A stretch of 64,000 bases of DNA from Guillardia theta CCMP2712 (GCF_000315625.1 NW_005434546.1:103981-167980); one strand, 5' to 3'; numbered from the stretch's first letter, positions 1 through 64,000 are shown. The notes: generated from the letters alone by a model not told the origin. Program-made: numbers and translations.

Positions 1-189
1 AGGAGAGGGAGGAGGGGGGATGGGGAGGGGAAGAGAGGGAGGAGGATGGGGATCAAGTGGAGGAGGAGGAGGGAGAAGGGGGGGGGGGGAAGAGGGAGGA
101 GGAGGGGAACAAGTGGTGGAGAAGGAAGGGTAACAGGAAAGGGTGCCATAGAGGGAGGAGGAAGAGGAGGAGGAGTGGATGGAGGTAGT

Positions 190-294
190 GACTGCAGAGC
201 TTTTAGCGATATCTTGAGGTGGGCGGAAGAACTGGATAAGGAGGAGACTGTCCCTCCCCCAACAGCCAGGATGGAAGGTGAGCATGTGAAGTGG

Positions 295-327
<33 letters not shown>

Positions 328-1866
328 AAGGAAACTCTTACTTGTTATGCAGGGATTTTGGATGAATTTGTCGAGGATCTCAAAGCAAGATGGAAGGTAA
401 CAGGAGTGTAGGATGAAGACGAGGAGGGAGGAGAGGAAGAGGAAGGAGTACTAAAGAAGAGGAAGGAGAGGAAGAGGAGGAAGGAAGGAGATCTGCTTGT
501 CTGACTTTCGAGCTCGCAGGACCCTGAGTATGAGAAGAGAATGCAAGGAGAGCTGACATGAGCGTGCGAAACAAGAAAGAAGAGACGGGAGGCAGCGAAC
601 GAGCAAACGAGCGACGACGACGATGACGACGATGATGACGAGGAGGGGGAGGAGGAGGAGGAGGAGGAGAAACGGGAGGCAAGGAAACAAGAGCTCCAAT
701 AAAATACACGAGGAGACGAGCAGGATAAGTCAGCACTCCTGGCGGGCACATCCTGTGTAACGAAGCTCGGAGGCGGGGACCTGCTATGAGTGAGAGAGCA
801 GGAGAGGAAGAGATGAGAGGGAGGGGAGGGAGGGGAGGACGATGGAGAAGTGAAAAAGAGGCAAAGGAGGTGGAGGTAGATAGAGAGGAGGAGAGAGGAA
901 CATGGAGTAATTGGACAGGACCAGCAGGACAAGCATGTGGAGCAGGAGGAAGAGGAGGAGCAAGGGGAACAGGCCAAGCAGGAGGAGCAGGAGGAGCCAG
1001 ACCGTCGGGATGTTGTAGCGGGTGAAGTGCTGGGGCAGAAGGTGTTTGGTACACCTGAAGAGTGTCAGCAGATGAAGAACAGGTGAGAAAATGCGAGGAT
1101 ACGAGAAAAGAAGCAAAGGGAAGAGAGGAGAGGAAAGGAGAAGACAGGGAGGAGAGGAGAGGAGAGGAGAGGAGGACAAAGAGGAATGGAAGAGGAGGAG
1201 GAGGGAAGGGAGGGCAGGGAGAGGAAGGGAGTTCACCAGGGGCAGAGAAACTGTCCAGTCTCAGGAGCGAAGGTTGAGGGATAACCGAGGGTCGGAGCCT
1301 CCACGTTCTTGTGCCGTACGATGTCTCGTTCGCGCTCTTTCTTCAGCAGCTCCAGCTCGTCCTGCTGGAGGTTGAGAGAACATGCAGGAGAGAGGGGGGA
1401 AAGGGCGGAGCGAGGAGCGAGGTAGAAGGAGGGAGAAGGGAGGTGGGAGGAGGGGAAGGGAAAAGAAGAGGGAGAAAGAGAGTAGGAACAGGGGGAGCAG
1501 AAGGAGGGAGGAGGGAGGTGGGAGGATGGAGGTGGGAGGAGGGGAAGGGAAAGGGAGAGGGAGAAAGAGAGTAGGAACAGGGAAGAGCGTAGAAGGGGGA
1601 GGGAGGAGAGGGATGAGCGTAAGTGGGAAGGGAGGTGAAAGAGGGAGAGAGCCGAGCGCAGGAGACGAGACATTGTAGAAACGAGGAGAGGAGGAAGGTG
1701 CGGCAGGAAGAGGAGGAGAGGAGTCTCTGAGGACACAAAGAAGCAGAGGTGTAAATTCGAGTGCTGATAGAGGAGGAGTAGATTCATAGGATAATGGATG
1801 CCGAAGGAGTCGAGGGGCAGACAAGAACGAATAAATCACGAACAGAAGGGAAACGATGAGGAGTTT

Positions 1867-1901
<35 letters not shown>

Positions 1902-1902
1902 A

Positions 1903-1973
<71 letters not shown>

Positions 1974-4957
1974 AAGCAGGTCACCTTGTATCTCTGCCAT
2001 TTCTGTGCTCTTGCCTCATAGTACTGGTGGATGGCACTGCCTGTTCCCAACCATCAGGTGAAACTCAAGGACCCTCAGAGATCATGACTTCTCATCTGAT
2101 CGTCGGAGTTCGCCTCCTCCGCCCTCCTCTGTTTCTGTTGGGTATTACCATCATTACCTCCTCCTCCTCCTCTTCATCATCCTTTTCTTCTTCTTCTGCT
2201 TCTCTCTCCTCCTCCTGATCCTCCACCACCACTACCATCCTCCTTTCCTCCTCCTCCTCCTCCTCGCTTACTCGATATGTCTCTATCACGTCCGTCTTGA
2301 CCTCGTCGAAGTTTCGGAGTTCGCGCTCCAGCTTGAGGTTCGTGGAGTTGAACTTGGTCCCTGCTCCCCTGCTCCCCGTCACCTCCGCTCCCTCCTCCTC
2401 CTCCTCGTCACTCACTGAACTCCCCTCGCTGCTGCATCTCGCTGCTCCTCCTGCTCTCGGCAAGTTTTCAGAGTTGGAAGCAGAAAGATCCAATGAGAGT
2501 GGAAGCAGAGCTGAGCTGAGCAGGAAGAGGAGGAGGAAGAGGAGATATTGGTGGCAGCGGTGGTTGTAAGGAAGGAGAAGGAGGAGCAAGGGGAAGCGAG
2601 AGGAAGGAAGGACGGCGGAAGGAGTGAGAGGCGGAAGGAAAGGGATCGAAGTAGAGCGAGGGGGAGACAGAGGGTTTGCCTTCAGCTCGTCAAGCTTTCG
2701 AGAAAGACAGAAGGAGCAATCTTCTTCTACAAGAGGATGAAACCTTCGAGGAGGAATCAAACTTCACAACTTGACGAAACCTATCATAGTCTTTTCTTCC
2801 TCATCATCCTTCTCCTCCTCCTCCTCCTCCTCCACCTCCTCCTCCTCCTCCGTTTCTCGTGATGACGATCAACATCATCATCATCATCATCATCTTGTTG
2901 GAGATGATGATCCTACTGATCACAGGGGGGGGGGTGGTGGTTGTTGTCCTCCTCCTCCTCCTCCTCCTCCTCCTCCTCCTCCTCCTCCTCCTCCTCCTCC
3001 TCCTCCTCCTCCTCCGTGTCCTTGTCTTCCTCCTCCTTGTCCTCCCTCATCATCCTACTTATTCACAAGCAACTTGATTTTTCTTCTCCTCCTCCCTGCC
3101 TCTCCTCCACCTCTCAATCTCCTTGCCTTTCCCTCCCCTCCCCAAGGGGTTCTTGATCTGATCTCCCTCCTCTCTCCCTCTCCTCTCTCTCCCTCCTCTC
3201 TCTCTCCTCCCTCTCCGCTCGTCACCTATGGTTGCTCTTTGTCTGAGTGAGTCGGGACAAGTTGTCCTGGTCTACTGTGATCTTGGGCGCGTGAACCTCG
3301 TTGGAGTGCTCGATGCTCATGAAAGGAATGCTGACGAGGAGACATATCAAACGAGAGGTGTCGATGAGAGCAGAGAAGAAGAGAAGAGAAAAAAGGTAGG
3401 AGAGCAACTGAAGGACAGAGGAAGGGAGGAGGGCGGGAGAACGAGGGGAGGAGCAGGTCGTACGAGCAGTCCCAGCAGTAGACGCGCGAGGTTGCATGAG
3501 TGACTGCGCACTTGACGCGCGGCTGACATGACAAGCTGAGATAGTGGAGCATGACAAGGAGGGTCACCTGGTCTGCAAACAAGATCTGAATGTGAAAGTC
3601 GTCGCCCAGTTGCTTGCTGTCAAACTTTTAACGCGCTGCAAATCTGCTGGGGAAGCTGGCAGACCGGAGGTTCTTGGGGATGCGGTCAAAGCAGGACTTG
3701 TCAAATACCATCGGAGTGTGATCTATGAAACCTACGAGCACATCACATTACCATCATCATCATGATCATCACCAACAACAACAACACCTTCTACATCAAC
3801 AAGCACATTATCACCGAACTCAACTTTGAACGCATCATGAACAAACATATCATAATATGACAACACCACCATCACCATCGAAATCATCACCATCACCATC
3901 GAAATCGACATAATGTCGAGCACTTCATACGTCCCTCCTCCTCCTCTACCAGTGTTGAACCAGAGCTGGCAGACCAGGACGAAGGGAGAGGAATGATACT
4001 TCCTGCCATACACCCGCACGCAGACATCTCCCGCCACCCTGACGTCGCACCTCAGGAGGGGACGAGACCAAGTCCCACCAGAGCTCCTCACCTCAACCGT
4101 TTGTCAAAATGAAAGATGACGTATTTTGACGTGTCGTTGATTGGCATTCCTGAGGGCCGGGTGAGAGGAGGAGCTGAGCGTTGGATAGTGACCTTCGTTC
4201 TTTCCCTTTGAGTTGTAGACGATCTGCTCAGAAGACGCGTTTCCCTGCGAGGGAGGATGACGTCCTGCTGACATCTCCTCCTCCTCCTTCTCCTCCTTCC
4301 CCTCCTCCAACCTTGTCCGACCCTGTGATGTTCATCGAGATGACCAGCCGCAGCTTCCCCATGCTCAGCTCGGAGTTGGAGATAACGATCCGACTGATCT
4401 CAGCTGGGCCTGTGCTGGGCGTCAACCTCCCGATGCTCTTCCATCTTGACTCACCGGGTTTGGCAGCAAATCGCTGGGAGAAGTAACCGACGTAACTGCA
4501 GAAGCGTCGGAGAGGTGGGAGAGGAGGAGGGGTAGGCACTTACCGGATCTGGGAGGGGATAGACACTCCTCCCTCCCCGTTCCTCATCCTCCTCCACGAG
4601 TAGAACTTGATGGCCTAGTAGCCCTTGGGGTCAAGAGGGGAGAGGAGGGAGGAGGGAGGAAAGGGGCAAGGGGGACTAGGGGGCAAGGGCGACCTCTGTA
4701 GCAGACGGGAACAACTGTCTGTAGGCGTACAGCTGGAAGTAGTGAGGCTACGGCAGAAGGCAGTGGGCAAGGGGCATACAAGGTAGCAGCAGATCATAAG
4801 CCCCGTCCGTCCCTTGCCAGCCTGTGAGGATGGGACAGAGGTTCAGCAATCTGACTAGCGGGGGAACTTCATGGTGTAAAGACCTTGCAATGAGCGAAGA
4901 CAACATTCCCTGAAAGATCCTCTCAGCAAACAAGCAAAGGTACGGTATGAGGAAAGA

Positions 4958-5036
<79 letters not shown>

Positions 5037-6085
5037 TCAGACCTGGTTGGGCGAGGTGGGCGGCAGTCATCTGACAGAAGGTCTGCATCTGATGGTGTGG
5101 CTCAGCTCTCGCTCGAGCGCGCGCGTCCAGCGACTCACCTGGACCAGGGAAGGCACTCCATGGTCGAGGAAGGCGCAATCCGTGCAGACCTGCGATAGTA
5201 TAAGAGGGGAAGGAGGAGACAAGAGGGAGAATGAGTTGCCTTGGGGAACTTTGCGAAGTTGTAGAGACATTCATCAGCCTCCCCGACAAGATTCATGACA
5301 AGGACCTTTTCGAAGTCTCAAACGAGCTGCTTACTGCACAGCAACTAAGCGCTACCTTCCCACGATGTTTCTTGTTGATGAACCGAATGACTTCATTGAT
5401 ATGGTTTCTCGTGACTCTTTCTATCAGCGTCTGCCACTTGCTGTGAGTGGCAACAACAAGACGGAGACGTCGTACCCGCTCTGCCGGATATCCGAAGGCC
5501 ACGAGGTTTGGAGTGATGTATCTGAGTACGCTCTCAGGGAGCAAGAGCATGGGTTGATAGTTATCTCCGCTTACCGTAAGTCCAGGTTGAACCCGTCCAT
5601 CTCATAGCGGATCCTCCCTTGTGAGACCAGCGATCGAAACTTGTAAATTATGCAATAAGTAGAGCAGCAATGGGCGCGAGGCTTGACTACCCAATCAAAC
5701 ACGGAGAAAGGACCTCGGATGAAGAATGGAGCTAGTGAAGAAGAGCCATCTACGATCAACCGATCAACAACTCATGACGCGTTCTCGGAGACAACAACAC
5801 CTTTCCCAGTGTCCGAGTCGTTGACTTGATTGACTGCATAAGTAGAGGAGTCTTTATCCTTGTTCGTTTGCTCTGAGAGCAAACAGCTTCAAAAACAAGT
5901 CCTCAATTGAGCGGTATAACCACAACCAGCTATTGTAGCGAAGATTGCTTTCCACTTGGCACTGGATTGGAAAGCCTGACCAATTTGTCTAAGGAAGCTG
6001 CTAGGAATCAGATTGGAGTACAAACCTGCTGCATTTGACTTCCCTGCTGTGAGTTGGAAAAGGCATTCTTCTGCAATTCTGCCAT
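190..6085 (-). CDS. PTEN: PTEN/TPTE-like lipid/protein phosphatase with C2 domain and long low-complexity C-terminal extension (multi-exon; start and 3' end uncertain)
   Basis: Spliced exons give RSLVSQGRIRYEMDGFNLDL (~5640-5578), YITPNLVAFGYPAE, FLDHGVPSL (WPD-loop equivalent), an intact signature HCK|AGKGRTGLMICCYL split by an intron (4892-4884, then 4821-4780), GVSIPSQIR (~4570-4545) and the C2 motif GDVCVRVY...CQLWFNTG (~4035-3950). The core 3570-5650 is solid. Exons below ~3500 and the ATG at 6085 are tentative. Confidence 0.85.
1869..1971 (+). repeat. (GACGAG)n hexanucleotide microsatellite, intronic
   Basis: About 17 near-perfect tandem copies. Confidence 0.95.
2948..3014 (+). repeat. 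(CCT)n microsatellite, intronic
   Basis: Perfect trinucleotide run. Similar runs occur at ~15189-15245, ~18589-18735 and 43323-43390. Confidence 0.95.
4959..5035 (+). repeat. (GGCA)n tetranucleotide microsatellite in a PTEN intron
   Basis: About 19 tandem copies with one slip. Confidence 0.95.
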
Positions 6086-6392
6086 GGACCCAAGTTAATC
6101 CAAAACTATCTCCTCATCTCTCCTCTTCACCTCCTTACCTGCTCTGCTCCCCTCGAACGTCACATTTCCTGTCTTCGCCGCTCGTACCATGATGACCCCG
6201 CGGCTCCTCAAATTGACTAGCCTCCTCACCTCTCATCCCCCAACAGGCTTAGCCATGCCAGCCAGATAGCAGGTCAAATTGATAGCTGTGTCCTGAGCTG
6301 TGTCGCGCAGCCTAGTGACTACTGAGCTCGCGCCTCAGTTGCTCGGAAGGCTTGTTTCTTGTGCACTTAGAACTCGGTCTTGACCCAAACCT

Positions 6393-6760
6393 GTCAACAC
6401 CGGTATGCCGGGCTGCGGATCGGACGTTGACAGTGACGCGGCCCGGTGAGCGGTACGGCCGCGCGTACGGTACGGGGATCGCCCACCCTCGGATCCGAGA
6501 AGTTCGCCTGCTCAGCTCCCGATTGCTTTAGCGGCGTGCATGGCGCCCCCCCGGAAAGCCGCGGAGTCCCCGCGGCCGCCGTCCCCGGCAGCCCGAGCCT
6601 CTGCGGGCCGGCCCCCCTCCACTGGCAGCCGCCGGGCCGGGCCCGCCCCGGCTCAGCTCGGGAGTCGTCACTGGGACCGGGACTCGAGTCCCGGACCTGG
6701 GACCGCCGCCGTTGAGGAGTTAGCGTTACTACGGTTACAGAAATCCATTCAGTTAGGTAC
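6393..6760. promoter_or_regulatory. CCGG/GGCC-rich island between divergently transcribed PTEN and channel genes
   Basis: Abrupt very high GC and CpG content in the head-to-head intergenic region. A regulatory role is inferred. Confidence 0.5.
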
Positions 6761-7005
6761 GGCATCCATGCAGACCCAGCCGGCAAGAGGCGCCGGGTTG
6801 CAACACACGGCAGGAGGAGATGGCGAAGAAAAGGAGAGACAGGAGATGCTGTGAAGGAGAAGAGCTTAGTCCAAGAGACGCTTGCTGCTAGAGTTGCTTG
6901 TCGCTTTGCGGTCGAGAGGTGGGCGAGTCACAGATGAAGAAACAAACTGAACAAGGTTGATCTGAACGCAACAAGACCGGGGAGGCTTGATCAAACGGCG
7001 AGAAC

Positions 7006-10000
7006 ATGTCAGACGACAAACTTTCCTTTGTGAGGAAAGAGCTTGGAGATCAAATGGAGGGCATCAAGAAAGAATGGGAGAATGCAGGTACTGAAAGGCC
7101 TGGAACATGATGAATCCCTGTGACCCAAGGTATGCAGTTAGCAAACAGCACGACGCGCCGCCAGGATTGTCATCGTCCGAGTACCAGAAGTATATCACCT
7201 TCATGGGCCCTTGCTCCCTTGACCTCTTTGAATGCCAGATGGAAATTCAATCAGTCGGAGAAGGCAAAGAAACGACTGTCGGACCTTGAGGTAGCCTGAC
7301 AGCAGTCTTTACATGATTGATTTGACCATGTTGCAGGAGAAGCTCAAACGACTACAACTGTTGGAACAGAAGCTAAGGCGCTTGAAGAACGTGGGAGAAG
7401 ATGTTCAAGAGAATGTGCGACACACTCCTGCATCCTTGAGGGAAGTCACATCTCCCCAGATACCTCTGGACATACAACTACCTAACGCAGCCACTGCTGC
7501 TGCTTCCCCCACGGCGCTGCCCGCTCCTGTCCAAGAGCCTCTGTATGTGTGCGATGGGGCGGATGAAAGTGATTGACTTACCTACAAGGCTGGACAATGG
7601 TTTTGAGAATGCTAATCCGCTAAATAAGGTTCAAACCTACGATAAACCTCAGTAATGCGCATCCCAACCTTGATGCTTGACCCTGTGCTAATTGGGCGAC
7701 TGCGCAGTGAAATGCCGCAATATATCCGGCCGCTATCTCCAAGCACACTCCGAAACATCATTCGAGAGGAGATGAGCTACAAACAAGGTGATGATGTTGC
7801 GCACTGCATCATGAACTCTTTAGTTGATGTGATGACAGAGAAAGGAGAGAGATCGCAAAGACAGGATGCAACCTTGGATAATGTCCCCAATCTTATCGCG
7901 AGCTACAAGACGCTGACAAACTAGTCTCTTTGCAGGGCCATGAAGATAAAGACAAGAAATTGAATCATTGGGACACGTTTGATGGGGGTGACGACGACAA
8001 AAATCCGGAACACATGCATGTGGAGATATCAGACCCCAAGAAACCGGTCACCTTGTTTGCTGTTTGCATGCGACATTTGACAACATATACAGAAAAAGCT
8101 CCTAACATTGGAAGATTTCGTTCCTGTCAGCTGTCCGTACTTCTTCGGAGGATTCAACAGGAGAAGTCTGATCCGACAGCAATGCTTCGAGATCTATAAG
8201 AGTGTAAAGTGGTCCACATTCTTCTTGATGGTAATATGTCGCTCTGTCTCTAGATGGTCTCAAACCCTTCCAGGTTGTTTTGTCAAACAGCATCTACATC
8301 GCCCTCTATCCAGCCTACATCGACTTTCGAAATGGATCTACCTTTGCAAGATCATTTCAAATATTTGATGGGCTGTGTTTTGCAGTCATGCTCTTCGAAG
8401 CTCTTTGCGGCATCATTGCATGTGGGCTGTACTCTGCGGAGTCCACATGGTTGCGGTCGACGGACATGCACAAGATTGAGCTCTTCATCATCACAGTCAC
8501 TGGCGTAGAGTACCTGGGGAAACTTTTGGCTTATCCCTTCCTCAACCTCAGGGCTTTTCGTCTGCTGCGAATTTTTCGCATTCTCACGAAAATCAGAGCG
8601 CTTGCAGGGGTGAAGGCGATCATCCTCACCCTCAAGCAGGTGTGTAATGATGTACTGTCAGCCGCTTGTAGCTCCTCATGCTCTTGTTTCCCAGGGTCTC
8701 CAGCAGCTTGCCACCATATTCGCCATGTTGACCTTCCTGATGGCTGCGTTTGCCATCTTCGGGAACTCGATCTACGCGAGGTCATACAGGAGGAGATGTG
8801 TCACGCTGTCGCGTCAAATCCCAGCATGCGCCTCTGACTCCTCCACCGGGTGGGCTAACACCTGTGACCTGCACAACCTGAGTGCTACCAAGACTCAGGC
8901 CCCCGGTCAGGTTGCCATAGCCGGCGGTTATCCGTTCGAGACCTGGTGCAAAATATACGCGATAGCCATTCCTGCTGGGCAGCCCGTGCCGGAGAATTTG
9001 ACGTACCCTGTGATCCAAGACGCCAAGAGCATCGCGTCCTACAACAAGAAGTACCCGCGCGACCCCTACGGGCGATACCACAGCTGTCAGATGAGCGAGT
9101 TTGATGCGGGGAAACCTGTCACTGAAATGTGCGACGACCTGGGAAGAGAAGGCAACCCCAACAATGGCTTCGCAAACTTTGACAACATCGGAGATGGGAT
9201 GCTTGTCATCAGCCAACTGGTAGCGCCTGACAGCTCGTACGACTTCCTGTTGCGATCGATTGAGAGTGAGCCCGAGGCGATGATTGGCACCTACTTCTTG
9301 TGGGCCATGATCACCATCTTGTGTACGTTCTTGATGGTCGGAATCTTCGTGGCTGTGGTGACTGGGACGTTCAAGAAAGTGAGAGAAGCGAGTCAGACAG
9401 GCAAGAGTGGCTTCCTTGAATCTGAAGAAGATGCTGAGTTAGAAGACCATACCCGCACTTCAGCCTTCTCTGATATCATGGATGACAACACAGATGGAGA
9501 GGCCGTTGTTCAGAAAGCATCTGCTCGCCTGCTAAAGAACAAGTACTTCAGGCATTTCACCAACCTAGTGATGATGGTTCATGGCGTGGCGATGGCTGGA
9601 AACCAGTACGATGCTCCGGTGCAGTGGCAGCAGAATGCTTACTGGAGTTTCTTGTTCTGTAATCTTTACTTCATGTCTGAATCCTTGCTGAGACTGATAG
9701 AAAGCGGCGGCGTGGTGAAGTTTTGGAAGGATAATTTCAACAAATTCGAATTCGTTTTGGTTCTAGTTGGAATGATTGGGGTAATCACATATGATCCCAT
9801 CTTGTTGCTGCTTCCCGCGTTGAGATTTTATCGGCTCATGAGTTATTTTCCTACTCTGGAATCGCTTCTATTCTCAGCTGTTTCAAGTGTGCAAGCGATT
9901 GCAAATGTCTTCATTTTCATTGTCATGGTTGGCATTTGTTTTGTCATAGCTGGAAGGTATATCTTGAACTGTGACATTTCTGTCTCAGAGAATTGCATGA

Positions 10001-13000
10001 GAGACTTGACACGATCTAACTTTAGCTCCTTCATTCTGGCCAGCTTGACCATGTTTCAGCTTCTCATCGGAGATTCATGGTCAGGAGTTCTTTATAGTTC
10101 CTTGTATGCAAAAGACTCTACATCAATGCAGATATTTGTCTGCCTTTTCATAATGTCTTGGTTTGTTTTTGCGAGCTTGATCTTGAATAATCTCTTCGTT
10201 GCGGTGATCATCGAAAACTTCGAGATATCGGTAACAATCGAGAACATAGGAAAACCAGGAAACGCAGCAAAAGTCCGTGAGTTGTTCAAGAAGGCATATG
10301 AGGGATTCTACAAAGCAAACTCTCGCATCATCGGAAGGAACCTGGAGTCTCGAGGACAATCGGTTCCTTCACTCTTACCGGCAAGGTCCAGACTGAAACT
10401 TCAGAAGCTCCAGGAGGAGGCCATGCACGAGGCCCTGCCTTCAGCCAAGGCGGACGACCTGATACCCAACTACCATCAAGGAGGAGCCGATGAGTCGCAC
10501 ATCTCCAAGATCTTGAAGGAAGTCACAAACCTCACTGTGGTCAAGACTGTGGTGGATGAGATCCTAGAGGAGCGCGTCCTATTCTTCTTTTATCCGTACA
10601 GCCCGATCCGCAGGTTTTTCGTCTGGTTGGGCAAGCAATACATCTTCGACCTGTTTGTGTACTCCGCCATCCTCGGAAGCTGCTTCTTCCTCATCATCAC
10701 TCCGCCATACGAGGACATGGGCTATGACCCAATCGTGAGTTACACTGCGATGGCGTACTGGAACCGTGTGTTTGTTTTTGTCTTCACAGTTGAGTTCGGC
10801 TGCAAGATCATGGCGAATGGTCTCTACTTCACGCAGACTGCCTACCTCAAGAGCGGGTGGAACAAGATGGATACTCTGGTTCTCATGTTCGCATGGATTG
10901 AGGAGTCGGGGGTCTTGACGCAAGGGAAACTAGCCAAGGTCGTCAGGATGTCACGAGCTCTGCGGCCTCTGCGACTGATGAAGAGGAACGAAGGGATGCG
11001 AGTGGTGATTGATGCTCTCATCAGCACGCTCTTGCCTGTCTGGTATGTCATCATCTTCGCCGTCTTCACGTTCATCGTCGGCGCACTCATGGCTGTTGGG
11101 CTGTTTGGAGGGAAGCTGAAATATTGCAATACCCCGGTAGCAGACTTCCCGCTGGGAAAGAAGGAATGTATGGGCTACTATGTGAATGACGCGGGATATA
11201 TGATCCCTTCGGCGTGGAACAACCCGGACTTCAACTTTGACTCTTTTTACTCGGCGATGATCAGCCTGTTCAGAGTCACGACATTCAAGTACGTCAGTAT
11301 CATCTTTGCTTGCATGGACATCACAAACATCGATCAGAGCCCTTCGACCAACTACAGCCCCATCAACTCACTCTTCTTCGTTGTCTACTTGATCATAGGA
11401 GGACTCTTTGTGATGAACTTGTTCGTCGGCTTCATCATTGATGGGTTCAACGCAAACAAAGGATCCTCCCCTCAAGAAGTTCTCTTTCATCGCTTCACGC
11501 GTCAGGTCAACTCTCACCGACCATACTACGAGTACTTCAAGAGGCCCAAGAATATTGTTAGTACATTGTTCCAGAGAGTTGCTGAAAGTAGAACGTTCCA
11601 GACATGGTCGACTACCTGTGTTTGTATCAACGTCATATTCATGTTGATGGAGAACACAGATTCAGGAAAAACCTTGAAGACTATCTTGACGTTGCAGAAC
11701 GACGTCTTCTTCGGTCTACTCGTCTTTGAAGTGTGTATCTTCCTCATTGCTTACGGGCCAGGAGGCTTCTACAACGATCCTTGGAAGGGGTTTGACCTGT
11801 TTGTAGCCCTTGGAACCGGCTCGGGCTACATCGCCAACAATCCAAAAATCAGCGCAGGGGCGAGGGTGTTTCGACTGATGAGGGTGATAAGGCTCATGAA
11901 AGCTTTCAAGCCCATCAGGATCATCATGGAGACCTTCCTGCAGAGCATCAAGCAGCTTCTCAACATCGTCGTCCTTCTATTCCTCGTCTACTCCATGTTT
12001 GCCGTGGTGTTCGTCCAAGTCTTCGGGGTAGTCAAGTACGGAAGCAGGATCGGGCCGACTGCTAACTTCGAGACTTTTCCGGTGGCGCTGCAGACGATCT
12101 TCCAGCTGGTGACGGGAGACGAGTGGCAGTCGATGATGGTGGACTGCCAGGTCTCACCTCCAGCATGCACGCTCCAGTTCGAAGGGAAGTCGTTCGGCGA
12201 CTGCGGCAGCTCTCTCTCGTTCCCTTGGTTCGTCTTCTTCAAGCTGGTCTGCGAGAGCGTCATGCTCAACCTCTTCATCGGTATGATCTTAGACAACTTC
12301 AGCTACATCACCGACGACGTCGCTCAGGTCGAGGACAGCAGCTGGACTCACGGTGCCTCGGGCGATCAGATCGCAGTCATGAGCGAAGTGTTCCAGCGGT
12401 ACGACGGCATGACTGGCAGGATGCCTCTGGTCAGCCTGCACTCGCTCTTGCTCGATCTGCCTGCTCCCCTGGGGTTCCTGCAGCCGGACGAGAGCGTGCA
12501 GTACGGCCCCTACGAGAAGGCGTGCGAGGTGCTGGTGCGAGCGGAGCTGAACTTGGCGGTGAGGCACGAGAACAACGAGATCAGCAAGCGGCATGGATTC
12601 TTGCAGAGGTTCCTGAGGCTCGGGGGCCCTAAGAAGCCCAAGTTCTCTTCCTCGGTGTACTTCGAAGACCTGATGCTCGTCCTCCTCTACTGGAGGGTTC
12701 CGCGCATGGTCCCCGAGGCGGTGAAGGAAGCGAGGATGGACCGGGTGGAGGAGGTGGCTCTGATGGCCTACGCCCTCATCATCCACGATTTCTTCAGGCT
12801 CCTCGTCGCTCGGCGCAAGAAGGCGGAGATACGCGACAAGATCGCGGACCGTTTCGAGTTCAGGAACTGGAGCAAGAAGGACTTGCACTACTCGCGTCGT
12901 CTCAAGTACCTGAATGACGTCAGGGAGGTCGGCAAGACGCAGGCGCAGGCTGTGAAGCTCAGCCTCTACGACTTGCTCGTCCACCCTCAAGAAACGGTCG

Positions 13001-13746
13001 TTGCCGAGCTCAGGTCCATCGACATGATCCCAGAAGACATGGTCGACCACGCGAGCGCGATCCGTCAGCTCCACCTCAAGGCCGCAAAGCCGATTAACGG
13101 CATCGAAGTCTTCAGGAACCGGCTGGTCAACAGCTCGGTCGTGCTCAAGGCCCTCGACCCCGGGCACAAGCAGATGGGCTACATGGTCGCTGACTTCACC
13201 CGGCTGTCATGGAACGGCTGGTGCATCGTCAACCTGGAGCAGGAGACATTCTTCCAGCCGTCGAGCATGTTGGGACATGGCACCCAGCCCAAACACGGGC
13301 AGGGACATGCGTGGACGCGAGTCGACCTGTACCTCAAGTCATCCAACAAGAAGTTCACGCGGAGAAAGCTGGGAAGTATCCTTGACATCCAGTCGTTTGT
13401 CATCGCGGATCGAGACGTGCAACAAGCTCTGCGGTCGAGCGAGAAGAGCAGGAGCTTCGTCCGTCTCAACACAGGCAGCCACCTCTACCAATCTCAAAAG
13501 CTGCAGGCCCAGCAAGCCAAGAGGTCCAAGAAGAAGAAACAATCGCGGGTAGAGCCTGAGACAGGTGTCGCTCTAGATACAGCTTGCGTGCTTGAGGTGA
13601 TAGGATACATCAGCCACCATCTCTCACAGAAAGAGCTCGACGATGATGGGGAGGAAGAGACGACGATCCGAGAGGAGGAGACGACTGAAGGGGTGGCGCA
13701 GTCAGAGGAAGGAGCAGTGGAGGGAGAGGAGATGGAAGACGAGTGA
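7006..13746 (+). CDS. Four-domain voltage-gated-type cation channel alpha subunit (NALCN/Cch1/Cav/Nav superfamily)
   Basis: The 1699-aa ORF 8647-13746 plus upstream exons encode four 6-TM repeats. S4 segments: AFRLLRIFRILTKIR, LPALRFYRLMSY, KVVRMSRALRPLRLMKR, ARVFRLMRVIRLMK. Four pore loops are present, with S6 motifs such as LNNLFVAVIIENF and MLNLFIGMILDNF. The C-terminus is EF-hand/IQ-like. The start codon is tentative. Confidence 0.95.
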
Positions 13747-13799
13747 GAGGTACAGGTGCATCATATGTGTGATAGCATTTACACTTTGTTACAATACAA

Positions 13800-16700
13800 T
13801 CTCCCTCCCGTCTCGCATGCTCGAAGTCTGAGGGCTACTGGTCATGTACAAAGGTGTCATGTGAGCGATCAACTACCTTGCCGGCTTCTCCTTGGAAGAC
13901 AGAAATCTTGATGTTCTACCAGCACTTTTAGAAACACTGCCACATAGGGGCAGAGGAGCTGATGGTGAGGAGGAGAGTGGAGATCAGGTGGAATGGTAGC
14001 AAGGGAACGGGGAAGGAGTGAAAAGGTATCAGGGAGTGGGACGGGACGTACATGTCCTCTGCGGTTGACAGTCAGGTCAAGCTCTTGCTCCCCGACGCCC
14101 TCCCTCAGCATGGGCCCGCATCTAGAGCAACATGTCAGGCCCAGCTCTCTTCCAGCATATCAAGTCACGTGGAGCTGTTGGTGAGAGCGCCGTTGATGAC
14201 TTTGATCTCATCGCCTTCCTGCCCTTGACGTCATTCATGCCCAGCAGAGCAGCTGAGAAACCGTCAGGCCTGCACGAGCTGCGATGGAGCCTGGAAGGAT
14301 CCTGATGATCCTCTGCTCGAAGAATTCAGACGGGGGGAGGGGGAAGGAAGGGAGGAAAGCGACAGGGAGGGAGAGAGAGGAGAGAGGGGGAGGGAGGGAG
14401 GGAGACGAGGGAGATGAGGGGAGGAAGGGAGGGAGGCAATAGGGGAGGGACGGGGGGCGGAGGAATGACAAGACTTGGAGGGCAACAAAGAGAGGAGTGC
14501 GTGACCGTGCTGTCCAGGTAGAGCCCCAGGCTTGCGCTGCTGGACTTGCTGGATGTTCTATCTGCTGTAGACGACTTTGGGTTCCAAAAGGTGCGAGTCA
14601 TCAAAGGGCAGGACCAACTCGCATCCTACCTCGTCTTGTCGTCCTCCTCCTCCCCTCTCCTCCTCCCCTGACATCTCAAGTGACCATCACCTATCGATGT
14701 CAGGCAGCTACCTTGATAGCTGGGATGAGAGCTCGAGAACTTGCTCGTGATGTCGTCGGCATCAAAGCCTGACACCATCATGCCTTACAGGCACCCCCAG
14801 CAACAAACTCCTCGTTTTCCTCCCCCCCCCATTCCCCTTTTCCAACCCGCCCCAACTGCTCATTTTCCTCCCCCTCTCTTCCTCCTCCTCCCCCCTCCCC
14901 CTTACCAGCTTTCTCTAGATCAAGGGATTGGACGGAGTCGCTATCCTTGCTTTCTTGCGATGCGAAGCTCAACCTGCAAATATTTCTCAACCATCATCCA
15001 GCATCTCAGTATCTTCAATCTCCTTCTCTACTCCGGCTCATTCCCCTCTCTTTCTTTCACTCGTCTTCCTCCCCTTTCTCCTCCTCCTCCTCCCGACCTG
15101 TCAGGTGTCCGTCTCTTGCTCTCCAGCTCGATCGCCCTCTCAAATGCTGACTCAATCTCTTGCACTTTCTGCGCATCAGTGAGCCTCCTCCTCCTCCTCC
15201 TCCTCCTCCTCCTCCTCCTCCTCCTCCTCCTCCTCCTCCTCCTCTCACCGCTTCCAGCTTCTCCCGCTGCAACAAGAAATGCCGAAAGATGTTTCGCTGC
15301 CATGGTAACGGTCAGACTTGACACGAGAGACTTGCGGGAGACTTTCTCTTCCTCGAAGCTTCTCAGCAAAGCGCTCTTCTCCTCCTGCCGGTTCAGGGTG
15401 ATCGGTTACACGATGGTTACAAATCTGCGAAAGGAGACTGACATCCCAGGAAGACTTGGAGGGCCCGCGGTTGTCTTGCTGAGACTGAAAAGATAATGAG
15501 AGAGGAAGGAGGAGGAAGAGGAGGTAGTGGTGGTGGAGAAGGTGGTGGAGGAGGAGCTCATAGAGTAGGAGGATGAGCAGGGGCAGGAGCAGGATTGTGT
15601 TGGTGGGTGGTGGACGGGGAGGGGGGGGGGGGGGGCGGAGGAGGCGCATAAGGAGCAGGAGGAGCGATGAGAACGTACCTGGCTGCCTCCAGCAGTCATC
15701 TGCAAACTTCAAAGTCAGTAATGGGGCGCAAGGGGAAGCGGTGAAATACTCGAGCGATCTGATCGTTCAGCCTCTTGACTTCTCCCTGCAGAACTTGTTC
15801 GCTCGACGACCTGCAACGTGAGTAAGGAAGAGGAAGAGAAAGAGAAGACATATTGGAGAAGTGCACGCATGACATAAGGACAAGCAGGCGATCAGGAGAG
15901 GAGAAGCAGAAGAAGATGACGAGTCATGAAACTGGAAGAAGAAGAGGAAGGCTGGAGTGGAGGTAGAGGAGAAGAGGAGGAGAGTGGGGAGGAAGAGGTA
16001 GAGGAGAAGAGGAGGAGGGTGGGGAGGAAGAGAGCTGTGGTAAATTTGATTTCACCTTTCCTTTAGCACAATGTCCATCTCCTCCAGATTGACTTCCACT
16101 GAGCCTAGTGGTCAGAAAGGGAAAGAACAGGGAGACAGAGGAGGGGAGCAGAGAGGGGAGGAGAGGAGAGGAGAGGAGAGGAGAGGGAGGAGAGGAGGAG
16201 GAGAGAGAGGAGGAGGAGAGGAGGAGGAGAGAGAGAGGAGAGGAGAGAGAGAGAGAGGAGAAGGAGGAGGAGGAGGAGGANNNNNNNNNNNNNNNNNNNN
16301 NNNNNNNNNNNNNNNNNNNNNNNNNNNNNNNNNNNNNNNNNNNNNNNNNNNNNNNNNNNNNNNNNNNNNNNNNNNNNNNNGAGAGGAGAGCAGAGGAGAG
16401 CAGAGCAGAGCAGAGCAGAGCAGAGCAGAGGAGGAGAGGGAAGGGAAGGGGAGGAGAGGGGAGGAGAGGAGAGGAGAGGGGCGGGGAGGGGAGAAGGGAA
16501 GAGGGGAGAGGAGGGAAGAGCAGAGGAGTGCAGGAGAGCTCGAACATGATAGTCTCTCCTTCTTTTCTTGAATCAATTCCGACTGTAATTTCTTTGCGGA
16601 AGTGTCAAACTTTGACACATAGTTTGACATTCGACTGAGCAGACCTGAACCGTATCTTCGAGCTCTTGTAGCCTTCCATAAGAAGTTCCCTTGATAATTG

Positions 16701-17731
16701 TCAGGAGCTTGCAAGGTGAGGAGAGGAAAAGGAAGAAAGTCGAGCAGCACAGAAGAGGAGAGAAGAGGCCAGGACAACAAGACTGAAGCAAGGAGGCGAG
16801 CGCGAAAGAATAGACAAGAAAAGATCACAATACACAAGGAAGCGATGATAGTTTCACAGCCGGAATCAAACACTGGTTATTGCTGCCAGGGAGATCAACA
16901 AGAATGAGAAGAGAGGGAAAGAGATCCATCAACAGGAGAGCATGACAGGAGTTGCACCTGAAAGTCCCTGAAGTTGTCGAACACCTCCGACGATCTGTTC
17001 ATCAGCACACGTCAAATCAGGTCGACGGCGCCGCATGTCTCGCACTCACTCTGAATCAACTCGATTGAGGTGTGTCTGCTTTGTGTACGTTACAACTATA
17101 CATTCAACTGGCACAAGGGAGGCCAAGAGGAGGGAGGGGAGGGAGAGAACGAGGAGGAGAGGTAGGAGGAGAGGGGAGGAGGCAGACGAAGGAGATAGAG
17201 GAGCGATTTGAGGCATACAGGAGCGATTTGAGGAGGAGGCGGTAGATGAGGGAGGGAGGGAGGGGGGAAGGAGGGAGGGAGGGAGGGAGGGAGGAGCACA
17301 AGGATGTACCTGTCTCAAGTATTCCTCCTCCAACTCCTTCTGTAGTTTGCGATTTTCTGCCTGAAATCGATGGGAAGCAAAACAGCCGAGTCAATGCCTC
17401 TCAACATCTCTCTGCCACCTCCTCTGACTTTTCTCTTTCCCCTTCCTCGCTTTCTCTTCCTTCCTGATTCCCTCGCATGTCACACTCTTGTGTTCACCTC
17501 CACTACCTCCTTTTTCTCCTCCTCCTCCTCCTGCTCTCTTGACATCAATCCATGTCTGGTTCTCCTTTCCCAATCATAGAGGATTCCATTTTTCTCTCAC
17601 CTGCAAGACTGAAAGCGCGTCCTTTGCCTCCTGGTACTTGTTCGCCTGACCGTCAAATGTAAGATAAATGGGTGCCGAAATCACCATCACCATCACCATC
17701 ACCACCATCACCACCACTACCATCATCATCA

Positions 17732-17766
<35 letters not shown>

Positions 17767-20700
17767 ATCATCATCATCTCCTAATCCCAATCTTCATCGT
17801 ATTAACAACTTGATCATTCTCACAAGTTCAAGAACGCTGTCGAATTCCATTCTAGCCTGCTATCATGTTCAAATATTTGCACCGAGCAAAAACTTGTTGA
17901 GACCTCTAAAAGTTTGCAGAGATCATGTCAGCAACTCGTGAGATTAAGAGAAAAATGAGGAAAGGAAGAAAGAGGAAAAAAGAAAGGGAAAAGGAAAAAC
18001 GATCAGGAGTACAGAAGCGAAGAGCGGCAAGAGGAGAAAGCGTCAATGAGCAAAGAGGAGAAACAACAGAGAAGAGAGAGTTCGGCGTTCACCAGGAGAA
18101 TACTTGAGGACAAGTTCCATCTGCATCGAGGGTTTGATTGCTGCAAAGGCGGCAAAGTTTGAGATCCAACAGGAGAGAAGAGAGAGGAGGTAGAGGAGTG
18201 GACGGAAATTTTGACAAGAAGTAATTGAAAGAGAAAGGATAAGGAGATTTTGAAAACGAGAGATTGAATGGGGGAGGCTGTGAGCGATTCCAGGAGTAGG
18301 AGAGGAGGAGGAGGCTGGTTGTTCCCTGGTGCGGTAAGGGGACAGAAAGCAGGGGCAAGGGAAAGAGAGACAGAGAGGGAAGGGCATGCTCCGAACAGGA
18401 CGAGCAGATTGTGAGAGAAGACGCTGGAGGGTTGAGGAGAGGACCTGGGCTGCTGACGGGCTTTATAGAAGTTAGAAGAAACGAATCTGTGAGATTCAAT
18501 TCACCTTAGGCTCCCAAGAGCATTTGAAGACATGAAACATTTGATGGAATGTGGGCCTGCTGTTGGGGTTGAAATTCAAACAGCCCTGGAGGAGGAGGAG
18601 GAGGAGGTGGTGGTGGTGGTGGTGGTGGTGGAGGAGGAGGAGGAGGAGGAGGAGGAGGAGGAGGAGGAGGAGGAGGAGGAGGACGAGGAGGAGGAGGAGG
18701 AGGAGGAGGAGAGGAGGAGGAGGAGGAGGAGGAGGAGAGGAGGAGAGTGGAGAGAGAGAGAGNNNNNNNNNNNNNNNNNNNNNNNNNNNNNNNNNNNNNN
18801 NNNNNNNNNNNNNNNNNNNNNNNNNNNNNNNNNNNNNNNNNNNNNNNNNNNNNNNNNNNNNNAAAGAGCAGAAAGAAGAGAGGAGAAGAGAAGAGAGAAA
18901 GACGCAGGAAAAAGTGTCACCGACAAGAACAAGAGAATTGAACTCCTGAAGAGATGTTTGATTGCAAAGCTAGCACGATCACATCATACACTCGCACGGC
19001 ATCAACCCTTCCCAGACATGGAATCCGAGTATACTGAAAACGCTCTTGATAATTCACATCAATAGAACACGAGCAATCACAGAATTTCGTTTAAAAAAAC
19101 CGCAATCATCCGTCTTACTCGAATCAAATTCTCAAGAGGCGATGGAAGTCCAGGAGGGATTTGAGGTATTTCTTTGTTGAGAACCTGGTGGAAACATTGA
19201 TATGGGGAAACAAGAAGGGAGAGGTCCTGTAACCAGCCTGCCCCCACTCTTTCTCCTCCTCCTCCTCTTCCCCCTGCTCCTCCTGCTCCTCCTCTCCCCC
19301 TTGCTCCCCCCCTCCGTCTCCTCCATCTCCTCCATGCAGCCTCCTCCTCTCGTCTCTGACCTTCCTCACAATAGGCGCCATCTTGATCCCGTCCCAAGGC
19401 TTCACTCCCTGTAACACCCTCAGCCCAACCAGAGGACAAGGGAGAACAAGAGAGGAGGAGACAGGAGGAACAGAAGAACGGATGAAGTAGGAGGATAGAG
19501 GAAGCAGAGAGTCAGAGAGGATGATAAAGGAACGAAAAGGGAGCGTGGGGAGGAAGATGTTTGGGGGATGTTACCGAGAGCATCTCGATCAAGCTGCATG
19601 CGAAGCTCCACGAGTCCGCCTTGAAGGTGACACCTTGCGAGAGGAGTGATCAGATGAGCGGAGAGAGAGCGAGAAGGAGGGAGAAGGTTGAGGAGCAAGA
19701 AGGAGAGGGAGAGGAGGGAGGAAGAGGGAAGGTGTGAAAAATGGAGAGGGAAGGAGAGGGGGAAGGGGGGAGGGAGAGGGAGAGGCAGCGGGAGAGGCAG
19801 AGGGAGAGGCAGCGGGAGAGGCAGAGGGAGGGAGTGGGTAAATTGTTCAAGATGCAAAGAATGGGTACCAGTCAACAGTACGATATAAGACAGCGGGGGG
19901 CATAACGAGGATGAGAGGGAGGAACAGTGAGGAAGAAGGGGGGAGCAGGGTTCAGGGAGCAGGATACCGCCAAAGAGTTCTGGGTCGAAGGATTCGGGTG
20001 ACATGTAGTTGAAAGTGCCTTGGACGTTGGATGGCATGTGAACTCCAATAGTCTCTGAAGAGATAGCAGGAGGACAAACGAGCACAGAAGAAGGGGAAAG
20101 GGAACATGATGTGGAAGGGGAAAAACAGGAAGCAGGAAAGAGGCGGGAGGGCAAGGAGGAAAATCCACAAGGAGGGAGTAGGGAAGTGGAGAAGGAACAG
20201 GAGGAGGACAGTTAGGAGATATCATATGAGCAAATCATGAACAACTCTCTATCACTCTCGATATCCCAAAGTCCGCCACGACACAGTGATCAAGATCGTC
20301 TGAAGGTGCTGGTTCAGGGGAAGACAAGGTCAATTCTGCAAGCTTTCCTATCAAGAAGTTGGGAGGCTTCAGGTCCTGCGATCGCCCATGTCATGTCAGA
20401 CGTGTGCACACAACATGGGAAGTACCTGTGAGATGATATTTTGGTCGTGGAGTTCGGCTACTGCCTTGCAGATCTCCAGCCCATATCGCTGAACTTCCGC
20501 GAGGGGGAGCTTTCCACCAGGATATCTGGAAGCAGCCTTGAGCTGAGGTGGAACAACATGCGTCTGCTCTTTCAGCATCACCTTCGCATTCTTGACAACA
20601 TGCTCTCTCTATACAGCTTCATCACGATGCACATCTTGCCCTGACAGCACGTCATGCTCAACACCAGATGAAAGTCACTTTGACATCTTTGTTCGTCGTC

Positions 20701-21088
20701 CCGTACACCTGAAAGCATAACTGCTGTGAGTTTACGATCTTCCGCGCAACAAGAGCAGGTCAGGACCTTGCAGACGTTGTGGCAACGGAGAGCAGCCATG
20801 AAGAGCACAGCTGTCTCTCGTGTGAACATCAGCCGTTCCTCCTGTAGCAACAAGTCACGGTAGCGCACGGGAGCAAGGCAGGCCACCTCATGAACAGCAG
20901 ATGGATACTTCTTTACCGCCACGTCATGCTGCCCGCTCTCTTCGTGAAGCGTTCCCAACCAAACCTACGCACAAACATCACAAGCCGCCATGAACAAGCC
21001 AACCAACCTCTCCGATGCCTCCCTCGTTCGTGAGAAGCCTTTTCAGCTGCACTCGCTCGGGCTTAATATAAAACTGGTCGCGATCCAT
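13800..21088 (-). CDS. Ser/Thr protein kinase (KEG-like kinase domain) with coiled coil and C-terminal PDZ-like region, multi-exon
   Basis: Exons give MDRDQFYIKPERV...GGIGE|VWLG, DVAVKKY, QDLKPPNFLI, VVADFG, GTFNYMSPE, KADSWSFACSLIEM and KPWDGI. Downstream are coiled-coil exons (~15000-18100) and a PDZ-like RILPGSIAARAGL...GDEIKVING (~14320-14185). Two N gaps fall in introns. The 3' end is approximate. Confidence 0.85.
16281..16380. other. Assembly gap (100 N)
   Basis: N run inside a GA-rich intron. Confidence 1.
18763..18862. other. Assembly gap (100 N)
   Basis: N run inside a GA-rich intron. Confidence 1.
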
Positions 21089-21323
21089 GATCTTGTGGTT
21101 GCCGCTGCTTACTGCTCAAGCCCTTTCACTCCCCACGCATGGCATCGCCTACCAAAATGTCAGTCGCAACGGGGGTTTAGGGGGTTGACGAAGATACAGT
21201 TACACACTGCTCGTTAGCACCCCATCTTCCTTCCTCCCTTCATCTCCTCATAACCTCACCATCTCTCCTCCTTCATCTTTCGTCCTTATCTTCCCCTCAC
21301 TCTCCCCTCTCCCCTCTCCTCTC

Positions 21324-21563
21324 NNNNNNNNNNNNNNNNNNNNNNNNNNNNNNNNNNNNNNNNNNNNNNNNNNNNNNNNNNNNNNNNNNNNNNNNNNNNN
21401 NNNNNNNNNNNNNNNNNNNNNNNNNNNNNNNNNNNNNNNNNNNNNNNNNNNNNNNNNNNNNNNNNNNNNNNNNNNNNNNNNNNNNNNNNNNNNNNNNNNN
21501 NNNNNNNNNNNNNNNNNNNNNNNNNNNNNNNNNNNNNNNNNNNNNNNNNNNNNNNNNNNNNNN
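21324..21563. other. Assembly gap (240 N)
   Basis: N run between the divergent kinase and EFG1 genes. Confidence 1.
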
Positions 21564-21631
21564 NCTCCCCTCCTCCTGTCTCTCCTCCCACAATCCAGGT
21601 TCCTACCTAACTCTCTCCGGCGTTCCGAGGC

Positions 21632-22465
21632 ATGAAGGAGCAAGAAAAGAAAAAGAAAAAGGGCTCCTCGCTCAAGCAGCAGCTCAGGGGGGTTGAGCGG
21701 CTTCTGAAGCGAGACCTGACGCCAGAAGCGCGGGCTGCGCATGAGAAGAAGTTGAAAGAGATTAAGAACAGCATGGAGAATAAGAAGAAACAGGAGCTGG
21801 AAAGGAAATACAGCAAGAAATATCACATGGTCAAATTCTTCGAGAAGAAGAAAGTAACTAGAGCTATGAAGAAAGTTGAGCGGCAACTCAAGGAGGAGGA
21901 AGACGAAGAAGCAATCAAGAAGTTGCGCGAGGAGGAAGAGCAGTTGCGGCAAGACTTAGATTACATCGTCCACTTTCCAAACGACATGAAGTATGTTTCT
22001 CTTTTCAAGACAGCCGATAAGGAGAAGGTGGAGAAAATGAGGGTAGTTGTGAGAGAACGGAGGGAACAGGCTATCAGAAAGTCGATGGAGGAACCGAAGA
22101 GTGAGGATGAAGCGGACAATGATGAAGGTATGCGACTCTTGTTGTACTGTCCATTCTTGATGATACGGTGGATGCTTTGAGTTTGTTGTGGGAACTTTGA
22201 ATTATGAGGGAGAGGGGATTGGTTAGGTCATTGTTGTGACGACGATGATTGCAGAAGAACAAGACGATTTCTTCATGAATGTTGAAGATGACGAGAACAA
22301 AGCTTCTGATGAGAACCAAGAAGCTGGTGGGGGTGAAGATACAGAACACAAGCAAGGAAAGAAGAAGGACAAGAGGTGATGTTTCTGGAGCACTCTTGTG
22401 TAAGATCCTAATGAAATCGTAGGTTACCTGATCGAAACAGGAAGAAAAAGAAGAGCAAAGATTGA
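21632..22465 (+). CDS. EFG1: rRNA-processing protein Efg1
   Basis: Motifs SLKQQLRGVERLLKR, KKYHMVKFFEKKKVTR and DLDYIVHFPNDMKYVSLF are typical of Efg1. The acidic/basic tail lies in two further exons ending at TGA 22463-22465. The 5' end is next to an assembly gap. Confidence 0.9.
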
Positions 22466-22571
22466 GATCCTTGCAGCGAGGAGGTCACGTCGCACATTGC
22501 ATGGGAACTAGAAGAATACAAAGTCGAGATATTCATTTTTACACATACATGTTTATCAAGATTAACTTGGT

Positions 22572-23882
22572 TTAGCTGTTTGAGCCTTTTGTGCTTTGTT
22601 GGCCCTCCAATCTTCTTATCTTCTTCAGGAGCAGCTCCTTCTTAAAGGTGTCGCCCAGTCTCTCTGCCTTTTCAAGTTCCCTGACAACACGCGTGAGTGA
22701 CGCAAGGCAATAGTCGTAGAGCCTTACCGCTTCAGCTTCGAGAGCTTACTGCTAGAGTGTTCGGTCGAGGGCACGGCGGACTGAATCATCTCCATCGTAG
22801 CTCCTACAAGTCAAGAACACTTGAGAGACTGTAGCAAGGCGATTCGCTAATACCTCTCAGCTTCTTGTTCTGCCCTTGCTCCTCCTCCTCCATCTCCTCA
22901 ACCTGGACCACCGGCGATACGAAAGGATCGATCACTGTGCTCAACCGTCTTGGACGTTCGATGGTGCCCAGGTCCCGGTACATGCCTTCAAGGTGCTTCC
23001 TGACAATATTACGCTCAAGAATGTCCCCCACCACCCCACCCACTCCCCGCGGGCCGCAACCCCCTCTTGACGCACAGAACAAACTTCCTTGTCTCCCTTT
23101 CCCACCCGTCTCGTCGCTCTCCTCACCTAGCAGCCTTTCTATGGATTTCATCCATGATCCGATGCCTCTCCCTGCCGTCCTCGGAGATGCCCAGGTCGAA
23201 GAGACCAGCACCCTCCATCATCATAGACATCTCGTCATCCACTCTCTCTTTTCTCCTGATCGGATGGCAAGCTTGTACTCTTCCACTCGCTTCCTTGTGT
23301 CCGACATGACCTTCTTGTCCTCCAGTTTTCCCATGCTTCCGTTGTACGTGATCTGCAAGCTGAGTGAACAAGGTAGAGGTTGTCTAGAACAAACACCAGC
23401 ATCTGCCGTTTATCCTCTGCTTCCAGTTCCTGTCAAACTATCAGACCCCCTTGCTCCAGTAGCATTCCTTCCGTACCTGCAGCTCATACTGCAGAACCAA
23501 CGCGACCATCTACAAGGAACGACATGAGAGGAGTGATTTCGACGTCTCTCAGAGCAATCAATGTAAGACGCACGTTCTGTTCATCTTTGGAGGCAAGCTG
23601 TGCCGCCTCTTTGAGGAGCTTCATCCTCAGGACTCTGGCGATGACAAGAGATCACCAGGCAAGGAGGAGAGATCATGGAGTACCTGGAGACCTTCTCGCC
23701 AGCCTGCTCGTACAAGAAATCTATCACTGCCTGAATCATCTTCAGCTCCGATATAAATCGCTGCTCCTGCTCCGTGTAGTTTCTGTCGCTCGCCTCTCCT
23801 GCCATCATCCTCGCATCCGCGTCATAATCGCTGAGGTTCACCATCGCAGAGAAGAATTCCTGTGCAATCAGTCAGCCCAAGG

Positions 23883-23920
<38 letters not shown>

Positions 23921-24875
23921 GGCAGCAGCAGCAGCAGCAGCATTAGCAACATGTATCATTCACAGACTTGGTCATCGAGTCTCTTGGACAGCCTCCAGTT
24001 GATTCGGAAGATTCGCTCCTGCAGCAGGTCCAACGCCTGACCACAACCATCGAAAATTCATCCAGGGTAGACAACACCAGCGTACTCACAGTCATGTTCC
24101 TGTACTCCACGTCGGCAAGATCTGCACCATTCCGCAACAGTGCCAGGATACAGTCGAGGTCTCCCCGAAGGCAGGCGACCATCAGTGCATTCTGCTCGTC
24201 CCACTTCCTGCGAGCATGGACCGAAGCGCCCATGTTTACAAGAAAGTCGATCATAGCCGGCGACCCTTGACCTCTATCAAGCTCTATGTAGGAGTCCTCC
24301 ACATCGATCAGGTGCCCAGAACCTGCAGCGAGCATGACCAGTGGGATTCCTTTGCTGTTCGGGATATGCACCGAGGCCCCTTGATCTATCGCCTGTTTCG
24401 CCGCGTCCAAATCGTTACGCTTGACAGCGACAACGAGCTTCCTATTGAGCGCCCGGAATCGTCGCTCGTTCTTAGCTTGCAGCTCAGCAATTGACATCCA
24501 GATCGCAAGCTCGTCCTCGTTTTGGATCGGGGGATGGTAGAAAAGGTTGGGGAGGTCTTCAGCAGACGCCCGGAGCTCCTCGTTATCATACCATACATTC
24601 TCGTCGAGTCTCGATCTGACCATGGACACATCCGTCCCGTCTTCCATGAACACCCTAGCAGGCTCAGAGAGCAGTCTCGTCCCCTTCCCTTCTAAAGCTT
24701 TCAGTCTTTGTTCCTTTTTCCTCTTCCCTGCGCTCCTTGCTGCGTCGTTTGCTTCCTTCCTGTAGCTCGCCCTCAATCGAGCGTTTTCTTTCGAGGAGTC
24801 ACTCTGTGCATGTGAGCAAGAAGCAAGGAAGGAGAGGAGGAGGAGGAGGAGGAGGAGGAGGCGTCTATCACCCAT
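22572..24875 (-). CDS. Ankyrin-repeat protein with N-terminal signal-peptide-like sequence, multi-exon
   Basis: Hydrophobic leader [23 protein letters not shown], then ankyrin repeats (GIPLVMLAAGSGH, QNALMVACLRGDLDCILALLRNGAD). In-frame GT-AG splicing continues through the 23860-22572 exons to TAA. Confidence 0.75.
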
Positions 24876-24929
24876 GCCCTAGAGCGCCCCCCCACTCATT
24901 TTCCATGGGTCTCATTGATTGGGGACCTC

Positions 24930-25330
24930 ATCCCCGGGCCTGGGCTACCGGCGCAGCAGCCCGGCGCAGTACCGGCCAGAGTGACCGGCGGGCCAGCTGG
25001 CGGGCCCGGGCTACTGCGGCCGGGGGGCACCGACCGCCTACCGGGTCCGCCCTCCGAGGCTCAGTCATCGGATGATCACTTTCTGTCAGTGTCACCGTGG
25101 CCGCCGCCGGAGTCACATCCGATCCGGGACCGGGATGACTCGAGTGCTCAGTGACCTTTGGCTCAGTCGTGGGGCCCAAGTTCAAGAAGCTAAGTTAAAA
25201 ACTGCTTAGCCCGGGCCGGCATGGGCGCTCAGGGCGGCGGTCGCCATCCGATGATCGGCCCGCGGCCCCGCGGCCGGGGGCGGCGCACCGCCGGGTCACG
25301 GGCGTCACTGGCGCGGCCAGTGACACTGTC
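24930..25330. promoter_or_regulatory. CCGG/GGCC-rich island between divergent ankyrin and beta-propeller genes
   Basis: Same composition as the other islands, and contains the reverse motif AGCTAAGTTAAAAA at 25188-25201. Confidence 0.5.
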
Positions 25331-25973
25331 AACGGATGTAACGGCTGTTGACCTGGTTTGACTCGGAGGTTCGTTATCCTCAACTGCCCCCCCACCCCTA
25401 CCCCCATCTGCAAACTACCCCTGGATCCTCATGAATACCACCCTACCCCTTTTGTGAGATCACACAATCCTTCTTCTTGTAGAGTCTCTCAGAAACCCAT
25501 CAAGTATGAATATCTTATAGTTTTGTCGCTATACTCAAAAGGGGTTCCCTTGACCTTGCTCTGCCTTTTGGGTGCACCACACGTACCCTGCTCTCTGTCA
25601 GCGTACCCCCACCCCTTCACCTTCCTCCATTGCTCCTTCCTCCTTCCTGTACAACCCCCGTCTCCTCACCTTTCCTGCCTCCCTCCTCTTCACTTCTGCT
25701 CTAGTAGCTTCTATAGTGCTCTTCATACCCCCTCCCCCAGGCCCTTCTATTACGCTCTTGAACCCCTCCTCTCCTCTTCCATCATCATCCTACAGTTCTC
25801 TTTACCTCCAATCTACTTGTCATCCTACCCTTGATCCTATACTATAGAGCTCTCAACCTTTTATTCATTCTCTTCTCTTCATATCAGCCGTAAACCATCG
25901 CAGATTCTCTCTTCCATCAACCTTTTTCAGTTCATACAACGAGTGTCGCTTCATACAACAGACATCAGCTGCC

Positions 25974-27999
25974 ATGAGTTCGTGCACGGATCTTCACGTA
26001 GTTTCACTCCTCCTCTGTCTTCTGCGTCTTGTGTACTGTAGAATAGATTATGCAGGCACCACAAGATTACTCGGTGGCAGTGGGACTGGGGCAGGTAAAG
26101 GATTTCTGTGGGTTGCGGGTGTTTGAACCGGTTGCTTCCTCCAGGGTTGATGAACGTGACTGAGAATTGGAGACTGAGAGTCGACGGTGGCGAAATAGTC
26201 GGGAGACCAGCCGTGCTGAGCGATGGCGACGTTATTGTTGGGACACTGCAGGGCTCTGTCTATCGGATCAACCCAATCTCGAATGGTGTAACATTTCTCT
26301 ACACGCTCCGACCTGTCGTCTTGCAGTTACCCTGTTACTCTATGCCTGTTCCCTTGCGATACTCCACACGAGCGTTCCATTCGTAGTGTTTGATTGCTGC
26401 AGCTTCTTGTGATGCTGTTCTTGCCTGCCGTCTGGACGATGACGACACGGATTGTTCTCATGCGCTGGTGCAGGGACCGTCATCTGGAAGGTTTATGCAG
26501 GATCCATTGTTGGCGCACCGGTTGTCGATCAGGACGACACGATCTATTTCGGGAGCGGAGATCGCAATGTAGTGCTTCTTATATGACTCTTGGCATTTCC
26601 TCTCACGACGTTCAGGTTTGGGCCCTGACGCCTGACGGCATGACGAAATGGCAGTACCTCACCCGTGAGTTTGACCCAGCCGTTTGACAGTGATGATCTC
26701 TTGGTCTGACACGGTGTCACGTGCAGAACAACCTTTGATGACCGCTCCTCTGCTGCTTGACATGATGTATCTCTATGACGGGTCTTACTCTGATCCAGGG
26801 GTAGGTCATGCCGTGCGCTGCTATGATGTGGCTAAAGTTTGGAAGGTTGTGATAGGAGGCTTGGATGGAATCCTGTATAAACTCAACCTGGACGGGACAG
26901 AAGCATGGACGTTTCAAACCGGAGGACAGATAAGAGGGGCGGCTAGTGTAACTCATGATGGAAAGGTGAATGCCTGCGTTTTGCGTTGTTTGAATCGCAG
27001 ATGACAAAGTGAACAGATCCTGTTCGGATCCACGGACATGTACCTTTACTGCATCAGTGCAAAAGACGGGAGTTTGCAATGGAAGTACAATGCTTACCAG
27101 GAGATCACGAGCAAGCCTCTCGTTCAAGACGTCTCCATCGTGTTTGGTACGAGACAGAACAACTCAGATTCAGGACGGTAAGTTTGAGACCTGGATTTGA
27201 AAGGTTTGACCGCCATGCAGGATCATCGCCCTCAAGTTTGACGGCACATGGAGATGGGAGATCAGCATAACTTCGTCCGTGGAAGGAGAGCCAATCGAAG
27301 ACCCGGAGACAGGAACAGTCTACGCTGCTTCCAACGACGGCAAGATCTTCGCGATCCAGGCGGACGGTGCCATGCAGTGGCGATACGTCACGGGAGGGTC
27401 AGGAGGAGTCTGCGGTGACTACTCGAAGATCAGCGACGAGAATGCAAGCCCAACCGTCAGCGGGAAGTGCTCCTTCTCTGAGTTGGGTGCGCATGGTGAG
27501 AGCGGAGAGCTGGCAGAAGAGGAGTCAGCATGACGTCTACAGCAGGAGCAACCTCACCCTGCTTTGTGCATGGCATGTTGGTCACAAGCTCGGCAAACAA
27601 GTTTGTCTACGGCCTTGGACTAGATGGCTCCCTGCTGTGAGCTCTCGATCGCTAGCTCGTCCCACCTGACCTCCAGCTGCAGATGGAAGTTTGGCACGCG
27701 GAAGAGAATCAAAGCTCCGGTGCCTTTTCTTCTGCCAGCTCTGTCATGCTCAGTGCCTTTCCCCTCTATTATGCTTCTGCTCCCATCCTCTCCTCCGTCC
27801 CCCGTCGCTTCCCTGCCGCCTTCTCCCTCCCTTCTCCCCAGCTCTGCTCTGATATCCTTGACAGGTTCGGTGTCTGAGTAGCACAGACTCGTTCGGTCGC
27901 ACCTCCGTCACAGTCTTGGCTGCCTCCAACGACCGTTACTTGTACTCCATAGATGTCTCGGTGAACCCCAGCAGAGACTCCAGCAACTTCCCCTGCTAG
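25974..27999 (+). CDS. Secreted PQQ-like/BamB-type beta-propeller repeat protein
   Basis: Leader MSSCTDLHVVSLLLCLLRLVYC, then repeated blades: GDVIVGTLQGSVYRI, GGLDGILYKLNLDGTEAWTFQTGGQI, FGSTDMYLYCISAKDGSLQWKY, YAASNDGKIFAIQADGAMQWRY. Stop is TAG 27997-27999. Confidence 0.85.
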
Positions 28000-28125
28000 T
28001 CGTCGTGTTTTCTTCGTCGTGTAACAAGATAATTTGGAATACTGTTTGTTACTAACGTACAATCCTCCTCCTCCTCTTCCTCTTTCTCCTCCTCTTCCTC
28101 CGCGCGCGCTCTCTCTCCCGCTTGA

Positions 28126-30075
28126 CTAGAAGATGTAGTCTGGGGTCACCGTCTTGTGCTCCCTCAGCATGTCAGGATGAAACTCCATCCTGGGAACCTT
28201 GACCTGCTGCCCGTCACCTCCTCGCCTCCCCCGACGCTCTTCCCTTCCCCCCCTCCGCTGCTCACCTCCACCAGGTCTGTCAGCTCAATATCCGAGTACT
28301 CTAGCCTCCTCTTGGTCGCCTTCGGCAGCACCTACCGCCTCCTCTCAGCAAACCAGCAGGACCCCAGCAGGACTGTACCACGAGCGAGATCTCAGAGCCC
28401 GGCTCTCCTCGTATCAGCTTCTCGCACATCCGCTCCGTCGTCACCTGCCGGCCGTTCAGTGACTCCCCGACATCTCCAGCTGACGCCCACCAGCTCCCCG
28501 TCTACAAAGCAGATAGTGTCCCCGGTCTCCACCTGCAGCGGCTCATCCTCGCAGCTGGAGCACAGCTGCTCACCTTCCCCCTGCACGGACTGTCGCCGGC
28601 GACTCTCGTGACGATGAGCTCTGCTCCCTGCCGCATCCACTCGATGCCGATCCCCTGGAAGAGCGTGAGGAGGAACGAAAGAGAGGGAGGGAGAGGGATG
28701 GCGAGGTAGAGGTAGAGGGAGGGGGAGAGGGAGAGGGAGAGAGAGGGAGAGGGGGAGAGGGAGAGGTAGAGGACGAGCAGAGATGGAGGAGAGACGGCAG
28801 TTAAAAGTGACAAGGTGAAAGAAGGAGAATGGAGCGATGATCGGTGAAGGGGACGAAAGAAGAGAAGGACGGGAGCTCACGGTTCCTCGGAGAGGATAAT
28901 AAGGATACTTGGAGCGGAGGATCACATTCGCCTGCTCCCCGAAAAGTTTCTCCACGTCCCACCTGAGCAGGGGAGAGCGTTTGAGAGTGAGCTAGGAGGC
29001 AAGTGCGGTGCAGACAATCGTCTCCATACCCTTCTTTCCACATGCTCTCGATCAATCCCTCGACTGACGGCAAGTCAGAGACAAACTTCACAGCTCGACC
29101 TCTCCAACGTTGCATGTGCCGGACCATAAAACGATCCTCCACGTGCTTCTTCTCTGCCCAGCAGCCGTCAGCTTCACACCCTCGGCCCTCGCTGGCTGCC
29201 TCCGACCTTCCAACCTGCCTATCACGCTCTCTGCATAGATCCTGCTCCCAAGGCTCACTGAAGCGTTTCAACCTCCCCGTCAACTCACTTCTTTGGGACT
29301 TGTGGGAGTTGGTCGACGACTAGGTTTTCATAGTCGACGCCTGCAAGCTGAGAGCAAAAGGTCATTGAGGTGCCCAGGAAGTTCAACGGTTACGCTCAAG
29401 TTCTTGTTTTCTTTGAACCATTTGTACCACTGATGCATTGAAATTTGTCCTGCAGGGTCATGTAAGGATAGAGAAAGTTGACTGAGCTCACGGTCGAGGC
29501 GTTTGAGGTTCACCAGGAGTGAAAGTTTCATTTCCTCTGTGCTGCTTCCATTCCTCCCGCTCGCCGATGATGCCCGGACACTCGACCATGTTGTTCACGT
29601 CTCTTTCCACTTCTAGTCCGCAGCCAAACCAGTTGACCGGACAGTGAGCGAAAAGATGCTGCAGGACTTTGGTTTGATCTGGCAGACGTTTCAACTTGAT
29701 GATGGTGTAGAGGGCGAGCAAGAGGAGGCGATTAAGCTTGTCACGAGAGGAGCATGTCGAGAAAGCGATGGGGAAGGCAGTGATGAGAAGACAGGGAGGA
29801 AAATGTGAAGAAACAAGCGTGAACACGTGCGTCACCTTCAGACCCGATCGCATTCTCTGAGAAATATTTCTTCACATAAAACATCTTTGTCGCTTCCCTC
29901 AACTTGAAGCAACACACACCTCAAACGTGAGTTGTCAACGAAAAAGATTACGGCCACTACCTGTTGAGCTTTCATGATGTCAGCAGATCTCACGAGACTG
30001 TCTTGCAGGGCAAGTCTGTGCGACTGGATTCCCTCTTGGATCTACACAGGTCTTTAGAACTGAGATTGCAAACAT
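28126..30075 (-). CDS. Hypothetical multi-exon protein with C-terminal PDZ-like domain
   Basis: Exons give GIGIEWMRQGAELIVTRVAGDSP and VETGDTICFVDG, a PDZ pattern. Boundaries are approximate. Confidence 0.6.
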
Positions 30076-30143
30076 GGAATACCTCGAGAGCTTTGTAATG
30101 TTCTGTTTCATTGTTTCTCAACTTGCCCATGGCTTGAAGGATT

Positions 30144-33100
30144 TCAATCTGTTGCCACAGCCTCGCTCATCAACCCTCCTCCTCCCTCTATCTCAAGACT
30201 CACCACACTCAGAGCCGTTCCATCCTCATGAATGACGGGGATGTTCAGATCGATACCCACAGGTGTTTCTCGAGCGTGTAAATTCGATCCCTGCACCTCT
30301 TCCTCCCCGCCCCGCCATTGCTCATTCTCCTCCTCGTCCTCGCCGATCTTCTCTCTCCACTCCTGTCCTTTCCACAAGTTCTCTTCCTCCTCGTCTTCCA
30401 TTCCTTCTTCCTTCCTGTCTTCAGCTCGAGACTGCAGCTCGGGTCCGCTCCTCTTCTCCTCAGCCACGATCAATTCCTTCATCTCCTCGTCCTCGTTCCC
30501 ATTCTCCTCTGCCCCCCCTCGCACCCTCAGCCTCCCTGACACAAACGACAGGAGGACGTCAGAGCAACTCCCTCCTCGCAGCTTCATTGCTGCTGCTCCG
30601 ACAAGACCTGGATACCCTGAGCTTCTTCCCGCAGCAGGCAGTGTAAGTTACCTTCGTCCTCCAAGGCCTGTTCAAGGTCCTTGCAGCAACAATCAGCAGC
30701 AAGTCTCGACTGGGGTTGTAGTTACCTTTCTCTGCCCCATGTTGAGGGAGAATTTCTCCACCAGCTCTTCCTTCTCCATGGCTGCTAGCTGGGCAAGCGA
30801 AACCTGCCGAGTCAAGATGTCAAACCCAGTCATGATCTACCTATCCCCTCACGTTTGCTTCCAGCACGCGCTGCCCGACGTCATCGAGCAACTTGTGTTT
30901 GACAAGGAACGCCGACAAGTCCATCTCAACTTGCTTGACAGCCGCCGACTTCTTGGCAGATCTCCTGGCTGCCGCCCCCGGGGCAGCAGACACGCGGGTC
31001 GTCTTTGCCTTGCCAACTTTCGTGTTCTTATTCTTCTTGAGCTCCCACTCGAAGTTAAGCTCCTCCAGCAACAACTTCTTCTCTGCCGCTAGCAGCCCCT
31101 TCCTTATCTTACTCCTCTGCGTCATCACCCACGTCCCCAGGGGAGGGTTTTCCACGTGGCGTTTGGGCACGTTGGAGTGTCCGTGCTGCCTGTGGAAAGC
31201 CTGCAGCTCGAGGTAACGAGCCTCCCACTCCTTGTCCCTCTTTTGGGTTCGCTCGTCGACGCTCTCGTCGTCGTCGTCGTCAGGGAGGTTGTCAAACGAT
31301 GAGAAGTCATCGCTGTGGGAGAGGAGGAGGCTCTCGTCTACCACCCCGTTCTCGATCAGGACAGTCTGGTTGAACCTGGCAGACACCTCCTCCCTGATAA
31401 ACCCCGACGGGGATTGCTTCTGCAGCTGCAGAAGCGCTTTGTCTCTTGCCTCCCACCCGGCTCTCAGAACTTCACGGCTAGAGTTGTCAGCCGCGTCCTC
31501 GTTCAGCAGGAGCCCCTCCTCTCTTAGGATCTTCCTCCTCTCAAACATGCGCATGAACTGGAGCTGGTAGGCGTTGTGGTACGAATTGTTCCTAGCCAGC
31601 TCGATCGACTCCATCATCATGTCGTCAAACGCCATGACGTGAAATCGTTTGAACTGCTTGAGCTCTCGGTTGATGTACCTTCGAGCAAGCGACCACAGCT
31701 CCAACGAATGATCGTTCGGCTTCGACTTGACAAACTTGCAGTAGTCAAAGAGCGTCAAGTTGGCTGCCCTGGCAGAGGCGTTGAGGTCTTCGATCCACAA
31801 GTGATCCCTCGAAGTATCACTATCACCTCCTGACTTGTCTGCGGTCGTCTTTCCCTTGTCCTTTGCCACCATTTTCTTCGCTTCCTTCTTTCCATCGGCC
31901 ATCCTTGTACCATCTGGTCCTTCTCCCTCCTCCTCCGACCACTCTGAGAGCTCCTCACTTTGTTGATCGCCCTTAAGCTCCCCAGCTCCTTCCGGCTCCT
32001 TCACGTCCGACTGCGTTCCCCACTGCCTCGCAAGATTCTCAAAATTTTCATCCTCGTTGCCAAGATCGAGGTTGAAACCATCTGCCAAGGACTTGGGAAC
32101 CTGTTCCTGTTCGCTGCTCAAGGAGATTCACCGCGATTTTCACGGCGAGAACGCACTTTACCTCTCGCGTTCCTCTCCCGCCTTTGCATTTTCAGAGGCA
32201 ATGACGATGGTAGGCGGTTGCACCTGTAGTGAGCAGTCAGCGACATCCAACTTTCAACTTCCGCATGTCCTTGCCTGATGGCTCGCTTCCATAAATAGCT
32301 GCGGAGAAAGTCAGAGATGAAAGATGGTATGATCCAAAATCACTACAACCACCATAGGAATTTAAAATCATCAAGCTTCTCATCAGAATCCTTCTTGCCA
32401 TCATCATCGTCATCATCAAAGATATCACTATCGCCGCCCCCTCTCAAACTCAATACTTCACAAAACAATACCTTCGATTGAAGTTCCAGCAGCCTTTGTT
32501 GCTCCTAAAAGGGCTTGTCAAAGGGAGGATGGCAATATGCATCAAGGAACAAACCGCCTCCTGCTGGAGTTTCTGCCTCATCTTTGCCTCTTGCTTCAAT
32601 GCCCTGCAGGAACAGATTCATACTTTTCTTCTCGTCTTCATCGTTCTTCACCTAGCCTTCTCCGACTTGCTTTGCCTCACTTCCGAAAGCTTCCTCTTCT
32701 TCTCGGGATTCTCCACCTCCTCCTCACCGGCCTGACCGCTCTGGGCACTCGGCGCTTGTGCGGGGGCCGCAGCAGGAGCTGAGAACAGATCTGGTCGAGT
32801 ACTTTTCATGTCTTCCAACCACTTGGCGTCGTCCATCAGAATGTCGTCAAGGTCCGAGCCTCCACGGAGGTTGTTGGGGTTCGAGTGTATCGAGAAGTAA
32901 CTCTGGTTCCTCCGTAAGAGCCTGGAAGTCAGCGCATTCTTCAGCTGCGGAACCTCAGTCTCGAGGAACGATCTCTTTGCAAGCTCATGACTGAAGTCCC
33001 CTTCACTTTTCAGCGCGCTCTGGAGCTTCCTCCTTTGGAGACGTCGATCCAATGCAGCGACTTCACTCGGATCTGCCAACTTCTTCATCTCTTCCCACTC

Positions 33101-33572
33101 ATCCGTTCCGTTGAGATGTTGGTAGGCTGTCATGAGGTCAATCCAGCCCTCGAACTTGTACCCCTTGCTCTCCGGGCAATCGAAATGATAGCCCTGGTGG
33201 AATGCGATCTGAAGGTCAAAATTTAGTATGTCGCCAGGTCGACCAGCAACGCACAACCTCTCTCATCAGACGGCTGACATTGCTCGGTTTCGCAGTTCGC
33301 CCCATGATCTTGACCGCAGGCAACGAGTCGTCCTCCATCTGCTCACTGCCAGCGGCGGTTGTGTTCAACCTTCGGAAGAACTGCCCGTCACTTGCCACGA
33401 ATATGCTGTCAGTAAGAGCTCCACAACCACCACGAACGCGCAACGTGGCATGCTGGAAGGGAACTGAAAGCTGTCGGGCGATGCTGCTGTCAGTTGTTTG
33501 CAGTTGGAGAACAGAGAAGAAAGAAATTTGAATGAATAGCTCCAGCCCTGGGGATTGCCTACCAACAACCAT
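30144..33572 (-). CDS. Large protein with helicase-associated (HA) domain and SAM-like domain, multi-exon
   Basis: WEARYLELQAFHRQHGHSNVPKRHVENPPLGTWVMTQRSKIRKGLL...LLEELNFEW matches the HA repeat consensus. It is followed by a SAM-like DLSAFLVKHKL...VSLAQLAAMEKEELVEKFSLNMGQRK. ORFs 33572-33258, 33208-32651, 32121-30853 and ~30535-30144 can be joined by short introns. Confidence 0.75.
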
Positions 33573-34619
33573 GATTGCTATCGATGCATTTCATGCTTTC
33601 TTGCTATCTAGAGACTTGACTTTGTCGCCGCATTTGATGCAGATGATGTTGAGGATCACGAGAGATGCAGGAGGGCAGATCATTCCCAGGGCCGTTTCCC
33701 TTCATTCTACTAAATCGCTTTCCTTCCTGAACAAAAAGGGCAAAGTTAGCAGGTGAGCATTGTCAACTAAACGAGAAGATTTATGTGCTCGCGATAGAGG
33801 GAGAGGGATGGATAAATGGAGTGGTGGAAGCGGAAAGACATGCAGGTAGCGGGAAAGGGGAGTTGGTGGGGGTGCATTGATACGAGGAGGCTTTCGAGGG
33901 AAGGGCAAGGGCAAGAAGGATGGGATCGCGCGAGACAAGGAGTGAGTAGGGTGACAAGAGACTGGAAGAGGAGGGCAGAAGAGAGGTGAGGACAGTGCTG
34001 AAGGGAAAGAACGATGGAGGAGAGGATGTGGATGTGGGGAGGAGGAGGAGGTGAGAGTCAAGCAAGTCTGGCTAGATTCGTTCGCTGATGAGGACGCATT
34101 GGATTGGAAATGGCATCAGAAGTATCCCTGAAGATACAATGACCAATCCGGGCCCGCTCCGGTTCTCAGTCTTTATGGATCGCCATCTGCCGCGGTCACG
34201 TTTCGACTCTTCACATATCGGGAATGCGGGGCAGCGGGGGAAGGAGAAGAGAGTTGGAGCTGTTGGTAGGGGCGGCAAGAGGTTAAGAGTGCATGAACAC
34301 GAGAGCAAGAACATGAGCGAGATGGTATGAGACAGATATATGAGAGAGGAGATATGAGAGAATGGAATTGAGAGTAAGATAACGATAGCAAGAACATGAG
34401 GGTGAGAGCATGAGAGTAAGCGCAGGCAATGTGTATCGCAGATGAGGTTTCTGCAATGTACAAGTGGTCGTACCCCATTGACGAGCGCGGATGTGCTTTA
34501 GCCCTTTTAGACAAGGGGGTTTCCCTTCATGATAGGCGCGCTTCGTGTCATCCTTGGCTCACGTTCATCACAGGCTAAAACTCGCAGTCAGGAACTACCA
34601 GGGCCAGCAGTATCCAGCC

Positions 34620-35186
34620 ATGCTCGAGGGTCCAATGCGGCAAGGTTGCTTGCTTGCCGCAATGGTCCTCGGTCTGCTGGTTGTCCTTGTAAGTTTGCAC
34701 CGGGCGAAGGAGCAGGCTCTTCTTAGCTCTCCTCTCCCTGCCTCGGTGATGGGCACAGACCTAACTGGAATGTATGCTCACTCAGCGCCGCTCGTGACCT
34801 TTGTGCCGGTACCAGAGGAATCGAGGTTTGTTCCTTACAGAGGAAGTGTATCCTTTGAAGCTCCGGCTTCTGTCCTTGAGTACCCCCCGCGCCAGGCAGT
34901 CAGGGACCCGCAATCCTTTTTTGCCGAGCAGCGACGATCAGAAATTAGGAGGATAATGCAAGAAGGAAGTGCCGTGCTGTCGCAAATCAAGGCGAGCATG
35001 GAGACGAGGCATTCTCCAGTCTCACACAAGAAGGTGTCCAAGGTCCAACTACTCCATGCGAACCATCGCCTCGTGCCCCCTGCGCATCTGGCGAAAGACG
35101 ATCTGCATGCGCACCAGAGCACTTGGCGTCCGTCCAAGAAGGAGGGCAAGAGAATGGACAAGCACTCCGAAGCCAGGTTGACATAG
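34620..35186 (+). CDS. Hypothetical protein with N-terminal TM/signal anchor
   Basis: ORF MLEGPMRQGCLLAAMVLGLLVVLVSLHR... with coding-like composition. It may have an additional 3' exon. Confidence 0.55.
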   Translation: MLEGPMRQGCLLAAMVLGLLVVLVSLHRAKEQALLSSPLPASVMGTDLTGMYAHSAPLVTFVPVPEESRFVPYRGSVSFEAPASVLEYPPRQAVRDPQSFFAEQRRSEIRRIMQEGSAVLSQIKASMETRHSPVSHKKVSKVQLLHANHRLVPPAHLAKDDLHAHQSTWRPSKKEGKRMDKHSEARLT

Positions 35187-36022
35187 TCACTGTAGCCGCA
35201 TCGTATACTAATGTCGATGTATCAGACGCGTGCCCGGTGCGAAGGTTGAGAAATCCCACAACAAGGAACAGAAATACGATTTTCACTTCAAGGTAACGTG
35301 ATATCAACGTCGCTCATTCTCCTGTGAACAAGGAACTCAGGGATTTGGGGTCAAGCTTAGTGCAGACGTGAGAGCCTGGCAACCTCGAGCAGGTGCTTGG
35401 TACTCCTACACGCCTCGAGGTAAATATTTGACATTGTAAATTTCATGCTCAAGATGTTTGCTCGCAGAAAACTTGCAAAACTCAGCTGCTTCTAATCCTA
35501 ATGGTTTCGTCACGATGACTACGCTGGCAGTTTGTATCACTCTTGCGTTCTGCTCAATGTGATTTATTGAAAATTTTACGATAGCCAACAAATATTCCTC
35601 TGTGTCCACTATGCATTCAATTTCATGATGTAGATCTATCAATTTCTTGCGTTCTCCACTCAGCTAGTCAACACATGATATGGCGGGGAGTCTAGCCAGT
35701 TCTTCGAATTTGGAAACAACAACAGGCTGTCCACGTTTTGCAAAGAATTTGCACTGTCATGTTGCTTCAATGCGACTTCACGCCATCGCATTTGCCACAT
35801 CTTGGATTTCAACTGCTATTGATTACTGCCAAAGTGAACAAAGTACAAAACTGTGGTTTTTGGCTACAACATTCCGATAAGACATGTGGGGGTGACAGCT
35901 TCAGTCAAGCTTTACTTTTGACCCGATAGAGTAGAGAGACAGTATCATCGCTTTCGATTGCCATCCTTATGCAGCATTTTGAGCACTGATAGCTTGTGTT
36001 ATCCAAATCATTGTTCTGTGGC

Positions 36023-36515
36023 TCAGCGATAATGAGTTGAGAAGCATTTTGGCCTCGACGATCGTTGAACATGATCCAAGGCTTCTTCAAACAGCTCCTG
36101 CAGTTCTCCCTTCCATGACCCTTCCACAGTGAAACTTGATTTATATTTCCGCTGATAGGGCCATTTCTGTACGCCTAGTCTTCGGCAAACATTCTTCAAA
36201 GCCGATAACGAGATTCCCTGTGGGCTACAGTCACAACACCAAATTTCAAGTGAAAAAAATCACAAGTACCAAGGACTTCGCTGCCTCCGATTGCTGCAGC
36301 TTGAACAATGGTGCTATAGTCGCCAAGGTTATGACTACTTCCTTGGGATACTCTGTTGGACTTTCTCGCTTCTGTCTTGTGAGAAGACGAACGGTTCGGT
36401 CAGTGTCCAATGCTGAAATGTTGTTGAGCTTATCAGGAGCAGGTCCACGCATTGAAGGGGGAGTAGGAAGATCGGTGTGAGAGATATGCACTTGGCTGGG
36501 GACTTCGAATACCAT
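36023..36515 (-). CDS. RWP-RK domain transcription factor (2 exons, intron 36218-36269)
   Basis: The spliced product ...VITLATIAPLFKLQQSEAAKSL|GISLSALKNVCRRLGVQKWPYQRK... is an RWP-RK domain with the variant KWPYQRK. Stop is TGA 36025-36023. This spliced gene is not visible in the ORF track. Confidence 0.9.
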
Positions 36516-38879
36516 ACAAGGCTGAAGAGGCTGAAGGGATTGAGGGTGCTAGAGCACTGCGATGAAGTATAAGTAGGGGAGGGACAAGGGGGCGGAGGAT
36601 TTGGGGAACGGAGGGAAATGTCGCACTATTTGTTTTTTTAGGAACAATGGGTGAACCCTACCCTTGTTGCAAGGGACACCCTACCTCATATCCTTCGTGT
36701 GACTTATACTTAAAGGTGGGGGTGGTCTTGTGGAATGGGTAGGTACTCCTATGAAGTTGAGGAAGACGTCGACCATGCGAGGTCCATGCAACGATTACAC
36801 TCTCGAGAACGGAAAGATATGATTTCAAGTTTGATTCCCTGTAGTAAATAACGAAGAGGTCGATTGGCAGTACCAAAGAATCTTTCATGACGTGACAGGC
36901 AGGGGATGGTACGTGACTTCTCGCGAAGAGATGCGGATCTAATCGTGCAGCCTCCTTTCCGTACGGTCGCACGATGAAAATCCGCCACCTTCCGCCCCAC
37001 CCCCACCTACCTGGACCACCAAAGGTTCTCAACAGGGGTCGAACATGCGGCTCGGAATCACGGAATCAACCAACAGTTGCGAAATCGGCCGTCAGGCAAA
37101 ATCAGCCGTCATTTTGAGACAGGTCACGGCTGCAGGGCGTGACTCATCAGTGACAGTGATGTCTGCCCGGGCAACACCGTGAGCCAGCAGCCGTGACCAG
37201 AACCCCGCGAGTCTCTTGACTCCTTGCTCCACTCTCTCATGAAATCTTCAAACAGGACCCCCGGTGCCTCAATCCTATTTCCACAGCTTGCAGGCCTGAG
37301 CTGTCCTCGGGCCTCCTGGAATGATACCGATACGTTAAGCTCTTGACCCTGTAAGGTGAGAAATGCGTCTAATGAAGCCTCCTCCTGAGCCTTTAAGGAT
37401 GATGGGATGTCCAGCAGATGAAGCTTGATTAGTCTTGAGCTTGACATTGGTTGAATACATCAGTGCTTGACTGGTGCAAGCCATTAACTATTTCAAAGTC
37501 ATGCTGTCTTGCTGCCGACATGTGTTTTTCACATTCTTCACAGAAGTGCTGGTTTGTTTCCAAAGTCAACTTAAAACCTGGAGATCCCTCAAAGAATGCT
37601 TCACATTTTTAGTGAAAAAATCGAAACCATCCGAAACATCATGGTTTAGGGTTTAGGTCCACCCGATATGGCATGAAGAACTACAGATAAAGAACTAAAG
37701 ATTAAAGACCCCAAGCAGAATTCTCCCTCTCACAGGTTTCAGTCACTTGCATCTCACAAAGCAAGTGACTCAGATAGGAATACTCATCACATTTTCAATC
37801 AGTGTATCATTTACTTAGCTAGTACTAGTTCTGACTAGAGTACCACTGCTAGAGTATTGTAGGTGATCTTTGTACAAGGAAAAATACAGATAGCGTACTG
37901 GACACATCTACTAGAATGCTGGTGCCGACTTGATAGTCGAGTAGTTCACGGTACAGTTCAAGGAGAGGCTACAAGTGTTTAGGGCAGCGATCAGGAGCAG
38001 GGAGGGCCGCTTCGAAGCGAGCCAAACTGGAGCATTTGAACTTGCCGCAGCGATCATGCTAGGACGTACGAATCTACAGGGTCAGTCCGTTCTGCAAGGA
38101 ACAGTATGTACTGAGATTTGACGGCGTGACCGTGTCCGAGTCGGGCAATACCGTGGCCATAGGGTTGAACAAGGCAGTTTATTCCGCTGGGCTATTTCCA
38201 TATCTTTCCGAGCTCAGACTTCAAGGTAGCAGCAACCAGAATGCTCAAGAAAGTTGAAGGAACCAAGAAAAGTAGAGCCGGTTGTCCTGCTCCAGAGTTG
38301 AAAGCTTCGCATAAGAAACATCCCACGGAATATCTGGACAGGGATGATGATTAAATTATGTAGCTAGAGACACCACACAACTCACCCCCCGAGAGATGCT
38401 TGAAGGTACCAGTTGCTCTTCTCTTGTACATCTACTTGTCCTGCAAATCATCCATAATCTCATGATTCCTTGCACCCTTTATGGCGGTCTTACCCTCGCC
38501 CGGAGAAGTTGTTTCCGATTCCTTTGTTTTGTCCTTGTCAAATCTTGCTGCCCATCCGGTCAACATTGCCTGGAAGTATTGAGTGATGGAGAACAGAAAT
38601 ATTACATCTACCGGGAAGACAGCGTCTGCAAGTCCAAGTGCGTCCGTTGGCTTTCCATCAATCACAACTTCAAGCAGCCCAGGCTGCCATGACGATCCCG
38701 AGAGCTTGGCTCTAGCTTATCAAAATGTCACTGTCAAGATTCAGTATGCAACAAACCTTACCCACAGACTCCATTACAGAGGCTGCTGGTTCAGCAGCTG
38801 AAGCAGGAGGAACGAGGAAAGAAGATCCATAGACCCCGAAAAGGTCATACGCCACCTTCATTCCAGTCATGGGGTACAG

Positions 38880-40089
38880 AGATCGCGCGGACTAAGTGAA
38901 GGAACCAATCCTCCAAGAGCAGCGACAGTGACGGGAAGTGACGCGAGCTGAACTGAACGCGCAGCCGTGATGGCAATACAGCTGTTGATGGCGTTTCTTT
39001 CAGCTGAAGTCAGTAACCGAGAGCTGATGCGTGCAGCAACACCTCATGGGCCAAGCGACACTGGAAGGTGCCAGGAATGCGAACAGGACCCCAGCAGTGC
39101 TCAAGAGGAGAGGGATCTGGTTCGATACACTAGTCTTTTGGCCATCCTCATTGTCTTTCGCCTGAACTCCCAGCCAGGACAGAAAGTTCCGTACCTCCAC
39201 TTGAAAGAAAAGGGTGCAAACTGCAAAATTACCAGCTCCAGACTGCAAGTGAACTGTAAGAAACAACGCTGCACCAGGCAAGATGACAAACCAGCACAGG
39301 CAAAACATTCAGTGATCTTTTCAGGCTCTGTAACACCTCGCTAGAGAGGAGCGAACTGCTCGTATCCATGTTGGATAATGTTGAACCAAACAAGAAGAAG
39401 GACGAAAACAAGGAGAAGGCTAGGAATGCAGGGAGAAAGAAGGCTATGCTGACACCACTGACATTATCAAGCTTTGCATAAGCTTGTTTGGCCACCTGTG
39501 CCAGTTTTAGATGAGAATTGCATTCGATGATCACCTCTCCATCATTGAAGGTCTTGGAGATGTTTGCTGTTCCAACGGATTGCAAGATCTCATCGTTGAG
39601 TAACTTGAGTCTGCTGCCCAAAGATGATGGAAGATCAACTGATCGCAGAGCCGCAAGATCGACTATGCTAATGGCCATGCAGTAGAGATACACCCTCTTC
39701 AAAATCAGGAACAGGATGATGAGCGTTCTTCTTTCATCTTGTTCGGTTGCTGCTTGCGCCATTGTGATGAGGTAGGGAAACACGTTGGACAAGAGTGGGA
39801 GTACAACGAAGACGCTCGTGTACTTGCTCAGGAGATTGGGTTGCAACGATCTCGCTTCTGACTGCTGCTGCATGCGGACCCTGCTCGTCACGGATTTTGC
39901 GTGCTTGGAGAGGGAAGGTTGGTGTGATGGGGAGGAATGGAAAGAGGTGAGGAAGGGATGGTAGCAGAAAGCGGAAGGAGATGAGCGCGAAGGATAGCAT
40001 TGAAGGGAAGATGTAGAAGGAGAAGAGAAGCAGCAGGGCGATGAGATGTGTCGCATGGACGCATGGAAAGACGCGGCCAGTGCTAGCAT
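38880..40089 (-). CDS. Hypothetical multi-pass membrane protein, possibly plastid-targeted
   Basis: ORF 40089-39229 has a Ser/Pro-rich leader followed by several hydrophobic helices. Further exons are likely down to ~38880. Confidence 0.55.
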
Positions 40090-40292
40090 ATTGGTTTATA
40101 AGGGGATTCGTCGGGCAAGAACTGAATTAGGTAATAGATATTTCAGCCCGCTGGGGCCCACGAGGCAGGCCTGATCCAAAATACGTTTCCGGGTTCAAAA
40201 TTTTCAATATATTCAAAATTATACCCTTGATAATTTGAATATCAACTTTCAGAAATTTCAATTTATTATCAATATTTGTTTTGCCGACAAAG

Positions 40293-42866
40293 ATGCAGGT
40301 GGATCATGATAATGCAGCTGAGAGACGCGATCAGGCAGCTGATCATTCTCAAGGTCCTATGAGTATGCAGGTTGAACCAGCCGCAGCCATTCAGATTCAA
40401 GCAAATGACTCTGAAGCACAAGGAGGGAGAAGGAATGCAAGGCGTTCAGATGCAGAGAGACGTCCACGACAGGATAGATCAGCAGAGAGCTTCAGTGACA
40501 ATTCAAGAGCAATGTACGTTTCCAGCATGAGCGCTTTCATGCGATTCATCTATCAACACAAACCCAACCTGCTCACTCCTGAGTTCAAGGCCATGATAGA
40601 AAGGCAACTGGAACCTGCCTCCGACGATTGCCCACCCTTGCCAACGAAGAAAGGAACACGAGCTGCATTATTGGAGATCTGGTTAGAAAGCACAGGCAAT
40701 TTTGTGATCACTGCATTGCTCATTAGAAGCTGACGAGAAGTCAATTTGGCAGGCACTGCACCAAGGATTCATCCCATCAAGTTTGACGAATTCACGTCTG
40801 AGGACTTTTTGATGTGGATTAAGCACCTACAGGAGACAACAGAAAATGGACTTGCATCGTATTCCAATCATCGTACCGCTCTGTCCTGCCTCTTCAAAGC
40901 TTTTGAACAACCAATTCCATCACAGATGAAGATCGACTTGCACGATTTCTTCAGCCGACTGAAGGAGATCTGCAATACCTCCAACGCAAGTGATGCACCC
41001 AAAACCATAGGAGGCAAAAAGCCAGTCAGCATGACGACTTACCGTCTCTTGGCTAGGAACATGCTGTTTTCTCAGAAAAGAATGTACGTCTTCGCAAGGA
41101 CGTACATGATATTTTGTTGGAATCTAATGTGCAAGGCAGGAAGTGCTGAAAGCATTCAATTCGATCACATGTGCTGGGACGAAGATCATCTTCAAATCTT
41201 CTTTTCACATTCCAAAACGGGCCAGACAACTGGGGGCCGTCCAGGGGATCCCAGGAGGGTTTATGCCAACCCTACCTGCCCTGAGATCTGCCCCATCTTG
41301 GCATTGGGGATTTACTTGTTGTGCTACCTACCAGATAGAACAATCCTGTTTCCAGGTCGATCGCAGAGCAAACGATTCTTGCAAATCTTTTCAAAAATCT
41401 TGTCACCCCCGGAGGACCGGCAGAGGGCCCGGAGTATCGGCAATGTGGAAAATGAAGAGCCTGATGAGGATCGATTTCAGATGGCTGTTCGTGCTCACAT
41501 GAAATCGTTGGGGCTGCGTGCCGAGGACTTTGGCAGCGCCTCGTTCTCCAAAGGAGCGGCGGAATACTGCAGCGTGGGAAGTACCCACGGCCCTCCCAGT
41601 GCGGCAGTGTCAGGGAGACAGTCAGATGGAGCGATGTTGAAAAGCAATTCTCGCTGTGAAGCTGCAGGTGATTGTTATGTGGGCAGGACGGTCTGTGGGT
41701 TGCCTATTCACCAAACTGAGTTCGCTATTCTCCCACCACATTTCACTCAGCGAGATGAATTTCTCACGCAAATGATTGATTTGTGCTTTCCAACCTTACC
41801 AGCATCCATGAATCGCGTGGCGGAGTTTGTCTTGGCTTCAGTCCTGCATCATGTTGATTTTCTCAAAGCGAATCTTGAACCACAGCATATTCTATGGCAA
41901 TCTACCTTGTTTCGTGAACAAGAATGTCTTGTCGCATTGAAGTCCAAGGTTGTGTGCTGTATGCCCAAGGAAGCGAGAGGCAGAATGGAATCTACAGGAA
42001 TCCCTCCTCATGTACAACAATACATACAGAGTGACGAGCTTTTGTCATCTCTTTCCAAGATACAGCAGGACATGGTTGAAATGAACCAATACATGAACAG
42101 ATTTAGGCAACAGGTTCCCTCAGCAGTGCAAGGGGGCGAAGGAGCTACTACTGGATTCAGGGTGACCGAGAGTGACAAGGAAAGCTTGAAAGAATGCCTA
42201 CGGCAAACCTTGCGCGAGGTCATTCAGGAAGTACTGCTAGAGGAAACCGGCGGGCGCAGCAATCAAACTCCTTATCATCAACCCTCTCACCCACCGCGAG
42301 GCAGCCCTGCGTCAGGCGCCGGACTTGTGAGAAACGTGTCAAACATCACAGAAGAACAGGCATCAAGATTGCAACACCAGAATGAGGCGGGGGCCGGGGC
42401 GGGTCCACAGCAAAGCGACATTATGCTGACCGAGGAGTTTGGAACCGCTATGGTGGTATGGAACATGTGGTTTTGTGGGAACGCGAGCAAACGGATCCCA
42501 CCGCTCCGGCTTGTATCTGCGAGTTCGTTGAATGGCAAAAACAACAAAAAAAGATTCTCAGACATCAAATTCCTTGTTGAGAGCTTTGAAAAGCACGCGA
42601 GGGATGTGATCTCCCGTGATCAAACGGGGTCGCGTGAGCAGCGGATGCAGCAACTACAGAGGCTGAAGACACTACCCGCAGGGCCAGCTCTACTGGAAGA
42701 ATGTCAGGAAGTGTTCTTGAGATACGAAAGCTCGTTCTTCGCCTGGTTGAAGATAGATGGGTCCATTCGCTCTCGACTGGGTGGCCAACAGCTAAGATGG
42801 ACCACATTGGTGAAGAAGATCAGAGGGGTACTGACTGGTGAACGTGGACCAAACTCTGCTTCATGA
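40293..42866 (+). CDS. Crypton-type tyrosine-recombinase-derived protein (~838 aa), apparently catalytically inactive, with C-terminal GCR1_C-like region
   Basis: Motifs YSNHRTALSCLF, GKKPVSMTTYRLLA, CWNLMCK, FSHSKTGQ...DPRRVYANPTCPEICPILALGIY, EAAGDCYVGRTVCGLP...FAILPPHF and WNMWFCGNASKRIPPLR follow Crypton (CryptonS-like) tyrosine recombinase proteins. Two same-frame ORFs are joined by a predicted 57-bp GC-AG intron at 40696-40752. Confidence 0.85.
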
Positions 42867-43069
42867 TCAACTTACATGAAAATCAACTTACATGACTCAA
42901 ACTTCCGAAGTTCAACGTAACTTGATCTAGCTTTAAAGGTCAATGTAGATGAATATCTAGAGCCAACAGTGACTGATCTGTGAGTAACTTGTTTGCAAAT
43001 ACATCTACTCCTCTCATTCGCCTCCACTACCAATACTCAGCGGCAGTTTGAGGTACAGCAATCGGCAAC

Positions 43070-45685
43070 ATGAAGGTTGGTTCTCACTGTCTCAGTTCTC
43101 TTCTCGCCGTATGGCCTGTGCAACAGTGTCAGGGTCAAGCCTCCTCGAACTGATATTTTCAGTCACTGAACTAACTTCCGAGGCTGGTGAGTAAAGAGAC
43201 TGCAGTCGGAGCCGGCCAGGTTTAGTTCAGAGGCGTTTTAGCTAGTTTGCTGGCGACCCTTGACCACAAAGTTAACGAATCTACAGCACACCATGCTCAA
43301 GGCCAAGAAGCATACGATCGGTAGGAGGAGGAGGAGGAGGAGGAGGAGGAGGAGGAGGAGGAGGAGGAGGAGGAGGAGGAGGAGGAGGAGCAAATCATAG
43401 TGGAGGTGATCAAAAGAGGAAACGAGGGAGACTGGAGAGATGCAGTGGTGGAAAGAACTATAAGATGTAAGGAAAGTGGACAGATAAAGGAGAGTGAGAG
43501 GATATGAGATACGTGAGGATGCAGAGAGAAGGAGAGAAGAAGGAAGACATGTAGACATTTAGCGAGGTGTGCTTTCATCGCTATCTGACAATCTCTGCAG
43601 CGGACTCTAATGTTGAGGATATCGGCAGCTCGATTGACAAGGCTCAACGCATGATGGTGAGCAAAGTGAGGAGGAGGCTTCAGGCGAGTGACGCTGGACT
43701 GTCAGGCTGCCAAGACGGAGAAGGAGTGGGAGAATGTGAGTGAGTCTTGTCTGCTATCAGCTCATCCCCGTCTCCAGGCTGGCAGCAAACCTGGCCTTGA
43801 GATCTGGAGGGTCGAGAACAGGTGAAGGAGGAAGCAAGGGACATGAGGGAAGGAAGAGGGAGAGAGGGGGAGAGGGAGAGGGAGAAGATCTCAAAATAAT
43901 GATGGAGGACGTGGACAGTCGAACAGAAAACGACAACCCTGACTTCGGAATCAAGAGAGTGCCTGCAGAAGATTACAGGTAGTTCGCTCCCATATCATTC
44001 TTTCCTGTCTCTCCTATGGGTCCGATCGATGAACTTTCTGTATGTGCATGTCTACAGTTTGCTGTTCTTGATTGTAGGACCTGATTGTTGCATGAGCTTT
44101 GCCTTTGTAGAGCTCTTCATGGTTGACTTCTACGTTACTCCTCCCTCCCTCCCTCCCTGTCCCTTCCCCTCCCTCCCTCCCTCCCTCCCTCCCTCCTTCT
44201 CCTTCGTTGTCTCACCCCAACTTCACCAGTCCTGCTTCTTCTCAATTCTTCTTCATCATCATTCTCTTCCATCCCTCCCTTTCTCCGTCTAATTCTTCCC
44301 TTCCCTCTTCCTATCCTTTTCCCTTTCTCCCTTTCTCCCCAAAGACTTGGCTGTCGATGACACGCTCCATGACATGTTGGGCACAGGAAGTTCTACAGAG
44401 GCGACTCATACATCTTGCTCTACACGTACACAGACTCCGAGAGTAATCAACTGTTCTGCTCTCCCTCCCTCCTCTCCCTCCTTTCTTGCTCTTCCACCTC
44501 GGTCCCCTTCCTCTTCCGCTCCCTCTTGCTGACTTCCTTCACATCCCTCCTGCTCCCCTAAATCCCTTCCTACCTACCTCGCTCCTCACGCGCTCTCAGC
44601 GGACTCTCTTCGCTGGAACGTGCACTATTGGATTGGATCGGAGAGCACGGCAGACGAGTACGGGGTCTGTTTCTCTCCTCCTCCTCTCCCCTTTCCTGAC
44701 TGCAGGTCCAGGTAGCCGCGTACAAGACTGTCGAGCTAGACGACCTGCTGGGCGGAGCTCCAGTGCAGTATCGGGAGATGGAAGGCTACGAGTCTGATCT
44801 TTTCCTGTTAGACCTCTGTCCCTGCCTCTGCCTTGCCCCTCCTCCTCCTCTGCTCCTGCTCACCCTCCTACTACTCTAACTCCTCCTACTCCCCTCACTC
44901 CTTCACTTACTCCCCGTCCTGTCATCCCGCTTCTCTCTGCATCTCTTATCCTCTCTCTCCTCTTACCTTGGAGCAGGAGCTACTTTGGCTCCGGTGGTGT
45001 CTGCCCTGGTAGCATTCAGATCCTTGAGGGCGGGCATGCCAGCGGCTTTCGCAAGGTGGAGCAGCAGGAATTCAGCCCGCGGCTGTTCTGGGTGAGGAGG
45101 GAAGCTGGAGTCATGCTGTGCTCGGAGGTGGCGATGGGGCTGGACAGTTTAAACCGCGGGGACTGCTTCCTCCTCGACAGCGGGAGCAAGGTGTTCATCT
45201 ACCGCGGCGACGAGTCGGATCCCTTTGAGAAGAACAAGGCGGCGACTGTAGCCAAGGAGATGGAGGGCGAGAGGAACGGGCGCTGCAAGTGTGTAGATGC
45301 GGAGGATGAGCCCGAGTTCTGGCAGATGCTGGGAGGTGAGATCGGCTGCTCAGTCAAGGGGCCCGTGGAGCACGCGAAGCGAGACACGGAGAGCTGCCGG
45401 GTGGTGGAGCTGTACAGCATGGAGGACGATTCACTAGAGTTCGTCAAGGTCGCTGATGGCCTCCTCCGCCCAGATCAGCTCGCCGACGATGACGTCATGC
45501 TGGTAAACTGCGGAACTAAGATCTTCGTGTCCGTCGGCTCCGCAGCTCCGCAGCAGGAGAAGGCATGCTGCATGCTCAAAGCGCAGGCTTTCATCGCCAG
45601 CAAGGGGCTGCCTCCCTTCACCCCAATCATGCGCGTCCTCAAGGGACAAGATGTGCGCTGCAAGTACAACCCTCTTTCTGCTTGA
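43070..45685 (+). CDS. Gelsolin/severin/fragmin-like actin-severing protein (about three gelsolin repeats)
   Basis: Exons give [63 protein letters not shown] and [19 protein letters not shown]. The ends are approximate. Confidence 0.9.
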
Positions 45686-46351
45686 CCCTCATCCTCCTCA
45701 TCCCTTCTTGCCCCTTTCTCCTTCCATTCTTTCTTCTTCCCCTCGCCAACAACCTTCTGCATCACCTTGACTCTGATCCAGGCAGTGGGACGCGTGCTTT
45801 GCCTCAGCAGCCTGAAGGATCGAGGATGTGCTTCAATACACAGGAGAGAACGAGCACGAGCGGGAGGGAGGAAGGAAGAGCACTCACGACTTCAACGTAA
45901 CTCGATGTTTTCAAATCCCGAATCAAGAAGTTCGACTAAACCTATTTACTTTGACGGTTTCCCTATCCTGCTCTTCCTCCTGCTCCTACTCCTACTCCTG
46001 CCTCCCTCCCTCTGCTTCTCTCTGCTCCCCTCCATTCTCGACTGCTCCTGTTCCTCGTCCTAGACCTGACCCTCTAGCCGCATCCTCCCTGCCGCACTTG
46101 TTGCTGGTTCTGACTTCTTCGACACCATCGGCGCTTCCTCTCCACCAGCGAGGCCGCAGCAGGACGCCATGCTGAACGCTGTCAAGGTCAGTTCGAAAGA
46201 AACTCGACTACTCATTCCACTTCCAGATTCTCCAGCTCCAACCGAGATGATCTCTTAAGTTTCATCTTAAGCTCTCAGTGCTGTCCTCCATCCCGTCCAT
46301 CCGCGTTACTTCAGTCAAGAAATCAATCACAATCGGGTCACCCATCAAGTC

Positions 46352-48742
46352 CTAAACGTTCCGGTCGGCGGAGGAAAGAGCCTCTGACGTCGCTTTGACG
46401 TCCACTTGACTGTCGTCTCCCTCCACCGCCACCACGCAGTTCTCTTTAAGAAAAGAATACCATTCCTCCGTCTCGTCTCCTTCCTCTTCTCCCTTCACCT
46501 GCTTCTCTGCATCAGCTCTGCCCGTCTACCTCACTTCTGACCTTGAACGCAAGCTGATCTCGCAGGAAGTCCAGCGGGATCGAGGGTTTGTAGGAGCGGA
46601 GGATCACGCGCAGAGCTCTGCTCCTCATCCTGTCGCGCAATATGCACACGATGCACTTTCCATGGTTTGGCGTCTTGGCGAACCTGCGAGTTCGGACGTG
46701 AGAAGAGGACAAGGCGTGGGTGCAAGACGGTTTAACTCACAGGCGGAAGAAGGAGACGTAATCCGAGAGCTCTAGAGCTCGGTGCAAGCTGAGCGCGTGA
46801 GAGACGTAAGGATGTGTCTGTGAGACTTGTGGTGACAAGGTGGACCTCCTCAAGCATCGGGTACCTTGAGCTCCATCGGCATGTTTCGAATGTCCTTCAC
46901 CATGTCCACTGTGTTGTTCTGCATCATCCAGTAGAAGAGCCTGTACGCCATAAACTCCGCCTTCTCTGTGTCAAAACTTCTCTTATGCACTCAAGCCTGT
47001 TCACCTCATTCTCCTTTGCTCGCGTGTCCGCGTACAGCCCCATCAAGTAACTCTGGATCTTATAAAACTCACCGAAGTCGTGCTCCAGCATCGCCAGCCG
47101 CCCGTTGGACTCGTATACCAGCACCGAGTTTGCGTTCCTGATGTGTTGGATGACCATATCTTGCCTGATCGCCTTGAACTGGTCCGAAATCCACTCCCAG
47201 TCAGCCTCGTCCGTGTCGTACTTCACCTTGAGCCTTTCAGCCCATTTCACGAGAACGCGTTCAGGGCGAACAGTAGAGGGGTCAGGCATCGACTGCAGTC
47301 GGATGTACTGCTTCTCCATCTCCATGCAAGTGCCCACGATTGCCTCTGATGACATGAACTTGATATCGTCGTCAGTTCCATGCGCACCTCCCCCCGTCGG
47401 GACGTATCCTCTCTCCATGTCGATGAAGCGTCGATGCCGCTTCTCTCTTGCCTCCTTCTCAGCTTCATTCTCGATGTCTGCCATGACACCTCCTCGCTTC
47501 TTCTTCTTGGATTTCTGTGCATGGCTTTCAGACTTCTTCTCTTGACTCTCTTTCGTCTTTCCGCTCGCGTTTGCCACGCGGGGAATCGGCTGAGCATCCC
47601 AGTCAGTCACCCACAACCTGTTGTTCTTCTCCGCATTTTGAACGATCGACTTGAGCGCACCAGCCATGCACGTTCTCTCGTACTCATTCTCACATGCCGA
47701 AAAGCATTTCTGCACAAACGACTGGCGAAAGGCAGAAATCAGCAACAGCATGCAATGTCTAGTCTACCGTGTACCTGGAGTTTCGGTGGCCATTGGTTTG
47801 CAGCAGGAGCATGTTGAACGTTTGCTGGTTCTGCGGCTACTGCTGGTTTCGCAGGAGATTTAATTTGAGACTGCTGCTCCGCTTGCTTTGCCTCTAGCTT
47901 GCTGGCAACTGAAGCGGCTGCATCGTGAAGGGAAGGGAAATTCATGTCATAGTTGTCTGACTTGTCCCCATAATCTCTGCCATCGCTCCATTTGAACTGT
48001 TCTTGCGGGTTGACGGGCTTCGCCTTCGGTTTCGGGGCGGACCAGCTGAAGGCTTTTGCTGCGTTAGCGTTGATGGTCATGGCTGGTACCGCAGCCTTCT
48101 GAGCTGCTTGTGCAGCAGGTGCTGCTGCTGCCTGTTGGGCGTAGGGCCACTGGTTGTAAGCACCGGGATGATAGTATCCCTGCTGGGGAGCTGTATACGC
48201 CGCCTGCTTTGCTCAAGTAAGAAGAATGGACGGGTACTAGTAGAATGGATGGTAGCATACAGGGTACTGATAGCCGTAAGCGTATTGGTTCTGCTGATAG
48301 TAAGCTTGTGCGGAAGCCGCAGGAGGATCCCAGCTAGTTTTCTGTAGAGCATGGTTGACCCAGTAGACTCTGTTAGTCTTGGGATCAGTCGCAGGTTCCC
48401 AAGTGCCATATCCACTGGGATCTGGGACAGCAGCAGGTAGTGCCTGGAGGGTGACGGTGAGCTCCCAGACAAGGGACAAGTGCACGATCACCTGCTGCTG
48501 CCCGGAAACCTGGGGGGTTGCAGCTTGCTGTACCGGTTGGTTGCTAGCATACTGCACCATCCGTGAATATGCATCGACTTGTTCGCAATCAAGTGTGCAA
48601 GACAAGTCTCACAGTCTGGTTGTACGCGGTGGTTTGGTTGGCATTGGCATTCCAACTTGCCTGCTGCTGGAAGTTTTGCTGTGATCGAGGAAATCAGAAC
48701 ATACGTCGAAGGATGGAGGAGGAGGAGGAGGAGGACCTGCAT
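46352..48742 (-). CDS. SAC3/GANP/THP3 family protein (LENG8/Thp3-like) with N-terminal WW domain
   Basis: WW domain: WEPATDPKTNRVYWVNHALQKTSWDPP. SAC3/GANP domain: IVGTCMEMEKQYIRLQSMPDPSTVRPE...DQFKAIRQDMVIQHIRN...VYESNGRLAMLEHDFGEF. Stop is TAG 46354-46352. Confidence 0.9.
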
Positions 48743-50589
48743 GGAGCTTGCTTGATTTTCGCCACCCCTGCGCAGAGCGGCAAAGAGCAAATCAAATCAA
48801 AGCGAGTGTGATGACAAATGGAGCAACTTACGATGATTGTGAATTTGCTGGCCATTGAAATGTCGCAGCTTCTCCTTGATTGTAAGCATCATATGGGTTA
48901 TACGCCTACACCATAATCAACATGTCACAAACTCGCTTTCATATTTGCTGTGCAAGGCATTCAGGATTTATAGATCAATCTTACCTGCTGAGTCCCTCCA
49001 TACACGTAAGTGGACTGATATGCATTGTTCCCGCTAAACAAAGAGTGAGTACAAGGGAGTTGGCAAGCGCTGGAGTACAACGACATTGCGGGGTTGGTCT
49101 GTTCCATGGCTTGACGAGCTTCAATGATCTCCTATCTCTGGTGTTCTCCTCACCTTGAGCCCAGGTTCTGCTTGAAAGGCTCAATGGGTACGTTCAGTCG
49201 AGTGAGTGCTGGTACCTACTTGAGAGGCAACGAGCTTGGCCCTAGGCGTATGATATACCTGTTCTCTCAATGCTGGCAAGCGCGTGCATCCCCTCCATCC
49301 CTGCTTGCACCCCAAGTTCCCATCTGAGTTTCCCTGCTCCCTCCTTCCTGTCTACGATCTACCTGACTCTATCACTCTCTCACACTCAGTTTCTTGCTCT
49401 CTTCCAGCATCATCTTTGCTCTCCTCACTTCCTCTCTCCTCGTCGCTCTCGATGCATCACGTCTGCATGTGGCGTTGCCGCTCTCATCCTCCATCCACCC
49501 CTGTGGGCTACCTAGGCTGGCTTCGTGACCCCTACCTACTGTAATGTAAATACCCCATAAAAACCCATATCATGGAGGGGTACTCAGAACCCATCGATGC
49601 AACCCCACCCATACATAAATGTATGACCCACCCATGAAAGATCCAGCCTGCCCAGCCTGAAGATCTATGAGGTCCGGCCCGGCCGGGCCGCCGACGGCCC
49701 GGGCCGGGGCAATCCGAGGCTCAGCGGCTTCAAGTTGCCTCAGGCTGGGGCCCGTGCTCCCACACCTCAGTTAGCTTCCTAATCAGCAATCAACTCAGCA
49801 GCTGCCTCAACGTTCCCCCTTCTATTCCGACGATGCCTTTCTTTCCTCCAAGCCCGTCGCTCCGCGGCAGAGAGCCTTGGCGAGCACGAACAGGCAATCG
49901 CAGGTCGTCGTAGAGCTCGAAGCCAGTGCCCCTAGGCGCGGGTCCGAGAGGAGGAGGGAATCGGATCCGGAAGAGGGGGGGGGGGAACAGGACCAAGTGT
50001 CAGTCAACGCCGGGCCCGTTGCTACCTGACCTAGATGATTTCTCTGACAGCCGGGCGTATATTTGATCTCTTTCCCGAAGTCTCTTTAACCTTTGATCTG
50101 CTCCCTGAAGCATTCAATGTTCTTAATCGTTGGGTCTCAACTTCATCTGCTATCTGTTGTACCGGAGCTACTTGCGCTGTCAGTCTGTCTCGCTCCTCCG
50201 TGAACTCTCTGTGAGCTTCTCAGTTGATGATAAGATCAGATCAAATCCTGACTTCCTCTCCACCTGTCCCTCGAGAAGGTCGTTGTTTTCTATCGCAAAT
50301 TTCAGCTATTCCTTTCTAGCACAGAGGTCAGAACAAAACCCCTCACTCTCTGATGCTACATGTTCTCGCTCTCCTTGTGAAGCGTTTCCATGTCTTTCCC
50401 GTAAGTTTCCTGGAAAATCTCAAAATGAATGAAACAGAACAAGAAATGTTTGAGATTAGGATGACGAAGTTGACGATGAGAAGATCAATGATGGAGATGG
50501 TGATGATGAGAAGGTTGTTGTTGATGATGATGATGATGATGATGATGATGAGATGACGACGACGATGATGATGACGATGATGAAAGTAC

Positions 50590-50930
50590 TGAGCCAGCCA
50601 AAGTTCTCCTGTGCTGCGATGTACGACGACATGGCCGGAGAAGTGAAGGAGTGCGAAGGTAGGAGGCAGGCTCTTGATTGCGTTGAAGCATTCCTCGATG
50701 AACGTCTCCAGTTGACGCTGTGACCATCCTGCCATCCAATTGCAAGACAACGAGGGACCTGTCTCAAAGCTCCCAGCAACCTGAGTGTCCTCCTGTATAG
50801 GGAGACTGTTATGCTTCTATATCCCGATGCAGAGCGCCACGGCCTTCGGGATCTCGAGGCCCGGACTATCATCCTTGAGCTCGTTGTTCTCGATGCGCAG
50901 CTTGTCCAGCTGATGGACCTGCTGCTCGTA
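50590..50930 (-). pseudogene. Caspase/metacaspase-like (peptidase C14 p20) fragment with in-frame stop
   Basis: One frame reads PKAVALCIGI*KHNSLP...LETFIEECFNAIK...ALLHFSGHVV...GELWL, with TAG at 50819-50817. It ends in an (ATC)n microsatellite and no catalytic Cys segment is seen. Confidence 0.6.
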
Positions 50931-51078
50931 CAGGTTGGAGGCGCAGACCATCATCTTCCACAACCCCGTGTCAGAATGCCTCCATCATCCACAATATCCC
51001 GTCATCGATATCATCTTCGCGTGGCCGGCCGCATCTTGTTCTCGGGCTTATCTGGCAGATCGTCAAGATTCTCAAAAG

Positions 51079-51493
51079 CAAGTTCCCCTCAAGGAGCACC
51101 CAGAGCTCGTCCTCCTCCTCAAGCCAGGGGAAGATCTGGCTACCCTGCTGAAGCTGCCCAAAGAGGAGCTGCTGGTTCGATGGGTCAACTTACATATGGT
51201 GAACGCCGGAAGTGACAAGATGCTGTCAGACTTCAGCAGCGATATGAAACACTTGACCACCTACACACGAGGCAAGTCCATCGACTGCTGGAGCACTGCA
51301 AGACACTGACAGCAGAGCCTCTGCTACAGGTAATGGAGAAACTCGTCAGTGGCACGACGGCAATGCCAAAACTCGTCCTGGAACTCGTATGGCAGCTAAT
51401 ACGGCATGATACGATGTCCCAGCTTGAGCTTTTGGGAGAAAGCTCGAAGCTCTCAGCCTCGGGCCTGGTCCAGTGGGTCAACGACAGGGTGTG
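51079..51493 (+). pseudogene. Fimbrin/plastin gene fragments (start of CH2; CH3-CH4 junction) with frameshift
   Basis: QVPLKEHPELVLLLKPGEDLATLLKLPKEELLVRWVNLHMVNAG...DFSSDMK, then HDGNAK / +1 frameshift near 51371 / LVLELVWQLIRHDTMSQL...LVQWVN. The intervening fimbrin sequence is missing. Confidence 0.8.
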
Positions 51494-52363
51494 ATGGCAG
51501 CATCATGCGAGTAGTCGCATGAGGCTACGCACGCTGACGAGATGTGTACTGGTCGTAGACGTACGTACAACACATTGATACAATGAAAGCATGAGGCTGG
51601 TACAAACCGGTACACATGTTTACTCATTGCTGTACGACGGGCACGAGCCAGACCTCGAAATATAAGCAATCCAACTTGGACCCTGCAAAAACAAATCTAG
51701 CTTCATTGCTCATCTGTTCACTCCTCAGTGCACTATCGCTCAGTTGTTGGACAATACCCGAATCAGGTTATCAAATGTTGCCATACCGCTTGCAATGGCC
51801 GCCAATCAATCAGCCTCGGGATTTGATGATTACAGCAGTAACTCCTGAGAAAGTGCATAGGCTCGCCCCAGACATCGAGAACTTTATACAGTACGAGTTG
51901 ATAGGGCAATACTATGAATACCTCAACTCTGAAGGGAAGCCAGAAAAAATGAAAGCCTACTTCCATTGTCATTCCCCATCAGAGAGACTCAGTGAGAAGA
52001 ATTACAGAAGAACATGAAACAGAAAATAAGAGAGTTTGTACGAGAAGCAGATGCTACTGTGACTCAAATCCTCCTCACTGTTTACATGCAATGTCCTGGG
52101 AGAATTCAGATTCTGAAAACTCGCATGGATGTTGTTGAGCCAGAGTCCAAAACACGCTGAGCGAAGGTATTAGAAGCGCGAAAAACTGCCCCTTGTGTTC
52201 CTTCTTGCAGGTTGAATGAGGAAGATGCTTTTCTCTTAGCACACAGGATAGCTTTCTGTCGAGTAAACTGATCAAGAATAAATACACATTCTTGAGGAAG
52301 CACTAGAGCACAAAAATCAAGTCCTCAACTGACCGACTGTTTGATTTGCACGCATCAATGTTG

Positions 52364-53758
52364 CTACACCATCAGCTCAATGCTTGCACAGTGACCTGCC
52401 CCTTCGTTCACAAAGAGCGGATGATGCGTCCTTACGTCCGCCATACAATGCTTGATCACACTCGCCAAGTGGGAAAGCCTGTCCTCTCCTACAGTGATTG
52501 ATTTCCTCATGAATACGATAGACTCCCTGGCAATGGCTACTCTTTTTGCTGCTTTCTCAGGGTCGTGCTGCTGCATTGAGGGAGGGAGGAATCTGTTCTT
52601 GTACAAGTGGTAGGATTCGGGCGAAGCTGATTCAAAGACAATAGTATAGCCGGAGTGTATGCCAGCATGATTCCAGCTCTTTTCAAGGAAGCATTTCAAG
52701 TAAAGCATGCGTTTTTCTTGCTCTGGACCGCCGCGTCGCTCCACCTTGATGTAAAAGATCGACTGGGCGTTGAACGAGCACAAGATGGATGAGACCCACG
52801 CAACCAACAGCTCATACTCGCTCATCGAGTTGACGAGGTCGTGGCAGAAGAATCGAGACAGGATCTCAGTGTGGTGACAGCCGAACAGGTCCGACATCTC
52901 GTCTCCTATCCTCAATCTCTTGCAGTTCAAATTCGAGTCAAACTCGACTGACAACCATCGTCCATGTCCCCATCGATCATTGCTTGCGATCGTATCAAAG
53001 CAGGCTATGTCCTCCTCATATGCCCCTGCATTAAACGTTTCTAACATCTTCGCTCGTTCGTTCTGCTGAAATCTGCTCACTCGGCCCAGTCCGCTCTGAT
53101 GGGTCAAGAGAGCCTGATATGCTGGGTTTTGTATCGAGCTCTTGGTGAGACCCTCGCGTATCAGTTCAACTAGTTCATCCACTGCAACTTTGAGGTCGAG
53201 CGGAAGGAGCTTGAAAGCTCTGAAGAGCATTGAGACGTCAAAGCCCAGCTCCCACAGAGGGCGTACAAGGCTGATGTTCACACCGCTGAAAGCGCAGGTA
53301 TCTTTCAATGCGCGCAGAGACGCTTCTTGGGCAAAAGCATCTGGGAAATAAGCTTCTCGTGCGTCGAAGATGCTGGTAGACAACGAGACATTGCACTCTG
53401 TCAGACATTTGTGGCTTGTTCCTGCCATGATGCACATCACACAAGGCCTTTCTTGGCTGCACTTCCGCTTCTTCAGCTTGCATTCTGCACAAGACTTGCG
53501 GGTGTATTTGGACCTCTTGTTTCGTGGACGATGATCGATATTGCTCTCAACTTCATGAGCTTGTCGCACAGAATGAGAACCTTCTATTAGGTTGACAGCA
53601 AGGCTTTGCGCAGCATGGCGGTTGACGCTTGAAAGTTTCGCGGCCATCTGATCGCACCACTCGTCGTAGTCTACACCAACAGGTTCAGGATGGCGTTCAA
53701 CAGGCAGACGCACCCTCTTACCGTCAGCATGACGCTTTGCACCAACCGCAGCAGACAT
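52364..53758 (-). CDS. Zn(II)2Cys6 binuclear-cluster transcription factor, single exon, 464 aa
   Basis: CAECKLKKRKCSQERPCVMCIMAGTSHKC (C-x2-C-x6-C-x5-C-x2-C-x8-C) at 53491-53405, preceded by a basic RPRNKRSKYTRKS. The ORF is uninterrupted. Confidence 0.92.
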   Translation of the reverse strand: MSAAVGAKRHADGKRVRLPVERHPEPVGVDYDEWCDQMAAKLSSVNRHAAQSLAVNLIEGSHSVRQAHEVESNIDHRPRNKRSKYTRKSCAECKLKKRKCSQERPCVMCIMAGTSHKCLTECNVSLSTSIFDAREAYFPDAFAQEASLRALKDTCAFSGVNISLVRPLWELGFDVSMLFRAFKLLPLDLKVAVDELVELIREGLTKSSIQNPAYQALLTHQSGLGRVSRFQQNERAKMLETFNAGAYEEDIACFDTIASNDRWGHGRWLSVEFDSNLNCKRLRIGDEMSDLFGCHHTEILSRFFCHDLVNSMSEYELLVAWVSSILCSFNAQSIFYIKVERRGGPEQEKRMLYLKCFLEKSWNHAGIHSGYTIVFESASPESYHLYKNRFLPPSMQQHDPEKAAKRVAIARESIVFMRKSITVGEDRLSHLASVIKHCMADVRTHHPLFVNEGAGHCASIELMV

Positions 53759-55629
53759 GGCAGATTTAGCAGAAAATTACTGCTACGATCGGGGTACTAG
53801 GAAAGTCGTACCACTGCATACGGTTTCGCTTGCACGGTTTTGGATTTGTTTGCTCCGGCTTGGCTTTCTTTTTCAGTCAATAAAGGAGATTGTACTGCAG
53901 GATATTGTGGTCGTAAGGAAGGAATAGGAAGCAGGGGTTTTTAATAATATTTTTAGAGGGGCATCAGCCCGTCAGGACGGTCCTCGTACTAATTTTTAAC
54001 TTAACTGTGAACTGGCACCCGGGCCGTAATAAGTCAGGCTCAGGGCGGCCGCTGCGGCAGACCGGGCCGCCGGGGCCGCCAGGGTTCTGAACGCCGGGTG
54101 GACGGTGCGGCCGCGCCCGGCCCGAGCCCGCCGGGGAGCCTCCCCGGCTGTCAGAGGCTGGTCACCAGTGCCGTTCACTTTCAGGCCTCAGGTTCGTTAA
54201 TTTGGCACTTAGATTTTTCGGTAGGGTCTTTTTTTTTTCTAGGCGTGCTATTTTGATAAATGAGTTAGAGACCCCACTTCATAGTACCCATTTGTTTTAG
54301 TTTATTTCAACAATCCTCTTTACAAGTTATTTTAACGGTAGTTACGGAAAGTACAGTACGGTACCGACACATACCCTATGGTACTACTTTCAATACCAGT
54401 TGCGCTTGAATCCTCCTTGCCTTGACGGACAATGGCGGCGCAATCGGGGCGGCCACCGTCGTCAAGGGCTGCCTCATCGCTCGGCATTGCCAAAAGGAGG
54501 AGATTGGAGCAAGAGAACAAGTTGATCCTCTTCATTCGCATGAGATACATCCAAGGGGCACCGTTGTTCCTTGCAGCAAATGCCTTCGATCATTCTGTGC
54601 ACTTTGAATTACTACACCACGTTGAAGGTTTAGACATGTCATTCAATCTGGTACCATGTCATGGTGTGAGGTTTACTGATGTCAATGGGAAATTTCGAAG
54701 TGGAATCATCCGAAATTGGAAAGGAAGAATGTCAACTTCTTTAACACTAGAAAACAAACTGATTTCTTCCGTCTCAACATCGATCTGCACAAGATTAGGA
54801 CTACGGTAGTATTGTTAATTGGTTTCGCAAACGTGGGAAGCCCTTCTTGAAACCCCGGATGAAAAGGCCAGTGCAGTTGGACCATCAGTACATCACTCTT
54901 ACAGAATCCTGTCATTAACAGAGAATTTCCTGTGCCTTTCAAGGATGAACCCTCCATGATAGAACCTGGATCAGGTTCGTTATATTTCGAGGGCGCACTG
55001 ACAGTCACCTTGAAACGAAATTGAAAACGAAATTAGAGGACGCAATACACATGCATCTCTTTCAAGTTCGAAAGAATGGTACGATTGTGCACGTTTCACA
55101 CAGAGATTTGGAGGCATCCAGATTGAACGCGACTTTAATTTACTTTGAAGGAGCTGCCACAACAAAGTGAAGTGTGCTCGAACCGAATTGTTGAATTTCT
55201 TCTTGTCATCTGCATTTCGTGAAGGTCCATCAGTGACTACCGCATGGACAGTGCATATCCCACACATGGTCAAGTTGCCCGTTAGATGCAGTAGCAGCTT
55301 CCTTCTTCTCCGAGTCCAATGTAGCTGTTCCCGATCATGGCAGCAGCTCGATATGCATCTCTTCCCTGAAGTTGATGTCGATGCTCGATGCACGACATGT
55401 TCAATAGTCAGGCTAGTTGAATGCCATATTTCTCGTAGAAATGTACAAACTGATCGCCCACATGCCCTGACATCATGCTGTGCAAATAGAAAGACTGCAG
55501 CAGTCTCGCTTGTCCGATTAATCTGACTAACTTGAAAGCAACACCCCTGACGTCTTCCTTCTCTTCAATTTCGAAATAGCTTCCTCCCAAAGAAGCTGTT
55601 TGGGCTGCAGGCATCGATGACAACAAGGA

Positions 55630-55800
55630 AACAGACTGAGAGTCACAGTGTAGTCCTCTACCTCCTCCTCGGTCTCCATCGTCCCTACCTCACAGGGGAT
55701 CAGGTCGTCTTCTTTGGCCCTTCCTGCCTTCATCCCATGGCCAGCGTAGAAGAGGACGACTAGCCTCCTCAGCTCTTGGTGCCAGCCTAGTCGCATCCCT
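55630..55800 (-). pseudogene. Second caspase-like (C14) fragment
   Basis: LVVLFYAGHG...DDLIPCEV...EVEDYTVTLS, with FYAGHG at 55751-55734. No downstream DAC/DSC catalytic motif is seen in frame. Confidence 0.55.
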
Positions 55801-56604
55801 GATAGCGTTCTCCAGCTCCCACCCCGGCTGCACGTACTTGTCCGCTCTAGTATGCATAGGCCGAACACCGGGGGCGGCTCCAGGAACAGAATCTCCGACG
55901 AGTCCTGATGGAGAGGAGACTGCCAGGAAGCCCGTTCCTCCAGCGCACAGTGACGGGATGCTGTTGAGGAAGCAACGTCATGCGACATAAATGACTGGTG
56001 GATGCTCATAACAGTGAGTATTCAGAACAGTGAGCATTGAGGGATTTCTCTGTGGATTCAAATATCCTCTGTGAGGAGATAAAAAGGGGGTAGGGTGGTG
56101 GAGGGGGGAACTTCTGTACCATGAAACCTCTCTTTTGTACCAATATGTTTTCATACAGTACAATCTATACTACCATGTATGTGATGGGTAAAACTAAAAT
56201 TGCAGTACCTCAGTCTAAAACCAAGGCGGGGGAAGGGTTCCACGCCAGAGGAATTCAAATCACCCCACCCCGCTTATGTCCAGTCTCTCTGCCCCTCGGG
56301 GGCCTTTGATCGGTGAAAACAGGGGGTAGTCAACAGGGAGTGTATATACGGACCCCATGTGAACCCCAAAAAAAGTAGGAAAAAAAAGACCAGATTTGCT
56401 AGGGGCTGCACATGGGTTTGTGAACGGCATGGGCCCGGCTCTTCGACTCAGGTCTCGGATGATCAGCCTGGCAGTCTTGTCATAGTACTACGTTGAAGAA
56501 CGGGTCAGGCCCGGGGCCGGGCTTACTACGGTCTGGCAAACTGATAAGATCCGGCCGCCCCGGGGCAACCCCGGCGCCACTCAGCCTCGGAAAGCCCGGC
56601 TTTT

Positions 56605-56644
56605 TAAACCCTTGAACCCTAAACCCTAAACCCGTAAACCCTAA
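56605..56644 (+). repeat. Interstitial telomere-like (TAAACCC)n degenerate repeat
   Basis: TAAACCC-TTGAACCC-TAAACCC-TAAACCC-GTAAACCC-TAA. A shorter copy, GGTTTAGGGTTTAGG, lies at 37643-37657. Confidence 0.7.
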
Positions 56645-57001
56645 CTTGACTCTAACTTAATAAAACCGGCCGGGTGGCAACGTGCCGGGCGGTGTTCCCG
56701 TCGTGCCTGATAGTCCTACTGATTTTTAACTTAACTTTGAGTAAAGAACTGATGGTAGCCCGGCGCGCCGGAAGTTCCGAGCCCGCCCGCCGGATCGGAC
56801 TTCCGGCCTCTGTCCGAGATTAGTTCGCCGAGGCCCAGTATCTCCGTGAACCCTGAACCCTACACACTCAACCCCTAATGTCACTACCGTACTGGCTGGC
56901 GTGTAGGGTCGGGTGGGCATTTCAGGGGGTAGGGTGATCACGAGACTTGCCGATGCTCAACCCATGGGCCGTGAACGGTGCCCGTGACAAGGGTCAGCAG
57001 C

Positions 57002-60000
57002 ATGCTGGGCAAATACAAGACAAGGGAAACCAAAATGAGATCAAGGGAGAGAAGAGGCAGGAGAGACGCTGACACACCAAAGGCAGCTGTACCATTGTTT
57101 CAGAGTCACAATCCCAGACATTTAATTGAATTTTCACGAGAGATCATAACAACATCCTTAAATCATGCTCGCTGCAAATTTCTACGATTGAGATGGAAGT
57201 CTACGCACATTGCTGACAATTTTGTTTGTGTTTGAAGGAAGGAAATATTTCGTGTCCGAGAACAAAGTCAGCTGAAAAAAAATATGGGAGATTCACACGA
57301 GGTGAATAATCTTCAGTGCTTTCAAGCCGAACATCCATGAAAATTAATGCAACAAAGCTTGATTGCTAATTGTCGTAGGGCCAACATCAAGCCTCACCGA
57401 CTCCAGCAGCGCCTGTTCAGTCATTTCTGGTTCGCCTTTGCTTGTTCTCTTGTAAACGTTTTGTGAGATGTATCTTCAGGACGACAAGGGAAAGAGCAGG
57501 TGAAAGATGAGAGATTTCTTGATGCAGAGAATCGTTCTAGATTTCTTGATGCAGAGAATCGTTCTAGATTTCTTCATGCAGAGAATCGTTCTAGATTTCT
57601 TCATGCAGAGAATCGTTCTAGATTTCTTCATGCAGAGAATCATTCTTGCCGTCCTCGAGATTGACGGAAGGATCAGGACAGACCTTCTTGCCGGGAGCAG
57701 CCAACCTGTGAAAGAACCGCCTCCTCCAGTGCGTGTTATTATAGTCGATGTGTGCTACTCACACCTGTCCAAGCAGTCTTTCATATTTCCTGAAACAGCA
57801 CCACGAGTATTTTCAAGTGTTTGTGTGATTTCAATGGTGATCATTTCTGTTGATCAGTCTTCATTCTCAAGTCCAATATCGCCTACGACATCTATCGAAT
57901 CTGAGAAAAGCTGGAGAGTTTCGGGTGTACCGAATGGGGTTGCCAAAGACATTGATGCTGAGGCCCTCCAATCTCAAGATGCAAAGCCCAGGTTCTTCTT
58001 GTTGCAATTATACATGCGTATCCCTGATATGACAAAAGGTATTCTACAACCATTACCAGCTCCCCAACAGCAGGCGTTCAAGAAATGTATGAAAATAGAG
58101 TGAGCTGAACGATTGTTTTGCGTTGAAGCGCTTGACTGTCATTGTAGTATAAGCTGCTGTTAGATGATAACCGTTTCCTTCAAGACAGTCTGAAGAGAGA
58201 GCAGCAGGTGTGAAAAGGAAAGTTTTTTGTGTTTGACATTTAGAAGGCGCGAGAGGAGATTGCAAAGTTGATGAGGGAAGAATGTGGAGGTTTGAGCCAT
58301 CAGATCAAGATGTGTATGGAGGAGAAACGGATCACTGAAAACAATCTTGCTGAAGCAAGATTGGAAATCGAAAGGTCAGCTTTCGATATGTTCTGCAGTT
58401 GTAGTGATTCGCGCCTCCACAGGCTGAAGGACTTCCAGCACACCCTCAAGGCAGAGGTTGATCTAAAGGATCAAAAGATTGGAGATTTGCTAGAGCGGAT
58501 CAAAGAGCATGATGCAGCTCATAATCTGATCGAGGAGGAGAAGTCTATGGTTTGCTTTTTTGGTGGTTGCTTTGACAAGAGTTTTACTCGTACAAGTTCA
58601 ACGCAGAACGTGATGAGCACAAAAAGAATCTCAAGGAGCTTCAGGACGAATTGATGGTTGAACGGAAAAAGTCTGATAGCTTCAGCTCAAAATGGATGGC
58701 TGAGAAGGAAATCAGTCATTCATTGTCCCTAAAGGTGACAATTAATCGCTTAATTCTAACTTATTCTGACGTCATGTGCAAAGATTGCGGAGTTACAAAG
58801 AGATCAATATTCTCATCAAGCTGAAATTCAAACGCTCAAACAGTCGTTGGTTGAAGTGAAGAACCAAGCTCGGGGAGACAAGTGCTCATAATGCACAATC
58901 GTTTATGTTTCACTGATTCCTGCTTTATTAGCTCAAGCTTTCGAGAAGACATTGAACAAAAATTGGAGCAGCAAAGGGAGATAAGCACACGGTGAATGAC
59001 AAACAAAATGCTATTCTGCCTCTCATAGAATTCAGACTACACAGTGAAATCCAGAGCCTGAGGAAGGAGAAGGAAGAATTGAAGGTAGAGGTCAATTTTC
59101 CTATGCACATTTGGTTTGAGCTATCTTTACGAATAGACCATGAACGAGAGGTTCAGAAGGCAAATCTCGCACGTGACTGAAGAATACAGTCAAAACGCGT
59201 CACGTGTCGACGAATTAGAGTCAAAGAATACTGACTTGAAGACGCGTAAATCAGATTTTCTCCTCGGTCTCATTCTAATTCTTTTGATTCTCTTTGTTCC
59301 TTGTTCACAGAGCTGCGTACATTGGATGATCAACTGAAGAGAATCTCAAGCGAAAAATCAAATTTGCAGGTGTACATTGCTGCATAATTTATGAGATTGA
59401 TTTGGAACCAGGAGTTGGTGTCATCGCTGAAGAAATCCAACATGAATTTCAGCACACACAATGAACAACTTCAGCAACGTGTCAAACAAATGAACGAGGA
59501 GCTCAGGATCAAACAGAATGAGTCCAGCTTTCTAATGCACAGCTCGAACGTATATGGACAGCAACAGGCGCAATCAGTCCAATCGTCGTATGGATATAAC
59601 GTACAGCACGGCCGAGGATCGCAACCTTTGCCTCAGACGGTCGCTCCTCCCGGATATCAAAACATGTCAAGCACGATGGATGGTGCTTCTCCCTCCCTCC
59701 ATCCGTTTGCGCAGGCCCCAAGCATCAGAGGACGCCCACCGGTCAGCCAATCTCAGGCGCCTGATATGAGGTTTCACATCGGAAAAAGCTTCGATCATGT
59801 CTATCACCTCAGGTCAAACGCAGACGGAGGGGGTCCATTCCCTCCTATCAACTACCGGTACGGTCTGAGCCCAATAGTTCAAACCGCAGGTCCACCATCA
59901 AGACCACCAGCAGGGCAATTTGTGCAACAAGCGTACGTTGCTGCAGAGGCGCATCCATCCTTCAAGCCGCTGCATGAGTTCACCCCAGATGACATCGCTG

Positions 60001-60038
60001 CGGTCGGGTATGACCCTCGATCAGTAATCGGGTGTTAG
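57002..60038 (+). CDS. Hypothetical multi-exon coiled-coil protein with Gln/Pro-rich C-terminus
   Basis: A series of short heptad-rich exons at 58245-59520 separated by ~50-bp GT-AG introns, with the last exon ending at TAG 60036-60038. The 5' part is uncertain. Confidence 0.6.
57512..57646 (+). repeat. 27-bp minisatellite, 5 copies (AGATTTCTT[G/C]ATGCAGAGAATCGTTCT)
   Basis: Direct reading of five tandem units; two carry G and three carry C at the variable site. Confidence 0.95.
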
Positions 60039-60046
60039 CATTATGT

Positions 60047-60116
60047 TTGTTGACTTGTTTGCGATCGATCGGGTGATTGGGTTGTTGACTTGTTTGCGAT
60101 CGATCGGGTGATTGGG
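60047..60116 (+). repeat. Exact 35-bp tandem duplication just 3' of the coiled-coil gene
   Basis: TTGTTGACTTGTTTGCGATCGATCGGGTGATTGGG occurs twice in tandem. Confidence 0.95.
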
Positions 60117-60249
60117 CCTCAGTTTAAATTCCAACCAGAATTAAGTACGACCATCAGTACAGACACTTTGTTCCCTTATTTTCCCTTATTTTGCTTCTTT
60201 AGCTCCTTCGGTCCCTATTTCAATTTTATTAGTCTCACAAGATTGCGAC

Positions 60250-61595
60250 AAGCAAACCGAGACGCACCTTGAGAAGGTTTCAAGTAGTTTGGGTTCAAGT
60301 GAAGTGGAAGCGTTTTGATCAACAACACATAGAACAGATTGAAGGTCCACATGACAAGATTTGTAAGCGCCACAAGCTTGTCAGGAAGACCGAAGCTGGT
60401 TTCGCTTAGAATGATGTTGACACAAAGCTGAATTCAAAACCTGTCCTCAAGGTACTCGGAGAAAAAAACCGCCATGTACCAGTCGCGCAACGACAGCAAG
60501 CGATAGCTAGGAAAACAGGAAAGATGAGATCAGGGCAGGCAGAAATTTTCACTTCACGTGTTGTAAGCGATGGGTGTGAGAAGTCGTACAGCAGTGGACC
60601 ATTTCAATTTGACCATCAACGTCTCCATCAACACCTTAGAGTAGGAATGAGCATCAGGGTCGTCGCAGCAAGAATCTCTGCCTGCGCCATGATCAAGTAA
60701 AGATGAGAGCCTGCAGCCTGTTGCCCATCAGACGCTTGTCACGTGTGCATCAGGAAAGATCGAACCATGACATGATCCTTGTTGCCTGCCATGATTGGAA
60801 GTCAACGCCCACGCGTTCGAATCGAGGATCACCTTGAAAGATCAGGAGCCACGGCAAGGGGATGGAGATGACTGCCATAAATTTGGCATATGTCGAGACC
60901 CAACGCTCGGGAAGAAGCGGCTTTACAGCCTCCTCTTGCTTGTAAACTGATTCACTTCATGTCAGCAGCTCCGGCGACATGCCTGGTCAACCTTTGGCGT
61001 TGAGGAGCCACGAGAAGCCGAACCAGAAGACGACAAACACCTGCAGCTATCAGACCCTCGGCTCAGGCTCCAGCTGACTCCTCACAAAGTTTTGCGGCTT
61101 GATGGCCGTAAAGACATAGTCCAACGAGAGCATGCTCCCCACGTAAATGGCGACCAGCAGCCCCTGGGCAGCTCTTCTGGCTCGCTGGACTGACTTGAGG
61201 GCCTGGCTGCTTGCTCGTTTCTCTACATCTTTCTGCCATGATGTCAGGCATCGCGAGAGTCTCTGAGGAGCGTGAGAGCGGAGGGAGGCATGCCAAGACT
61301 GACCCCAGGCTCTTGCGCTGTTCCTCGACGAACAGGCTGAGCTCGACAAGCCCGGCGAGAGGAGAAGGGCGGATGGCAGGGGAGAGGGAGAGAGGTGGGG
61401 GGGGTGAGAGGGGAGGATCTGAGAGGCGGAAAGTGCGTGTAGAGGGGAGCCAGTGAGGATGAAGCGAAGCCAAGGGAGGCTGCCATTGCTCCTTCCCTGG
61501 TCGGATTGAAGTTGAGTAAAATCTTTGGGAGAATGGCGAAGACGCGGGATAGGCAGCACATGCCCAGGGAGGAGGAGGAGGAGGAAACAGCACAT
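60250..61595 (-). CDS. Multi-pass membrane protein resembling an uncharacterised plant/algal family
   Basis: Exons give AAGSHLYLIMAQAEIL, AVRLLTPIAYNT, YRLLSLRDWY and LVALTNLVMWTFNLFYVLLIKTLP. These recall a conserved plant motif set (PHLFLL.../VR..VP..Y..RR....DW/LA.AN...W.FNLF.FL.P..LP). Boundaries are approximate. Confidence 0.55.
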
Positions 61596-61869
61596 GCTCG
61601 GGAGAAGGGAAGAATCCCTGCTTGTCCCTAGGCATGCCTTGCGTTGCTAATGATTCGAGGGGAACGCGGTGGGAGGTATAGCATACAGGCATAGAGGAGA
61701 TGCGAGGCTTCGATAGTGCTCACAATCACAGGCTTCACGCCGCGAGCGTGAGAGAAACTTTCCTCCCTATTTCCAATGCCAGAGTCGCCGATTACTGTCG
61801 ACGCTCGGCAGCGGTGCCTTCCTCCCTCCCGGGCTGCAGGCCAGTCACAGGCCCTGGGTTCTCAGCCAT

Positions 61870-63672
61870 GCAGGGAGGCATGGGCAGGCCCCACACGGAG
61901 GCAGCCAGGGAGGAGGTGTAGCTTTGCTTGAGCAGGTGCCTCTCTTCTGATCGAGTCTGGCAGGTCATGCGCTCGTTTGTTAGCGCCACCAAGCTGCCCT
62001 ACGGCAGCAAACAAGTCAGAGAGATGTTCCTGTCGCTTATCGCACTGTCCAAACGAGGGAAAGCTCGGATGACAGTCGATGACTTCCGAAGCTTCTTCAA
62101 AAAATATGTAGACAAGAACGATGCTCTGCTGGTATGCCATGTGATGCCTACACGTCTTGTCTCACTCGAGTCTGAACCTCTACGAACCTTACTTGTACGC
62201 CTCTCACTGATTGACAGGACTTGGTATGGATGCAACTGCTTGCTGATCAACCAGGTCAAGAAACGATTAGCACTGTACGGCTTGCTCACGAGATTCAAAA
62301 CGTTTGCGACCTCCTTCTTAGTGGCAGAGTCAGCTGATATAGTGGTGGACCAGATGTTTCTCTTCCGCGTTGAGCATGTCGGCAGTGGTGCGGGTGGCTA
62401 CGAACCCAAGAGGGTGATGAAGGAGTACTCGAGCAACAGGTCTCGACGTCAACTCAAAGACGCGTGGCTACACGTCAGAGGAGGGAGGGTTGATATATTA
62501 CCTCCAGGTCACTCTTACAACTTCGCTTCCTTGTTCTCTTTTGATTTTTCGAGCAGAGTTTGCCAAAACAGAAACTGATCGCCAGGATGAAACGCAAAAC
62601 GAAGAGAAGGAGATCCAAAACGAGGCAGATGAAAGAGAGGTAGCCGGGGAAGGGGATGAGAATATCACCCGGACAGCCGAGGGCTCTCAAAACCTTCAAG
62701 ATGAAGAAATGGAAGGAGACAGGAGCAGGACAAATCTGGCAACGCATTCCCTCTCCAGCAGAATCCTGAAGATGTCTGCGCTGGAAGAGCAGATGTCGCA
62801 GCTTGAGCTACAGGTTTGCATCAGATCTATGCATGTTAATCGACTGAAATACGTGCTTATCCTCATCTCATTCAATGCTCTATCTACTTGTTTCTCTTTT
62901 CGCCCTTCGCTCTTGCATTTCAGATTGCTGAGGCAGCCAACTCAATCAAACCAGGGAGGTTTGCCGACATCGGGCTGACGGTGGATACCATCATAGACGG
63001 GGCAGTCGATGTAGAACAAGTCTGGACAGCAAGCAGACTCTCTCTCTCGCACGCACACCCACCAGCCATGAGGAAAACCAAGACGCCAGAGCCGCGGGTG
63101 CAAGAGGAGGTGAGCGGGTCATTTGCACGAACCTCGAGCCTCCGCAGAAGCAACAATGAGAGTAGAACGCTGGAGCTCATTGAGGAACAATCTGAGGTCT
63201 ACGAGCATGACTCCTTCAGAAGGTGCTCCGGCCACCTTCGTGCTGATGGGTGACCACAGTTTGCAGGAAGAGTCGCTTTCTTGGCGATGGCGAACATGAG
63301 TTCGATGATGCGGCATTGTCTCCGAAGCAAGACATGACTGCTGAGATCTTGGAAACCTTGAAGATGTCGAACGAAATGTGCGAAAGAACAATTCATGACA
63401 TCTGTGAGTTCTCACTTCACCCAACGGTCACTGACAGATCGAGTGTCAGGTACGTGGAGCAAAGAGTGGCTGGAAGAAATGTTAGAGACATTTCGGAGCT
63501 GTGTAGACGAAGATGGTGACCTTTCAGGTGCAGTCGAAGCTGGTAAAAGACGTTGCAAACGGTTTCCTTTTGTTTTGACAATCAGGACTAGCACTCAAGG
63601 ACGTCGAAAGCTGGACAGAACAAGTCGTCAACGACGAGATGACAATAGTGCAAACTCTCTTTCCCAACCTTG
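61870..63672 (+). CDS. Hypothetical multi-exon protein, possible degenerate EF-hand region
   Basis: Coding-like exons, e.g. MTVDDFRSFFKKYVDK, and an acidic/coiled-coil middle, separated by short introns. Confidence 0.4.
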
Positions 63673-64000
63673 AAGTTCGCTTTCAGCACATCTTTCTCTT
63701 GTTGAGCACATTGATTTTTGATTGCTGAATGACCAGTCAACAGATATCGCAATGTGTTATTGACACGGACAAATGCTATGGCGTTGGACATGTCCAAGAA
63801 CATTGATGCGCCAGCTCTGTCGTCCTTCCTGCAGGTCCCATTCCATCACTGAACACACGAGCGATTACTGACTTGATCGCGATCACATTCAACTGATTGG
63901 TTGGTTTTTACTTCAACTTTCTACTCTTGGTCTCTGTCTGTAAACTACTTTCTACTTTTCACGAATCAGTCAATGCTGATATATATCCTTCGAAGTCCTA

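What the first reader, a model, noticed from the sequence alone, without database searches (positions are those of the whole stretch)
9205..12200. Four-domain channel with an unusual D-D-K-D selectivity filter and NALCN-like features
Seen: the pore loops read SQLVAP-D-SS (Asp 9229), FQLLIG-D-SW (Asp 10072), FRVTTF-K-YV (Lys 11287) and FQLVTG-D-EW (Asp 12118). Known: Cav channels have EEEE or EEDD, Nav has DEKA, NALCN has EEKE, and a domain III Lys confers Na+ preference. The domain IV extracellular segment DCQVSPPACT...DCG resembles NALCN/Cch1, and domain II S4 keeps only about two Arg. The conserved post-filter Trp is lost in domain I (to Ser) and in domain III (GW replaced by Y, a one-residue deletion). 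Inference: this is a Na+-permeable or leak-type channel in a non-opisthokont alga, possibly an independent origin of the domain III lysine.
Basis: partly seen in the sequence, partly recalled or inferred. Interest (0 to 1): 0.78.

Follow-up and report, generated by a model that had tools for sequence, protein, structure and literature searches.

The report
Cryptophyte four-domain channel with D/D/K/D pore
This is an expressed gene of the alga Guillardia theta for a four-domain voltage-gated cation channel whose pore filter really reads Asp/Asp/Lys/Asp, but this filter type was already published for Guillardia in 2018, and no current recording from such a channel turned up in the paper searches run here.

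Summary
**Observation: confirmed.** Each aligns with the selectivity-filter residue of Cav, Nav and NALCN. In an AlphaFold model each lies in the loop between pore helices P1 and P2.

**The gene.** It is Guillardia theta GUITHDRAFT_166006 (XP_005822331.1). Spliced transcript contigs from three studies show that it is expressed.

**The family.**
- D/D/K/D is conserved across a family with at least six further loci in this genome.
- Every named member is a cryptophyte; many more are unnamed metagenome proteins.
- The whole family shares a two-arginine domain II S4 and lacks the post-filter Trp in domains I and III.

**Not new in kind.**
- Pozdnyakov et al. 2018 reported D/D/K/D(G) for a Guillardia clade and for oomycetes, and compared it to NALCN.
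- Senatore et al. 2025 have this very gene in their tree.
- This paralogue was absent from the 2018 set. Its RefSeq model wrongly splices out most of domain II, including the filter Asp.

**Interpretation: partly supported.**
- The Lys is independent of the NALCN and Nav lysines.
- The family lies on the NALCN/Cch1 side of the deepest supported split, but it is not a NALCN/Cch1 orthologue.
- Three charge-rich S4 segments argue for voltage gating, not leak.
- Na+ permeability remains a prediction.

The parts
7936..8046 (+). 5' coding exon for the cytoplasmic N-terminus. Transcripts join it upstream to an exon ending at 7882.
   Evidence: Spliced contigs of three studies. Mapping of P0001 and P0003.
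8047..8092 (+). Intron, 46 nt, GT..AG.
   Evidence: A joint skipping 46 nt in X1, X4 and X6. Sequence read.
8093..8230 (+). Exon: pre-S1 region and start of domain I S1.
8231..8273 (+). Intron, 43 nt, GT..AG.
   Evidence: A joint skipping 43 nt in three runs.
8274..8639 (+). Exon: domain I S1-S4. The S4 stretch counted (RAFRLLRIFRILTKIRALAGVKA) has 7 Arg/Lys, four of them Arg at every third position.
   Evidence: Pfam Ion_trans hit on this ORF, E 1.5e-7. S4 counts.
8640..8694 (+). Intron, 55 nt, GT..AG. The RefSeq model uses a different 3' site, at 8661/8662.
   Evidence: A joint skipping 55 nt in three runs. P0003 mapping.
8695..13746 (+). Single 5,052-nt exon: domain I pore, domains II-IV, a roughly 480-aa C-terminal region and the stop codon.
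   Evidence: ORF. Four Ion_trans stretches, E 4.5e-121. Contig X1 runs unbroken over 8692-13800 with 0 differences.
9229..9231 (+). Domain I filter Asp (D358), in ...APDSSYD.... Position +2 is Ser, not Trp.
   Evidence: Lies in the P1-P2 loop of the model.
9541..10227 (+). Domain II (about aa 462-690). Its S4 keeps only R556 and R559.
   Evidence: Helices of the AF2 model. S4 table. R556 and R559 are invariant.
9619..10131 (+). Stretch that RefSeq model XP_005822331.1 removes as an 'intron' (aa 488-658: most of domain II, including its filter Asp). It is coding.
   Evidence: P0003 mapping. Transcript contigs are continuous here. P0001 contains it.
10072..10074 (+). Domain II filter Asp (D639), in GDSW. 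Invariant in 15 family members.
10639..11457 (+). Domain III (about aa 828-1100). Its S4 has 8 Arg/Lys.
11287..11289 (+). Domain III filter Lys (K1044, AAG), in TTFKYV. Invariant in 15 family members. Position +2 is Val, not Trp.
   Evidence: Loop T1042-Y1045 in the model, pLDDT about 90. No transcript differences.
11590..12312 (+). Domain IV (about aa 1145-1385). Its S4 has 7 Arg/Lys.
12118..12120 (+). Domain IV filter Asp (D1321), in GDEW. Invariant in the family, with an acidic residue at +1.
12142..12207 (+). Extracellular loop after the domain IV filter (DCQVSPPAC...GDCG). C1337 and C1349 are invariant in all 34 channels aligned.
   Evidence: This is the '4-0-2-2' cysteine framework described in PMC6259924.
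12313..13743 (+). C-terminal cytoplasmic region. Its first part looks, to my eye, like the EF-hand-like and IQ-like region of Cav and Nav (not tested). Family-conserved motifs continue further out, and no Pfam domain matches.
   Evidence: Consensus of A1. The Pfam scan finds only Ion_trans.

Best explanation
The region is the main exon of Guillardia theta gene GUITHDRAFT_166006. It encodes an expressed pseudo-tetrameric four-domain cation channel.

The gene belongs to a multigene family in which every named member is a cryptophyte. The family's pore filter is Asp/Asp/Lys/Asp. Domains II and IV keep the canonical G-D-x-W turn. Domains I and III, which face each other across the pore, have lost the Trp at filter+2.

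Three of the four voltage sensors (domains I, III, IV) keep full sets of S4 charges; domain II keeps two. The most likely mode of action is therefore a depolarisation-activated channel.

By analogy with DEKA in Nav, EEKE in NALCN and Glu-to-Lys mutants of Cav, the single domain III lysine among three carboxylates should abolish high-affinity Ca2+ selectivity. The pore should then carry Na+ and other monovalent cations.

Shown: identity, expression, gene structure, filter residues and their conservation, S4 charge pattern, phylogenetic position. Inferred: voltage gating, ion preference, and any cellular role such as amplifying receptor potentials or driving escape and flagellar responses.
For: - Identity: 100% match to MMETSP transcript protein P0001 and to GUITHDRAFT_166006.
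- Fold: four Ion_trans repeats. The AF2 model has pTM 0.76 and matches Cav, Nav and NALCN structures at TM about 0.7.
- Filter columns. K1044, D639 and D1321 are invariant in 15 members that are 35-49% identical to P0001.
- Filter residues lie in the P1-P2 loops of the model.
- S4 Arg/Lys counts are 7 / 2 / 8 / 7 for domains I-IV.
- Expression and splicing: spliced contigs from three studies, continuous across domain II, no sequence differences.
- Family: 100* clade. At least six further loci in the genome.
- The same clade appears in the published tree with Geminigera, Baffinella and Cryptomonas members.
- Published precedent that lysine-bearing filters go with Na+ permeability, with D/D/K/D in Guillardia named as a candidate.
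Against: - The paper searches run here found no recording from any D/D/K/D channel.
- Asp instead of Glu, and loss of two of the four Trp residues that brace the filter, could change the geometry enough that the DEKA/EEKE analogy fails.
- Domain II S4 is charge-poor, as in the weakly voltage-dependent NALCN and Cch1.
- Relatives nested inside the family have replaced the Lys by Glu, Pro or Gln, so the Lys is not indispensable to all members.
- The N-terminus of the protein is unresolved.
Confidence: 0.6

Rival explanations
1. It is the cryptophyte counterpart of NALCN/Cch1: a weakly voltage-dependent 'leak' or stress-activated channel that works with an extracellular Mid1/FAM155-like subunit.
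For: - Domain III Lys plus an acidic residue at domain IV +1, as in NALCN.
- Domain II S4 has lost its two outer charges in the same register as NALCN and Cch1.
- The family sits with NALCN/Cch1 on one side of a 96-97* split from Cav and Nav, and inside the part of the 2025 tree that I take to be its 'clade A' (the label itself is not in the text I read).
- The G. theta genome has Mid1-domain loci, and cryptophyte Mid1 homologues are published.
Against: - NALCN+Cch1 form their own 97-98* clade that excludes this family.
- The 2025 tree puts a different cryptophyte clade (with GUITHDRAFT_164211, 148910 and 101752) nearer to NALCN/Cch1, and its authors chose that clade as the Mid1 partner.
- S4 of domains I, III and IV are fully charged, unlike NALCN and Cch1.
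- PDB sequences score Cav 368 bits, Nav 289, NALCN 217.
- No UNC79 or UNC80 hit, though that search had no positive control.
Confidence: 0.12
2. It is a voltage-gated channel that still conducts Ca2+ or is broadly non-selective. On this view the Lys tunes conductance or block without making the pore prefer Na+.
For: - Three acidic filter residues remain, plus conserved outer acidic residues (D362 and E1322 are invariant).
- Family members with E, Q or P at the Lys position keep every other signature, which suggests the pore tolerates change there.
- By sequence, Cav channels are the closest solved relatives.
Against: - The Lys is invariant in 15 diverse members and present in all 19 family rows of the first tree, which implies strong selection on it.
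- In every characterised four-domain channel cited in PMC5824947 and PMC6259924, a filter Lys goes with Na+ permeability.
- The 'calcium beacon' Asp at domain II +1 is absent: the turn reads GDSW.
Confidence: 0.25
3. The D/D/K/D reading is an alignment artefact, and another residue occupies the domain III filter position.
For: Domain III lacks the G-W that normally anchors the alignment, and one residue is missing somewhere after the Lys.
Against: - The offset from the conserved P1 Phe is identical to Cav, Nav and NALCN (F+6), with no indel before the Lys.
- The AF2 model puts K1044 third in a four-residue P1-P2 loop, the same position as in domains I and IV.
- Pozdnyakov et al. reached the same reading independently for the paralogues.
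Confidence: 0.03

Closest known systems
Guillardia D/D/K/D(G) clade 'WSC VIII' of Pozdnyakov et al. 2018 (PMC5824947). By their S4 strings its members appear to be Guillt6 = XP_005824876 / GUITHDRAFT_115870 and Guillt7 = XP_005840919 / GUITHDRAFT_132377. In the tree file of Senatore et al. 2025 (PMC12412391) the same genes sit in a 100/100/1 clade holding only cryptophyte sequences.
   Same: - Same organism and the same filter.
- Same two-Arg domain II S4: ours reads LRFYRLM, Guillt6 IRIYRIMR, Guillt7 LRMYRLMI.
- It clusters with GUITHDRAFT_132377 (P0094) in my tree, and with both paralogues in the published tree, which contains this very gene.
   Different: - This paralogue is not among Guillt1-10: none of their S4 strings matches ours.
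- Its RefSeq model lacks the domain II pore loop, so its full filter could not have been read from the database entry.
Oomycete D/D/K/D(G) clade 'WSC VI' (Phytophthora, Saprolegnia), Pozdnyakov et al. 2018.
   Same: - Same published filter motif.
- In the 2025 tree an oomycete pair, Plasmopara XP_024576343 and Saprolegnia XP_008603782 (= Saprod4), groups with Palpitomonas. That group is next to the Goniomonas plus cryptophyte clade holding this gene (support 80/76/0.98).
   Different: - I could not fetch the oomycete sequences, so neither their filter nor a shared origin of the Lys was tested here.
- The domain II S4 of Saprod4 keeps more charges (LRTLRIIGRLMWR).
NALCN (animals, filter EEKE or EKEE) and Cch1 (fungi).
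   Same: - Lys in domain III (NALCN).
- Acidic residue at domain IV +1.
- Domain II S4 lacks the outer two charges.
- The domain IV loop xDCxVxPPxC...DCG.
- Same side of the deep split from Cav and Nav.
   Different: - Not in the NALCN+Cch1 clade.
- Asp, not Glu, in the filter.
- S4 of domains I, III and IV are charge-rich.
- Trp is lost in domains I and III.
- The III-IV linker is shorter and lacks the LLTxxQ motif.
- No UNC79 or UNC80 found.
Animal Nav1 (DEKA).
   Same: Four-domain architecture. Lys at the domain III filter position. Charge-rich S4 in most domains.
   Different: - A separate clade, so the Lys is an independent gain.
- No match to the Nav-specific Pfam family that Nav1.4 carries (PF06512), and the III-IV linker does not align with the Nav inactivation-gate motif region.
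- The domain IV filter residue is Asp, not Ala.
Cav1/Cav2 (EEEE) and Cav3 (EEDD).
   Same: Highest sequence scores to solved structures: Cav2.2 368 bits, Cav1 about 365, Cav3 316. Same overall fold.
   Different: - No GPHH domain or Ca_chan_IQ Pfam domain.
- Lys replaces the domain III acid.
- No Asp at domain II +1.
- On the opposite side of the 96-97* split.

Membership tests
[quoted passage not shown] | Four tandem Ion_trans repeats in one polypeptide. | tested here: met
   One search finds 4 stretches in the long exon, plus the domain I voltage sensor in the upstream exon. The AF2 helices agree.
[quoted passage not shown] | Fold of solved Cav, Nav and NALCN alpha subunits, with P1-loop-P2 pore modules. 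| tested here: met
   Foldseek E 1e-41 to 1e-36, TM about 0.7, to Cav2.1, Nav1.7, Cav1.2 and NALCN. P1/P2 helices are present in all four domains.
[quoted passage not shown] | Conserved core cysteines in the extracellular loops, including two after the domain IV filter. | tested here: met
   C1337 and C1349 are invariant in 34 diverse channels. Alignment.
Cryptophyte D/D/K/D clade (WSC VIII of Pozdnyakov 2018) | Filter Asp/Asp/Lys/Asp (or Gly in domain IV). | tested here: met
Cryptophyte D/D/K/D clade (WSC VIII of Pozdnyakov 2018) | Forms one clade with GUITHDRAFT_132377 and GUITHDRAFT_115870. | tested here: met
   100* clade including P0094 (= GUITHDRAFT_132377). The published tree file holds this gene with both paralogues at 100/100/1.
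NALCN/Cch1 | Placement inside the NALCN+Cch1 (+apusomonad/CRuMs) clade. | tested here: not met
   NALCN+Cch1 are 98* and 97* clades that exclude the family. In the published tree another cryptophyte clade is nearer. The family does share the larger side of the split.
NALCN/Cch1 | Charge-poor S4 in several domains (weak or absent voltage sensing). | tested here: not met
   Only domain II is poor (2 charges). Domains I, III and IV have 7, 8 and 7. NALCN has 3 in each of domains II and III and 4-6 in domain IV; Cch1 has 2-6 per domain.
NALCN/Cch1 | Filter with a Lys in domain II or III among Glu residues (NALCN); Glu in domains II-IV with Asn or Thr in domain I (Cch1). | tested here: inconclusive
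   The Lys is in domain III as in NALCN, but all three acids are Asp. By parsimony the Lys is an independent gain.
NALCN/Cch1 | Works with FAM155/Mid1, UNC79 and UNC80. | tested here: inconclusive
   Mid1-domain loci are present in the genome (36.3 and 28.6 bits). UNC79 and UNC80 were not found, but the control genomes were silent too. Physical association cannot be tested with these tools.
Nav1 (DEKA sodium channels) | DEKA filter and a hydrophobic inactivation motif in the III-IV linker; placement in the Nav clade. | tested here: not met
   The filter is D/D/K/D. The linker is shorter and does not align with the Nav motif region. Nav is a separate 99-100* clade.
Cav1/Cav2 (HVA calcium channels) | EEEE filter, GPHH and IQ domains in the C-terminus. 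| tested here: not met
   Pfam finds only Ion_trans. Animal Cav hits carry PF16905 and PF08763, and no family member does.

The most novel reading that the evidence does not exclude
The D/D/K/D family may be an independently evolved, truly voltage-gated Na+ channel lineage. Its pore is two-fold pseudo-symmetric: canonical G-D-x-W turns in domains II and IV, Trp-less turns in domains I and III. On this reading it gives cryptophytes Na+-based action potentials, and possibly oomycetes too if their D/D/K/D channels share the origin. That would be an origin of four-domain Na+ channels outside animals, separate from the Nav and NALCN lysines.
Probability: 0.3. Interest if true: 0.75.

Novelty: new member of a known kind. 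Interest (0 to 1): 0.35.

Why it matters
Four-domain channels with a filter lysine outside animals are the obvious candidates for an independent origin of Na+-based excitability. The paper searches run here found none that has been recorded from.

What this report adds for an experimenter:
- A corrected, transcript-supported coding sequence. The database model lacks most of domain II.
- Evidence that the Lys is under strong conservation in a large family, common in metagenome assemblies, whose named members are all cryptophytes.
- Natural E, Q, P and N variants at the Lys position, which can serve as comparison constructs.

It does not change the published picture of what kind of channel this is.

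Tried and rejected
- **AU test.** I tried to test whether the family plus NALCN plus Cch1 can be one clade. It did not finish on 49 rows x 1190 columns and I dropped it. With three blocks meeting near the midpoint the question reduces to where the root lies, and these data cannot place the root.
- **Oomycete, Goniomonas and Palpitomonas relatives.** All three word searches returned none by name. The 2025 paper's sequence file is cut before those taxa. Whether the cryptophyte and oomycete lysines share an origin therefore rests only on the published tree and text.
- **Fold search.** It cannot tell Cav, Nav and NALCN apart as the closest fold: all score TM about 0.7.
- **Raw RNA reads.** Run X21 covers almost only the 3' end of the stretch. 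Splice evidence comes from assembled contigs of X1, X4 and X6. These are RNA-derived, because they lack three GT..AG introns.
- **UNC79 and UNC80 searches.** They were silent in G. theta and in all control genomes, so absence is not shown.
- **Cluster look-up.** It gave no taxon names beyond Guillardia, Hanusia and Hemiselmis.
- **Big representative-protein search.** Not used, because the protein was not left open by the other searches.
- **Exon joining.** Full-length analyses used P0001, the database protein returned by the search, or the long exon by reference.
- **Rejected reading.** The domain IV loop as a NALCN/Cch1 marker, because it is shared with Nav and many protist channels.

Full report
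**What is there**

Window 7936-13746 (+) holds a gene with three confirmed short GT..AG introns: 8047-8092, 8231-8273 and 8640-8694. A 5,052-nt terminal exon follows at 8695-13746.

Pfam finds four Ion_trans stretches in the long exon (E 4.5e-121). It also finds the domain I voltage sensor in the exon at 8274-8639.

The product is 100% identical to a complete MMETSP transcript protein (P0001, 1862 aa). It is also 100% identical, over the parts they share, to GUITHDRAFT_166006 of Guillardia theta CCMP2712 (P0003). A Hanusia phi orthologue is 85% identical.

Full-length work used P0001 as returned by the search, or the long exon by reference.

**Checking the observation**

- **Alignment.** I made three alignments with animal Cav1/2/3, Nav, NALCN, fungal Cch1, green-algal channels and unnamed protist channels. 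In each, the four residues fall in the filter columns. K1044 shares its column with the Cav domain III Glu, the Nav1.4 Lys and the NALCN Lys.
- **Domain I anchor.** The downstream invariant Asp anchors the alignment: APDSSYD against MEGWTD.
- **Domain III anchor.** The offset from the conserved P1 Phe is the same in all channels, with no indel before the Lys.
- **Model.** An AlphaFold2 model of residues 180-1379 was built on 34 aligned channels (pLDDT 77, pTM 0.76, about 90 in the domain III pore loop). It puts all four residues in the 3-4 residue loops between P1 and P2.
- **The missing residue.** In the model K-Y-V occupies the positions of E-G-W. The one-residue deficit that MAFFT places right after the Lys more probably lies further along P2.
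- **Domain II S4.** It has two charges (R556, R559). Domains I, III and IV have 7, 8 and 7.
- **Trp at filter+2.** It is absent in domains I and III.

All the observations hold.

**Expression and a database error**

Assembled contigs from three separate studies (X1, X4, X6) lack the three introns, so they derive from RNA. They run unbroken and without a single difference from 8692 to 13800.

The RefSeq model XP_005822331.1 removes 9619-10131 as an intron. That deletes residues 488-658, which is most of domain II including the filter Asp. It also uses a different 3' splice site at 8661/8662. Both features conflict with the transcripts.

The transcripts also join 7882 directly to 7936. RefSeq instead joins 7628 to 7936. 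The N-terminus is therefore unresolved.

**The family**

Thirty-five database proteins, 33-54% identical to this one apart from the gene itself and its Hanusia orthologue, share the same signatures:
- domain I: P-D-S-Y-Y-D
- domain II: G-D-S-W-S
- domain III: (F/I/L/V)-K-Y-(V/I)
- domain IV: G-D-E-W

In 15 diverse full-length members D639, K1044, D1321, R556 and R559 are invariant. The domain I Asp is replaced by Asn in one member and Ser in another.

Every named member is a cryptophyte (Guillardia, Hanusia, Hemiselmis). The rest are unnamed metagenome or run-assembly proteins.

The G. theta genome itself has at least six further loci with these motifs, on contigs C104, C4, C29, C38, C89 and C3.

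A focused search found relatives that keep the family's domain II S4 and the Trp-less domain III but carry another residue at the Lys position: Glu (P0128), Pro (P0129), Gln (P0135, P0139) or Asn (P0162). On a tree of domains II-IV the E, P and Q forms nest inside the Lys clade, which points to secondary replacements. The Asn form is sister to all the rest (98*).

**Relationship to known channels**

- **By sequence.** Solved Cav channels score highest (368 bits), then Nav (289), then NALCN (217). The fold search does not tell them apart.
- **My trees.** In a 49-row, 1190-column tree the family is a 100* clade on a long stem. NALCN+Cch1 are a separate 98* clade. A 97* branch unites Cav, Nav, green-algal and several protist channels, and excludes both the family and NALCN/Cch1. 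The second tree repeats that split at 96*.
- **Published tree.** The tree file of Senatore et al. 2025 contains this very gene. It sits in a 100/100/1 clade with GUITHDRAFT_132377, 115870 and 107403, plus Geminigera, Baffinella and Cryptomonas sequences. That clade is next to Goniomonas channels, and then to a Palpitomonas plus oomycete pair. All of this lies within the part of the tree that also holds NALCN/Cch1, which I take to be the authors' "clade A" (the label is not in the file). A different cryptophyte clade is closer to NALCN/Cch1, and the authors paired that clade with the cryptophyte Mid1 homologues.

The family is therefore a distant relative of NALCN/Cch1 inside one ancient assemblage. 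It is not their orthologue.

**Which "NALCN-like" features hold up**

- **Real and possibly shared.** Domain II S4 has lost its two outer charges in the same register as NALCN (LRVVRL) and Cch1 (LRFYRV), while Cav keeps LRxxRLLRxFK. The residue at domain IV +1 is acidic.
- **Not diagnostic.** The xDCxVxPPxC...DCG loop after the domain IV filter also occurs in Nav and many protist channels. Among the channels aligned, the animal Cav and green-algal sequences are the main ones that depart from it. Its two cysteines are invariant in all 34 aligned channels. They belong to the general cysteine framework described by Fux et al. 2018.
- **Against a leak channel.** Three S4 segments are charge-rich.
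- **Subunits.** Mid1-domain loci exist in the genome. UNC79 and UNC80 were not detected, but those searches had no positive control.

**Origin of the lysine**

On the first tree a domain III Lys needs three separate changes: this family, NALCN and Nav1. Cch1 and coral Nav have Glu there.

Whether the cryptophyte and oomycete D/D/K/D channels share one origin could not be tested. I could not retrieve the oomycete sequences. The published tree makes a shared origin plausible.

**What is already published**

- Pozdnyakov et al. 2018 state that a Guillardia clade (WSC VIII) and an oomycete clade (WSC VI) have D/D/K/D(G) filters resembling the EEKE filter of NALCN. They call these channels candidates for Na+ permeability, and they note the acidic domain IV +1 residue.
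- Fux et al. 2018 list DDKD among non-animal pores and attribute it to Verret et al. 2010.
- None of the ten Guillardia entries in the 2018 supplement has this gene's S4 strings. Guillt6 and Guillt7 are its paralogues.
- My literature searches found no functional study of any such channel.

**What may be new here**

These points are modest:
- the corrected gene model;
- the size of the family;
- the family-wide loss of Trp at filter+2 in the two diagonal domains. [quoted passage not shown]
- the natural non-Lys variants.

**Mechanism**

Most likely (confidence about 0.6) this is a depolarisation-activated channel whose single Lys among three Asp residues removes high-affinity Ca2+ binding and lets Na+ and other monovalent cations pass.

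- Identity, expression, filter residues, S4 pattern and phylogenetic position are shown.
- Gating and selectivity are inferred from the behaviour of DEKA, EEKE and mutant Cav filters, as summarised in the two 2018 papers.
- A role in amplifying receptor potentials or in escape and flagellar responses is speculation.

**Verdict**

The kind of channel is already in the literature, so this is a new, previously mis-modelled member of a known kind. Interest is moderate to low unless someone records from it.

Noticed in passing
window 9619-10131 and 8640-8661: RefSeq model XP_005822331.1 (GUITHDRAFT_166006) removes 513 coding bases as an intron. That loses most of domain II, including its filter Asp. 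It also uses a 3' splice site 33 nt upstream of the one seen in transcripts.
   Followed up: yes
window 7655-7935: Transcript contigs join 7882 to 7936 (a 53-nt GT..AG intron). This puts the ORF that starts at ATG 7655 in frame with the channel. RefSeq instead joins 7628 to 7936 from other upstream exons, and the MMETSP ORF starts only at 8014. The true N-terminus is unresolved.
   Followed up: partly
G000:C93:240431-242264 (L021) and G000:C5:576970-577086 (L022): Mid1/FAM155-domain (PF12929) loci in the G. theta genome. The C93 gene has several exons and an apparent signal peptide followed by a Cys-rich region. Cryptophyte Mid1 homologues were published in 2025 (GUITHDRAFT_99496).
   Followed up: partly
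proteins P0128, P0129, P0135, P0139, P0162: Metagenome relatives keep the family's domain II S4 and Trp-less domain III but have Glu, Pro, Gln or Asn at the Lys position. The E, P and Q forms nest inside the Lys clade; the Asn form is its sister.
   Followed up: yes
window 12313-13743: About 480 C-terminal residues with no Pfam match but with motifs conserved across the family, for example GIEVFR and W-x-G-W far downstream of the part that looks EF-hand-like and IQ-like. Possibly a family-specific cytoplasmic domain.
   Followed up: no
window 1-2000 and 16001-20000: Very strong strand asymmetry: GC skew 0.58 with AT skew 0.52 in the first stretch, and GC skew 0.20 to 0.37 with AT skew 0.22 to 0.34 in the second. 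Purine-rich on the + strand. Not examined.
   Followed up: no
domain I pore loops in the alignment: Ascomycete Cch1 domain I reads N-T-(Y/F)-S-D, and the D/D/K/D family reads D-S-(Y/S)-Y-D. Both lack the Trp and have an aromatic residue one position later. This could be convergence or a shared ancestral state.
   Followed up: no
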